Of a stretch of DNA of 42,742 nucleotides, positions 1 through 42,742 are shown piece after piece. The stretch covers positions 1-42,742 of the IMG/VR virus record IMGVR_UViG_3300017655_000009; one strand, 5' to 3'. The translations under genes were made by a program, and so were the position numbers. This DNA comes from a virus (taxonomy: Duplodnaviria; Caudoviricetes). How positions within the stretch are numbered: position 1 is the first letter of the stretch; each line of letters begins with the position of its first letter. The notes under the pieces are model-generated. The model was not told the DNA's origin. It saw nothing but the letters and a program-made list of their open reading frames with translations, and did no database searches.

Positions 1-224
1 ACTTTCTGGATTTCCTTATCGGTTATATGCAATACTTCAAATAAAACTTCCTTATCAGATTCGAATACAATAAGTCTATCAGTGAGATTCAAAGAAAAAA
101 GAATATTGGAGTTTCTGTCAAAGTATTTAGACAGATGCATCTTCAATTTTGTTACATTAGCAGGATCACCAAGAGCTTTAGCTGCCTTGGGATATAGTGT
201 ATCTATGATTAGTGTATCAGACAT
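1..224 (-). CDS. Hypothetical late protein, 5' part only (runs off window start)
   Basis: Not in the ORF track. ATG at 224 preceded by GAAAGGA; open to position 1 (MSDTLIIDTLYPKAAKALGDPANVTKLKMHLSKYFDRN...). Late-type promoter at 253-264. Confidence 0.8.
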   Translation of the reverse strand, partial: MSDTLIIDTLYPKAAKALGDPANVTKLKMHLSKYFDRNSNILFSLNLTDRLIVFESDKEVLFEVLHITDKEIQK

Positions 225-252
225 TCTATCATTCCTTTCAACGTAGTCGTAT

Positions 253-264
253 TATTTGAGTGTT
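253..264 (-). promoter_or_regulatory. Late-type phage promoter AACA-CTCAAA-TA
   Basis: Matches the AR9 late consensus AACA-N6-TA; lies between a terminator and an RBS. Confidence 0.7.
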
Positions 265-283
265 TTAGAAGAAAAAAAGAAAA

Positions 284-307
284 GAGAAGAGGATTTCTCC
301 TCTTCTC
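284..307 (-). terminator. Intrinsic terminator after gyrA
   Basis: 10-bp stem GAGAAGAGGA/TCCTCTTCTC, GAAA loop on minus strand, A/T tracts on both sides. Confidence 0.85.
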
Positions 308-313
308 CGCTTT

Positions 314-2761
314 TTATTTTTCCTTGAAGATAATTTCATTCTTCCTCTTGGCTTTGAGGATCTTATCTCCGGATGACAGCCTTGTTTTGCTCGGCAATTC
401 AGCCAAGATAACTTCTTCAGTTCCTTGGAGAGATACCAATAGAAGTTTGGATATCTTTGGTCCTACAGTAGCAATCTTATACAGGTCTTCACCCGAAGAT
501 ACCACAGATACACCAAAAGATCCACGCTTCATATTACTGAAGGTATTCTCTATGGAGAATTTCTTAATATGTCCACTTTGAGATATAGTAACCATCACTT
601 CGTCGGATTGTTTAACCAACTCAGCCCCGATTACTTGATCTCCATCTTCGAGTTTGATCCCAATATTGCCCATGGTGAATCTGGAAGTAACTGTGAGATC
701 ATCAACAGAGAACATTCCACATTTACCAGATTTAGTATAAATGAGAATCTTGGAATTCTTAATATCAGCAGGTGTGAATTCAAGCACCGATACCAACTCA
801 TCATTCTTAGCGAGTTTGATACCGAAACTTCCTTGCGACGAGATGAAGTAGTCGGAGAACTTACTGTTCTTGACCAATCCAAACTTCGTCACGCAAATAA
901 TATTATTAGGAGTGGATTCTTTGCCCACAACAGATCCAATCGTATTATATTTAGTACCATCATATCTCTTGGAGATAATACTTCCAAGACTAGAGTCTTT
1001 AGAAACTCTAATATTTGAGATTAAATCATTGAACACCAGTCCAGTATTCGTAAATAAGAATAATTTATTAGTATCCGCGGCATTAATGTACTTATCAATA
1101 AGACTGGATTCATCGTTGTTAAGTTCAACCGAAACTCCAGTTTTTATTTTACGCACATTACCAGAGTGAATAACTTCGATATCGAAGAATTGTTCTTCTT
1201 TATCTACATTAGTAGCTTCAATTACCCTAGACTGACGTTTACGAGAATATCTTTCAATACCCTCTTCCATCTGCCTAATGATAACATCTTCAATCTTATT
1301 ATTCTGCAGGATATCCTCAAGTTCCTTGATACGAGCTTTATTCTCCTTATACTCTTTGAGATTGCCCTCATGAGTGTCAGGAGATAAGTGTGCTAATTGC
1401 ATTTCGGAAACTCGTTTAGCCTGATAATCACTGATATCATATTTCTTGATCAGGATCTCAGCGATTTCCGCACGCTTATGCTTCTTAAAGAGATTGATAA
1501 CAGTATCGAGTTGATTCTTTTCGAATAGATCGATGAGAACATCCAAGACATAGTTTCTTCTAGATTTCTCGGTCAACTCAACTCTATACATACGCTTCAT
1601 AACTTTCTTTCTAGTTTTAATCCAGCCAAGAATGCTGTCTCTGAGATTGAATTTAACGTTCTTATTCATATCTACATAGACGCAGTTTAAAGAGAATCCT
1701 TTTTCCAAATCTGTAAGTTTATACAGTCTATCCATCAGAATGTGAGGATCTACACCTTTAGCATATTCAATGACGATATTCATGGAATCATCTTTCGCTT
1801 TGAGATAAGGATTCTTACCTACACCAAGCTCAACTTCCATGTCCACGATACCATCAAGCTTCTTATCATTCTTTAGACTGACGATCTTCTTAACGACTGT
1901 ACTAGGATTTACTTCATAAGGAGTATTCAGGATTCTGATCATGCCGTTCACTACTTCATAATCAGCCCTAACTCTAAACTTCAGAGTATTAGCATCATCG
2001 TCTTCATCTTTAAATACGTGATCAACGAATTTATGGAAGACTTTCTTGCCGATGATTGTACAACCCATCGGATCTTCAGGATATAACACGATCTTAGCAT
2101 TAGGATTTCTAATGAGATCAATAACAGCTTGCATTGCTTCCTGAGGTAAGAAACCTGGACTCGAAGTTGCTAATCCGTATCCCATACCACTACCCCAGTT
2201 CATCAGAAACAATGGATATTTTGCTGGGAAGTAAATTGGTTCTCGATCCTCACCATTAAAAGTGGTTCTCATATCAACCAATTCAGTTTTCAAATCCCAG
2301 TCATGTTTTCCATCAATATTGAAGAAGCAGTCCCAGGCGAATTTGCTGAGTCTACACTCAACATAGCGCATTGCTGCATACTCATCAGGCCCTTCAGCAT
2401 TTCCATAAATACCTTTAACATCAACCAATGGCATAATATTTCTCCAAGGTTGACCCATGAATACCAATGCTTCATATGCTGCGGCATCACCATGAGGATG
2501 ATACTTTTCAATGGTTCTACCAATTACACCAGCAGATTTAACATGATTCTTTTCAGGTTTAACTCCCATAGAAGCCATAGCCATAAGAATCCGTCTATGA
2601 ACTACTTTAAGATTATCGAAGAATAGTGCAATATTTCTCTGCAGGTTTCGGTTTACGCCATGGAGAGCCATTCCTTGCTCGTCGAAATCGGCAATGTTCA
2701 TTTGCTCAATATTTTCAACGTTTTTCCAGAAGCCTCTCTTCGGACTAACGATATATGTCAT
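314..2761 (-). CDS. gyrA: Type IIA topoisomerase / DNA gyrase subunit A
   Basis: DNLKVVHRRIL, KSAGVIG, YHPHGD and AAMRY (catalytic Tyr); C-terminal beta-pinwheel-like repeats (GIKL...D.V). Confidence 0.93.
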   Translation of the reverse strand: MTYIVSPKRGFWKNVENIEQMNIADFDEQGMALHGVNRNLQRNIALFFDNLKVVHRRILMAMASMGVKPEKNHVKSAGVIGRTIEKYHPHGDAAAYEALVFMGQPWRNIMPLVDVKGIYGNAEGPDEYAAMRYVECRLSKFAWDCFFNIDGKHDWDLKTELVDMRTTFNGEDREPIYFPAKYPLFLMNWGSGMGYGLATSSPGFLPQEAMQAVIDLIRNPNAKIVLYPEDPMGCTIIGKKVFHKFVDHVFKDEDDDANTLKFRVRADYEVVNGMIRILNTPYEVNPSTVVKKIVSLKNDKKLDGIVDMEVELGVGKNPYLKAKDDSMNIVIEYAKGVDPHILMDRLYKLTDLEKGFSLNCVYVDMNKNVKFNLRDSILGWIKTRKKVMKRMYRVELTEKSRRNYVLDVLIDLFEKNQLDTVINLFKKHKRAEIAEILIKKYDISDYQAKRVSEMQLAHLSPDTHEGNLKEYKENKARIKELEDILQNNKIEDVIIRQMEEGIERYSRKRQSRVIEATNVDKEEQFFDIEVIHSGNVRKIKTGVSVELNNDESSLIDKYINAADTNKLFLFTNTGLVFNDLISNIRVSKDSSLGSIISKRYDGTKYNTIGSVVGKESTPNNIICVTKFGLVKNSKFSDYFISSQGSFGIKLAKNDELVSVLEFTPADIKNSKILIYTKSGKCGMFSVDDLTVTSRFTMGNIGIKLEDGDQVIGAELVKQSDEVMVTISQSGHIKKFSIENTFSNMKRGSFGVSVVSSGEDLYKIATVGPKISKLLLVSLQGTEEVILAELPSKTRLSSGDKILKAKRKNEIIFKEK

Positions 2762-3078
2762 TCGATCTTTCCTTCTTGGTTAGTTTTTTCGTCTTTGCCT
2801 AAATCCACACCGATGATATAAGAGCCATTTTTACCTACATCATCAATATACAGATGCGATGCTGATAAGCCACGGCCGATGTTAGGCTCTGGTTGTTTAA
2901 CTTCTTCCTTGACATCTTTGATTTTGATTCCAGGAGTCAGTTGTTTGAATTTCAAGATTGCATCATGCTTATCGATTGCTCTTTGAGTATAAGTAAGAGT
3001 GCTGGTCGAATACTGGGTAGTATAGGAAATGATAAAGTTTTTCAAACCATCGTCTTTCTTTTTCTTTTTCGCAGCCAC
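2758..3078 (-). CDS. Small hypothetical protein; paralog-like N-domain plus terminase-like motifs at C-terminus
   Basis: ATGA overlap with gyrA; N-terminal domain resembles 3042..3311; tail contains GRGLSASHLYIDD and YIIGVDLG. Confidence 0.7.
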   Translation of the reverse strand: MAAKKKKKDDGLKNFIISYTTQYSTSTLTYTQRAIDKHDAILKFKQLTPGIKIKDVKEEVKQPEPNIGRGLSASHLYIDDVGKNGSYIIGVDLGKDEKTNQEGKIE

Positions 3079-3311
3079 GAGGATTCATCCCTTTCAGGTT
3101 TAGTAAGTATTTTTCTTATTTCCTCCAAGTAATACCCAGGTGTATTTATTTCTTTGATATCAATGATTTTGAATTGGCTAGAAGAATTCTCTAACCTTTT
3201 AGTCGCATCAGAAACAGCTTTTGAGGTATTCGATGCTACTTGAATAATGGTATACAATTCAGAGTCGTCATAATCATAATATTTGATTCTAAACTGTTTC
3301 TTTTTACTCAA
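3042..3311 (-). CDS. Small hypothetical protein
   Basis: TTG start with GAAGGGA upstream; co-oriented between gyrB and gyrA. Confidence 0.65.
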   Translation of the reverse strand: MSKKKQFRIKYYDYDDSELYTIIQVASNTSKAVSDATKRLENSSSQFKIIDIKEINTPGYYLEEIRKILTKPERDESSWLRKRKRKTMV

Positions 3312-3335
3312 GTAGCACCCATCCCTTCAACGATA

Positions 3336-5732
3336 CTAGGTATCGATATCCATGATTCCGAATTCAAAGTTCCTCATGAATATCTTACGTTTCGTCGGGT
3401 AGTCTTTCTTTTTAGAGTGCATTACAGCCATACGTTCGTAGGCATCTTCAATATCTTTCATAGTTAAACGAATACTGTGGCGAATCTTTCTATTGACGAT
3501 AGTTCTTTCCAAGTCAGCAGAAGGCATCTCACCAAGACCTTTAAATCTTGTAATGATCTTAGGGGCATATTTACCTACCTCTTTCATGACTTGATACAGG
3601 CTCATATCGACATCGTCAACTTTATATCCATAGAAATACGCTTTAGTATTAATTTTATATTTATCAACAGCATCTTCAATAAATTCTTCAGTAAAATCAA
3701 ATAGACTAAAACCATCATTAGGAATGGTACCTACAATACGCAGATATCCAGTGACAGTAGTCTTAGCTTTAAGGAAACGATACTTAGCTGGTAGAATCTT
3801 GTTGTTCCAGATATCGATCTTATCATTTTCATAGCCGATATCCAGATTATTAACGAAGAACTCCGTCAGTTCAGGAGATAGAATATATTGATTTGCCAGA
3901 TATTCTAGATTATTCTTATATTCGTGGAATTCAATTAAGAAATCTAAAAGATCTTCGCCTTTGATTTCTTTATCTTTAATATACAACTTGTGAGCTTTAA
4001 TAAAGCTATCTTGAGTATATTTAGCATAGTCTCTGACCGTAGGAATAAAGAACTTAGCATCCTTAATCTTGACTTCATATAGAGGTGGTACGATTTTATA
4101 CAGACGACCAGCAGTTACAATCGCTGGTAAGAATCTACCATACGTCATCGCTAATTGACATGCGATTTCCCCACCATCAGAGTCAGCATCTGTTACGATA
4201 TTAACTCGATCAAATGGGAATTTCTTGATATCAAAATTCTTGATATTTTCATTTTCAACTTCATAGATCTGCATAAGATTCTGCAGGAACTTAGAAGATT
4301 TTACAGCTTCAGAAGGTGTTAAGTCAAATACGTTTTCAACTTTACCCCTAATAGCAAGAACTGCCATTGAGTCCTTATCACGTACTGCTTTAAAGCCCCC
4401 GCGGGCACTGAGTCCTTCAACAATAAACATCTCTTTAAATTTACTCATCGAAAATTTAGAGATAGGAAGGTACTCAGGAATTTTATCTGCAGAGAAAGCA
4501 TTTGTAATATCTCTCTTTGTACGCTTCTTTTCCTTTTCAGAGGCGATTCTAGTTCTGATATTACCTTTAATAACTTGAGCAAATTTATTGAGTGTGGCTT
4601 TATCCAATTCTCTCAAATACTTCCTCACAGAGTTATATACAAAATTCTTCAAGTTGTTATCATCAAGACCCTCTTTATATTGACCCTTATATTTCGGATT
4701 AAGGGCATATACAGCTACGATACCAATCAAACCATCTTTGATATCGTCATTGAGGATTCTTACTTCTTTCTTATCAGTTTCAGTTAAGTCCTTCTTTTCT
4801 TTTTCAGTCAAGTAGGATTCTAACATATACTTCCTCATGAATGAGGAAATACCTTCAATCAAACCATTCACATGAGATCCACCGATCTTATTGTAGGAAT
4901 AGTTTGTGAAGCCAATAACTTCAGTTTCTTCCAGAGTCTCCATATCATAACCGAATACAAATTCAACTTTAGAGTTACCCTCTTGTCTTTTGTATTCAGC
5001 AATTGGGCTGGAGATATTGAATTGAGTTACATAATCTTTCAGCTTACCGTTCTTAAAGGTTTTAGTAATTTCTTCACCTTTTTTATTCTTAGCAGTGAAG
5101 ATCATGTTAGTTTTACCACCAACATAACTCTTCTTTTTAATTTTATCTAACAGGTGTTCCATCTTGATACCTATATCAGAGAAGAATCGTTTATCGACCT
5201 TCCACTCAACATAAGTGCCAGTAGATTTGGATTTCCCTTCAATTACTTCTTTGCGGAAGCCATCAACATAATGTACTTCTTTAAAGACTCCGTCACGTTC
5301 TACTTTAACCGTCATATACTCAGAAAGGAAGTTTACGAGTTTCATACCCATACCAAACGCACCAGTCGAATGGTTATAGGCACGATTTTTAGTTCCCATC
5401 TTACCGGAGGAACTGATAACTTCACAGAGGTCGAATAGTTTACCTAAAGGTATACCACGACCATCATCTTGAATTGTTATGGTACGAGTCTTTTCGTCAA
5501 AGGTAATAATAATTTCGTATCCGCCGGAATCAGGAGCCATAAGCTCATCAAAGGCGTTTGCAAGGATTTCTTCGAATAGATGAATTGCACCTTCAAGATC
5601 AGTGCTTGGAAGATATACTTCTGGAGATTGACGAACCCGGGAACGGTCGTCGTAATGCACAGTAATCTTATCATCGGTATAAGCAAAGACATCTTTGTCC
5701 TTCCTCATATACCACAGTATACGAATTGTCAC
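3336..5732 (-). CDS. gyrB: Type IIA topoisomerase / DNA gyrase subunit B
   Basis: GHKL motifs (EILANAFDE, DDGRGIP, GAFGMG); TOPRIM motifs (IVEGLSA, IRGKV, TDADSDG); RFKGLGEM. Confidence 0.95.
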   Translation of the reverse strand: MTIRILWYMRKDKDVFAYTDDKITVHYDDRSRVRQSPEVYLPSTDLEGAIHLFEEILANAFDELMAPDSGGYEIIITFDEKTRTITIQDDGRGIPLGKLFDLCEVISSSGKMGTKNRAYNHSTGAFGMGMKLVNFLSEYMTVKVERDGVFKEVHYVDGFRKEVIEGKSKSTGTYVEWKVDKRFFSDIGIKMEHLLDKIKKKSYVGGKTNMIFTAKNKKGEEITKTFKNGKLKDYVTQFNISSPIAEYKRQEGNSKVEFVFGYDMETLEETEVIGFTNYSYNKIGGSHVNGLIEGISSFMRKYMLESYLTEKEKKDLTETDKKEVRILNDDIKDGLIGIVAVYALNPKYKGQYKEGLDDNNLKNFVYNSVRKYLRELDKATLNKFAQVIKGNIRTRIASEKEKKRTKRDITNAFSADKIPEYLPISKFSMSKFKEMFIVEGLSARGGFKAVRDKDSMAVLAIRGKVENVFDLTPSEAVKSSKFLQNLMQIYEVENENIKNFDIKKFPFDRVNIVTDADSDGGEIACQLAMTYGRFLPAIVTAGRLYKIVPPLYEVKIKDAKFFIPTVRDYAKYTQDSFIKAHKLYIKDKEIKGEDLLDFLIEFHEYKNNLEYLANQYILSPELTEFFVNNLDIGYENDKIDIWNNKILPAKYRFLKAKTTVTGYLRIVGTIPNDGFSLFDFTEEFIEDAVDKYKINTKAYFYGYKVDDVDMSLYQVMKEVGKYAPKIITRFKGLGEMPSADLERTIVNRKIRHSIRLTMKDIEDAYERMAVMHSKKKDYPTKRKIFMRNFEFGIMDIDT

Positions 5733-5762
5733 TCAGTAATCAATCCTTTCTATTTAGTCAGT

Positions 5763-5775
5763 ATAATAATATATA
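5763..5775 (-). promoter_or_regulatory. Early-type phage promoter (TATATATTATTAT) upstream of gyrB
   Basis: One of 7 copies of a recurring intergenic motif. Confidence 0.7.
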
Positions 5776-5798
5776 CCCTTATAAAAGGGTTGATTCGA

Positions 5799-5909
5799 TT
5801 ATGATAAATAAATTCCAAGATAAGTATGGGGATTCCTATAGATGGCTTTGTAAAGTAAATATAGATTTATAAAAAATAAGGAAATGGGTAAAGAGTTATT
5901 TTTATTCAT
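5799..5909 (-). CDS. Possible 36-aa hydrophobic peptide
   Basis: ATGA overlap with the stop of 5906..6379; MNKNNSLPISLFFINLYLLYKAIYRNPHTYLGIYLS; fills the intergenic gap. Confidence 0.3.
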   Translation of the reverse strand: MNKNNSLPISLFFINLYLLYKAIYRNPHTYLGIYLS

Positions 5910-6379
5910 TTATAAGTATTATTTATTTTTTCGAAGAGTTTAAAATTATAGCCTGCTGATTGTAGTAAATTAAGTAAGAGAATATATTGGTCGACTGTCA
6001 TATTTTGACCATCATATCGAGCCATCTCAATACATCCTCTAACTTTATATATTCTGAAGAATACTTGATTAACAGTATCACTGTCATTTGATATAATAGT
6101 TATATTGATATAATAATGGTAGTCATAATATCTTGAGGTACAAATAAGATCATACGTCTTATTCTCATGAGTTATACATTCATATATGATATCATTTTTA
6201 TCATCCAAATCATTAATGAATTTGCGAATAATCGCATCTCCACCATTCCAATTATCATGGTTGAATGTACCATCTTCATTAAACATTCGTTTTGGTGGAG
6301 TGCTATAACGACCATCTGGTTTAGCTGCTTCAATAAGTCTAGCTTCATGTAACTTATTTAAAGTATCAATAGTAATCAT
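5906..6379 (-). CDS. Hypothetical protein
   Basis: 157-aa ORF with strong SD AGGAGGT. Confidence 0.8.
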   Translation of the reverse strand: MITIDTLNKLHEARLIEAAKPDGRYSTPPKRMFNEDGTFNHDNWNGGDAIIRKFINDLDDKNDIIYECITHENKTYDLICTSRYYDYHYYINITIISNDSDTVNQVFFRIYKVRGCIEMARYDGQNMTVDQYILLLNLLQSAGYNFKLFEKINNTYK

Positions 6380-6412
6380 TTTATACCTCCTAATTTTTAA
6401 AAAAATAAAAGA

Positions 6413-6434
6413 GTGATAGGCCGTAGCCTATCAC
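6413..6434 (-). terminator. Intrinsic terminator
   Basis: 9-bp stem with C(UACG)G loop on minus strand, followed by a U tract. Confidence 0.85.
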
Positions 6435-6450
6435 CCTCGTGTGCCGGAGA

Positions 6451-6918
6451 TTAACTCCATCTTTCCCGTTTGTTGCCTTTCTTTTTCTTGTTCTTTTTAT
6501 CCTTCTTGCCTTTCTTCTTGTCTTTCTTGCTGCCGGCCTTCGTGATAGCAGTTACCGTATTCGGCAACTCACGCAGAACTTCAGCATCAAATTCGGAAAT
6601 CATTTTCATTGTTGCATCGTCAAGCTTGATCTTGCCGACGTGAACGGCGGCGCGAACTTCGGCCAGCGCCGATTTGATAACGTCAGCCGAGCTGGTAAGC
6701 ATGTCAAGCGTCAGGAATTCCTTGTCGAGAATAACGATCTCGCCGCAGCGTTTGCATTTGCCTTTCAATACGTCGCCGTCTTGGAATGGTTCCAATTTCG
6801 ACTTGCCGCGTTTGTTTACGTGCGGGCATGTAGCCTGCTCCAAGCGAATGGTTTCATTCAGCTTCTTCTGTTGTTGCTCCAGTTTCTTCAATTGTTTTTT
6901 CAGACTCGACATCTTCAA
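6451..6918 (-). CDS. Early basic protein with putative Zn finger (CPH...CKRC) and Lys-rich tail
   Basis: Own early-type promoter, SD GAGAGGAG and own terminator; visibly GC-richer codons. Confidence 0.8.
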   Translation of the reverse strand: MKMSSLKKQLKKLEQQQKKLNETIRLEQATCPHVNKRGKSKLEPFQDGDVLKGKCKRCGEIVILDKEFLTLDMLTSSADVIKSALAEVRAAVHVGKIKLDDATMKMISEFDAEVLRELPNTVTAITKAGSKKDKKKGKKDKKNKKKKGNKRERWS

Positions 6919-6967
6919 AAACTCCTCTCAGGTATTTGATTTGGATTATTACATTGTCTTACACACT

Positions 6968-6981
6968 ATAATAATATATAT
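6968..6981 (-). promoter_or_regulatory. Early-type promoter ATATATATTATTAT
   Basis: Exact consensus copy. Confidence 0.75.
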
Positions 6982-7049
6982 TTGGTTTTGCATCCAAATC
7001 CTATTAGGATTGATTGATAGTTGCAGTATCGGGACATACCACAACGTAT

Positions 7050-7190
7050 CTACTTGTTAGACTTTAATTTATTTTGCACATAGCCAACCATCTCAAGAAA
7101 TGCTTTATTATCTCGCGTCTCTGCTGTCCGGTTAACTATCTCTTCATCTTTAGCTTTCTGTATAAGTTCTAATAATATAGGATCTGACAT
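7050..7190 (-). CDS. 46-aa hypothetical protein (missed by ORF track)
   Basis: Strong SD AGGAGGTGAT before ATG; MSDPILLELIQKAKDEEIVNRTAETRDNKAFLEMVGYVQNKLKSNK. Confidence 0.75.
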   Translation of the reverse strand: MSDPILLELIQKAKDEEIVNRTAETRDNKAFLEMVGYVQNKLKSNK

Positions 7191-7211
7191 TTTATCACCT
7201 CCTAAAATTAT

Positions 7212-7496
7212 TCACCTATATTCTCTAGACGGAACTGATGAATCGATGTTCATAGTCGAAATGGAATTTCTCCAGCTTTCGACGGCGTCTTTACTCAAAT
7301 AACCTTTATTCAAACACTGACCATCTACGAATAATGCCCGTCCAAATCTCATTACTTTATTGTATTCAATATGATCTTGCAGATGCTCAGGACGAACAAT
7401 GTTTACTACATGATCACCATTAGCATACACGCCGATAGTAATATGGTTAGCTATTTTTGACACCTTCCCAAATAGTTTTGAAAGTATTAAATGCAA
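7212..7496 (-). CDS. Hypothetical protein (true start probably internal)
   Basis: Operon context; overlaps the upstream ORF, so the start is uncertain. Confidence 0.65.
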   Translation of the reverse strand: MHLILSKLFGKVSKIANHITIGVYANGDHVVNIVRPEHLQDHIEYNKVMRFGRALFVDGQCLNKGYLSKDAVESWRNSISTMNIDSSVPSREYR

Positions 7497-7935
7497 ATAT
7501 GATAGCTTGAGCTACAAATACAGATATTCCTATACAATCTTTAAACATGCTGTCAGAAATACCATTAACATAAATACCTTTGGATTTCTCTTGAAATTGC
7601 CCCAACGTCATTTGATTGAGCTGGGAACATAAATGATTATTGTATCCAAGACTCTCTCGAATCTTATCTTCTCCTACTCGCTGCAGGAGAGATAATAGAT
7701 AGAGAGTTTGGTCTGAGATTTCTTCACCAATTGATTTGAGGAATTTGCAGAATACTCCACGCATATCCTCATTGATATCAATAACCCTCACGGATATACT
7801 GTGAGCATGATTGACATATTGTTTTGCTTCGATCTTTTTCTGGTAATAATAGAACTGTTTCCGAACTGCATCTTTACAGTTCTTATGGAAATCAGTATCT
7901 ACTGGTTTTCGATTGTGCGACTTAATTGAGATCAT
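7447..7935 (-). CDS. Hypothetical protein
   Basis: SD AAGGAG; 162 aa; operon context. Confidence 0.75.
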   Translation of the reverse strand: MISIKSHNRKPVDTDFHKNCKDAVRKQFYYYQKKIEAKQYVNHAHSISVRVIDINEDMRGVFCKFLKSIGEEISDQTLYLLSLLQRVGEDKIRESLGYNNHLCSQLNQMTLGQFQEKSKGIYVNGISDSMFKDCIGISVFVAQAIIFAFNTFKTIWEGVKNS

Positions 7936-7955
7936 TTTGATTTCTCCTTCTTTTG

Positions 7956-8480
7956 TCAGAATTTAACCGGTTTGCGAAGTTTCTTACATTTGGATTTCTT
8001 TTTAGTTTTAAGCTTCTTACAGTAAATATCACCATCCACTATAACTCTCTTGGCTTTTATCTTACCGGTAGCTGATACATAAAGTTTGGCTGTTACCGTA
8101 CCTTCAACCTTAATGTTTCCTCCACATTTAATCTGTTTAACAGAAACGTCACCATCACAATATATATTTCCAGTAACGTACACCGAGAATTTAGAGATGA
8201 TGCTGCTACAATGTAAATTTCCAGCAATGAAAATGGTTCTCTTTGCATTGATATCTTCATATCTAACATCAGCATCAATATTTTTGAGATTTCTTAGCAG
8301 CCATAAAGCATCCTCTGCTGAAACAAGTTGTTCGTCTTCTTTCGTGCTACAAATATGTCTTGAGATTTTTTCTAAAACTTTCTCATGGCTACTCTTTTCA
8401 CCATCAAATTGATCATTAAACCATTTGATGAATGATTCGCTTGCGAATTTTTCAGTAAGCCATTTTTTACTTATTTTCAA
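7956..8480 (-). CDS. Beta-helix repeat protein (bactofilin/FapA-like C-terminal half)
   Basis: Repeated G-[ND]-[IV]-x units (IAGNLHC, VTGNIYCDGDVSV, CGGNIKVEGTV, VDGDIYC). Confidence 0.6.
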   Translation of the reverse strand: MKISKKWLTEKFASESFIKWFNDQFDGEKSSHEKVLEKISRHICSTKEDEQLVSAEDALWLLRNLKNIDADVRYEDINAKRTIFIAGNLHCSSIISKFSVYVTGNIYCDGDVSVKQIKCGGNIKVEGTVTAKLYVSATGKIKAKRVIVDGDIYCKKLKTKKKSKCKKLRKPVKF

Positions 8481-8492
8481 TTTTATCTCTCC

Positions 8493-9266
8493 TCACTTGA
8501 ATAGATCCATGATTTTATCAAAACCAAATGTTAAACCATGTGGTGGTTTCGTGACATATTTCCTTTCAGATTCTTTAAATCTCTTATTATATCTAATAAT
8601 AGAATCAATGCTTTTATTTTTCAGTTCCGGTTTTATGTAATGCTTCACAGCATTCCAGACCTTCGGAAAGTTCTTCAGAGCATACGCATCAGAAAAGTTC
8701 TCTTGAACATCGGTTGTTTGTCCGAGAGATATTTTATGAACTTCATTCCAAAGATCATTTTGTTCAGATGAACCAGTGACCATTACAGTTGTTTTTGCCA
8801 TATGGTACAGATTATCAAATTCTTTCTCCATACCAAGCTGTAAGAATAATTTCACCAGATTTGCATGACCAATTTCATGTAAAAGAGTGATTGTGAACAT
8901 TGAGTATATATTTACCTCAATGTCTAGAGATTCAATGAACTCGAAGAATCGTTTTTCATACGAATCCCTAAATTGTTTCTTTCCAACTAAGCTTTCGATA
9001 TCATTACATATCGTTATTTCAGTGATTATTTCATCAAATCTTGGAGGTCTACTGTAGTCGAACTTCTTGTCGAATACATTTGTAACATGTGTAGCTCCTC
9101 CAGTATGAATTATAGCTTTTGATTTCCTTGCAGGTAGAATCGTTACTACAAAACGATCTATAATATCGTCCCTTAATAGTTCCATTGTGTCGTCGACACA
9201 GTTTACAGTGAAATAGTCCAAGGCTCCATACCTTGTATCTTCAGTGATTTTCAGAATTTTTATCAA
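8493..9266 (-). CDS. Putative zincin-like metallopeptidase
   Basis: LLHEIGHA (HExxH) plus downstream E..SD.YA motif. Confidence 0.6.
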   Translation of the reverse strand: MIKILKITEDTRYGALDYFTVNCVDDTMELLRDDIIDRFVVTILPARKSKAIIHTGGATHVTNVFDKKFDYSRPPRFDEIITEITICNDIESLVGKKQFRDSYEKRFFEFIESLDIEVNIYSMFTITLLHEIGHANLVKLFLQLGMEKEFDNLYHMAKTTVMVTGSSEQNDLWNEVHKISLGQTTDVQENFSDAYALKNFPKVWNAVKHYIKPELKNKSIDSIIRYNKRFKESERKYVTKPPHGLTFGFDKIMDLFK

Positions 9267-9298
9267 CTCCTTATCTATATATACATGTAACTTACATT

Positions 9299-9312
9299 AT
9301 AATAATATATAT
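9299..9312 (-). promoter_or_regulatory. Early-type promoter ATATATATTATTAT
   Basis: Exact consensus copy heading the 9266-to-7050 gene run. Confidence 0.75.
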
Positions 9313-9328
9313 CTACAGAAAAGTTGAA

Positions 9329-9355
9329 ACCGTACCAGATTTTCTCTGGTACGGT
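9329..9355 (-). terminator. Terminator hairpin after helicase
   Basis: 11-bp perfect stem ACCGTACCAGA/TCTGGTACGGT. Confidence 0.8.
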
Positions 9356-9359
9356 CAGT

Positions 9360-10574
9360 TTAAATTGCCAGGATTGCTAATTCTTTTGCACGAGTAACCC
9401 CAACATAGCGTAATCTCCGTACAGTATCGGCATCCATGAATTGTTCATCCCAATAAAGTACGTTATCAAAGTCAGAACCTTGAGAAATATGAGCTGTAAT
9501 AGCATGGGCAGATTCCATTCTGATACCAAAACGTTTTCCGTATTCCCAACTGCTATATTCTTCATGTGCTCCACAATCTTCTTGGAAATAATCAAAATCT
9601 ATAGGAAGATTTATATAGTAATTGCTATTAGTGTATTCAGGCATGAAGTCTGCTCTGATAGTTCTAGATTTCAAATCTATAGAAGATTTCGATACATCAT
9701 GAATAATATGGCCTATAACACCATTGGTCAACGGAATATTATCCAGAGTTTTATTCCAATAGTTATATCTGCAGATAATCTTATCTCCCTTGACAGGAAG
9801 TTTCGATTTTATTCCTAGAAGATCATTTCGAATCATTCTATTAAAATAATTGCGAGTTTTATTCTTACCACAGATTATTATATCACTATTCAATAGAATA
9901 ACTCTACTCTTTAGAATGTCTAGCTTAGGAATAACGAATGCATCTTTCTTAAACATCGTTTTCTTTGTAGGTAATTCTTCTCCAGTTCTTATCAATGTAG
10001 CGAGTTCAACTATTCCAGATTCTTTACCTTGCCTAGTTATTTCTTTAATGAAATAATCAGGTTTCAATAAATATCTTGGTCTGCCATATACAGGACCAAG
10101 TTGTTCTGGATCGCCACATACACAAACAGGTAATCCAAAGGATTCTGCAATTTCACCAAGTTCATCTGGGAAAAAGTATCCTTCGTCAATGAAGATCATT
10201 TTAATTCCTCTTGGAAGGAAATCTTTTCTTTTAAAATCCCATTTCTTTAATATTCTATTATCTTTTTTAATGAAATTCCCATCACGATCAGTCATAGGAA
10301 CTTGAATATTTTCCATCATGGCTGCATGAGCAGATGTTGCTTTGAATCCAGTTTTAAGTGTAAAGTTAGACGCAGCTTTGCCTGTAAATGACATACTTAA
10401 AACTTCATCAGGTTCAAGCCCCATTTTCTTGACCATCTCAGGGACAACTGTAGTTTTACCTACGCCGGGATATCCAGCATATTCAAATACTTGTTTAGTT
10501 TGCTTCTTATACCATTTACTCCCTTCAGCTATGCACTCTTTCTGATCATCAGTCCATTTGAATGCATTTGCCAT
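9360..10574 (-). CDS. SF1B helicase, Dda/RecD-like
   Basis: GYPGVGKT, IFIDE, GDPEQLGPV, ITRQ, ITAHISQGS, YVGVTRA. Confidence 0.92.
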   Translation of the reverse strand: MANAFKWTDDQKECIAEGSKWYKKQTKQVFEYAGYPGVGKTTVVPEMVKKMGLEPDEVLSMSFTGKAASNFTLKTGFKATSAHAAMMENIQVPMTDRDGNFIKKDNRILKKWDFKRKDFLPRGIKMIFIDEGYFFPDELGEIAESFGLPVCVCGDPEQLGPVYGRPRYLLKPDYFIKEITRQGKESGIVELATLIRTGEELPTKKTMFKKDAFVIPKLDILKSRVILLNSDIIICGKNKTRNYFNRMIRNDLLGIKSKLPVKGDKIICRYNYWNKTLDNIPLTNGVIGHIIHDVSKSSIDLKSRTIRADFMPEYTNSNYYINLPIDFDYFQEDCGAHEEYSSWEYGKRFGIRMESAHAITAHISQGSDFDNVLYWDEQFMDADTVRRLRYVGVTRAKELAILAI

Positions 10575-11077
10575 TATTTCTTAGATTTCTCCTTTTTGGA
10601 GTCTGAAACTTTCTCATCCAGTTTCAGAATGCTCCCAATATTTTCCTTGAACTTATCTCCGGAAAGAACCATTTTACAAAGTACAGCTCCCATTAATACA
10701 TTGAGATTTTTCATACCATATACTTTAAGCTTCTTAGTATCTTTAGAGTAAGTTAATTTCATAACACCTTCAAGTAACTTGTCATCATCTTTCATATTCT
10801 GATATTCGAATAAACTTTCACAATCATAGAGATCAGAAAACAGATTTATAAGGTATTGAGCATGATTTGGATTAGTAAATGGTCTGATTGGGATCAATTC
10901 ATCATCTTTGAAATCTTTCATATCCTTGTATGGAACCAAAGTAAAATATTTAGACTTATACTTGAGCGGCATAGCTCCAGTATACAATTTACCTTCATCC
11001 TCATCAATTTCCATATTATCAAGCAGTAATTTCGTCAATTGATGTTCTTTAATATGCACATATCGTTTCTGTTTCAT
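10574..11077 (-). CDS. Hypothetical protein (start moved to ATG 11077)
   Basis: SD AAAGAGGT before MKQKRY; the longer annotated start overlaps the divergent gene. Confidence 0.7.
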   Translation of the reverse strand: MKQKRYVHIKEHQLTKLLLDNMEIDEDEGKLYTGAMPLKYKSKYFTLVPYKDMKDFKDDELIPIRPFTNPNHAQYLINLFSDLYDCESLFEYQNMKDDDKLLEGVMKLTYSKDTKKLKVYGMKNLNVLMGAVLCKMVLSGDKFKENIGSILKLDEKVSDSKKEKSKK

Positions 11078-11125
11078 TTTTAATCCAACCTCTTTCATAA
11101 TTTTAATAGAATGGATGGTGTTTTC

Positions 11126-11503
11126 ATGGCTGATTTTAGACAACCAGGAGTAAAAGAATTTATGACTGGTTATACAGTTGAAGATTATAATTACAATGTA
11201 TGGGAAATGAAACTTTATATTCCCGAACTTATGGCTGATAAGCAGGCATCATCATCGTCTTCTATTATTTCCATCCCTCCTGATATCTTCCAATCAAAGG
11301 AAAATATACATGTACCTACTTCAGTGTCCAATAATAATTATATTTCTATTGTCGTTAGTAGAGGATTTGCTGGTGCATTTAAGGCTTTAGGATTTGACGA
11401 CTATATTGCTCATCCAACCCCACATTTTCCAAAGGGAAGTAGGATGGTCATATTTGTCCCGGATAATAATTTAGAACTAGCAGTTGTAGTCCCATTTATT
11501 TAA
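11126..11503 (+). CDS. Putative baseplate hub/spike OB-fold protein (T4 gp5 N-terminal-like)
   Basis: KLYIPELM...FPKGSRMVIFV pattern; next to a gp53-like gene; start moved to MADFRQ. Confidence 0.45.
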   Translation: MADFRQPGVKEFMTGYTVEDYNYNVWEMKLYIPELMADKQASSSSSIISIPPDIFQSKENIHVPTSVSNNNYISIVVSRGFAGAFKALGFDDYIAHPTPHFPKGSRMVIFVPDNNLELAVVVPFI

Positions 11504-11518
11504 CAAGGAGTGATATGA

Positions 11519-11902
11519 ATGGCATCAAAAAGTAAAACACTTACTCAATATGCTTCTGTAGTTAATAAAGACTTCTTTAATTTACGTAAAGTAAGCAAGA
11601 TTGAAACTTTCGATGGATTCGAGTTTCTTGCATCAATCTCTATAGAAAGATATCTCGATATTCTATTAGAAAATGCTGAAACTATTACCTTATCAGAAAC
11701 TGAAGCTAATAAATACAAATATAAACCTAAAGTATTATCAAAGTTTATTTATGATACTGAAAATCTCTACTATCTATTATTGCTGATGAATAATATGACA
11801 GTCGAAACCTTCAATCCTACCACATTGGTAGTGCTCAGTGCATCCAATAGATCATTGGTCGAGGATATAGTGAACCTCGAAAGGAAACTCAAAAATATTT
11901 AA
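11519..11902 (+). CDS. Putative baseplate wedge protein (T4 gp53/LysM-like)
   Basis: YKYKPKVLSKFIYDTENLYYLLLLMNN motif; SD AAGGAGTGAT. Confidence 0.65.
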   Translation: MASKSKTLTQYASVVNKDFFNLRKVSKIETFDGFEFLASISIERYLDILLENAETITLSETEANKYKYKPKVLSKFIYDTENLYYLLLLMNNMTVETFNPTTLVVLSASNRSLVEDIVNLERKLKNI

Positions 11903-11907
11903 AAAAA

Positions 11908-11936
11908 GAATGGCAGGATTAGAACTCCTGCCATTC
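11908..11936. terminator. Bidirectional terminator overlapping helicase stop codon
   Basis: 11-bp stem GAATGGCAGGA/TCCTGCCATTC between convergent genes. Confidence 0.75.
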
Positions 11937-13865
11937 ATCTTTCTTTTTGAAGAAATCTTCGTTTCTCGTGATTGCAATACAACCACGTTCGTTTCTGACA
12001 TATTTGTCGTCCTTATTATAAGTGCGGAATATCGTTTCGAGTTTTGCTTCCTCGTCAATATTCGCAGTTTTCTTCTCAAGCTTCTCTTTGATAGCTTTCC
12101 GTTCATTGATGATATCTCCGAGGAACTTGAAGTCCATCGCAGAATCACCTGTAATTTCCTCAGTAACTTGTGTTCTTTTCTTTTGAACTGGAAGTTCCTT
12201 AACCTCCCGTTTCCTTGGAGATCTTCTGCTGACGATTTCATTGTCTTCTCTGATTTCATCAAGCGAAGTTCTGGATAAAGATTCATCCAGATAAATATCT
12301 TGCAGAAGTTTAATACCATTTTCAGGATCAAATGGATGAGCAAAATAATCAGCAAACTTATGCTTCTTACCTTTACTCGATCTTTGTTTCATATCTTTAA
12401 AAGACATGTATTCGTTTCCTTCTGCATCCATCTCTCTATTGATGGCAGTTGCAGAGTCAACGTTCTTCAGAATAGCAAATGCTTCAGATATGAACGACTT
12501 TCCTAACAGGCGTCCAATATCATACTTATTTCCATCAGCTCCAGATTCGATAGATTCAGCAGCTTTACGATTAAACTGTCCAGCTCCAATAACTGGAATG
12601 CTCAGACGTTTAGCTAGTACCGAATAATCATTTGCAATTTCAGCAAGTTCAAATCTTAATTCAGCATGACCTTTAGAAGATCGAATACGTTCGATATAGT
12701 CATGCAATAATGCAATAACTTCACGACCAGTATCTTCGATATCACTAATGATAGTGTAAAGATCAAGAGTACAAATTTCTTTATCATCATAATATTTGAT
12801 AATAATATCAATATCATCTTCAGTATTGAGAGTCAATTCACCTTTGGTTCTCAGAAGCTTAACTACCTCAGAAGGAGTAAAGTTTCTGATATTGGTTCCA
12901 CTGACTTCCATGTTAAAGATACGTTCAACGGTTTCTGCAATAGTATTCTCTTGAGAGATGTACACTACCGCTGGACGTTTAGATGGATCTTTAGTTTTGA
13001 TCTTATTACATTTCTTCAGGAAGATCAAAAGATTCAAGAGTAATACGGATTTACCAGCACCAGTCATACCAAAGAATAGATAAGAACGAGCTTGTTCAAA
13101 TCCACCATTCAACATGATATTCAATGCCTGGATACCCGCAATAAGTTTATTACTTGGGTCTTTCAGTTTCTTAACGATTTGCTTTACAATGCTATCGAAA
13201 CTTCCCTCACTAAGATCTAATGTCATGGTGTCTTCAGAGAAATTCTCAGCATTTCTTATATCAAACAGAAGATTTGTAATTACTTCTTTAATTCTTTGAG
13301 TAATATCTCTTAGGGTTGTATAGTTATGAGATTCCAAATCCTCGAATATAGTGAATATTTCATCCTTATATGAGAATACGAATCCATGAATAAGTCTATC
13401 AACCACATAAGAGTTCAGATATTGAGTCATTCGAGAGTTCAACTTAATCTTGTTAAACTCTGGAAGAATCTCTTCTCTGATGAGATTTTTATTCTCACAT
13501 TTTTCTAGAGCATAATTCAACATGATCTTTCTATTATCGAAGCCCATGTGTAAACGAGCTTCAAGTAATAGTGACAACAAATCAATCCTCGCACGCAAGG
13601 ATTGATTGTTTTTATACATATTCATATTACATAAGCTTATCAGAGTAAACAGGTTGTTTAGAGCAGATCGTGTTATAAAAGCATTATCAATATCATATGC
13701 ATATGCAAGCAACAGATCCAACGTTTCAATGTCTAATTTTATAGGAACTTTCTTATATTTTATACCAGTATTTGGTTTTACATTTCCAACAGTTCCTCTG
13801 GAAATAGCAGTATCTTCAGGATACTCATGAGGTAAAGTATCTTCTACTAATGCTGACAGTGACAA
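11919..13865 (-). CDS. DnaB-like (SF4) replicative helicase
   Basis: Walker A GMTGAGKS, YISQEN, HDYIERI, AGQFNR. Confidence 0.88.
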   Translation of the reverse strand: MSLSALVEDTLPHEYPEDTAISRGTVGNVKPNTGIKYKKVPIKLDIETLDLLLAYAYDIDNAFITRSALNNLFTLISLCNMNMYKNNQSLRARIDLLSLLLEARLHMGFDNRKIMLNYALEKCENKNLIREEILPEFNKIKLNSRMTQYLNSYVVDRLIHGFVFSYKDEIFTIFEDLESHNYTTLRDITQRIKEVITNLLFDIRNAENFSEDTMTLDLSEGSFDSIVKQIVKKLKDPSNKLIAGIQALNIMLNGGFEQARSYLFFGMTGAGKSVLLLNLLIFLKKCNKIKTKDPSKRPAVVYISQENTIAETVERIFNMEVSGTNIRNFTPSEVVKLLRTKGELTLNTEDDIDIIIKYYDDKEICTLDLYTIISDIEDTGREVIALLHDYIERIRSSKGHAELRFELAEIANDYSVLAKRLSIPVIGAGQFNRKAAESIESGADGNKYDIGRLLGKSFISEAFAILKNVDSATAINREMDAEGNEYMSFKDMKQRSSKGKKHKFADYFAHPFDPENGIKLLQDIYLDESLSRTSLDEIREDNEIVSRRSPRKREVKELPVQKKRTQVTEEITGDSAMDFKFLGDIINERKAIKEKLEKKTANIDEEAKLETIFRTYNKDDKYVRNERGCIAITRNEDFFKKKDEWQEF

Positions 13866-13889
13866 CAGTCATCAAGCTCCTCTCTCAAT

Positions 13890-13901
13890 CATATAATAGT
13901 C
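13890..13901 (-). promoter_or_regulatory. Late-type promoter variant GACT-ATTATA-TG
   Basis: Fits RACH-N6-TR just upstream of the helicase SD. Confidence 0.5.
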
Positions 13902-13918
13902 GAGGACCATATAAATTA

Positions 13919-15145
13919 TTAGTTCCTAGTCAGGAGATCATTGCTTGTAAGTAAGATCTGTAGCTTCTCCAGAGGAATCAACTCATGATACTCCTCATTA
14001 ATAAAACGTTGTAATTTTTCATGAAATGGGATTTTTTTATCCCTGAGATACTCTTTTTTATTCGCTTCTTTAGTTTCAGCGTGAACTATAATTTCAGCTT
14101 CTTTTACAGATAGAGCTTTGAACTTCAGCTTATTCACAATTTTGTGATTTCCATAGTAGTTTCTCAGAACTTGTATCTTAGAAATATCAGCGTTTGAAGC
14201 TGCATACTGAATATCCAGACACACTCTATCAGCTTTAGATGTTTCAATAAACTTATCAATTTTCTTTACAATATCATTCAGATCAGTTCTCTCAAACTCC
14301 GAATGTTTCATGAAGAATGTATTGAATTTGAATGCTAATGTATTTTCAACTCTTTCAGCAATAAACTTAGAAGTTTCTTTATCGTAAGCAGTAACCATCC
14401 ATCCTTTTGCTTCTTCCTCACTATGAGAGAATCGAGTAAAGGAATTCAAGTAATAGATACGTCCTCTATATCTAAGATTCGCATGAACATGTCCAAATAG
14501 AATTGGACCCTTGCACATTCTTATCAACTCTTTAGAATCATAAATTATATTTTTAGAAAGAGCTTGTTCAGTATCTTGCTTAACAAATTGGGTTTCAGTC
14601 ACTGAACCGTGACCTAATACATAATCAAAATAGTTATCAGGATATTCGTAAATTTTCTTTTCTTCTTCAGAATCTTTAATATAAATATCAGGTAAGCATA
14701 AAATTTTCAATCCTTTAACTTCGATCTCCGTAGGTTCTTCTATGAAATGTACATCCAGATCTTTGCGATCAACGTATTCGGACATAGCTACTTCAATATC
14801 TACTCGACTCTTCCCGTTTTTATAGAATTTAACATTATTAAGATGATCACAATCATGAGATATTGTACCTCTTATCACTATCACAGATGCATTCTTTTCT
14901 TTAGCAATATTTATCACAGAATCAAAGAACCATAAGTATACTTCAGCTAGTTTTGAGTTAAATGGTAATGGACAATCAGACACATCACCATTTATAGATA
15001 TGAAATCCAAAAACATCATTTCAGACATAGGCTTAATATATTTTTCATATAATTGATACTTAAATTCATCGGCTGTAATTGCTCTTACACCTATATGAAT
15101 ATCTGCAATATGAGTACCTACTTTTAATTTATCACGAATTTCCAT
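13919..15145 (-). CDS. SbcD/Mre11-like metallophosphoesterase nuclease
   Basis: DIH, GD, GTISHD, GH and GHVH motifs; SD GAGGTGAT before ATG 15145. Confidence 0.88.
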   Translation of the reverse strand: MEIRDKLKVGTHIADIHIGVRAITADEFKYQLYEKYIKPMSEMMFLDFISINGDVSDCPLPFNSKLAEVYLWFFDSVINIAKEKNASVIVIRGTISHDCDHLNNVKFYKNGKSRVDIEVAMSEYVDRKDLDVHFIEEPTEIEVKGLKILCLPDIYIKDSEEEKKIYEYPDNYFDYVLGHGSVTETQFVKQDTEQALSKNIIYDSKELIRMCKGPILFGHVHANLRYRGRIYYLNSFTRFSHSEEEAKGWMVTAYDKETSKFIAERVENTLAFKFNTFFMKHSEFERTDLNDIVKKIDKFIETSKADRVCLDIQYAASNADISKIQVLRNYYGNHKIVNKLKFKALSVKEAEIIVHAETKEANKKEYLRDKKIPFHEKLQRFINEEYHELIPLEKLQILLTSNDLLTRN

Positions 15146-15161
15146 TATAATCACCTCAAAT

Positions 15162-15174
15162 AAATAATATATAT
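15162..15174 (-). promoter_or_regulatory. Early-type promoter ATATATATTATTT
   Basis: Near-consensus copy upstream of the SbcD-like gene. Confidence 0.6.
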
Positions 15175-15208
15175 TTTTTTATACCATATAATTTAACTTG
15201 CAATATGT

Positions 15209-15243
15209 CAATTAGTAGTCGTGACAATGACGACATTTTAATA
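15209..15243. promoter_or_regulatory. Divergent late-type promoters (minus 15209-15220 GACT-ACTAAT-TG; plus 15232-15243 GACA-TTTTAA-TA)
   Basis: Both fit RACH-N6-TR between divergent genes. Confidence 0.55.
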
Positions 15244-15273
15244 TAATATTTACACCGAAAGGGTGACCGAATC

Positions 15274-15522
15274 ATGATAAACGACTCTGTGAAGACTTCG
15301 TTAGTTGCCATACTTGAGGGAACATACATCACCGAATCGGATAACGAACTTGATTTGAAAAATGAAAAATGGTGCTCATGTAAAAATCCCAATGGCTTTA
15401 ATTTCGTTAAAGCAGAAGGTAGACAGCAAATATGGCGTCATATTAACTGTGGCGGACTTGTAATTCGGCCTATGTACAAACACGTCGGCGAGGGAATTGA
15501 CTGGGAAAAGTGGAAAGACTGA
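15274..15522 (+). CDS. Small protein with ILEG leader and Cys/His Zn-ribbon-like cargo; putative internal head protein
   Basis: SD AAAGGGTGA; VKTSLVAILEGT leader; CSC...HINC; own terminator. Confidence 0.75.
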   Translation: MINDSVKTSLVAILEGTYITESDNELDLKNEKWCSCKNPNGFNFVKAEGRQQIWRHINCGGLVIRPMYKHVGEGIDWEKWKD

Positions 15523-15528
15523 AAAATA

Positions 15529-15562
15529 ATCATACTAATGAGTAAAATCTCATTAGTATGAT
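15529..15562. terminator. Bidirectional terminator
   Basis: 14-bp perfect stem between convergent genes. Confidence 0.8.
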
Positions 15563-15570
15563 CTTTATTT

Positions 15571-16275
15571 CTATATTAATTCCTTTCCCCAATATTTTTG
15601 ATTAAGATAATAATAATCATAGTAAAAGTCCACTAATTTTTTGAAGCATTCTCTATAAGCTTTCATTTCATCTTTATCATCAATCAATTTTATCTTAGCA
15701 GGTTTGCCAGTCTTTTTATCCAATAAGATTACCATATATCCTTTAACTTTTGTATCATCATTTTCTCTTAGAAGAAGATCATATGCAGCCATTTGCAGGA
15801 ACATAGAGAGATAAAATTGACTACTTGTTTTAAAATCACAGATAGTTAAATACTCTTTATACTCTGCTAAAAGGTCAAGTGTTCCACCGAACTTTTCTCC
15901 AGATAATGATCTTTCATTTGAAATAATCTTGAAATCTTTCCTATTTTCCATCCAGAATTGAGTGAATGATAAGAATGCTTTTCTTGCACATAGATTTTCA
16001 GCAACTCTATTTTGATTCATAAAAGAATCGAGTTTAACTTTTCCGGTCTTAAAATATTCATCTATAGTATTATGTGTAACAGATCCTATATAGGCATGAC
16101 ATTCTAATTCTTTCTTTACATCAATCCTCTTAAACCCAAGGAAGTTTGCCCAACCTAATAATTCTTCTTTATTTATGATTTTCAGTATGGTAGTAACAGA
16201 AGGTACTACATCGCCATTAGGATTTCTATATACATGATGATCTTCTAATTGCTTAAATATAGGAACAGAAGACAT
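15571..16275 (-). CDS. PD-(D/E)XK exonuclease
   Basis: PSVTTIL, GTLD...DFKTS, QMAAY. Confidence 0.85.
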   Translation of the reverse strand: MSSVPIFKQLEDHHVYRNPNGDVVPSVTTILKIINKEELLGWANFLGFKRIDVKKELECHAYIGSVTHNTIDEYFKTGKVKLDSFMNQNRVAENLCARKAFLSFTQFWMENRKDFKIISNERSLSGEKFGGTLDLLAEYKEYLTICDFKTSSQFYLSMFLQMAAYDLLLRENDDTKVKGYMVILLDKKTGKPAKIKLIDDKDEMKAYRECFKKLVDFYYDYYYLNQKYWGKELI

Positions 16276-16295
16276 AGGTAATTTCCCCTCTCAAC

Positions 16296-16313
16296 AACTA
16301 TTAATTAATAGTC
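16296..16313. promoter_or_regulatory. Palindromic bidirectional late-type promoter
   Basis: 16-bp palindrome ACTATTAATTAATAGT gives AACT-ATTAAT-TA on plus and GACT-ATTAAT-TA on minus. Confidence 0.6.
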
Positions 16314-16343
16314 TACTTCAAAATAAGAAAGGATCTGATCTTT

Positions 16344-16685
16344 ATTCAGCCGAAAATCAGGCGTCAACTAAGATCAATTCTTGAAGGGACAAGTGAAATG
16401 GACAACGCTACCATTCTTGAAAGCAACAATGCTGACGATATCAGCAGGGTAGATAACCATATCGCTAAAACCCAGTCCCTAATTCAAGAAGCTAAAGATC
16501 GAATTAAGGAACTTGATCGTGTGATCAGTGACGGTCATGGTTCCACTTCTGAAGATATACGAAAGTCGGTTCAAATTGCTAAAGAGCATAAAGAAATGTA
16601 CAATTCTCTTCTTAAAAAAGATCAGGAAGAACTTTCTGCCCTTGAAAAGAGGAAACACGAATTAACTCTATCGCAACAAGGTTAA
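16344..16685 (+). CDS. Coiled-coil protein with ILEG leader; probable ATT start 18 codons upstream of annotated ATG
   Basis: AAAGGATCTGAT-CTTT-ATT; in-frame extension QPKIRRQLRSILEGTSE matches the neighbours' leader. Confidence 0.7.
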   Translation: MQPKIRRQLRSILEGTSEMDNATILESNNADDISRVDNHIAKTQSLIQEAKDRIKELDRVISDGHGSTSEDIRKSVQIAKEHKEMYNSLLKKDQEELSALEKRKHELTLSQQG

Positions 16686-16710
16686 TACCAAAAATTCCTA
16701 ACAAGGAGAG

Positions 16711-17361
16711 ATGACAATGTTTGAAGTCGATAAGAAATTGAAAGCGATTTTGGAAGGTGCAACTGACATTACCCCTCATCGTGATTTTGAAGATGAAGGT
16801 GGTATGGACGATGAAATGATCATGGAAGCTGCTTTGGCAATTTTCATGGCAGAATCCGATATCGTGGGTGATGTATTTACCGAATCCAGCCTTGACGGCG
16901 TGCCATTGGTTCAACTTCTTCGCGAAATGACCGAAGAAGAAATCCGGGATGATATCGAAAAGAAACGTACTCGTTGGCAGCGATTTAAAGAAGCATTCAA
17001 ACGATTTCTCAACTCCCCGTTCGATCCATACGGCGGCTTGAAGGAATTGAAGCTTGTAAACGAATTGATTAAGGATGACACAACTGCTGGTATTGCAGCA
17101 GCGATCCCATTCCTGGGTATCGGAATCGTCATCTATCAACGTGCAAAGAAATATAAAAACTTCCCTGAAGCTACTGCTCGTGAGTATATTGCTGAAGCTC
17201 AGAAGCAGAAGAAATACTTGGAGAAAATTTATGCCAACCTCTCGAAAGAAGAGGATAAGAAATACAAAAAGGCTGCAAGACGCGTTAAAGGTCAAATCAA
17301 TTATATCGAATCGTGGATCAGAGAATTTGATCGTCGGGCGATTGATAAGACCCTTCTGTAA
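16711..17361 (+). CDS. Protein with ILEG leader, acidic propeptide and a hydrophobic helix; putative internal/ejected head protein
   Basis: VDKKLKAILEGA; IME-A and FTE-S sites; AGIAAAIPFLGIGIVIY. Confidence 0.8.
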   Translation: MTMFEVDKKLKAILEGATDITPHRDFEDEGGMDDEMIMEAALAIFMAESDIVGDVFTESSLDGVPLVQLLREMTEEEIRDDIEKKRTRWQRFKEAFKRFLNSPFDPYGGLKELKLVNELIKDDTTAGIAAAIPFLGIGIVIYQRAKKYKNFPEATAREYIAEAQKQKKYLEKIYANLSKEEDKKYKKAARRVKGQINYIESWIREFDRRAIDKTLL

Positions 17362-17370
17362 CAATAAGAG

Positions 17371-17398
17371 AGGAGAAGACAGTTTTCTGTCTTCTCCT
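17371..17398. terminator. Terminator between convergent genes
   Basis: 12-bp perfect stem AGGAGAAGACAG/CTGTCTTCTCCT. Confidence 0.8.
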
Positions 17399-17406
17399 TT
17401 CACTTT

Positions 17407-18051
17407 TTAATCGTATTGCTTTACGTATTTCTTTACTCTATCCAAAATCTTAAATATGCCATTATCAACATATCCATTCTTCTTGGATTCAGCAATGTAA
17501 TCTTTTATCAGATTATATTGCTCGGCGTGGAAACCTTTTTTATATTTCGTAATGAATTTATCAATTTTACCAAATCCCATCTCAAACGGTAAGAAGTGGG
17601 AATTGTTTTCAGCAGCTTCATGACAAGTTTCACAGAGCATTACTAATTGGATATTGAATTTTTCATGCTCCTTGAGAACGATATCAGCAATCATGAATGT
17701 ATTTACCTTGAGATCTTCATCATCATTTATAAGGTGATCTGTTACAATCATGCAAATTGTTTCAAGATCGAATATTGGCCCATGATGTTGCTCAATAGGA
17801 GCCATATCAGATGTGATACCGGAATGGACTTGACATCTGTTAAGACCGAGATTATACAGTTCATGTTTACAGTTATCATATCTAGGATCTTTCCTAACCA
17901 AAGCTTTAACCCCGTTTATGAACTTTGTATACATTTCATAATCACTAAGATCATCTTTAGATAATTTATATTTGAGAATTGTGCCATCTTTGATGGACTT
18001 TATTTTGGGATTATTTTCCCCTTTGAATGTGAATCCTGACATATATTTCAC
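17407..18051 (-). CDS. HNH-like (His-Me finger) protein
   Basis: RCQV...IEQHH...LVMLCETCH. Confidence 0.65.
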   Translation of the reverse strand: MKYMSGFTFKGENNPKIKSIKDGTILKYKLSKDDLSDYEMYTKFINGVKALVRKDPRYDNCKHELYNLGLNRCQVHSGITSDMAPIEQHHGPIFDLETICMIVTDHLINDDEDLKVNTFMIADIVLKEHEKFNIQLVMLCETCHEAAENNSHFLPFEMGFGKIDKFITKYKKGFHAEQYNLIKDYIAESKKNGYVDNGIFKILDRVKKYVKQYD

Positions 18052-18074
18052 CCTCCCTAAATATTTAATACGAA

Positions 18075-18104
18075 AACAGCATAATAACTGATTATCTCTC
18101 TGTT
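18075..18104. promoter_or_regulatory. Face-to-face late-type promoters (plus 18075-18086 AACA-GCATAA-TA; minus 18093-18104 AACA-GAGAGA-TA)
   Basis: Two exact AACA-N6-TA matches serving divergent genes. Confidence 0.7.
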
Positions 18105-18126
18105 TAATAAGGAAAGAGGTGTAACA

Positions 18127-20355
18127 ATGGCAGATAGTTCAATTGAACTAAGCTATGTCACGGAACTTGGAACTACATTGATAACCTATCTAAAAGATTT
18201 AGTTGTAAAACGAGATGACCTTGCTAATAAGTATGAAACATTGGAAACATTTAAGGCGTATGACGAATATATTTCCGCTAAAACTGAGAGTGACACGTTT
18301 GAAGGTTACGAAAGTTATAGCACACAGATTTTCATTCAAGCTGGACTTACTCCTGCTGAAGTTGCACTTGCTAATAAGTATAAGATGAATGTACCTAAAG
18401 CTAAGCGTCAAGCTTGTTTACTTTTGAAGAGAGCTGAAGTTCTTGCTAACTATGTAGAAAGAAATGACTACTACAGAATGCTTATGGGTCTTCCGGCTAC
18501 CATTGATATCACTCCACTTTTCGTTACAGATGAAATAGCTGGTGTTGATAATACTAAGCCACTCCATAATATGACTAATGATGAGATTTCAATCTTAACT
18601 TCTATGGGTTATATTGATAATTTCATTAAGCAATATCCTACTAAACCATATTTGAAATTCCTTGGTGCTAAGAAGATTGATCATATTTTTGCACGTACTG
18701 CTAAAAAGTTCGATGTAATCAGATCTGGAGCATTTGATATTTCCGCTATCAAAACCAGATTTGAATTGAACTATGAAATTTCTAGAAACTATATTCTCAA
18801 TAATTACTATAAGAAAAGAATGTCTCTTGATCAGCAGTATTATGATTCCTATATTGGATTTATCATTACTGCTAATGCTATCATTATGACTGTAAATGAT
18901 TCTATTGAAGTATTTAACAATAAGGAATATTATAATGAGCTGATGGTTCGTCAGATTCTCCAATCTCACGACCTCAATATTTATGATGATATTCCACTCT
19001 CATATCGTAAAGAAGTTGCTAATAATATCAAATCTCTCATCGTATCTAAAGGTACAGACGAGGTTATTTTCAAGATCTTTAAACTTTTTGGCTTCGACAA
19101 TGTTGTCGTTAAGAAATATTATCTTGTAAAAGAGCATAAGAAAGACACTGATGGTAAATACGTTTTCGAGTATGAAAGCGATGGAGTCACACCTGTATAT
19201 GATCATATGTATGATGTCAGCTTTGCTGCTGTAGATATTACTACTGATAATATTGATGCCGAAATACGGAAGCCAGAAAATAAAATAGCTTATACTGACG
19301 TAGTTCTCTCCGATAAATATTGGGGCGGATATGAATCTGATGATGATATTAAACAAAAACTCCTTAAAGAAGATTTTAACTATATTGATACCGATTATGT
19401 AACTATTGGTACTGCATACTTCCTTGCTGATATCGTAACGGAGATGTCTTATGCATTCTCCACTACTTTAGCAGTTAAGGATTATATTAAGAAACTTACA
19501 TTTATCGAACCGATCTTTGGTTTTACGATTGATGTATTCTACGCATTAACTATGCTCGGAGCTATGATTAGTAAGAAAGCTGGATTTGCTGGTGATATTG
19601 TATCTGATCCTGCTAATCTTGCATATCTCTACAAATTTAATTTCGATCGTAGTCTTACAGAAATACAAAATATCATAAAGAAATATAACTATAATGGAAA
19701 TGCATTAGATTATCTTCTGAAACGTCCAGCAGGTGAGATTCCTACAGCAGCAGCCCTTGTATCACTATATTTTGATAACAAGGACATCTATACGAAGCTG
19801 CTTGAGACTCGTTACAAAACTAAAAATCTCAATGAGTATTTGACAGTTAAAGAACTCATTGACTATCTTACTAAATCTAAACTTGTATCTGATATCTATA
19901 AAAAGAGAGATGGTACAATCGCCACTACTTATATAGATTATCTTGCAGATTCCAATCCATCTATTGCTGAGTATATTGATACACTTCCTATTGATGACAT
20001 TGACACCATAGCATTTAGACTTCTTACAAGTCTTGAAGACTATTTCTTAACAGATAGATTTACTTTCCTCTTCTTGAAAGTACCAACTCTTTCTGGTGAG
20101 AACTCTCTGAAACGTTATATGCTTAAAGTTATTAACACCTTCAAAGCATTTACAATCAATATCTTATCTCTTACAATCACATATTCTATTGATGATAGAA
20201 ATAACTTTATCAAGGTGATTGATACTACTAAATTCGATGGTATTCAGCACTCTATCAATAATATTAGTACAGTTGATACCGTCGGTTTGATATACTCTAC
20301 GAAAAAATCTTCTACCATAAAACTTAGAGATGAGATAGAAATAATACCAAATTAG
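18127..20355 (+). CDS. Large putative virion structural (baseplate-type) protein
   Basis: 742 aa; late-type promoter; SKGT motif reminiscent of baseplate wedge proteins. Confidence 0.55.
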   Translation: MADSSIELSYVTELGTTLITYLKDLVVKRDDLANKYETLETFKAYDEYISAKTESDTFEGYESYSTQIFIQAGLTPAEVALANKYKMNVPKAKRQACLLLKRAEVLANYVERNDYYRMLMGLPATIDITPLFVTDEIAGVDNTKPLHNMTNDEISILTSMGYIDNFIKQYPTKPYLKFLGAKKIDHIFARTAKKFDVIRSGAFDISAIKTRFELNYEISRNYILNNYYKKRMSLDQQYYDSYIGFIITANAIIMTVNDSIEVFNNKEYYNELMVRQILQSHDLNIYDDIPLSYRKEVANNIKSLIVSKGTDEVIFKIFKLFGFDNVVVKKYYLVKEHKKDTDGKYVFEYESDGVTPVYDHMYDVSFAAVDITTDNIDAEIRKPENKIAYTDVVLSDKYWGGYESDDDIKQKLLKEDFNYIDTDYVTIGTAYFLADIVTEMSYAFSTTLAVKDYIKKLTFIEPIFGFTIDVFYALTMLGAMISKKAGFAGDIVSDPANLAYLYKFNFDRSLTEIQNIIKKYNYNGNALDYLLKRPAGEIPTAAALVSLYFDNKDIYTKLLETRYKTKNLNEYLTVKELIDYLTKSKLVSDIYKKRDGTIATTYIDYLADSNPSIAEYIDTLPIDDIDTIAFRLLTSLEDYFLTDRFTFLFLKVPTLSGENSLKRYMLKVINTFKAFTINILSLTITYSIDDRNNFIKVIDTTKFDGIQHSINNISTVDTVGLIYSTKKSSTIKLRDEIEIIPN

Positions 20356-20372
20356 AGAGGAAATGATATTAA

Positions 20373-21197
20373 ATGAAAAATCAAATTGATAGAATGCGTT
20401 TCGGAGATGAATTGTCTGTAAATGGCAGAGTAATCATTCCTGGATTTAATGACATGAAAGAGCCTCAACGAATTCTCGCTGAGATTACCATCATTAATGA
20501 TATCACTGGCAAACCAGTATTCAGATTCAATGATGTAATTATTCTCGGAGCTACTTATATTCTGGAGAAATTCTTTAACCGTCGTTCGACTTATGCAATG
20601 TCTACTCTATCGTCCGATCTTTCTATTAATGCTAACGTTAATCCTACTCAAGATAATCTTAAAGATGAATTCGTATTCGGATTTATCGTAGGTACAGGTG
20701 GAGCAGAGTCTTCCGACCTTGTACGTTCTGTTAAATTCAAAGACAAAACTGTACCTTCCATTGTACCATTCCGTGTGGTAGATACTACGGCCGATCTTAC
20801 ACCTCTTGAGCAAGCTAAATATGCTCTCAAAAAACAAATTGGTGGTAAATACTACTACTATGCTAAACGATTTGATACTGATGTAGTTATTCGCCACTTG
20901 TTCACAGATGGTACAGAAATTCCATCGAACATTGACCAAACTGAAACTTCCCTTGGTCTTCTCGTATTTGGTGAAGCAGTATTGAAAGTATCTTCTACTG
21001 ACCTTCGTGAATATTTCATGGATCAATTTGGATCGATCGACAACTGCCGATTCAATTCGATTGGTTTGGTTGCTGGCTTCTTGAACGGTGCAGATTTCGC
21101 TGGTGTGAGAACTGTAACTAAAGTAAATATGCCTAACTTGTTCTTACGTGATACGGAATCATCCTATACTCTAGTTTACAAATTGTATAGCATCTAA
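20373..21197 (+). CDS. Putative virion structural protein
   Basis: Beta-rich; same late operon; VGTGGA, VPFR and YYAKRF segments. Confidence 0.55.
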   Translation: MKNQIDRMRFGDELSVNGRVIIPGFNDMKEPQRILAEITIINDITGKPVFRFNDVIILGATYILEKFFNRRSTYAMSTLSSDLSINANVNPTQDNLKDEFVFGFIVGTGGAESSDLVRSVKFKDKTVPSIVPFRVVDTTADLTPLEQAKYALKKQIGGKYYYYAKRFDTDVVIRHLFTDGTEIPSNIDQTETSLGLLVFGEAVLKVSSTDLREYFMDQFGSIDNCRFNSIGLVAGFLNGADFAGVRTVTKVNMPNLFLRDTESSYTLVYKLYSI

Positions 21198-21198
21198 T

Positions 21199-21474
21199 AT
21201 GAATAACTTATTTGAAGCTATCAATACAAAACTTTCTGAAGCTGAATTACCTTATAATAACTATGAGATTATATTTCCTTTTAGTCCATCAGCACCAACA
21301 CATCTACCAGTTATGCTTATGAAAAACAAAGTTACTGAGATTGTATTTGAAACAAGAATCTCTTTAGAAACTTTTAAAGATGCGGCAACTCTTCCAAATG
21401 ATGAATTTGAAAAATTAGTTGATGAATGTGTCATGGAAATTGGATTTATTGTGGAACGATACGAAATGAGGTAA
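21199..21474 (+). CDS. Small hypothetical protein, paralog of 21487..21747
   Basis: Shared N.KL.....PYN.YE.I motif. Confidence 0.75.
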   Translation: MNNLFEAINTKLSEAELPYNNYEIIFPFSPSAPTHLPVMLMKNKVTEIVFETRISLETFKDAATLPNDEFEKLVDECVMEIGFIVERYEMR

Positions 21475-21486
21475 GGAGGTAGAAAT

Positions 21487-21747
21487 ATGAGTAGTCAACG
21501 ATTTATCGATATATTTAATCCTAAATTAAAAGCATCTGGAGCACCCTATAATAAATATGAGGTAATCGATCAAGACACATCGAAACTATTATTGACTGCT
21601 ACACTCAGAAATACCAAAAAACCTGAAATAATTATTACTGTAACTCCTACAGTAGAAGACATGTATAAACCTTTCAATGAAATAGAAGATGCCATTCTAA
21701 GTAGAATGAAAACTTCCATTGATTTGATTGAAACTCCTTCAAAATAA
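21487..21747 (+). CDS. Small hypothetical protein, paralog of 21199..21474
   Basis: SD AAGGAGGT; shared motif. Confidence 0.8.
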   Translation: MSSQRFIDIFNPKLKASGAPYNKYEVIDQDTSKLLLTATLRNTKKPEIIITVTPTVEDMYKPFNEIEDAILSRMKTSIDLIETPSK

Positions 21748-21752
21748 AGATC

Positions 21753-21785
21753 CCGGATGGTGGAGAAATTCACCATCTGGTTTTT
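21753..21785 (+). terminator. Intrinsic terminator
   Basis: 12-bp stem with G-U pairs on plus strand, GAAA loop, T tract. Confidence 0.85.
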
Positions 21786-21825
21786 CTATTTTTGAAACCT
21801 TAGATAAATAATAATCAAATGAGAG

Positions 21826-23037
21826 GTGAGCAAATTGCGTCTTCTAAATAAAGATGAAGTACAAGAATTACTGTCTCTTGAATTCAACGATATCACTACT
21901 AAACGAATAAAGTCTTATTTCTGTAGGACTGTTAAACGCCCAGAACCGAGATTTGCTGTAACAGATTATTTTCACATCCCTGAAAACTCATGCTCTGCAA
22001 ATTTGCCTGGGTTTACAACTGTGGGTCTATTTCTATTTAACAAATTACTTACAGATAATGAAGCTCTTACACCTATATTGGGATATGTTAACGTTGCTAT
22101 TACTAGTAAAAACCTGAATAGGTTATATACATTGGCATCAGAAGCATTTTTTGAAGATAAAATTACTTGGACTAATATGTACTTTATTATAAACATGCTT
22201 GAGTGGATGGGTGGAGGAGATATGGCGGATCTTCTTAATCCATCTCTTACTACTCGACTTCTCACACTTCCTCCTGAATTTAAAAAGTTGAGAGAAGAAC
22301 TATTCAAGAAATATGAGAAAGAAATTGAAGCTGGTGATGTTACCATTGGTGCCAAGATAGAAGAAGAACTTGTAACTTTTGGTAAGAAATATTACTCGCA
22401 ATTTTCTGAATGGGATAACTTTGCTAGTGGGGCAAAGTTGGATTATGATAACTCCATGAAGACAATGCTCCTGATGAAAGGTCCAATTTTGGATACTCTT
22501 ACAGATCAATGGAAAGTTCTCAAATCTAACTATAACGATGGTATTTCTAAAGAAGAATATCCTACCTTTGCTGGTAGTGCCGTATCCGGTGTATATTCCC
22601 GTGCCCTTGGGGTTGCTCAGGGTGGATATACAGTTAAGAAATTTATTGCAACTCTCCAAGACGTTGCTGCTGCTGAAGATGGTTCCGATTGTGGAACTAA
22701 AGAATATCTGGATATTTATCTTGACCCATATTTCAAGAAGGAATTCCAATATATGAATATAATTGCTGATAATGGTAAACTTATCACATTGACTCCTGAA
22801 AATATTGGAAACTATTTAGGTAAACGGGTTAAGCTCCGTAGTCCTATGTATTGTAAGCATCAACCTCCTATGATTTGCAGCAAATGCCTTGGTATTCACC
22901 CATATAAAATGAATATTAAGATGATTGGCCTTGCATCTACTAAGATTGGTGCGACTTTGCTCAATAAGCGTTTAAAAGCGTTCCACGTTAAGAAGGTCTA
23001 TATGTACGACATCGAAGTAGAAGATTTATTTGGTTAA
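21826..23037 (+). CDS. Split multisubunit RNA polymerase beta'-like subunit (bridge helix to trigger loop), probably virion RNAP
   Basis: AQGGYTVKKF (bridge helix), DCGT, LRSPMYC, ICSKCLG (Zn site), LKAFH (trigger loop). Likely start is TTG at 21835 after GAGGTGA. Confidence 0.85.
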   Translation: MSKLRLLNKDEVQELLSLEFNDITTKRIKSYFCRTVKRPEPRFAVTDYFHIPENSCSANLPGFTTVGLFLFNKLLTDNEALTPILGYVNVAITSKNLNRLYTLASEAFFEDKITWTNMYFIINMLEWMGGGDMADLLNPSLTTRLLTLPPEFKKLREELFKKYEKEIEAGDVTIGAKIEEELVTFGKKYYSQFSEWDNFASGAKLDYDNSMKTMLLMKGPILDTLTDQWKVLKSNYNDGISKEEYPTFAGSAVSGVYSRALGVAQGGYTVKKFIATLQDVAAAEDGSDCGTKEYLDIYLDPYFKKEFQYMNIIADNGKLITLTPENIGNYLGKRVKLRSPMYCKHQPPMICSKCLGIHPYKMNIKMIGLASTKIGATLLNKRLKAFHVKKVYMYDIEVEDLFG

Positions 23038-23043
23038 TTAATG

Positions 23044-23066
23044 AGAGTAGGTGATGAGCCTACTCT
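23044..23066 (+). terminator. Terminator after RNAP subunit
   Basis: 8-bp stem AGAGTAGG/CCTACTCT followed by T-rich sequence. Confidence 0.65.
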
Positions 23067-23089
23067 TTACTGTCTTTTATTACGTGTAG

Positions 23090-23101
23090 GACTTATAATT
23101 A
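23090..23101 (+). promoter_or_regulatory. Late-type promoter GACT-TATAAT-TA
   Basis: Fits RACH-N6-TR between terminator and SD. Confidence 0.55.
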
Positions 23102-23130
23102 GAATAATAACTTAAGGAGAGATTAAAATC

Positions 23131-23595
23131 ATGTCAAATACTATATTATACTTTACAGCAGTAATTATCATCGGTATCGTACTCTTTTTAGTCAGTAGAC
23201 ACATTACAGTTATCAAGCAAAAAAATGAAAGATTTGTATTTAATCCTGCAATAGTACGATCATGGGAAGTTTGGTTAGATATTAATTCTGGTATTTATCT
23301 CACGCGATATTTTACAGAAACTATGGGAGCTGAATTGAAGAGTGAAGAAGAGTTGGCTATAACTACTGAATTTGCTCAAAGTGGTATTGACTATGCCACT
23401 AAAAATCTTATATCCCATATGCCAATATTTTATTTGCGATACATGACTCAGTTTTATGGCGAAGATAGAATGATAGAAGCTATTCGTGAAAAAATACGGG
23501 CTATATTCCTTAAAACAATTGAAAATCTTATCAAACGTCGTTTAACCGGTCCAGGAGTACCAACAAATTCCAATGATCAACAAACTCAAAACTAA
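23131..23595 (+). CDS. Membrane-anchored protein (single N-terminal TM helix)
   Basis: ILYFTAVIIIGIVLFLV; SD AAGGAG; monocistronic unit. Confidence 0.75.
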   Translation: MSNTILYFTAVIIIGIVLFLVSRHITVIKQKNERFVFNPAIVRSWEVWLDINSGIYLTRYFTETMGAELKSEEELAITTEFAQSGIDYATKNLISHMPIFYLRYMTQFYGEDRMIEAIREKIRAIFLKTIENLIKRRLTGPGVPTNSNDQQTQN

Positions 23596-23596
23596 A

Positions 23597-23642
23597 AAAA
23601 ATAAGAGAAGATAGGGATAATACCCTATCTTCTCTTATTTTT
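23597..23642. terminator. Bidirectional terminator
   Basis: 20-bp perfect inverted repeat including A/T tails. Confidence 0.9.
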
Positions 23643-23643
23643 G

Positions 23644-24324
23644 TTATTCACAAGGATCATCGTAATCAGTATCAATTACAACACTGGTTTCAATTACTTC
23701 AAGCTTCAGCCATTCGTTAATAACATTCAGAGCTTGTTTACACTGGTTGTATTGGCGAACGAATTTAAGTTTATGTAACGGTACATCGCCAAGAGTTGGA
23801 ATATATTTAACATTCCCTTTAAGGTTAGCAATATTTATGAAGTTTGATAACTCTTCGCCTTCCTTAGAAAGATGTTCTTCAATTCTTGGAACTATACCAT
23901 CATATAGATTTATTACAAACTCCGCGTATTCCTTAAATAGTTTGAATGCGGAATCAATATCTACGATTGTTTGCATATCACCGAAATATGTATCGTATTT
24001 CTTAATTATACAGTCTTTAAATCTATCCTTTAATCTAGAGATAGATTTACGAGTGTGTTCAGATCTGAATCTATCATAGAACGTTTGCTCAAACTTCGTT
24101 ATGAACGAAGATTGTTGTTCTAGATAGTCATGAGTAGTATTCAGTATTTGATATAGATCAAATTGCTGAATAGTGGTGAGTGCAATATCATAAGCGCAAT
24201 CAAAACTAGATACTACAGCCTTAAGATCACCCCTAACAATATTATGCCTAATAATATCAAGGGTTTGCTGTATTTCATTCCTCATTAAATTGTCAAGCTT
24301 TTTAACTACTACAAAATTTTCCAT
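23644..24324 (-). CDS. Hypothetical helical protein
   Basis: SD AGGAGG; 226 aa. Confidence 0.8.
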   Translation of the reverse strand: MENFVVVKKLDNLMRNEIQQTLDIIRHNIVRGDLKAVVSSFDCAYDIALTTIQQFDLYQILNTTHDYLEQQSSFITKFEQTFYDRFRSEHTRKSISRLKDRFKDCIIKKYDTYFGDMQTIVDIDSAFKLFKEYAEFVINLYDGIVPRIEEHLSKEGEELSNFINIANLKGNVKYIPTLGDVPLHKLKFVRQYNQCKQALNVINEWLKLEVIETSVVIDTDYDDPCE

Positions 24325-24366
24325 TGTCTACTTCCTCCTGAATCGTTATTTTTTTCAAAATAAAAG

Positions 24367-24392
24367 TCGGAGAAGGATTTCTCCTTCTCCGA
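24367..24392 (-). terminator. Intrinsic terminator
   Basis: 11-bp stem, GAAA loop on minus strand, U tract. Confidence 0.85.
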
Positions 24393-24435
24393 TACTTGTG
24401 TAACCATCCTGAACTAAAGGTCCAAAAAATAAAAT

Positions 24436-24495
24436 GTTAAATAAAGGCAGGGCAGCCAAGTTACAACTCGGCCACCCATACCTTCATTATTTAAC
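24436..24495 (-). other. 60-nt imperfect RNA hairpin in 3' UTR
   Basis: About 26 bp with two bulges; the four non-Watson-Crick pairs are all G-U on the minus strand. Confidence 0.7.
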
Positions 24496-24501
24496 GCCGT
24501 A

Positions 24502-25293
24502 TTACTCGGCGGATGCAGCTACTTCTTCATCCTCGGCATCGAGACGAGCGCACGCTTCTGCGATTTCGTCTTCCATCGAGAAGATGTCGTAATCCGATAC
24601 GAGTTGGCGAAGAATGAATGGTTCGATGTTCACATCATCCTGCCGGTATGCGATTTGTTCGAACAGAACGAATGTCGCATTTTCGACTTTGATGAATGTC
24701 GAAGCTTTGGTCATGCTCATGATCGGCTTCTCGTCCATACGGAGCTGAGTTTCTTTCGCCTCAGTCCATTGTCCATCAGTTACGAAGCTGAACACGGATA
24801 CGGTGTTACGCTCAGTGTCGTTACGGCCTTGATATTCACCGTTAGGGTCGCTGCGCTTAACTTTGTGAATGCCATATTTTTCCAGGAATGCTTGGAATTT
24901 CTCATCGTGGAAATATGCATACTTGCTGTCGTCTTTGTTGACGAGGAACAAGATGCCATCCACGAGTTCGAACGGATAGAACCGGTCTTGAGGGCGTTTG
25001 TTTTCAGGCATTGCGATCAGTTGGCCGTTAACCGATTTCCAGATCAGCCATCCTTCGACTTTCATCGGCTCGACCTTCGTGTAGTTGAAGCCGGCTGCCT
25101 TGATTTCGACGCGATGCGGCTGGTTGGATTGTTTCGGCGGCTTTGCTTGAGGCATGTTTTGCTTCTTGAAGTTTGCAAGCTGTGCCCGGTAATCCGGCTT
25201 TTCGTATTTCGGCTTTGTGGCAGCCCCTGTCGATTGAATCGCGAATGCTACCGGCTTTTTAGCTGCTGCTTGAGTTCTGTTAATTTTCTTCAT
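24502..25293 (-). CDS. Early hypothetical protein, GC-richer codons
   Basis: Early-type promoter; SD AAGGAG; basic disordered N-terminus and acidic C-terminus. Confidence 0.85.
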   Translation of the reverse strand: MKKINRTQAAAKKPVAFAIQSTGAATKPKYEKPDYRAQLANFKKQNMPQAKPPKQSNQPHRVEIKAAGFNYTKVEPMKVEGWLIWKSVNGQLIAMPENKRPQDRFYPFELVDGILFLVNKDDSKYAYFHDEKFQAFLEKYGIHKVKRSDPNGEYQGRNDTERNTVSVFSFVTDGQWTEAKETQLRMDEKPIMSMTKASTFIKVENATFVLFEQIAYRQDDVNIEPFILRQLVSDYDIFSMEDEIAEACARLDAEDEEVAASAE

Positions 25294-25367
25294 GGTTTCA
25301 TCTTCTCCTTCAGGTTTCGGATAGTTTTAGGTGCGTAACGGACACCAATTAATTGTTCGCACACAAT

Positions 25368-25381
25368 ATAATAATATATAT
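25368..25381 (-). promoter_or_regulatory. Early-type promoter ATATATATTATTAT
   Basis: Exact consensus copy. Confidence 0.75.
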
Positions 25382-25464
25382 TTGTTTTTCACTCCGGGAA
25401 GGCCTGGGGTGTGCCTCCCAGATCAATATTTTTTAATTTTGACCATAACTTAGTGAAATTCAAG

Positions 25465-26283
25465 CTAGGATTTTAATGTAAAGAATCTCTGGATCAATGG
25501 CAGGATATAATTCTTATAGTTAAAAGAAATGTCAATTTCAAATCCAGTTAGATACTCTTCGGATTTGAATATCTTATCATCCTTCCCAGCGAATAGAGAG
25601 TAATACGAGTCGGAATTGAGTTCTCTATAATACTGATACTCCAATTGCCGAGACTTATAGAATTTCGTAAATTGCTTTATCTTAGAGATTATTCTATCAT
25701 TAGAAGATGTCTCTAGTAGATTGAATATATCTTTCAGAAATTTATACATATAATCTTCATGTGGAGGAATCTTCTCATCTTTAATTCCTTTTACATCTAG
25801 AATCCTACCACTATTTCTATAATAGAATTCAATATTAGAGAACTTATGAAAGGATGTATATCTATTCTTCAAGGCGAATTCAACATTTCTAAATTCAGTC
25901 TTTTCACAGACCTTGTTTACTAAGAAGATAGCATCCTTTTTGATAGCTAGAATTTGATGCTCTTTAATGTCATTGGCAATGAAGAATTTCTTCCTCATAT
26001 TACTGAAAGCCTTACCATTAAGCTCCCTATTTAATTCTTTATCATCCTTACACATATCACCGATAACAATGGTTCTAACATGTTTAGGAAGTGATTCAAG
26101 ATATTCGATAGTTTGAGAGTCTAATAACTCATAATATTTAATGAGGTTTAGACCAGCACCTTTCATATCATATTCATAGATATTAGCATTGATGATATAG
26201 TCAATATCTTGAGTCCATAGATCACGTTTATATAGGGTGTAACCTAATTCTTCATCTTTATCTATTATTCTAAACTTATACAC
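25465..26283 (-). CDS. Short family-B-like polymerase palm protein
   Basis: Motif A-like IYEYDMKGAG and motif C-like AIKKDAIF; DVKGI downstream; no exonuclease domain. Confidence 0.5.
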   Translation of the reverse strand: MYKFRIIDKDEELGYTLYKRDLWTQDIDYIINANIYEYDMKGAGLNLIKYYELLDSQTIEYLESLPKHVRTIVIGDMCKDDKELNRELNGKAFSNMRKKFFIANDIKEHQILAIKKDAIFLVNKVCEKTEFRNVEFALKNRYTSFHKFSNIEFYYRNSGRILDVKGIKDEKIPPHEDYMYKFLKDIFNLLETSSNDRIISKIKQFTKFYKSRQLEYQYYRELNSDSYYSLFAGKDDKIFKSEEYLTGFEIDISFNYKNYILPLIQRFFTLKS

Positions 26284-26297
26284 ATAGATTCATTCCT

Positions 26298-26918
26298 TTA
26301 TTTTCCATTTGTGTTATCCTGAAGTAAAGCTATATCGTACATATCATAATCAGCTCTATAAATGAATAATGATTTCCCATCAACGATTAGACCTGTACTC
26401 TTATCAATATTGGTTGCAAAATAACCAACTTTATTACCAGTAAATGCTGCCAATGGAATACCCGATTGGGAACGCACTAAAATTAACACACTTTGACCGA
26501 CTGTATAGTTCTTCATTTCGTTTACCATCCTATTGATAATAGGAGTTGAACGATCGAAGTTTTTAATATTTACCTTCTTGGCAAATTCATTGAATACATC
26601 GGGTAATTCTTTATCTCGAATGATCATAGAACTGCCGACGTGAACCATTGATTTACCACCGATAGTTAAAGAAACCACAGCCGATTTCTGAACTATCTTA
26701 CCTTCGCTGTCTCGAATTTCAAATTTACTATCAGCACCAAGACTAATTGATTTACCTTCAATGTGATCAATGACTTGAGAATTTTCATCATAGGTATTGA
26801 TGACTTGATCTCGTCCTTTGATTGCTTCCTCAAAGCTGTTATACATATATTGCCCAGAGGTACAACTTGCCAATATGAATACCATCAATACCAATACAAC
26901 CATTTTAATTGTTTTCAT
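26298..26918 (-). CDS. Lipoprotein, DUF5052-like
   Basis: Signal peptide with lipobox LASC; RSQSGIP and DGKSLFIYRA segments. Confidence 0.7.
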   Translation of the reverse strand: MKTIKMVVLVLMVFILASCTSGQYMYNSFEEAIKGRDQVINTYDENSQVIDHIEGKSISLGADSKFEIRDSEGKIVQKSAVVSLTIGGKSMVHVGSSMIIRDKELPDVFNEFAKKVNIKNFDRSTPIINRMVNEMKNYTVGQSVLILVRSQSGIPLAAFTGNKVGYFATNIDKSTGLIVDGKSLFIYRADYDMYDIALLQDNTNGK

Positions 26919-26940
26919 TTTCTACACTCTCCCATGAGTT

Positions 26941-27117
26941 TTATTGTTTTTTGTTAATGTTAATCTGAATACTATCAATCTTTTCGATAGGAACAAGAAG
27001 TATTCCTTCATCCATCAAAATAGCTGTGAATTTCTGGTCATCCTTCAGACCCAATTTATCGAAATATTCTTTAGGGATTGTTATTTGACGTTTGCTTGTA
27101 ACCGTAATTGTTTTCAA
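26941..27117 (-). CDS. AbrB/MazE/SpoVT-family DNA-binding protein, 58 aa (missed by ORF track)
   Basis: TTG start after AAGGGTGA; MKTITVTSKRQITIPKEYFDKLGLKDDQKFTAILMDEGILLVPIEKIDSIQININKKQ. Confidence 0.85.
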   Translation of the reverse strand: MKTITVTSKRQITIPKEYFDKLGLKDDQKFTAILMDEGILLVPIEKIDSIQININKKQ

Positions 27118-27148
27118 GTATCATTCACCCTTTTTTGCAAAAAATAAA

Positions 27149-27174
27149 GAGAGAAGGTATTTCTACCTTCTCTC
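27149..27174 (-). terminator. Intrinsic terminator
   Basis: 11-bp stem, GAAA loop on minus strand, U tract. Confidence 0.85.
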
Positions 27175-27208
27175 CTGTTTACCGGTCAAGGAATGATTAG
27201 TCCGATTC

Positions 27209-28003
27209 TTATGCTTCTACGTCATGAATATCGTTGTAGATTGCAAGAACCAACCGGATCATATCTTTCTTGGACCAGCGATCACGTTTCTTCGACAGAT
27301 CAAGCTCGCTCGCATGTTTCTTAACGAGCTTCTTGCCTTTCTTGCCTTTGCTGAATGCGTCGATGGATTTGACGATTGCTTCTTTCTTGACGTCTTCCAT
27401 CACGTCTTCGGATTGATTGATCAGCAGTGCAATACGGTCGATTGCGAACTTCTGATCGGCAGCTTCGAGCTTTTCCAATCCTTTGATGTTGATTTGGCAG
27501 GTGTCTTTGACGAAATCGCGCAGGCCTTTTACCATAGCCTTGCCGCGTTTGGACTTCTTGACTTTCTTGCCTTTGATTTCTTTGGACACGATCTTGACGG
27601 CCTTGAGATATTGCTTGACCTTGATCGTCTTCATACCGAATTTCTTCTTCATGTGCTTTGCAAATACTTGCATATAGCCGAGTTCGAACTCTTCATCAGT
27701 GCAGACGAAGATCGGCATATATTTCTTCTCGTTGAACGACCGTGCGATCGTATACAATAAGAATTCGTTTTGGTATGTTTTCAGACTTGCCTTGTATTCT
27801 TTCAGGAAATCTTTCTTCGATGCGTCGCCGGTAACAACAGCATTGATTTGGTCTTGCGGCGGGAACAATGTGGTGAAGTTGTTATCACCACTTACGTCTT
27901 CGAGGTTAAGCTCGTTGGACAGGACATATACATAGGCGTTCGCCAGTGCCTTTTCGCCCTTTTCCATGATTTTTGCGAATTGCGATTGATTGATTACCAA
28001 CAT
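27209..28003 (-). CDS. Lys-rich hypothetical protein; N-terminal half weakly DUF488-like
   Basis: SD AAGGGAG; LFPP...F..EY..L...IFVC pattern (family call weak); GC-richer codons. Confidence 0.75.
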   Translation of the reverse strand: MLVINQSQFAKIMEKGEKALANAYVYVLSNELNLEDVSGDNNFTTLFPPQDQINAVVTGDASKKDFLKEYKASLKTYQNEFLLYTIARSFNEKKYMPIFVCTDEEFELGYMQVFAKHMKKKFGMKTIKVKQYLKAVKIVSKEIKGKKVKKSKRGKAMVKGLRDFVKDTCQINIKGLEKLEAADQKFAIDRIALLINQSEDVMEDVKKEAIVKSIDAFSKGKKGKKLVKKHASELDLSKKRDRWSKKDMIRLVLAIYNDIHDVEA

Positions 28004-28045
28004 TTTTCAACATCTCCCTTTTAAAATTAGATGAATTGTTTGAAT

Positions 28046-28057
28046 TACCAATATGTT
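28046..28057 (-). promoter_or_regulatory. Late-type promoter AACA-TATTGG-TA
   Basis: Exact AACA-N6-TA match. Confidence 0.65.
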
Positions 28058-28090
28058 TCAAACGTATTATTTTAAAATACGCTGGAAGCC

Positions 28091-29638
28091 TTAATCGTTG
28101 TGGTCATGATCTTCGCGTTCGGTGTAGTCTTCCTCTTCCTGTTCTTCATCACCAAAGTACGATTCCTCGTAGTCTCTGTTGAATTCAGTTAAAGGTTGAA
28201 TTGTCATGCGAGATACAATCAGCTCGGTTTCATCATCGCAGTCGATCTGCGTGATTTTTTCAATGTGCGATTTCAGATCGATATGAACTACAACATCGCC
28301 GTGAGACATTACAACCCAAGGATCTTTCTGCAGGTTTTCGTACTGGAATGCAATGTGCAATTCGTTGTCGTTGGATTCGATGATTTCAATACCGGATTCC
28401 TTGCAGAGTGTATGAACTTTGCTGGATTCCGTTCCATCGTCTTCATCTTCCAATTTCGTTTTGATATCTTCAATAGCTTCAGCGAGTCCGGGAAATCTTG
28501 CAAAGAACAGATTCCTGATCAATTTGTCAGATTCCTCGGTTTTATCAGTATTAATAAGTTCAAACGCCTTCGACAGATCGAGAAGCTGCTTTTGCTCCTT
28601 TTCCACCTCATCATTAGGCTTAAGAACATCAATACCTCTTGGGGTTGAATGATAAACAGATTGCGGCTTCCTCTCTTGTTGCGGTCGAGGTGTCACCGAC
28701 TGTACACGTTGTTGTGGTGGTTCAGATTTCGGCTTAGGAACACTGACATTTTCTTCAGTGGTGCCGGAAAGTTTCTGCATCTTGCTCAGAATACTGTTTT
28801 TATTCACTTCAGAATCTCCTTCCTTATTAGTATCAGTTTTATTAGATAATACCACATATTGTTTCAATGCGGTTCTATCACGGTGTTTAGTGAAATTCTT
28901 GTAGAATTCATCAAGTTCCTTAGAGGCTTTATACTTAGGAAGCTTTTCAGGAGTTGCATATTTAGATTCAGTATATCCTTCAAGAACGACGTCGATTTTA
29001 AACACATTACCACACTCATTACATTCGAGCATAGTAAAGTTTTTATTGTACTTCAATCGACCTTTACAGTATTTCTTCTTATCCCCATCTTCTTTATATC
29101 GAACATGAGGGCAACTGAAATTACCTTGAGATTTCAGAGCGACATAACCGAAGTCGATAATCCGAATCCGACCTTTTCTATCGACTCCATAGTTCTTATG
29201 TTTATCTAGGCCAAGGTCGATAAGAATGAAACCTTCCTTGTCCAGTTTTTCCAGCATGTTGCGAATTTTCTTTTTGGTTTCCTTTTTCTGAAAGAAGTCA
29301 TAGTCGATAGTCGGACATTTTTCTTCAATCAGAATCAGACCTTCTTCGTCAAGCTCAGAGCAGGATGCGAACTCCTCGCTCAAGCTTGCTTTGTGATATT
29401 CGTTAAGGTTATCCAAGATACCTTGAGGATCGAAGCCGATTTTGAATACGACTCTCGGATAATCCTTATGTGTATAGCAGATCCGGTTAGTGCCGGAATC
29501 CAACGGTTTCAAGCCGTGTTTCTTCATAAGCTTTTCAATTTTATCCGCTTTTTCGGGATAATTCATCGAGGATTCTGCCCATTTAAGAATCTTCTCAAAT
29601 GCTTCCTCGTCGAACAGATCACGCAATATTTTTCCCAT
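28091..29638 (-). CDS. Ser/Thr protein kinase-like protein with Zn ribbon and acidic C-terminal domain
   Basis: LDSGTNRICY, VFKI, NLNEY, IDL...KNYG and IIDFGY; CPH...CKG...CNEC. Confidence 0.75.
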   Translation of the reverse strand: MGKILRDLFDEEAFEKILKWAESSMNYPEKADKIEKLMKKHGLKPLDSGTNRICYTHKDYPRVVFKIGFDPQGILDNLNEYHKASLSEEFASCSELDEEGLILIEEKCPTIDYDFFQKKETKKKIRNMLEKLDKEGFILIDLGLDKHKNYGVDRKGRIRIIDFGYVALKSQGNFSCPHVRYKEDGDKKKYCKGRLKYNKNFTMLECNECGNVFKIDVVLEGYTESKYATPEKLPKYKASKELDEFYKNFTKHRDRTALKQYVVLSNKTDTNKEGDSEVNKNSILSKMQKLSGTTEENVSVPKPKSEPPQQRVQSVTPRPQQERKPQSVYHSTPRGIDVLKPNDEVEKEQKQLLDLSKAFELINTDKTEESDKLIRNLFFARFPGLAEAIEDIKTKLEDEDDGTESSKVHTLCKESGIEIIESNDNELHIAFQYENLQKDPWVVMSHGDVVVHIDLKSHIEKITQIDCDDETELIVSRMTIQPLTEFNRDYEESYFGDEEQEEEDYTEREDHDHND

Positions 29639-29683
29639 CTCTTTTTTCTTCCCTTCTATATAATTATATTCTAATTCTCCATA

Positions 29684-29697
29684 GTAATAATATATAT
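29684..29697 (-). promoter_or_regulatory. Early-type promoter ATATATATTATTAC
   Basis: Near-exact consensus copy upstream of the kinase. Confidence 0.7.
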
Positions 29698-29716
29698 TCC
29701 TCTGGAGATTGGATAT

Positions 29717-29827
29717 CTAGTAGGTGATAATATTGAGCTTTGCTCGATCTCCAAGATGTTCAGTTACATTTCTCCCTTGAGTTAGAGGTATAACTTTTCT
29801 TACTCTGGTAGTTAATTTAGTCGTCAT
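29717..29827 (-). CDS. Possible 36-aa peptide
   Basis: Start overlaps the end of 29817..30440; MTTKLTTRVRKVIPLTQGRNVTEHLGDRAKLNIITY; no clear SD. Confidence 0.3.
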   Translation of the reverse strand: MTTKLTTRVRKVIPLTQGRNVTEHLGDRAKLNIITY

Positions 29828-30440
29828 AGCCATGCATGTTTACATAACCAGATTTTACCCAGAATGAATCCATAACTTCTTGGTTAACAGTTTCATTCTT
29901 CATAAGTTCAGATTGAAAATTCTTGAGTGTGCAGTCAAGTTCAACAGCAGCATCTTTCTTTTCCTTCTCAACTATCTTCTTCAGATACTTTCTATAGTCT
30001 TTCTTATCTAACAGAGTTTGATCATAAGCTTCAGGATTCAATAAATACAATAATCCTTTGCTTCCTTTGAGGATATTCTTAACCTTTCTTTTGCGTTTCT
30101 TCTGGAACTTTTGCTTTTTCTTCAATTGCTCCACGGCACCAGAAAGGGTTTTACTAGATTTCATATCATAAGTAATTTCTTCAGAATCCCTTTTCTTACT
30201 ATGCTTCTCCAGAGCCGATTCCCTGTCATAATCCTCTTGACCGAGAATATATTTCAGGAACGATTTCTTCCTTTCATCGGATAGAGATTTATAATATCTC
30301 TTAACCGGCTTAGATAATTTCGATACCAGAAATTCCTCTCTAGTAACGTATTTGTTATTCTTGTAGAGGTTCTTCTCCATCTTTTCAATATTTTTCTTTA
30401 ACGATTTTTTGAATTTTTTATCTTTATTTTTCTTCCCCAT
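29817..30440 (-). CDS. Very basic Lys-rich hypothetical protein
   Basis: SD AAAGGAG; 207 aa. Confidence 0.8.
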   Translation of the reverse strand: MGKKNKDKKFKKSLKKNIEKMEKNLYKNNKYVTREEFLVSKLSKPVKRYYKSLSDERKKSFLKYILGQEDYDRESALEKHSKKRDSEEITYDMKSSKTLSGAVEQLKKKQKFQKKRKRKVKNILKGSKGLLYLLNPEAYDQTLLDKKDYRKYLKKIVEKEKKDAAVELDCTLKNFQSELMKNETVNQEVMDSFWVKSGYVNMHGYDD

Positions 30441-30453
30441 ATCGTTCTCCTTT

Positions 30454-31149
30454 CTAAGCTAGATTTTCATCCAGACAATCACCTGCGAGTTTGTCTACAT
30501 GCTTATTATATATAAGCAGTCGCAGTAACTCTTCATTTTGAATTATGATTTTATTTTTCTTATAGAAAGTCTCCTTAGCTTCTTTAAATTTTTTATTTGT
30601 ATAGATATCTTCAGGGATATCCAATGTCAAATCAGGATCTTTATGACGATTTACAAAATAATACTTAATATCTTTAAGATAATCAGAATATAGTTTCAGA
30701 TCAATCTTATGAGAATTTATGTGATAGAATTTCATTATAAACTTATCATTTGTAAGATAATTCTTATGAATTTCTTTAAAGATTTCTTGATTAGAAACTA
30801 CTTCACCGGAAGAGTTGTATAAAACTCCTTTACGTGCTCGTTTTAACCATTTATATATCCAGTCTCTACAGGTTTCTACAGTATTAAGAGAATCTGCATA
30901 TACATCAATGTATACACCATTCTCCTTAAATTTTTCATCAACTCGATCGACCATTTTGTCGATTTCATTCATACCTATTAATATAGCAGACGCTTCAGCG
31001 AGGTTATTAGTTCCTTTTTCATAAAATTCGGTTCCTTGTTTGATCATCCTATCACTAATATAAACTGCAAATGACGAAGCACTTGACCGTATATCCCCAT
31101 CAATGAAGGATGAGCCATCTGTAAATAGCTCTAACTTCAATTTGATCAT
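30454..31149 (-). CDS. rnhA: Ribonuclease HI
   Basis: FTDGS, TNNLAE, YADS, HINSH and NKHVDKLA. Confidence 0.88.
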   Translation of the reverse strand: MIKLKLELFTDGSSFIDGDIRSSASSFAVYISDRMIKQGTEFYEKGTNNLAEASAILIGMNEIDKMVDRVDEKFKENGVYIDVYADSLNTVETCRDWIYKWLKRARKGVLYNSSGEVVSNQEIFKEIHKNYLTNDKFIMKFYHINSHKIDLKLYSDYLKDIKYYFVNRHKDPDLTLDIPEDIYTNKKFKEAKETFYKKNKIIIQNEELLRLLIYNKHVDKLAGDCLDENLA

Positions 31150-31172
31150 CCTTTCTTTCGGATTTATCTAAA

Positions 31173-31186
31173 ATAATTATATATAT
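31173..31186 (-). promoter_or_regulatory. Early-type promoter variant ATATATATAATTAT
   Basis: One mismatch to consensus. Confidence 0.6.
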
Positions 31187-31210
31187 TTCTACTGAAATAG
31201 TAAAAAGAAT

Positions 31211-31240
31211 TCTCATATACAGATTGTCCTGTATATGAGA
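31211..31240 (-). terminator. Intrinsic terminator
   Basis: 12-bp stem followed by U tract on minus strand. Confidence 0.8.
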
Positions 31241-31255
31241 TTGTTTAAAATGAAA

Positions 31256-32974
31256 TTAATATTTAAAGGCGTTACGTATAGACTGCACAAATCTATCTTC
31301 AATGTTACCGATGACATTGGCAGGTATATCAAGAAACTTATTAACTTTACTTGATATAAATAAATTCAACTTACGAGATACGTCAGGCTCGTTAAGGTTA
31401 ATAGCAGCAAAGTTTGCCAAGAAATCTAATAGACCAATATTATTTACAAAGAGTGCATAGTTATTGGAATCATTTACAGACATGGCATTATATAAGCTAC
31501 GAATAGTAAGAGATACTTGAACCTCTAGGGGGAGTCCATTTCTGGACATCGAATCCCCAGATCCGAATCTATTAATAGAAATATAGTCGACAATACCCAT
31601 ATCACAGTTAAATACACCCTTAGCATTTGCTTGAACTAGGAAAGGTGCATAGTAACCATTTGGTCCCAACTGACGAGGGAATGCCAATGCTATAATCATG
31701 TTAAGAGGGGCCATAACGTTTAAGAAGAATGCTTCTGGATCTCCATATGGAGAATGAAGATGAATGTCCAAAGTAAATGATCTATTGAAAGCCGATTCCG
31801 ACCAGATTTCAGGGAGAGTCATATTTGCCCCAGTAATAACAGTTCTAAATCCAACGTTAAGGTTATTCATAATACCCTTCATCATACCGATATTAGGATT
31901 ATCCTTATCATTGAAGTTTTCCATCATCATTTGAGTAGTATTCATAATTTGAGTCTCATAATTTTCAGGATTCATAGAGTCCAGTTGTTTACCTGCACCG
32001 ATACCCATTAAGAAGGATGCTTCCCTAGCAGCACCAGACGCTTTATTAAGAATTCCATCTAACATGGATTTTGTAGTGGAGTTAGAGCCAGATTCACTCA
32101 TACCAGAAGATTGCTTATTATAATAAAGAGACATTACACCACTTTCTCTAGCCCAGTTAAATACACCACTACCTTTATCGGCTTCAACACCTTTAGCTTC
32201 CCAGTTCATCCATTGATATGTGTCAGATCCAGGTCGTATTTGTTTATCCTTAATTCCAAGATAGATAGCAGATGTTCTGTTTAATGCATTTACAATTTTC
32301 AGCCATTCAGCATGTTGAGTTTGAAAGGAGTAGTATCTAGCAACTTTCCCTTCAAGAACTTGAGTTAATGTGGCTTCAATAGATTCAATCGATTGCTTAG
32401 CAGCAGATTCAATAACTTTGATTAATGAACCTCTGGTTTGATCTGTAACACCTTTACCGGTTAGAAATCTTGGACCACCAGGGATAATATGACATATAGG
32501 CATATCCAATAATACATTTTCCGTAAACATTCTACCAAAATTGGAGCCAGTTGGACGCATATCAGCAGTCCAAAGGAATTGGCTAGGTAGTCCGTATATG
32601 GTACGTAAAGAAACTAATTTAAAATCAGACATTTCAGAATAGTTTGCATAAATACTTTTTATTTGCTCAAGATTGATAGTTGAATCATCATTAGCTTGAT
32701 CTGGATTAGCAGCAGTTTCTTCAATAGTTTGAGATTGTGCTATTTGGTTAGGCGGTGCATCGTCAGAAATCTTTTCCATATAAGTATTAGATGCAGACTG
32801 AGCAGAAGACCATCCTAAACTATGCTGAACCCATGTACGACCATCAGCATCTTTCTCTACAGATATTGAAGTTACAACTTGGTTTTTACTTAAAGTGGCA
32901 CCAGCTCCTTTTGCTTCTAAGCTTGGCCCTGTCCGAACATTTAAGGCATCCGCGAGAACTTTATATTCTGCCAT
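31256..32974 (-). CDS. SH3b-domain baseplate/tail-tube initiator-like protein (T4 gp48-like fold)
   Basis: ADALNVRTGPS...GWSS (SH3b); LPEIW...RSFTLDIHL...GLPLEVQVSLTI; follows the TMP gene. Confidence 0.65.
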   Translation of the reverse strand: MAEYKVLADALNVRTGPSLEAKGAGATLSKNQVVTSISVEKDADGRTWVQHSLGWSSAQSASNTYMEKISDDAPPNQIAQSQTIEETAANPDQANDDSTINLEQIKSIYANYSEMSDFKLVSLRTIYGLPSQFLWTADMRPTGSNFGRMFTENVLLDMPICHIIPGGPRFLTGKGVTDQTRGSLIKVIESAAKQSIESIEATLTQVLEGKVARYYSFQTQHAEWLKIVNALNRTSAIYLGIKDKQIRPGSDTYQWMNWEAKGVEADKGSGVFNWARESGVMSLYYNKQSSGMSESGSNSTTKSMLDGILNKASGAAREASFLMGIGAGKQLDSMNPENYETQIMNTTQMMMENFNDKDNPNIGMMKGIMNNLNVGFRTVITGANMTLPEIWSESAFNRSFTLDIHLHSPYGDPEAFFLNVMAPLNMIIALAFPRQLGPNGYYAPFLVQANAKGVFNCDMGIVDYISINRFGSGDSMSRNGLPLEVQVSLTIRSLYNAMSVNDSNNYALFVNNIGLLDFLANFAAINLNEPDVSRKLNLFISSKVNKFLDIPANVIGNIEDRFVQSIRNAFKY

Positions 32975-33002
32975 TATTTCACCTTCCTAATCTATTCATT
33001 AT

Positions 33003-33014
33003 TAATTAGAGGTT
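33003..33014 (-). promoter_or_regulatory. Late-type promoter AACC-TCTAAT-TA
   Basis: Fits RACH-N6-TR directly after the TMP terminator. Confidence 0.6.
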
Positions 33015-33026
33015 TTGAAAATAAAA

Positions 33027-33052
33027 AGAGGATGGATATTAATCCATCCTCT
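33027..33052 (-). terminator. Terminator after TMP
   Basis: 11-bp stem followed by U tract on minus strand. Confidence 0.85.
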
Positions 33053-33062
33053 CATACAGGAA

Positions 33063-36000
33063 TTACATAAAAGTACCTTTAGCAATTTGGGCAACCACAG
33101 AACTCTTATCGTTACGTTTAGTAGCCGATCCACCAACAGGGTTGGATGGAGTTGGCGATGTATTAGCAACGATTGGTTTGGATTGCTTAGGTTGTTTGGA
33201 AGTAGGATATTGCTTAGAGATATTTCCAAAATATGCTTTAAGGATTTCTTTAGATTCATCAGAGATGTCAACCAATTTCTCAATACCATTTGCAATAACA
33301 GTCAGAAGTTCAATCATCTTCACAAAATATGTTTCATTGGAATCTTTAGTATTATTGTCTACAACGTCTTGAACTCTTTGAGTGTATTGAGTGATATCAG
33401 GAGGACCAAACTTGTTATCATATGCAGGATCACCACCGCCGGATTCGTTCAGCCAAGCTGGTACGTTTATTCCGGTAGTATTAAGAGCTTTAGAACCACC
33501 CGATCCACCACCAAACTCGGAAGATATATACTTACCGAGATTAGGGTTAGGAGTCATAGGAGTACCATAGATAGGCATCAATTCATCTCTAGATCTTCCA
33601 TAAAGCTTAGTTTCAATTGGTTCAAAGTGCCAAGGCTCCCAATCCATAGGACGGTATAAGCCATATTTGGCAAGTTCACTTACAGAAAGTTGTTGAATCC
33701 AGCCACTAATATCAGCAGCGATACCTACAGCATGGTTACTTCTGCCAGGGTCTGCTACCCATTTCTTACGTTCGGCCTCAGATGCACCAGGGTGTTCAGC
33801 TTTCCATTTAGCAATAAGTTCTAATTGTTCAGCATCAGATCTGTGACCAGAGTTAATGCTAAGAGGTTTTCCATATGCTTTAGCGAGATTATTCAAACGT
33901 TCAGCAACGAATTCATGAACGTCGTTATCTCCAGTTACCATGGAATAGTTAGAGGAGTTTCTGCTTTTGACAGCATTAATTTCAGAATTAGTATAAGTTT
34001 TAGTAGCAGCATTGTAATCTCCGCCAGCAGCTCCAACTGCACCACCAGACATAATAGCGGCGTAGAATGGATCGGATTTCTTCATCAATTCTTTATCAAG
34101 AGAGCTAGTAAATTCAGAAGGGTCGAAGCCATACATTTCTTTAACTTTATCACCACCAAGGAATGTTCCCATAGCACCAAGAGTCGAAGCCATAGTATAT
34201 TCCTTAAGTCCACCGGAAGTTGCAGCATTAACACCTGCGCCTGCACCACTGGTTGCTCCAAGCATTGCATAATCTACGGATGACATCTTAGAAGGATCGA
34301 CTACATCCTTAAGATCCATTCCTGTATTTTCTTTAAGATTTCTCAAAACTTTTTGCAGATATTCAGAACCGTGTCCAGCTCCATAGCCACCATTATCATT
34401 AACGCCAATACCCTTTTGAACATTGCCAGGGCCGACGTTATATGCAAGAATAGCTTTAGCGCCATCACCATTAAACATATCAAACATTTGACGGAGATAT
34501 GCGATGGACATAGTAGCATTAGTATTTTTATCAAATGCCATATCATGATTATAACTGCCAAGTTTCAGAGTCTTTTCATAGATACCTTTAGCTGTACCTT
34601 CAAGCAATTGCCCCCAACCTCTAGCAGACGAGGAGGAATTGGCTGCTTTTGAATACAGATGACTTTCAGTTTCAGCAAGTGCCAACCACAAGTGTGGATT
34701 GATACCGAATTTATCAGCGATAGATTTAATCATACCAAGATCAGATGCAGTAGCATCAGTTCCAGAGATAGCACCATTTATTGCATACGAAAGGTCATTT
34801 CGTCTGTCAAATGTAGGATCGCCACCACCTTTTTCATCAGCTACAGCCATAGAGTCAAGCCATCTAGACAGTTTGCTACCAGCTTTTCTTGTATCGTCAC
34901 CAATACTTTCACCAGTGCTTTCCATTGCTTCTTTAGCAGATTTACCACGATCGCCGAAGATATTATCCCACATATCTCCAACCCAAGTTGTAGTTTTGTT
35001 CCAGAGATTCTTCATACCAGTTCCAAAGTTTTTCAGCGGGCTAACAATCCAATCATTCCATTTTTCACCAATCCAATCGCCCACACCAACAAATCCTTCT
35101 CTGATGGCTCCGAGAGCACGGCTAATAGGTTTAGCAATCCAAGAATCCCATTTTTGTCCAACCCAATCACCTATAGTTTTAAAACTATCTCCAACGAATC
35201 CTACAAATTCTTTAACAGGTTCTGGTACATATTCTTCCCATACTTCTCCGAGCCATGTTTTAGCAGCAGTCCATTTTTCAGATACGAAGTTTCCAAATTT
35301 TTCTAGTGGATCAACAATCCAGCTATTCCATTTTTCGCCAATCCATTCTTTGGAAGTATTCCAAGCTTCTTTAATCCACTCACCAAAATCTTTAACAGGT
35401 TGTACTATCCAAGAATCCCATTTTTCAGCAACCCAGTCTTTAGCTTTACCCCAAGAATCTTTAATCCATTCACCGAATTTCTTAACAGGTTCTACAATCC
35501 AAGAATCCCATTTTTCAGAAACAAATTTCGTGAATTTCTTCCAGAGTCGTCCAGTTAATGCGCCGAGAGATTTAAGAACTTCTGCTCCAGCATCATACAC
35601 ACCAGACAATATTTCAGAAGTCATATTTACAAATCCAGTAGTCAAGTTTCTAACAGTTTCCACAGGAGCACTGTTCCAGAAAGCAGAAGCAGTGTCTACA
35701 GTGAAGTTCTTAATTTGACCATATTTCTCCTTAGTCCAATCAGCTATTTCATCTTTCTTTTCATAAAGTTTACGAACTCCAGCTTCACCAAGGAAGGCTC
35801 CAGCGACACCACCAACAAGTCCACCAACTACAGTACCAGCACCAGGTACAATGGAACCACCTAATGCCCCAAGTCCAGCACCAGCAGCGATACCACCACC
35901 TATACCTCCAAGTGTACCCCAAATACTTTTCTTAGCACTATCTCTTTCTTCTTCAGTATTTGCTTTAGATAAGTTGTATGCACTCATACCAAGTGTTCCT

Positions 36001-39000
36001 ACACCAATAGCAGTACCAAGTACAGGAATACGTTTCATGAATTTACCAGCTTTACCAAGTATACCTAATTTACTTCCAACAACTGCTGCTCCTCCAGTAG
36101 CGGCGGCAGCACCTTTACCTTTAAATGGATTTAATTTCTTATACCATGGAGTTTTACCAGCTTTACCACCACCTGGTACTATAAGACCACCAGGTATGTC
36201 ACTAGCTACTTCCCCAGGAGTAACCTTTGGTTTTGGACCACGAGGTTTACCATCAGGTGTATCTATATCAGGATCACCATTCCAAAGTTTCTTCAGTTTA
36301 GTTCCAAGACCTTTAACAGAATCTACCACATTTTTAAACATCGGTGCCATTAACCCAGCAAGTAACGGCCATCCATTTTTGATTACAGAACTAATATCTT
36401 TAAGAGTATCCAAGAAGCTTTTACCCTTTTCATCAGTTCCCATTCTATTAGTAGCATCCAATAATTGGATATTTGAAACAGTCATCTCATTAAGCAAACC
36501 AATACTAGCATTATGATAATCTTCTTCAGTTTTAACATTTTTAGTCAGATTTTGAATAGATGCAATTCGTGGAACAACATCATTCCACTTATTGGAACCC
36601 ATTCTACCTATGAATGCACCAGCTTTAGCAAATATCGATCTAGCTTTAAATGTTCTAGGTTTACCACCTTTAGCTATAGCTCCTTCAGCACCTTCTTCTG
36701 CAACAGCCGAAGGTAGATGTAAAGCTGTAGGGGATTTTGGAGTTGATACAGGATTTGCATGTCCTTCATCACCAACATGAGCTGCTGGTGAAGCAGCAAA
36801 CATTTGCAGATTCATTTTGTGTCTCAATCCACCACTAGTAGACATACCCATTCTCTTAGCAGCAGTATGGTTATTAGTGTTTTTACCACCACAACCCATA
36901 ACTCTTACACATTCTTCAATTTTCTTCAAAATATCAACTTCTTTAACTTTCTCAACCTCTTTAACTATTTCGACTTCTTTAATCTTTTCAATTCTATCAA
37001 GGGCACCACCGACTACATATACAGGTTTACCTGACAATCCGGTAGATCCCATAATGTCACGAGTCTTTTTACCGAAGCCAAGCAATCTTCCTACAGATTT
37101 AAATGCACTACCAATCATACCAGCAGTGAATTTAGCCATACCCCATACAGCTTTACCTACAGTAGTAGTTAACTGCCACAGCCCTTTAGTTAATTCAACA
37201 ACACCTCTACCAAGTGCTCTAACACCTTTAATAGTTGCAGGAATTGCATCTTTAGCAAGATTAATCATACCCATAAAGGAATCTTTAAGTAAACCACCTA
37301 CACCTTTAGTGATAGTCCATAATCCTTTAGTTACTTGACCGACGACATTAAACAATCCTTTAAGTGGTTTTACAACCAATCCATCTACCAAAGTAGAAGC
37401 AAATCTACCAATAGATTTGAAGAAATCAGACTTAAAGAATTTAATCATAGAGTTTCCAATTCCGCCGATAGCTTTTGCTACACCACCAATGGCTTTGAGA
37501 GGAAGATTTATAAGTTTATATACACCTTTACCGAAGAGAGTGATACCTTTGCTAAGCATTTGTGGAATATAAGTAAAGAGTTTCTTAGTCTGTCCCCAAA
37601 GTGCTGTAACAGGTTTCATCACCATAGTTTTAAACATATTCTTCATAAAGGTAAACGGACTCTGGATGATATCCAAAATCTTACCGAAGAAGCCACGTCT
37701 TCTTCTATTACCACGAAGACCACGCATTCCTTTAGCTGCTACAGATGGGCTACCAAATGTATCTACCAAAACGTTAGCCATAGTCTCGACGTTATATCCT
37801 ACTCCGTCAAGTTGACCCATAACTTCATTACGAATATCTCTAGTATATTCAAGCATAGTAGTATTATGAGCAGTAAATCTATCATAGTCGAAGGTTCCAA
37901 CAAGAGTAAGACCTCTCTTATCGTCTCCTTGATGAGAATTCTTCACAACGATACCTTGCTTCAGTTGAGCATTGATACTTTGAGTAGATTCATCAATACT
38001 TTTGAGTTTGCTTCCATAAGAGATCAGAATACCTTTAATTTGATCAAGGATGCCACCTCTGGCCCTTCCACCCATATCGCCATCACCAAGGTCCATTTTC
38101 AAGCCACCCTTATCGGATGCGAACATTTGGAGATTAAGTGGAATACGACCACCTTTCTTGTGTGGATCACCATTAGCTACAGCTTTCATTTCTTCAGGAG
38201 ATGGGAGCATAGAATTAGCATTGGAGAATGCATCAGTTAATCCTGCACCAACCGTATGCTGTTGAGCTTGACGATGTTTTTCCATCTGAGCTTCAAAGTA
38301 ATTATCAAACGAATCTCTTCTAGGAGCTGCATTTTCTTTATCTTTAGCTTCTCTCATAGAGTCTCTATATTCCATATCAAATTTATCATCAGGATTAAGT
38401 TCTATTAAACCATGCTGTCTATCATAAGCATCAAGTTTTTCTTTAAGTTTCTTTTTACGATTTTCAATAACCATATCTTTATAATCTTGGTCGATACGAT
38501 CTTTAGGATCAAGATTCATACCAACGTCAATATCATAAGGATTGTAGGTAGCGCCACTCATTCCCATACTCTTGAGTGTCTTATCATCTTTCTTCTTGTC
38601 AGCTTCAATGATGGAATTAGCGAACAATGCCAGACCCTTAGCAGGTGCTGTCAAGATTGCTCCTAATCCTTTACCAATTGCATTGAAGAATTTGCTAAAC
38701 ATATTTTTCAGAGGATCGGTAATATTCTTAGTTACAAAGTTTTTAAGTGGAATACCAATGTTATTATTGAATGTATCAACGAAAGCTTTCTTGAAGGAAT
38801 CTTTCAATTCCGACCAAGAATTCTTAATGTTTTTACCAATAATACCAAAAGCATCTTTAAGAGGACTCATTACATTTACAAATGGAGTTTTGATAGAGTT
38901 TTCAAACCAATCCTTAATTACAATACCTTTCTTAGTAACCCAATGCTTGAAAGGAGATAAGAATTCGTCTCTGACGAAATCCCTAACGTTACCAAGCAAT

Positions 39001-42000
39001 CCTCCAACTTTCTTACCAAATTTATTAGCAGTACCAAACATCATTTCTTTAAATTTCTCAGAAGAGGTTAAGATAGATACAGATGCACCGACCATTGCTC
39101 CCACCAGCGGACTACCAGTTAACATCCCGGTCATTGAACCGAATAATGCACCGGAAAGACCTCTAGGGAGAGCAGATTTAATCTTAGTACGCATTTCAGG
39201 GGAGATTAATCCCTTTTTAAAGTTACCTTTTTCATCAGTTTCACCAAATAACATTGCTTGGAATTTACTAGATTTAGCAGCAAATCCAACAGCGGAGCCG
39301 ATTGTCAATCCGAGTAATGGGCCGCCAGGAAGCAATAAGCTTGCGCCCATACCAAGTATTCCACCAGCACCCATAGCAGGTAAAATTGTTTTCATTTTTT
39401 CTCTAAGCTGAGGACTGATAACGCCTTTCTTATCATCCCCATTACCAAAGAGCCATTCTTGCATTCTCTTAGATTTAGCAGCATAACCAACAGCAGAACC
39501 TAACGTTAAACCAACCAGTGGGCCGACACCTGGAAGCAATAAGCTTGCACCCAGACCAACCATACCACCACCTAAGATAGATGGCATACTGTTTTTAACT
39601 TCTAACAGAATTTTCTTATAGTGAGGAGGAATTACACCAGGTCTTCCCTCTTGATCATTACCGAAGAGGAATTCTCTGAATTTTTTAGAATGCCCAGCAA
39701 ATGCTGTAGTGGAAGCTAACATGCCCCATAGCAGAGGGCCACCTGGAAGAAGTACACTCGCACCCATACCAAGTAAACCAGTAGCAAGACCTTTGGGAAG
39801 GAATCCTTTAAATTCCTTTTTCCACTGATTGATGCCTTTTTCGACATCTGCATCAGATTCGCCTTCTTTAGATTTGAAGAGACTATCAAACATCTTGAAC
39901 GTACTCTTCAATTGATTCATTACTCCAGAGAGTAAACCATCGCCTTTACGTTTAGTAACTAGATTGCCTTCTTCATCTACAGTCTCTTCTTTCGCTCCGA
40001 ATAATCCAGTTTTGACACTTTCCATAATATTTTTAGAGTATTTCTTAACATATGCAAATACAGAAGTTTCTTTATTTTCTTTAACTTCCTGACCATTGGC
40101 TTTCTTATAGGCAGCGCCTGTAAAGAAATGTCTCATTTGGTTGGAATAATCTTTAAAAGAGTTACCTACGTCAGCAAATAATCCACCAGTGTAGAATCCT
40201 TCTTGGTTCTGAGAACCGAGTAAGACTTCTTTCATTTTATCAAATTTAGATTTAGCAAAATCTTTAATCTTTTCTATAAATGGAGTAAATTTTTCTTGGA
40301 ATTTAGTAAAGATGCCTTCTTCACCAAAGAATTTCTCATGGAGTGGATTTAAGATTCTTGTTTCAACCCACTTCAAAGATTTATCAATTGCATTAGAAAT
40401 CCTTTGGGTCATCCTTGAGAAGAATCCACTTTTCTGTGGCCCATCACTACCATCACCGGGGCCATCGCCATCATCATCACCACCGCCACCGGAAGACTTC
40501 TTCTTACCTGGACTTCCGAAGATCAGACTGTGGATCATTTCATCAAGACGATTCATTCCTTTAGAAACAAGGTTTGCAGGAGCCATACCTTGCTTAAATA
40601 CTCGATATTTACCTTTCAGAGTAGCTTCTTTACTAATCGCTTCAATGAATTTTCTAAATCCAGTTCTTTGATTATTCACATCATTTACAGACATTTTCTT
40701 CATTATTTCATCATCAGAATCACCATAACTTTTCTCTACATCATTCTTTCCTTGAGGGCTATGATCTCCAGGAGGTGTTGGAGTTGGACTTCCGCTACCA
40801 CCAGTTCCATGACCACCACCATAATCAGTAGTATCAAGTTTACGTCCAGTAATTCTCTTAATAGCATTAGAACTAGCTTGAATAGACCCGATTTGTACCA
40901 CCTTAATACCTTCAGTTAAAATATTTTTAATATCTTTAAGCAGAGTATTGGTTGTACCATATGAATATTTGCTAGAAACTCTAGGAGCATCTAATCCACC
41001 ATGACCAATACCCAAACCAGATTCTCTCAGCTCTTGTTCAATAGATTCAACAGCTTTAGAACTACCACCACGACCTTTAATTATTTCATGAGCGATTCTA
41101 TTTTGCATACCCTTAGGCATACTCATGAATGCAGCTCTAATCAAACGATATGAACGTTGATCTCGAAGATTCAATCCATCCATATCACTAGCGTGAGTTT
41201 GTTTGTAAGGGTTATATTGCTGCCCTTTAACTGCAAGATGTTCCAAAAAGGTGTCCAGTTCATCCATCATAAATTCGGATGAACCACCACTAACTTTAGA
41301 CAATTTATTTTTCATAGCATCACGAACGCCACTCATTTCATAAGTAATACCTTGACGAATTCGTTTGCTATGGTCTTTCAGCATACTGCTAGATTCAACA
41401 AATTTACCAGTAGTATAATTGTAGAGCATAACCTTTTCGCTTTTACTTACAGCAGCATAGATATTGCTTAACAATGCAGGAATTACTTCAGTTAAAGCTT
41501 TATCAGCTCTACCATTGTATTGCATAACGCCTCTATGGAATTTAGAAGTATCAATACCTCGCTTAGCAGCCGTATCAATACCAAATATAGAACCAAGCAT
41601 TTGTTTGAATGGGCTAGAGTAATCACCCTTCATCTTATTAAATCCTAATATCATTGAAGAAAATAATCCTGCTAAGGATTTATCGAAACTACCCATAGCC
41701 AATTTCAATGAATTAGGCATCAGACCAGATACAATCAAGTCCGAAATAAATCCAAGAGGGTTATTCTTTATGGCTCCCATAATTCCACCTTTTCCACCTG
41801 CGAGCTTAGCAAATGAGGTTGCCATACCAAGAGATGTTCCTTGAAACCAAGTTCCAAAGTTTTTCTTAATGAGTTCACCATATGCCTTCATATTCAAACC
41901 ACTACCACTCATTACATCTTCAAAGCCAGTTGCTCGATTAAATTCTTCTTGCTTTGGAGCAAGGCCGGTTTTAATCTCACGCAATTCAGCTATTACATTA

Positions 42001-42677
42001 TCATAGAAGCTAAGAGTTTTATTCATGTGATCTACCATTTGATTATTCTGAAATTCAACCAAATTGGTAAGAAGATTATTAGTATCAGACATACTTTTGA
42101 TCATTTCAGTATGCATTTGAGACATAAGACTCATTTGCATAGAATTGATTTTCCTTGAGTTACCGACCATATAGTTTGCAGATCTTTCAGCAGAGTCAAT
42201 AATAGTTTCCATCATAGCTTTGGTTCTTATATTCGAACCAGTTTCAGTTGCCTTAGTTTCGATAGAGATGGAATTGCTATCTTCATTAATAGAAAAGGTA
42301 GCATCACTTTCGTCATCATCACCGAAATTGAAATTAAAACCGGAGTCTCCATCTCCTCCAAAATTATATTCTTTCTCATGAGCTTGCATTTCTCTATCAA
42401 AATTATTAATCTTGCCACTACGCAAATCTTCAAATGCGTTTTTCTTCAGATCGTCAACATCTTTGAGAAAAGTAGAAATCATAGTGTTAACACCATGACT
42501 AGTTGTAGATCCTTTTCTCGTCACAAAGCTTTTTACGTATTCAGTTCCAGATCTAAACTGTTCCTTATTCTTTTCATAAGTTCCAACAGTTACAGGCATT
42601 TCGTTAGCCACAGCAGTTTTAGCAGAATAATATAATGATTTACCTAGATTAGCTAGGTATGATTTTGCCAGTGCCAA
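33063..42677 (-). CDS. Tape measure-like protein with lytic transglycosylase and M15 (VanY-like) peptidase domains
   Basis: Amphipathic and Trp repeats; Gly-zipper segments; SLT motifs AETES, ARGWGQL, AYNVG; M15 motifs SGHRS, SNH...AAD, EPWH. TTG start after GGAGGTG. Confidence 0.88.
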   Translation of the reverse strand: MALAKSYLANLGKSLYYSAKTAVANEMPVTVGTYEKNKEQFRSGTEYVKSFVTRKGSTTSHGVNTMISTFLKDVDDLKKNAFEDLRSGKINNFDREMQAHEKEYNFGGDGDSGFNFNFGDDDESDATFSINEDSNSISIETKATETGSNIRTKAMMETIIDSAERSANYMVGNSRKINSMQMSLMSQMHTEMIKSMSDTNNLLTNLVEFQNNQMVDHMNKTLSFYDNVIAELREIKTGLAPKQEEFNRATGFEDVMSGSGLNMKAYGELIKKNFGTWFQGTSLGMATSFAKLAGGKGGIMGAIKNNPLGFISDLIVSGLMPNSLKLAMGSFDKSLAGLFSSMILGFNKMKGDYSSPFKQMLGSIFGIDTAAKRGIDTSKFHRGVMQYNGRADKALTEVIPALLSNIYAAVSKSEKVMLYNYTTGKFVESSSMLKDHSKRIRQGITYEMSGVRDAMKNKLSKVSGGSSEFMMDELDTFLEHLAVKGQQYNPYKQTHASDMDGLNLRDQRSYRLIRAAFMSMPKGMQNRIAHEIIKGRGGSSKAVESIEQELRESGLGIGHGGLDAPRVSSKYSYGTTNTLLKDIKNILTEGIKVVQIGSIQASSNAIKRITGRKLDTTDYGGGHGTGGSGSPTPTPPGDHSPQGKNDVEKSYGDSDDEIMKKMSVNDVNNQRTGFRKFIEAISKEATLKGKYRVFKQGMAPANLVSKGMNRLDEMIHSLIFGSPGKKKSSGGGGDDDGDGPGDGSDGPQKSGFFSRMTQRISNAIDKSLKWVETRILNPLHEKFFGEEGIFTKFQEKFTPFIEKIKDFAKSKFDKMKEVLLGSQNQEGFYTGGLFADVGNSFKDYSNQMRHFFTGAAYKKANGQEVKENKETSVFAYVKKYSKNIMESVKTGLFGAKEETVDEEGNLVTKRKGDGLLSGVMNQLKSTFKMFDSLFKSKEGESDADVEKGINQWKKEFKGFLPKGLATGLLGMGASVLLPGGPLLWGMLASTTAFAGHSKKFREFLFGNDQEGRPGVIPPHYKKILLEVKNSMPSILGGGMVGLGASLLLPGVGPLVGLTLGSAVGYAAKSKRMQEWLFGNGDDKKGVISPQLREKMKTILPAMGAGGILGMGASLLLPGGPLLGLTIGSAVGFAAKSSKFQAMLFGETDEKGNFKKGLISPEMRTKIKSALPRGLSGALFGSMTGMLTGSPLVGAMVGASVSILTSSEKFKEMMFGTANKFGKKVGGLLGNVRDFVRDEFLSPFKHWVTKKGIVIKDWFENSIKTPFVNVMSPLKDAFGIIGKNIKNSWSELKDSFKKAFVDTFNNNIGIPLKNFVTKNITDPLKNMFSKFFNAIGKGLGAILTAPAKGLALFANSIIEADKKKDDKTLKSMGMSGATYNPYDIDVGMNLDPKDRIDQDYKDMVIENRKKKLKEKLDAYDRQHGLIELNPDDKFDMEYRDSMREAKDKENAAPRRDSFDNYFEAQMEKHRQAQQHTVGAGLTDAFSNANSMLPSPEEMKAVANGDPHKKGGRIPLNLQMFASDKGGLKMDLGDGDMGGRARGGILDQIKGILISYGSKLKSIDESTQSINAQLKQGIVVKNSHQGDDKRGLTLVGTFDYDRFTAHNTTMLEYTRDIRNEVMGQLDGVGYNVETMANVLVDTFGSPSVAAKGMRGLRGNRRRRGFFGKILDIIQSPFTFMKNMFKTMVMKPVTALWGQTKKLFTYIPQMLSKGITLFGKGVYKLINLPLKAIGGVAKAIGGIGNSMIKFFKSDFFKSIGRFASTLVDGLVVKPLKGLFNVVGQVTKGLWTITKGVGGLLKDSFMGMINLAKDAIPATIKGVRALGRGVVELTKGLWQLTTTVGKAVWGMAKFTAGMIGSAFKSVGRLLGFGKKTRDIMGSTGLSGKPVYVVGGALDRIEKIKEVEIVKEVEKVKEVDILKKIEECVRVMGCGGKNTNNHTAAKRMGMSTSGGLRHKMNLQMFAASPAAHVGDEGHANPVSTPKSPTALHLPSAVAEEGAEGAIAKGGKPRTFKARSIFAKAGAFIGRMGSNKWNDVVPRIASIQNLTKNVKTEEDYHNASIGLLNEMTVSNIQLLDATNRMGTDEKGKSFLDTLKDISSVIKNGWPLLAGLMAPMFKNVVDSVKGLGTKLKKLWNGDPDIDTPDGKPRGPKPKVTPGEVASDIPGGLIVPGGGKAGKTPWYKKLNPFKGKGAAAATGGAAVVGSKLGILGKAGKFMKRIPVLGTAIGVGTLGMSAYNLSKANTEEERDSAKKSIWGTLGGIGGGIAAGAGLGALGGSIVPGAGTVVGGLVGGVAGAFLGEAGVRKLYEKKDEIADWTKEKYGQIKNFTVDTASAFWNSAPVETVRNLTTGFVNMTSEILSGVYDAGAEVLKSLGALTGRLWKKFTKFVSEKWDSWIVEPVKKFGEWIKDSWGKAKDWVAEKWDSWIVQPVKDFGEWIKEAWNTSKEWIGEKWNSWIVDPLEKFGNFVSEKWTAAKTWLGEVWEEYVPEPVKEFVGFVGDSFKTIGDWVGQKWDSWIAKPISRALGAIREGFVGVGDWIGEKWNDWIVSPLKNFGTGMKNLWNKTTTWVGDMWDNIFGDRGKSAKEAMESTGESIGDDTRKAGSKLSRWLDSMAVADEKGGGDPTFDRRNDLSYAINGAISGTDATASDLGMIKSIADKFGINPHLWLALAETESHLYSKAANSSSSARGWGQLLEGTAKGIYEKTLKLGSYNHDMAFDKNTNATMSIAYLRQMFDMFNGDGAKAILAYNVGPGNVQKGIGVNDNGGYGAGHGSEYLQKVLRNLKENTGMDLKDVVDPSKMSSVDYAMLGATSGAGAGVNAATSGGLKEYTMASTLGAMGTFLGGDKVKEMYGFDPSEFTSSLDKELMKKSDPFYAAIMSGGAVGAAGGDYNAATKTYTNSEINAVKSRNSSNYSMVTGDNDVHEFVAERLNNLAKAYGKPLSINSGHRSDAEQLELIAKWKAEHPGASEAERKKWVADPGRSNHAVGIAADISGWIQQLSVSELAKYGLYRPMDWEPWHFEPIETKLYGRSRDELMPIYGTPMTPNPNLGKYISSEFGGGSGGSKALNTTGINVPAWLNESGGGDPAYDNKFGPPDITQYTQRVQDVVDNNTKDSNETYFVKMIELLTVIANGIEKLVDISDESKEILKAYFGNISKQYPTSKQPKQSKPIVANTSPTPSNPVGGSATKRNDKSSVVAQIAKGTFM
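34974..35513 (-). repeat. Six 30-aa (90-nt) Trp-rich repeats within TMP
   Basis: KWDSWIVEPVKKFGEWIKDSWGKAKDWVAE and variants; CCAAGAATCCCATTTTT recurs at multiples of 90 nt. Confidence 0.85.
39030..39800 (-). repeat. Four Gly-rich hydrophobic hairpin repeats within TMP (approximate bounds)
   Basis: GAS.LLPG.GPL.G...S...A..S.KF...LFG repeated about every 63-70 aa. Confidence 0.8.
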
Positions 42678-42698
42678 TTATATGCACCTCCCTTAAGT

Positions 42699-42710
42699 TA
42701 TTAAGGTGTT
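42699..42710 (-). promoter_or_regulatory. Late-type promoter AACA-CCTTAA-TA for TMP
   Basis: Exact AACA-N6-TA match upstream of the SD. Confidence 0.7.
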
Positions 42711-42742
42711 TCCAAGATCAAAACAAAAAAAAAATAAAAACC

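Follow-up and report, generated by a model that had tools for sequence, protein, structure and literature searches.

Is the tape measure protein (TMP) of this phage a substrate of the host protease Prp, and if so, into which parts would it be divided? The question is raised by two Prp-type tags lying deep inside the TMP gene of the window, the whole 42.7 kb stretch of DNA analysed here. The gene encodes 3204 aa on the minus strand (33063..42677) and starts with a TTG codon, 7 nt upstream of which a Shine-Dalgarno sequence (GGAGGTG, 42685..42691, minus strand) is located. The protein was matched by tblastn to AR9 g204 (E 2e-9) and phiR1-37 g083 (E 9e-6), as well as to PHROG tape measure families, and by homology to the annotated TMPs of the group it is assigned as the TMP of an AR9/PBS1/phiR1-37-like jumbo phage. 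Its N-terminal domain is family-wide: the domain profile matched 104 of the 104 proteins examined, and AR9 g204, vB_BpuM-BpSp gp263, and phiR1-37 g083 were found with E values of 2.5e-25, 4.7e-29, and 2.9e-19, respectively. These three TMPs also share a C-terminal hydrolase-type domain with the TMP of the window, but are shorter (1925, 1797, and 2553 aa), carry no Prp tag, and have no detected hairpin block (see below). The context downstream is a 572-aa virion structural protein (phrog_20401; 31256..32974, minus strand) without a Prp tag.

Prp recognises L-N-L-Q-F-F at P6-P1 with a small P1' residue. A Phe at P1 with small residues at P1' and P2' is described as required, and roles of the P3-P6 residues are described from PDB 7KLD (PMC9261936). 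Both tags were found where an earlier note on this DNA had placed them: LNLQMF-A at aa 1514-1520 (tag 1; 38118..38138, minus strand) and MNLQMF-A at aa 1955-1961 (tag 2; 36795..36815, minus strand), with predicted cuts at F1519-A1520 and F1960-A1961. No other LQxF match is present in the 3204 aa. At both tags, Phe at P1 is followed by small residues (F-AS and F-AA) and preceded by Gln at P3, Leu at P4, Asn at P5, and a hydrophobic P6 (LNLQ and MNLQ). The P2 residue is Met in both, against F or L in the L27 consensus, and Prps are reported to be species-specific (PMC9261936), which both speak against cleavage by host Prp; His at P2 is verified in the 80alpha capsid protein. Compared with the pre-L27 extension cut by Prp (MEROPS C108, PF04327), the core L-[DN]-L-Q-x-F-A is common to the tags, whereas the P2 Met and the internal site differ and the downstream A(S/H)KK is replaced by ASDK and AASP. 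A(S/H)KK is also absent from the 80alpha substrates listed as verified (ADQS, ASNN; PMC9405229). From the composition of the TMP, the expectation is 4e-5 for NLQMFA and 0.006 for the looser [LMI]xLQxF[AS]. Between the two copies, the codons for L, F, and A vary at synonymous positions (CTC/CTG, TTC/TTT, and GCA/GCT), which does not suggest a recent duplication of DNA. With tag 1 as a short query, no match was obtained in GenBank phages or PDB. Shortly after tag 1, a half-tag-like LKMDLG is present (aa 1526-1531; 38085..38102, minus strand), the counterparts of which in the orthologues P0002-P0004 are LKLDFG, LKLDLG, and LKLNLG.

The predicted cuts coincide with boundaries between the modules of the protein, and the piece sizes in the earlier note (1519, 441, and 1244 aa), as well as the new N-termini ASDKGG and AASPAA, were correct. 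Predicted piece 1 (aa 1-1519, 166 kDa; 38121..42677, minus strand) comprises the family-wide N-terminal domain, Gly-rich hydrophobic hairpins, and a helical block. The hairpins are four helix-turn-helix repeats (aa about 960-1210; 39048..39800, minus strand; Kyte-Doolittle peaks 1.58-1.73), which we regard as a candidate membrane-inserting region. Predicted piece 2 (aa 1520-1960, 48 kDa, pI 10.1; 36798..38120, minus strand) combines a conserved GQLDGVGYN block with amphipathic repeats of an 11/7/22-residue period (autocorrelation 0.38 at lag 11 in aa 1670-1870). Amphipathic repeats of 11 residues typify TMPs, and the protein has these together with C-terminal cell-wall hydrolases. When piece 2 was searched against an atlas, the best score was 0.89, for viral clusters, and a T4 tape-measure cluster reached 0.87; both values are below the threshold of the tool and were taken as a lead only. 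Predicted piece 3 (aa 1961-3204, 133 kDa; 33066..36797, minus strand) contains, all on the minus strand, a second Gly-rich hydrophobic pair (aa 2259-2297; 35787..35903), Trp-rich repeats with a 30-residue period (aa about 2340-2570; 34968..35660; autocorrelation 0.53 at lag 30), an SLT lytic transglycosylase domain (aa 2649-2758; 34404..34733; PF01464, E 3.5e-16), and a VanY-type peptidase domain (aa 2926-2992; 33702..33902; PF02557, E 4.7e-8). The linkers holding the tags are length-variable and poorly conserved. Their description as low-complexity had to be amended, as FoldIndex rated the tags only borderline disordered (-0.03 at aa 1520, -0.01 at aa 1940, and +0.10 at aa 1970).

NLQMF-A is the usual N-terminal tag of capsid, scaffold, and tail tube proteins in Firmicute phages, often beside a phage prp. 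NLQMFA was located at the N-terminus in 91 of the 93 IMG/VR matches that fell in an ORF, and 17 of the 21 N-terminal NLQMFA proteins scanned were capsid, scaffold, or major tail proteins. A prp homologue was present in 39/94 loci with an N-terminal tag and in 0/66 without one. Of the 64 loci whose N-terminal tag has Met at P2, 34 have a phage prp and in 30 none lies nearby; some Met tags may accordingly be adapted to enzymes encoded by phages. The L27 leaders of Paenibacillus and Bacillus, encoded next to prp, read MLKLDLQLFASKK and MLRLDLQFFASKK.

In contrast to these N-terminal tags, the tags of the TMP are internal, and their conservation at the two joints was followed in relatives both close and distant. 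L-Q-x-F was kept at both joints in five of 11 close orthologues (P0001-P0004 and P0006), the flanks of which were diverged and unalignable. Across these five, L, Q, and F were invariant in tag 1, and L, Q, F, and A of tag 2 were the sole invariant residues between aa 1921 and 2008. Tag 2 of P0002 reads RLKLDLQHFASN and nearly equals the capsid site of 80alpha, KLKLNLQHF'ASNN, given as verified in Table 1 of PMC9405229. The tag was missing from 6/11 close orthologues; P0005, 57% identical and nested among tagged orthologues, has none. No relative with the TMP gene split at the tag joints was found, nor a split form of aa 1520-2130 shorter than 1762 aa.

Among 158 anchored homologues, LQxF[AGS] was carried in the two linkers by 22 (linker 1 in 10, linker 2 in 21, both in nine). 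The strict tag occurred 23 times in 71,431 linker residues and not once in the 458,549 other residues of these proteins, and the strict copies span lineages that are about 20-26% identical in the linker region. When sites were ranked by a matrix derived from 55 N-terminal tags of phages, the top 23 all fell in linkers. A profile search added 139 further proteins, where the strict tag was seen 15 times in 12 proteins (shuffle mean 0.53). The P1' residue was Ala in 22 of the 31 linker sites, Phe at P1 and a small P1' being fixed by the search definition. The same P2 residue was found at both sites in five of the nine double-tagged proteins (p about 0.006, ignoring kinship). In the TMP of the window, as in each of the 12 distant homologues with a tag that were scanned, linker 2 precedes every hydrolase domain. 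Off-consensus tags of relatives included GFLQFFA, GFLQLFG, and LNLQNFA. Conservation, which the earlier note had made a test of its proposal, was thus confirmed in position, though in a minority of relatives: 136/158 anchored homologues have no tag, and together with the untagged close orthologues they mark it as optional. For the distant tagged homologues, genomes were found for neither P0151 nor P0220, and P0213 gave only C-terminal domain matches.

In 12 untagged homologues, the same linkers are filled by a different TMP joint cassette related to the T5/lambda type (x-A-x-G-G ... G-x-E-V), which is absent from the protein of the window (no [LVIA]HxGE in P0001). Tag and cassette never co-occurred, which was not significant (Fisher p 0.22). 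Neither device was present in 124/158 anchored homologues, in which no shared replacement motif was detected; 5-mers found de novo in the linkers were only lysine-rich or anchor-derived. A regular expression for the S74 self-cleaving motif gave only two weak matches in 241 proteins. In five records, counts of a DNA pattern were genome-wide no higher than in the reversed control. The motif LQFFA, seen in a conserved protein of the RNA-polymerase family (501-507 aa; relatives G001, G002, and G005), was rejected as a tag, having no D/N at P5, being missing from the G004 copy, and lying inside a conserved protein.

The recurrence of the tag at the same two joints in 22/158 related TMPs suggests that the host enzyme likely cuts the TMP into three, and we consider it probable that host Prp cleaves at both tags, whatever the timing. 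A host with Prp is inferred from relatives. G001 and G002, both double-tagged and complete, encode SpoIIID, an SLH lysin, and NrdI/NrdF, and the first two point to spore-forming Bacilli; prp is reported in all Firmicutes. The G001 lysin had one weak Actinomycetota match (34%) among genome contigs, host-genus searches among phages and plasmids gave matches of 26-34% only, and DUF5052 matched Lactobacillus phages at about 40%. No tRNAs were found in G001 and two in G002. The TMPs of AR9 and BpSp have no tag, although their Bacillus hosts have Prp. In vitro, Prp is able to cleave a site of this kind placed after a folded domain (SUMO-L27; bioRxiv 2025.08.01.668195).

In the proposed sequence of events, host Prp would cut F1519-A1520 and F1960-A1961, dividing the chain into three (1519, 441, and 1244 aa) and freeing the 1244-aa piece with both cell-wall hydrolases. 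Cleavage would take place in the producer cell during tail assembly, and the pieces would stay together in the tail, as in T5 pb2. During infection, the cell wall would then be the target of piece 3, and the hydrophobic hairpins of piece 1 would enter the membrane. The earlier note had expected a separation of the membrane hairpins from the muralytic region. This is predicted for the hairpins of piece 1, but the pair at aa 2259-2297 stays on piece 3, so the cuts would not part all hydrophobic segments from the hydrolases. As to timing, tail assembly seems somewhat favoured over cleavage after ejection. Timing is nevertheless a difficulty for the proposal: a ruler has to stay unbroken as long as the tube grows, and the completed tube would presumably keep Prp out.

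Alternatively, the tags may serve to bind Prp or some other host factor, either to aid assembly or as a decoy, any cut being incidental. The many untagged homologues would fit such a role, as would 80alpha, for which capsid and scaffold mutants that resist cleavage are reported as viable and engagement of a common chaperone by the leader is suggested (PMC5744158). We regard this as unlikely: all 31 linker sites have the catalytic features (P1 Phe and small P1', by search definition), with Ala at P1' in 22 of them, and both tags sit at module joints where other lineages have the different cassette.

Less likely still is cleavage by a phage-encoded protease. Candidates would be a Prp-like enzyme that escaped recognition, the C1 peptidase (papain-like) of G001, and the S77 head protease found in all five relatives (G001-G005). 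Temperate phages whose tags have Met or Arg at P2 often own prp (39/94 tagged loci, above), and most of the phage's own genome is missing: genomes of relatives are 207-247 kb, so the absence of its own prp can be judged only indirectly. The earlier note had also proposed a search for a phage prp, and its outcome favours the host enzyme: no prp gene was found in the window or the five relatives, nor a prp homologue in L004-L077. In G001-G005 (four records rated complete), Pfam detected no Prp, and a two-sequence profile that detects phage Prps reached a best E of 2.5 over 17,247 six-frame segments. A proteasome/Ntn-type (Rrp-like) match was seen in 0/5 records, where a distant Rrp could be missed, and the relatives' proteomes held no other linker-type tags. 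The C1 peptidase has no homologue in the tagged G002, and S77 enzymes of phiKZ-like phages, known from prohead processing, cut after A-x-E (PMC7411985), unlike LQMF-A.

That the tags are relics, imported with linker DNA of tagged structural genes and now without a role, is very improbable. Tags of this kind are widespread in genes of Firmicute phages, and P0005 has lost its own; however, L-Q-x-F is invariant while flanks and synonymous sites change, and all 23 strict copies lie inside the two linkers over widely diverged lineages, a conservation pattern that largely refutes this reading. Chance resemblance, for which the shortness of the motif and the unenriched loose LQxF (32 seen, 29.7 in shuffles, first 99 homologues) could be cited, is refuted by two copies at 4e-5 each and the recurrence at two joints in 22 homologues.

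Cleavage by host Prp, the preferred reading, has partial precedents. The 80alpha capsid gp47 and scaffold gp46 share the P6-P1' pattern (KLNLQHF'A and KFNLQFF'A; PLNLQMF-A and KMNLQMF-A in the TMP) and are structural proteins of a phage described as being without prp; there, head proteins of a temperate siphophage lose an N-terminal leader of 13-14 residues (PMC5744158; PMC9405229), whereas the present tags are found at depths of 1519 and 1960 residues in the ruler of a lytic-type jumbo phage and predict three large pieces. Likewise, the phi13 major tail protein carries an N-terminal Prp motif, as do tail tubes in this analysis, but on a tube subunit, not the ruler (PMC5744158). Since the leaders of L27, gp46/gp47, and the phi13 tail protein end after 9-15 residues, the internal tags resemble this class without being members. 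Phage-encoded Prp systems of the Streptococcus phage Cp-1 type, as described, use the same tag family (PMC9405229), but prp was not found in the present group. The TMPs T5 pb2 and lambda gpH are reported to undergo cleavage while the tail forms, at a position between a hydrophobic stretch and the muralytic part, the pieces being kept in the tail; pb2 has a single cut near the C-terminus (VPR-AEGG) and a Gram-negative host without Prp (bioRxiv 2022.09.20.507954), compared with two tags of the L27 type and a C-terminal piece of 1244 aa here. No published account of internal Prp tags in a TMP was found, nor, in the accessible parts of the literature, a mapped maturation cut for a jumbo-phage TMP.

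Prp is known for removing short leaders from N-termini (L27 and the 80alpha capsid and scaffold). If the sites are cut, it would also be a polyprotein-processing enzyme for a phage tail, and the tags would name the protease and the exact bonds in the maturation of a jumbo-phage TMP. They mark two joints that divide TMPs of 3000-5000 aa into modules. More speculatively, Firmicute jumbo TMPs might be polyproteins with two fixed joints served by lineage-specific devices (host-Prp tags or the T5-like cassette), in which tags shielded in the virion are cut only after ejection, so that Prp, an essential protease of ribosome maturation, would set off DNA entry in the newly infected cell and restrict the host range; we consider this a doubtful extension. 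Prp specificity is predicted as a factor that could shape phage host range.

The window spans the entire 42,742-base contig, and among its products are virion proteins, gyrase, a divergent DnaB, and a beta subunit of RNA polymerase. The ORF at 33063..42677 (minus strand, 3204 aa) matched the tape measure proteins (TMPs) of Bacillus phages AR9, PBS1, and BpSp and Yersinia phage phiR1-37, and the window was therefore assigned to a phiKZ-like jumbo phage. Records related to it were 207–247 kb in size, and one of the five related jumbo phage genomes examined (G001–G005), G001, had counterparts, 62–89% identical, for 15 or 16 of the 16 window proteins tested. The 174-aa protein at 7956-8480 (minus) had weak matches to FapA/bactofilin beta-solenoids, both under the curated cut-off. 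The DUF5052 protein at 26298-26918 (minus), ~40% identical to Lactobacillus phage proteins, was found in G001 and not in G002–G005. A tubulin/FtsZ-like protein (G001:C1:137490-138671; weak Pfam match under the cut-off), which we presume may be a PhuZ-type spindle protein, was kept in all five relatives.

Both tags resembling the site of Prp, the host protease that trims ribosomal protein L27, were confirmed in the TMP where the earlier note had placed them: LNLQMF-A at aa 1514-1520 (tag 1, linker 1) and MNLQMF-A at aa 1955-1961 (tag 2, linker 2). They are its sole LQxF strings, and NLQMFA is expected 4e-5 times from its composition. Cuts at F1519|A1520 and F1960|A1961 would indeed yield the proposed pieces of 1519, 441, and 1244 aa. 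Piece 1 carries the N-terminal domain shared across the family, together with the Gly-rich hydrophobic hairpins. Piece 2 is basic with a hydrophobic period of 11 residues. Piece 3 has a further hydrophobic pair and Trp repeats, along with an SLT and a VanY-type peptidase domain. A half-tag-like L-K-(M/L)-(D/N)-(L/F)-G (window 38085-38102, minus) was observed 6–12 residues past tag 1 in the query (P0001) and homologues P0002–P0004, with LRINTS at its place in the untagged P0005. The 572-aa virion protein encoded after the TMP (31256-32974, minus) has a polar linker near its start and what we take to be an SH3-like stretch at the start, for which no Pfam match was obtained; the Prp tag was not found in this protein or in five relatives.

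Homologues (99) were collected with aa 1-600 of the query. Among the nine closest, P0002, P0003, P0004, and P0006 were tagged at both joints, with GGITMDLQRFAG at each of the two sites in P0006, and no tag was found at either joint in P0005, P0007–P0010, or the TMP of locus L015. Conservation, raised in the earlier note as a check, was thus seen at both joints in 5 of 11 close TMPs (query counted). The other 90 homologues and the TMPs of AR9, BpSp, and phiR1-37 gave no tag match. Across the five tagged proteins, the stretch aa 1921-2008 had no invariant residues other than the L, Q, F, and A of tag 2. The untagged P0005 was nested among tagged rows in a quick 16-row tree, implying that it lost the tag.

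A search with a profile built on aa 1300-2130 hit 390 proteins, and the best 150 of these (139 new) were used. The strict tag [LMIFV][DN]LQxF[AGS] occurred 15 times in 12 of the 139 (shuffle mean 0.53). Anchoring on the conserved GQLDG block was tried for 241 proteins (158 anchored, 83 dropped). Linker 1 was defined as the stretch that stops at the anchor and begins where the helical block ends (or 250 residues upstream), and linker 2 covered 200 residues from the VYVVGG block (found in 63/241 proteins) or otherwise positions +270 to +470. Within these windows, which were set after the query had been seen, the strict tag occurred 23 times in 71,431 linker residues vs 0 in 458,549 other residues, and the loose tag LQxF[AGS] 31 vs 18 times. 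Tagged linkers were found in 22/158 anchored TMPs (linker 1 in 10, linker 2 in 21, both in 9), extending the conservation to the wider family; the P0156 site DTILQMFG may be a chance match. When scored with a matrix derived from 55 N-terminal phage tags, 23 linker sites ranked top, only the flanks being independent as the core columns were fixed by the search pattern. Tagged rows (20) were scattered over about eight or nine places among untagged rows in a FastTree tree (145/158 anchored proteins, first 560 aa), a pattern of repeated gain or else of many losses. In the 12 of 17 distant tagged proteins that were scanned, the hydrolase domains belonged to several families and were all past linker 2. 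Degenerate tags were seen at the linker-2 position of the otherwise untagged P0219 (PMNLQLMAN) and P0194 (RMDLGLFAN).

The L27 consensus MLxx(D/N)LQ(F/L)F'A(S/H)KK and the 80alpha substrates KFNLQFF'ADQS and KLNLQHF'ASNN are given in passages of PMC9405229. The part of PMC9261936 consulted, on a SaPrp-peptide structure, puts weight on hydrophobic P1, P2, P4, and P6, P3 Gln, P5 Asn, and small P1'. Pneumococcal Prp cut L27 fused to SUMO at F|A, which shows that no free N-terminus is needed, and prp is reported across all Firmicutes (sections of bioRxiv 2025.08.01.668195). In an IMG/VR scan for DNA encoding xNLQMFA (at least 119 matches; 17 dropped for P4 Phe, 9 for no real ORF), 91 of the matches listed were N-terminal and 2 were not; 21 N-terminal proteins scanned comprised 8 capsids, 7 scaffolds, 2 major tail proteins, and 4 without assignment. 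When P2 was left free in a second scan, at least 123 matches were obtained in at least 121 loci, and 60 of the matches listed were N-terminal by our rule. P2 in those 60 tags listed was R (17), L (12), F (8), M (6), T (4), A (3), K (3), H (2), Y (2), or others (3); Asn, as in P0004, was not among them. Three minor head (MuF-like) proteins of other phages also had internal Prp-type tags, just before a short variable C-terminal part (L129:2808-3809, minus; L206:3025-4263, plus; L299:10-576, minus), so such tags are not unique to TMPs, and Prp may release MuF C-terminal cargo.

A phage-encoded prp, which the earlier note had suggested searching for, was not detected: PF04327 was found in 0/5 related records (4 rated complete; B. 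subtilis control positive), a two-sequence profile run on the window and loci L004–L077 (17,247 six-frame segments) gave no Prp (best E 2.5), and Pfam gave none in G001 (207/246 ORFs). The same profile, built from two bacterial Prps, was also run on 160 long-flank loci (L081–L160, L202–L281). Homologues were present in 39 (many near-copies, about eight distinct families), all within the 94 loci with an N-terminal tag (0/66 outside), with P2 Met (34) or Arg (5) and none beside Leu, Phe, His, Lys, or Thr (small numbers). As for other enzymes, PF00227 was found in 0/5 related records, and the alternative L27 protease Rrp is described as unspecific in the portion consulted of bioRxiv 2026.08.10.744006. 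The G001 Pfam scan returned an S77 head protease and a papain-like C1 peptidase (G001:C1:227100-227834); the latter was in G001 alone among the five relatives, with no counterpart in the tagged G002. No second protein with a linker-type tag was found in G001–G005. SpoIIID, a sporulation regulator (G001:C1:82054-82371; G002:C1:182716-182985), an SLH-domain lysin, and NrdI/NrdF were present in G001 and G002, the two complete relatives with both tags, and point to spore-forming Bacilli as hosts; SpoIIID was not found in G003–G005. An SLH domain was also seen in G004, which is untagged; tag absence therefore does not track Prp absence.

A second cassette, H-A-x-G-L...L-H-x-G-E-x-V, was present in 16/158 anchored homologues, with 12/17 copies inside linkers (p 1e-7): nine in linker 1 (P0015, P0122, P0134, P0142, P0174, P0191, P0215, P0224, P0239) and three in linker 2 (P0008–P0010). 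Copies near aa 2620-2705 were seen in P0007 and P0009. The Prp tag occurred in 0/12 linker-cassette homologues, which is not significant (p 0.22). Its match in the diffocin TMP (PDB 8V3W, 737-773, E 7e-5) was in the C-terminal region, as were its matches in other phage TMPs. The cassette loosely resembles VPR-AEGG...GEHGTEVVTP of T5 pb2. According to passages of bioRxiv 2022.09.20.507954, pb2 is cut while the tail is being assembled, at a point that separates a hydrophobic stretch from a muralytic motif, and both parts are retained in the tail. We regard the cassette as a putative cut site.

The lack of both tag and cassette in 124/158 anchored homologues, with the tolerance of uncleavable capsid and scaffold by 80alpha (sections of PMC5744158), argues against importance of the cut. 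Timing is the weak step, as the ruler must stay connected during tube building and Prp would be barred from the inside afterwards. The cut could be early with the pieces remaining bound, measuring could be done by one piece only (the AR9 TMP has about 1460 aa ahead of a hydrolase-type domain, near piece 1 in size), or the cut could follow ejection.

A full-text search (few subscription papers, no supplements) found no published internal natural Prp site and no Prp action on a TMP. The portions consulted of PMC7411985 and PMC10052503 describe cuts for head proteins only, the main text of PMC5576092 (MuF toxins) contains neither 'Prp' nor 'cleav', and the portions consulted of PMC5380687, PMC12323379, PMC10541612, and PMC5512222 hold nothing further on either point. 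The tags are real and selected, and most likely a host-Prp processing signal. Host Prp would cut both TMP linkers and free the hydrolase piece, much as the T5 cut does.
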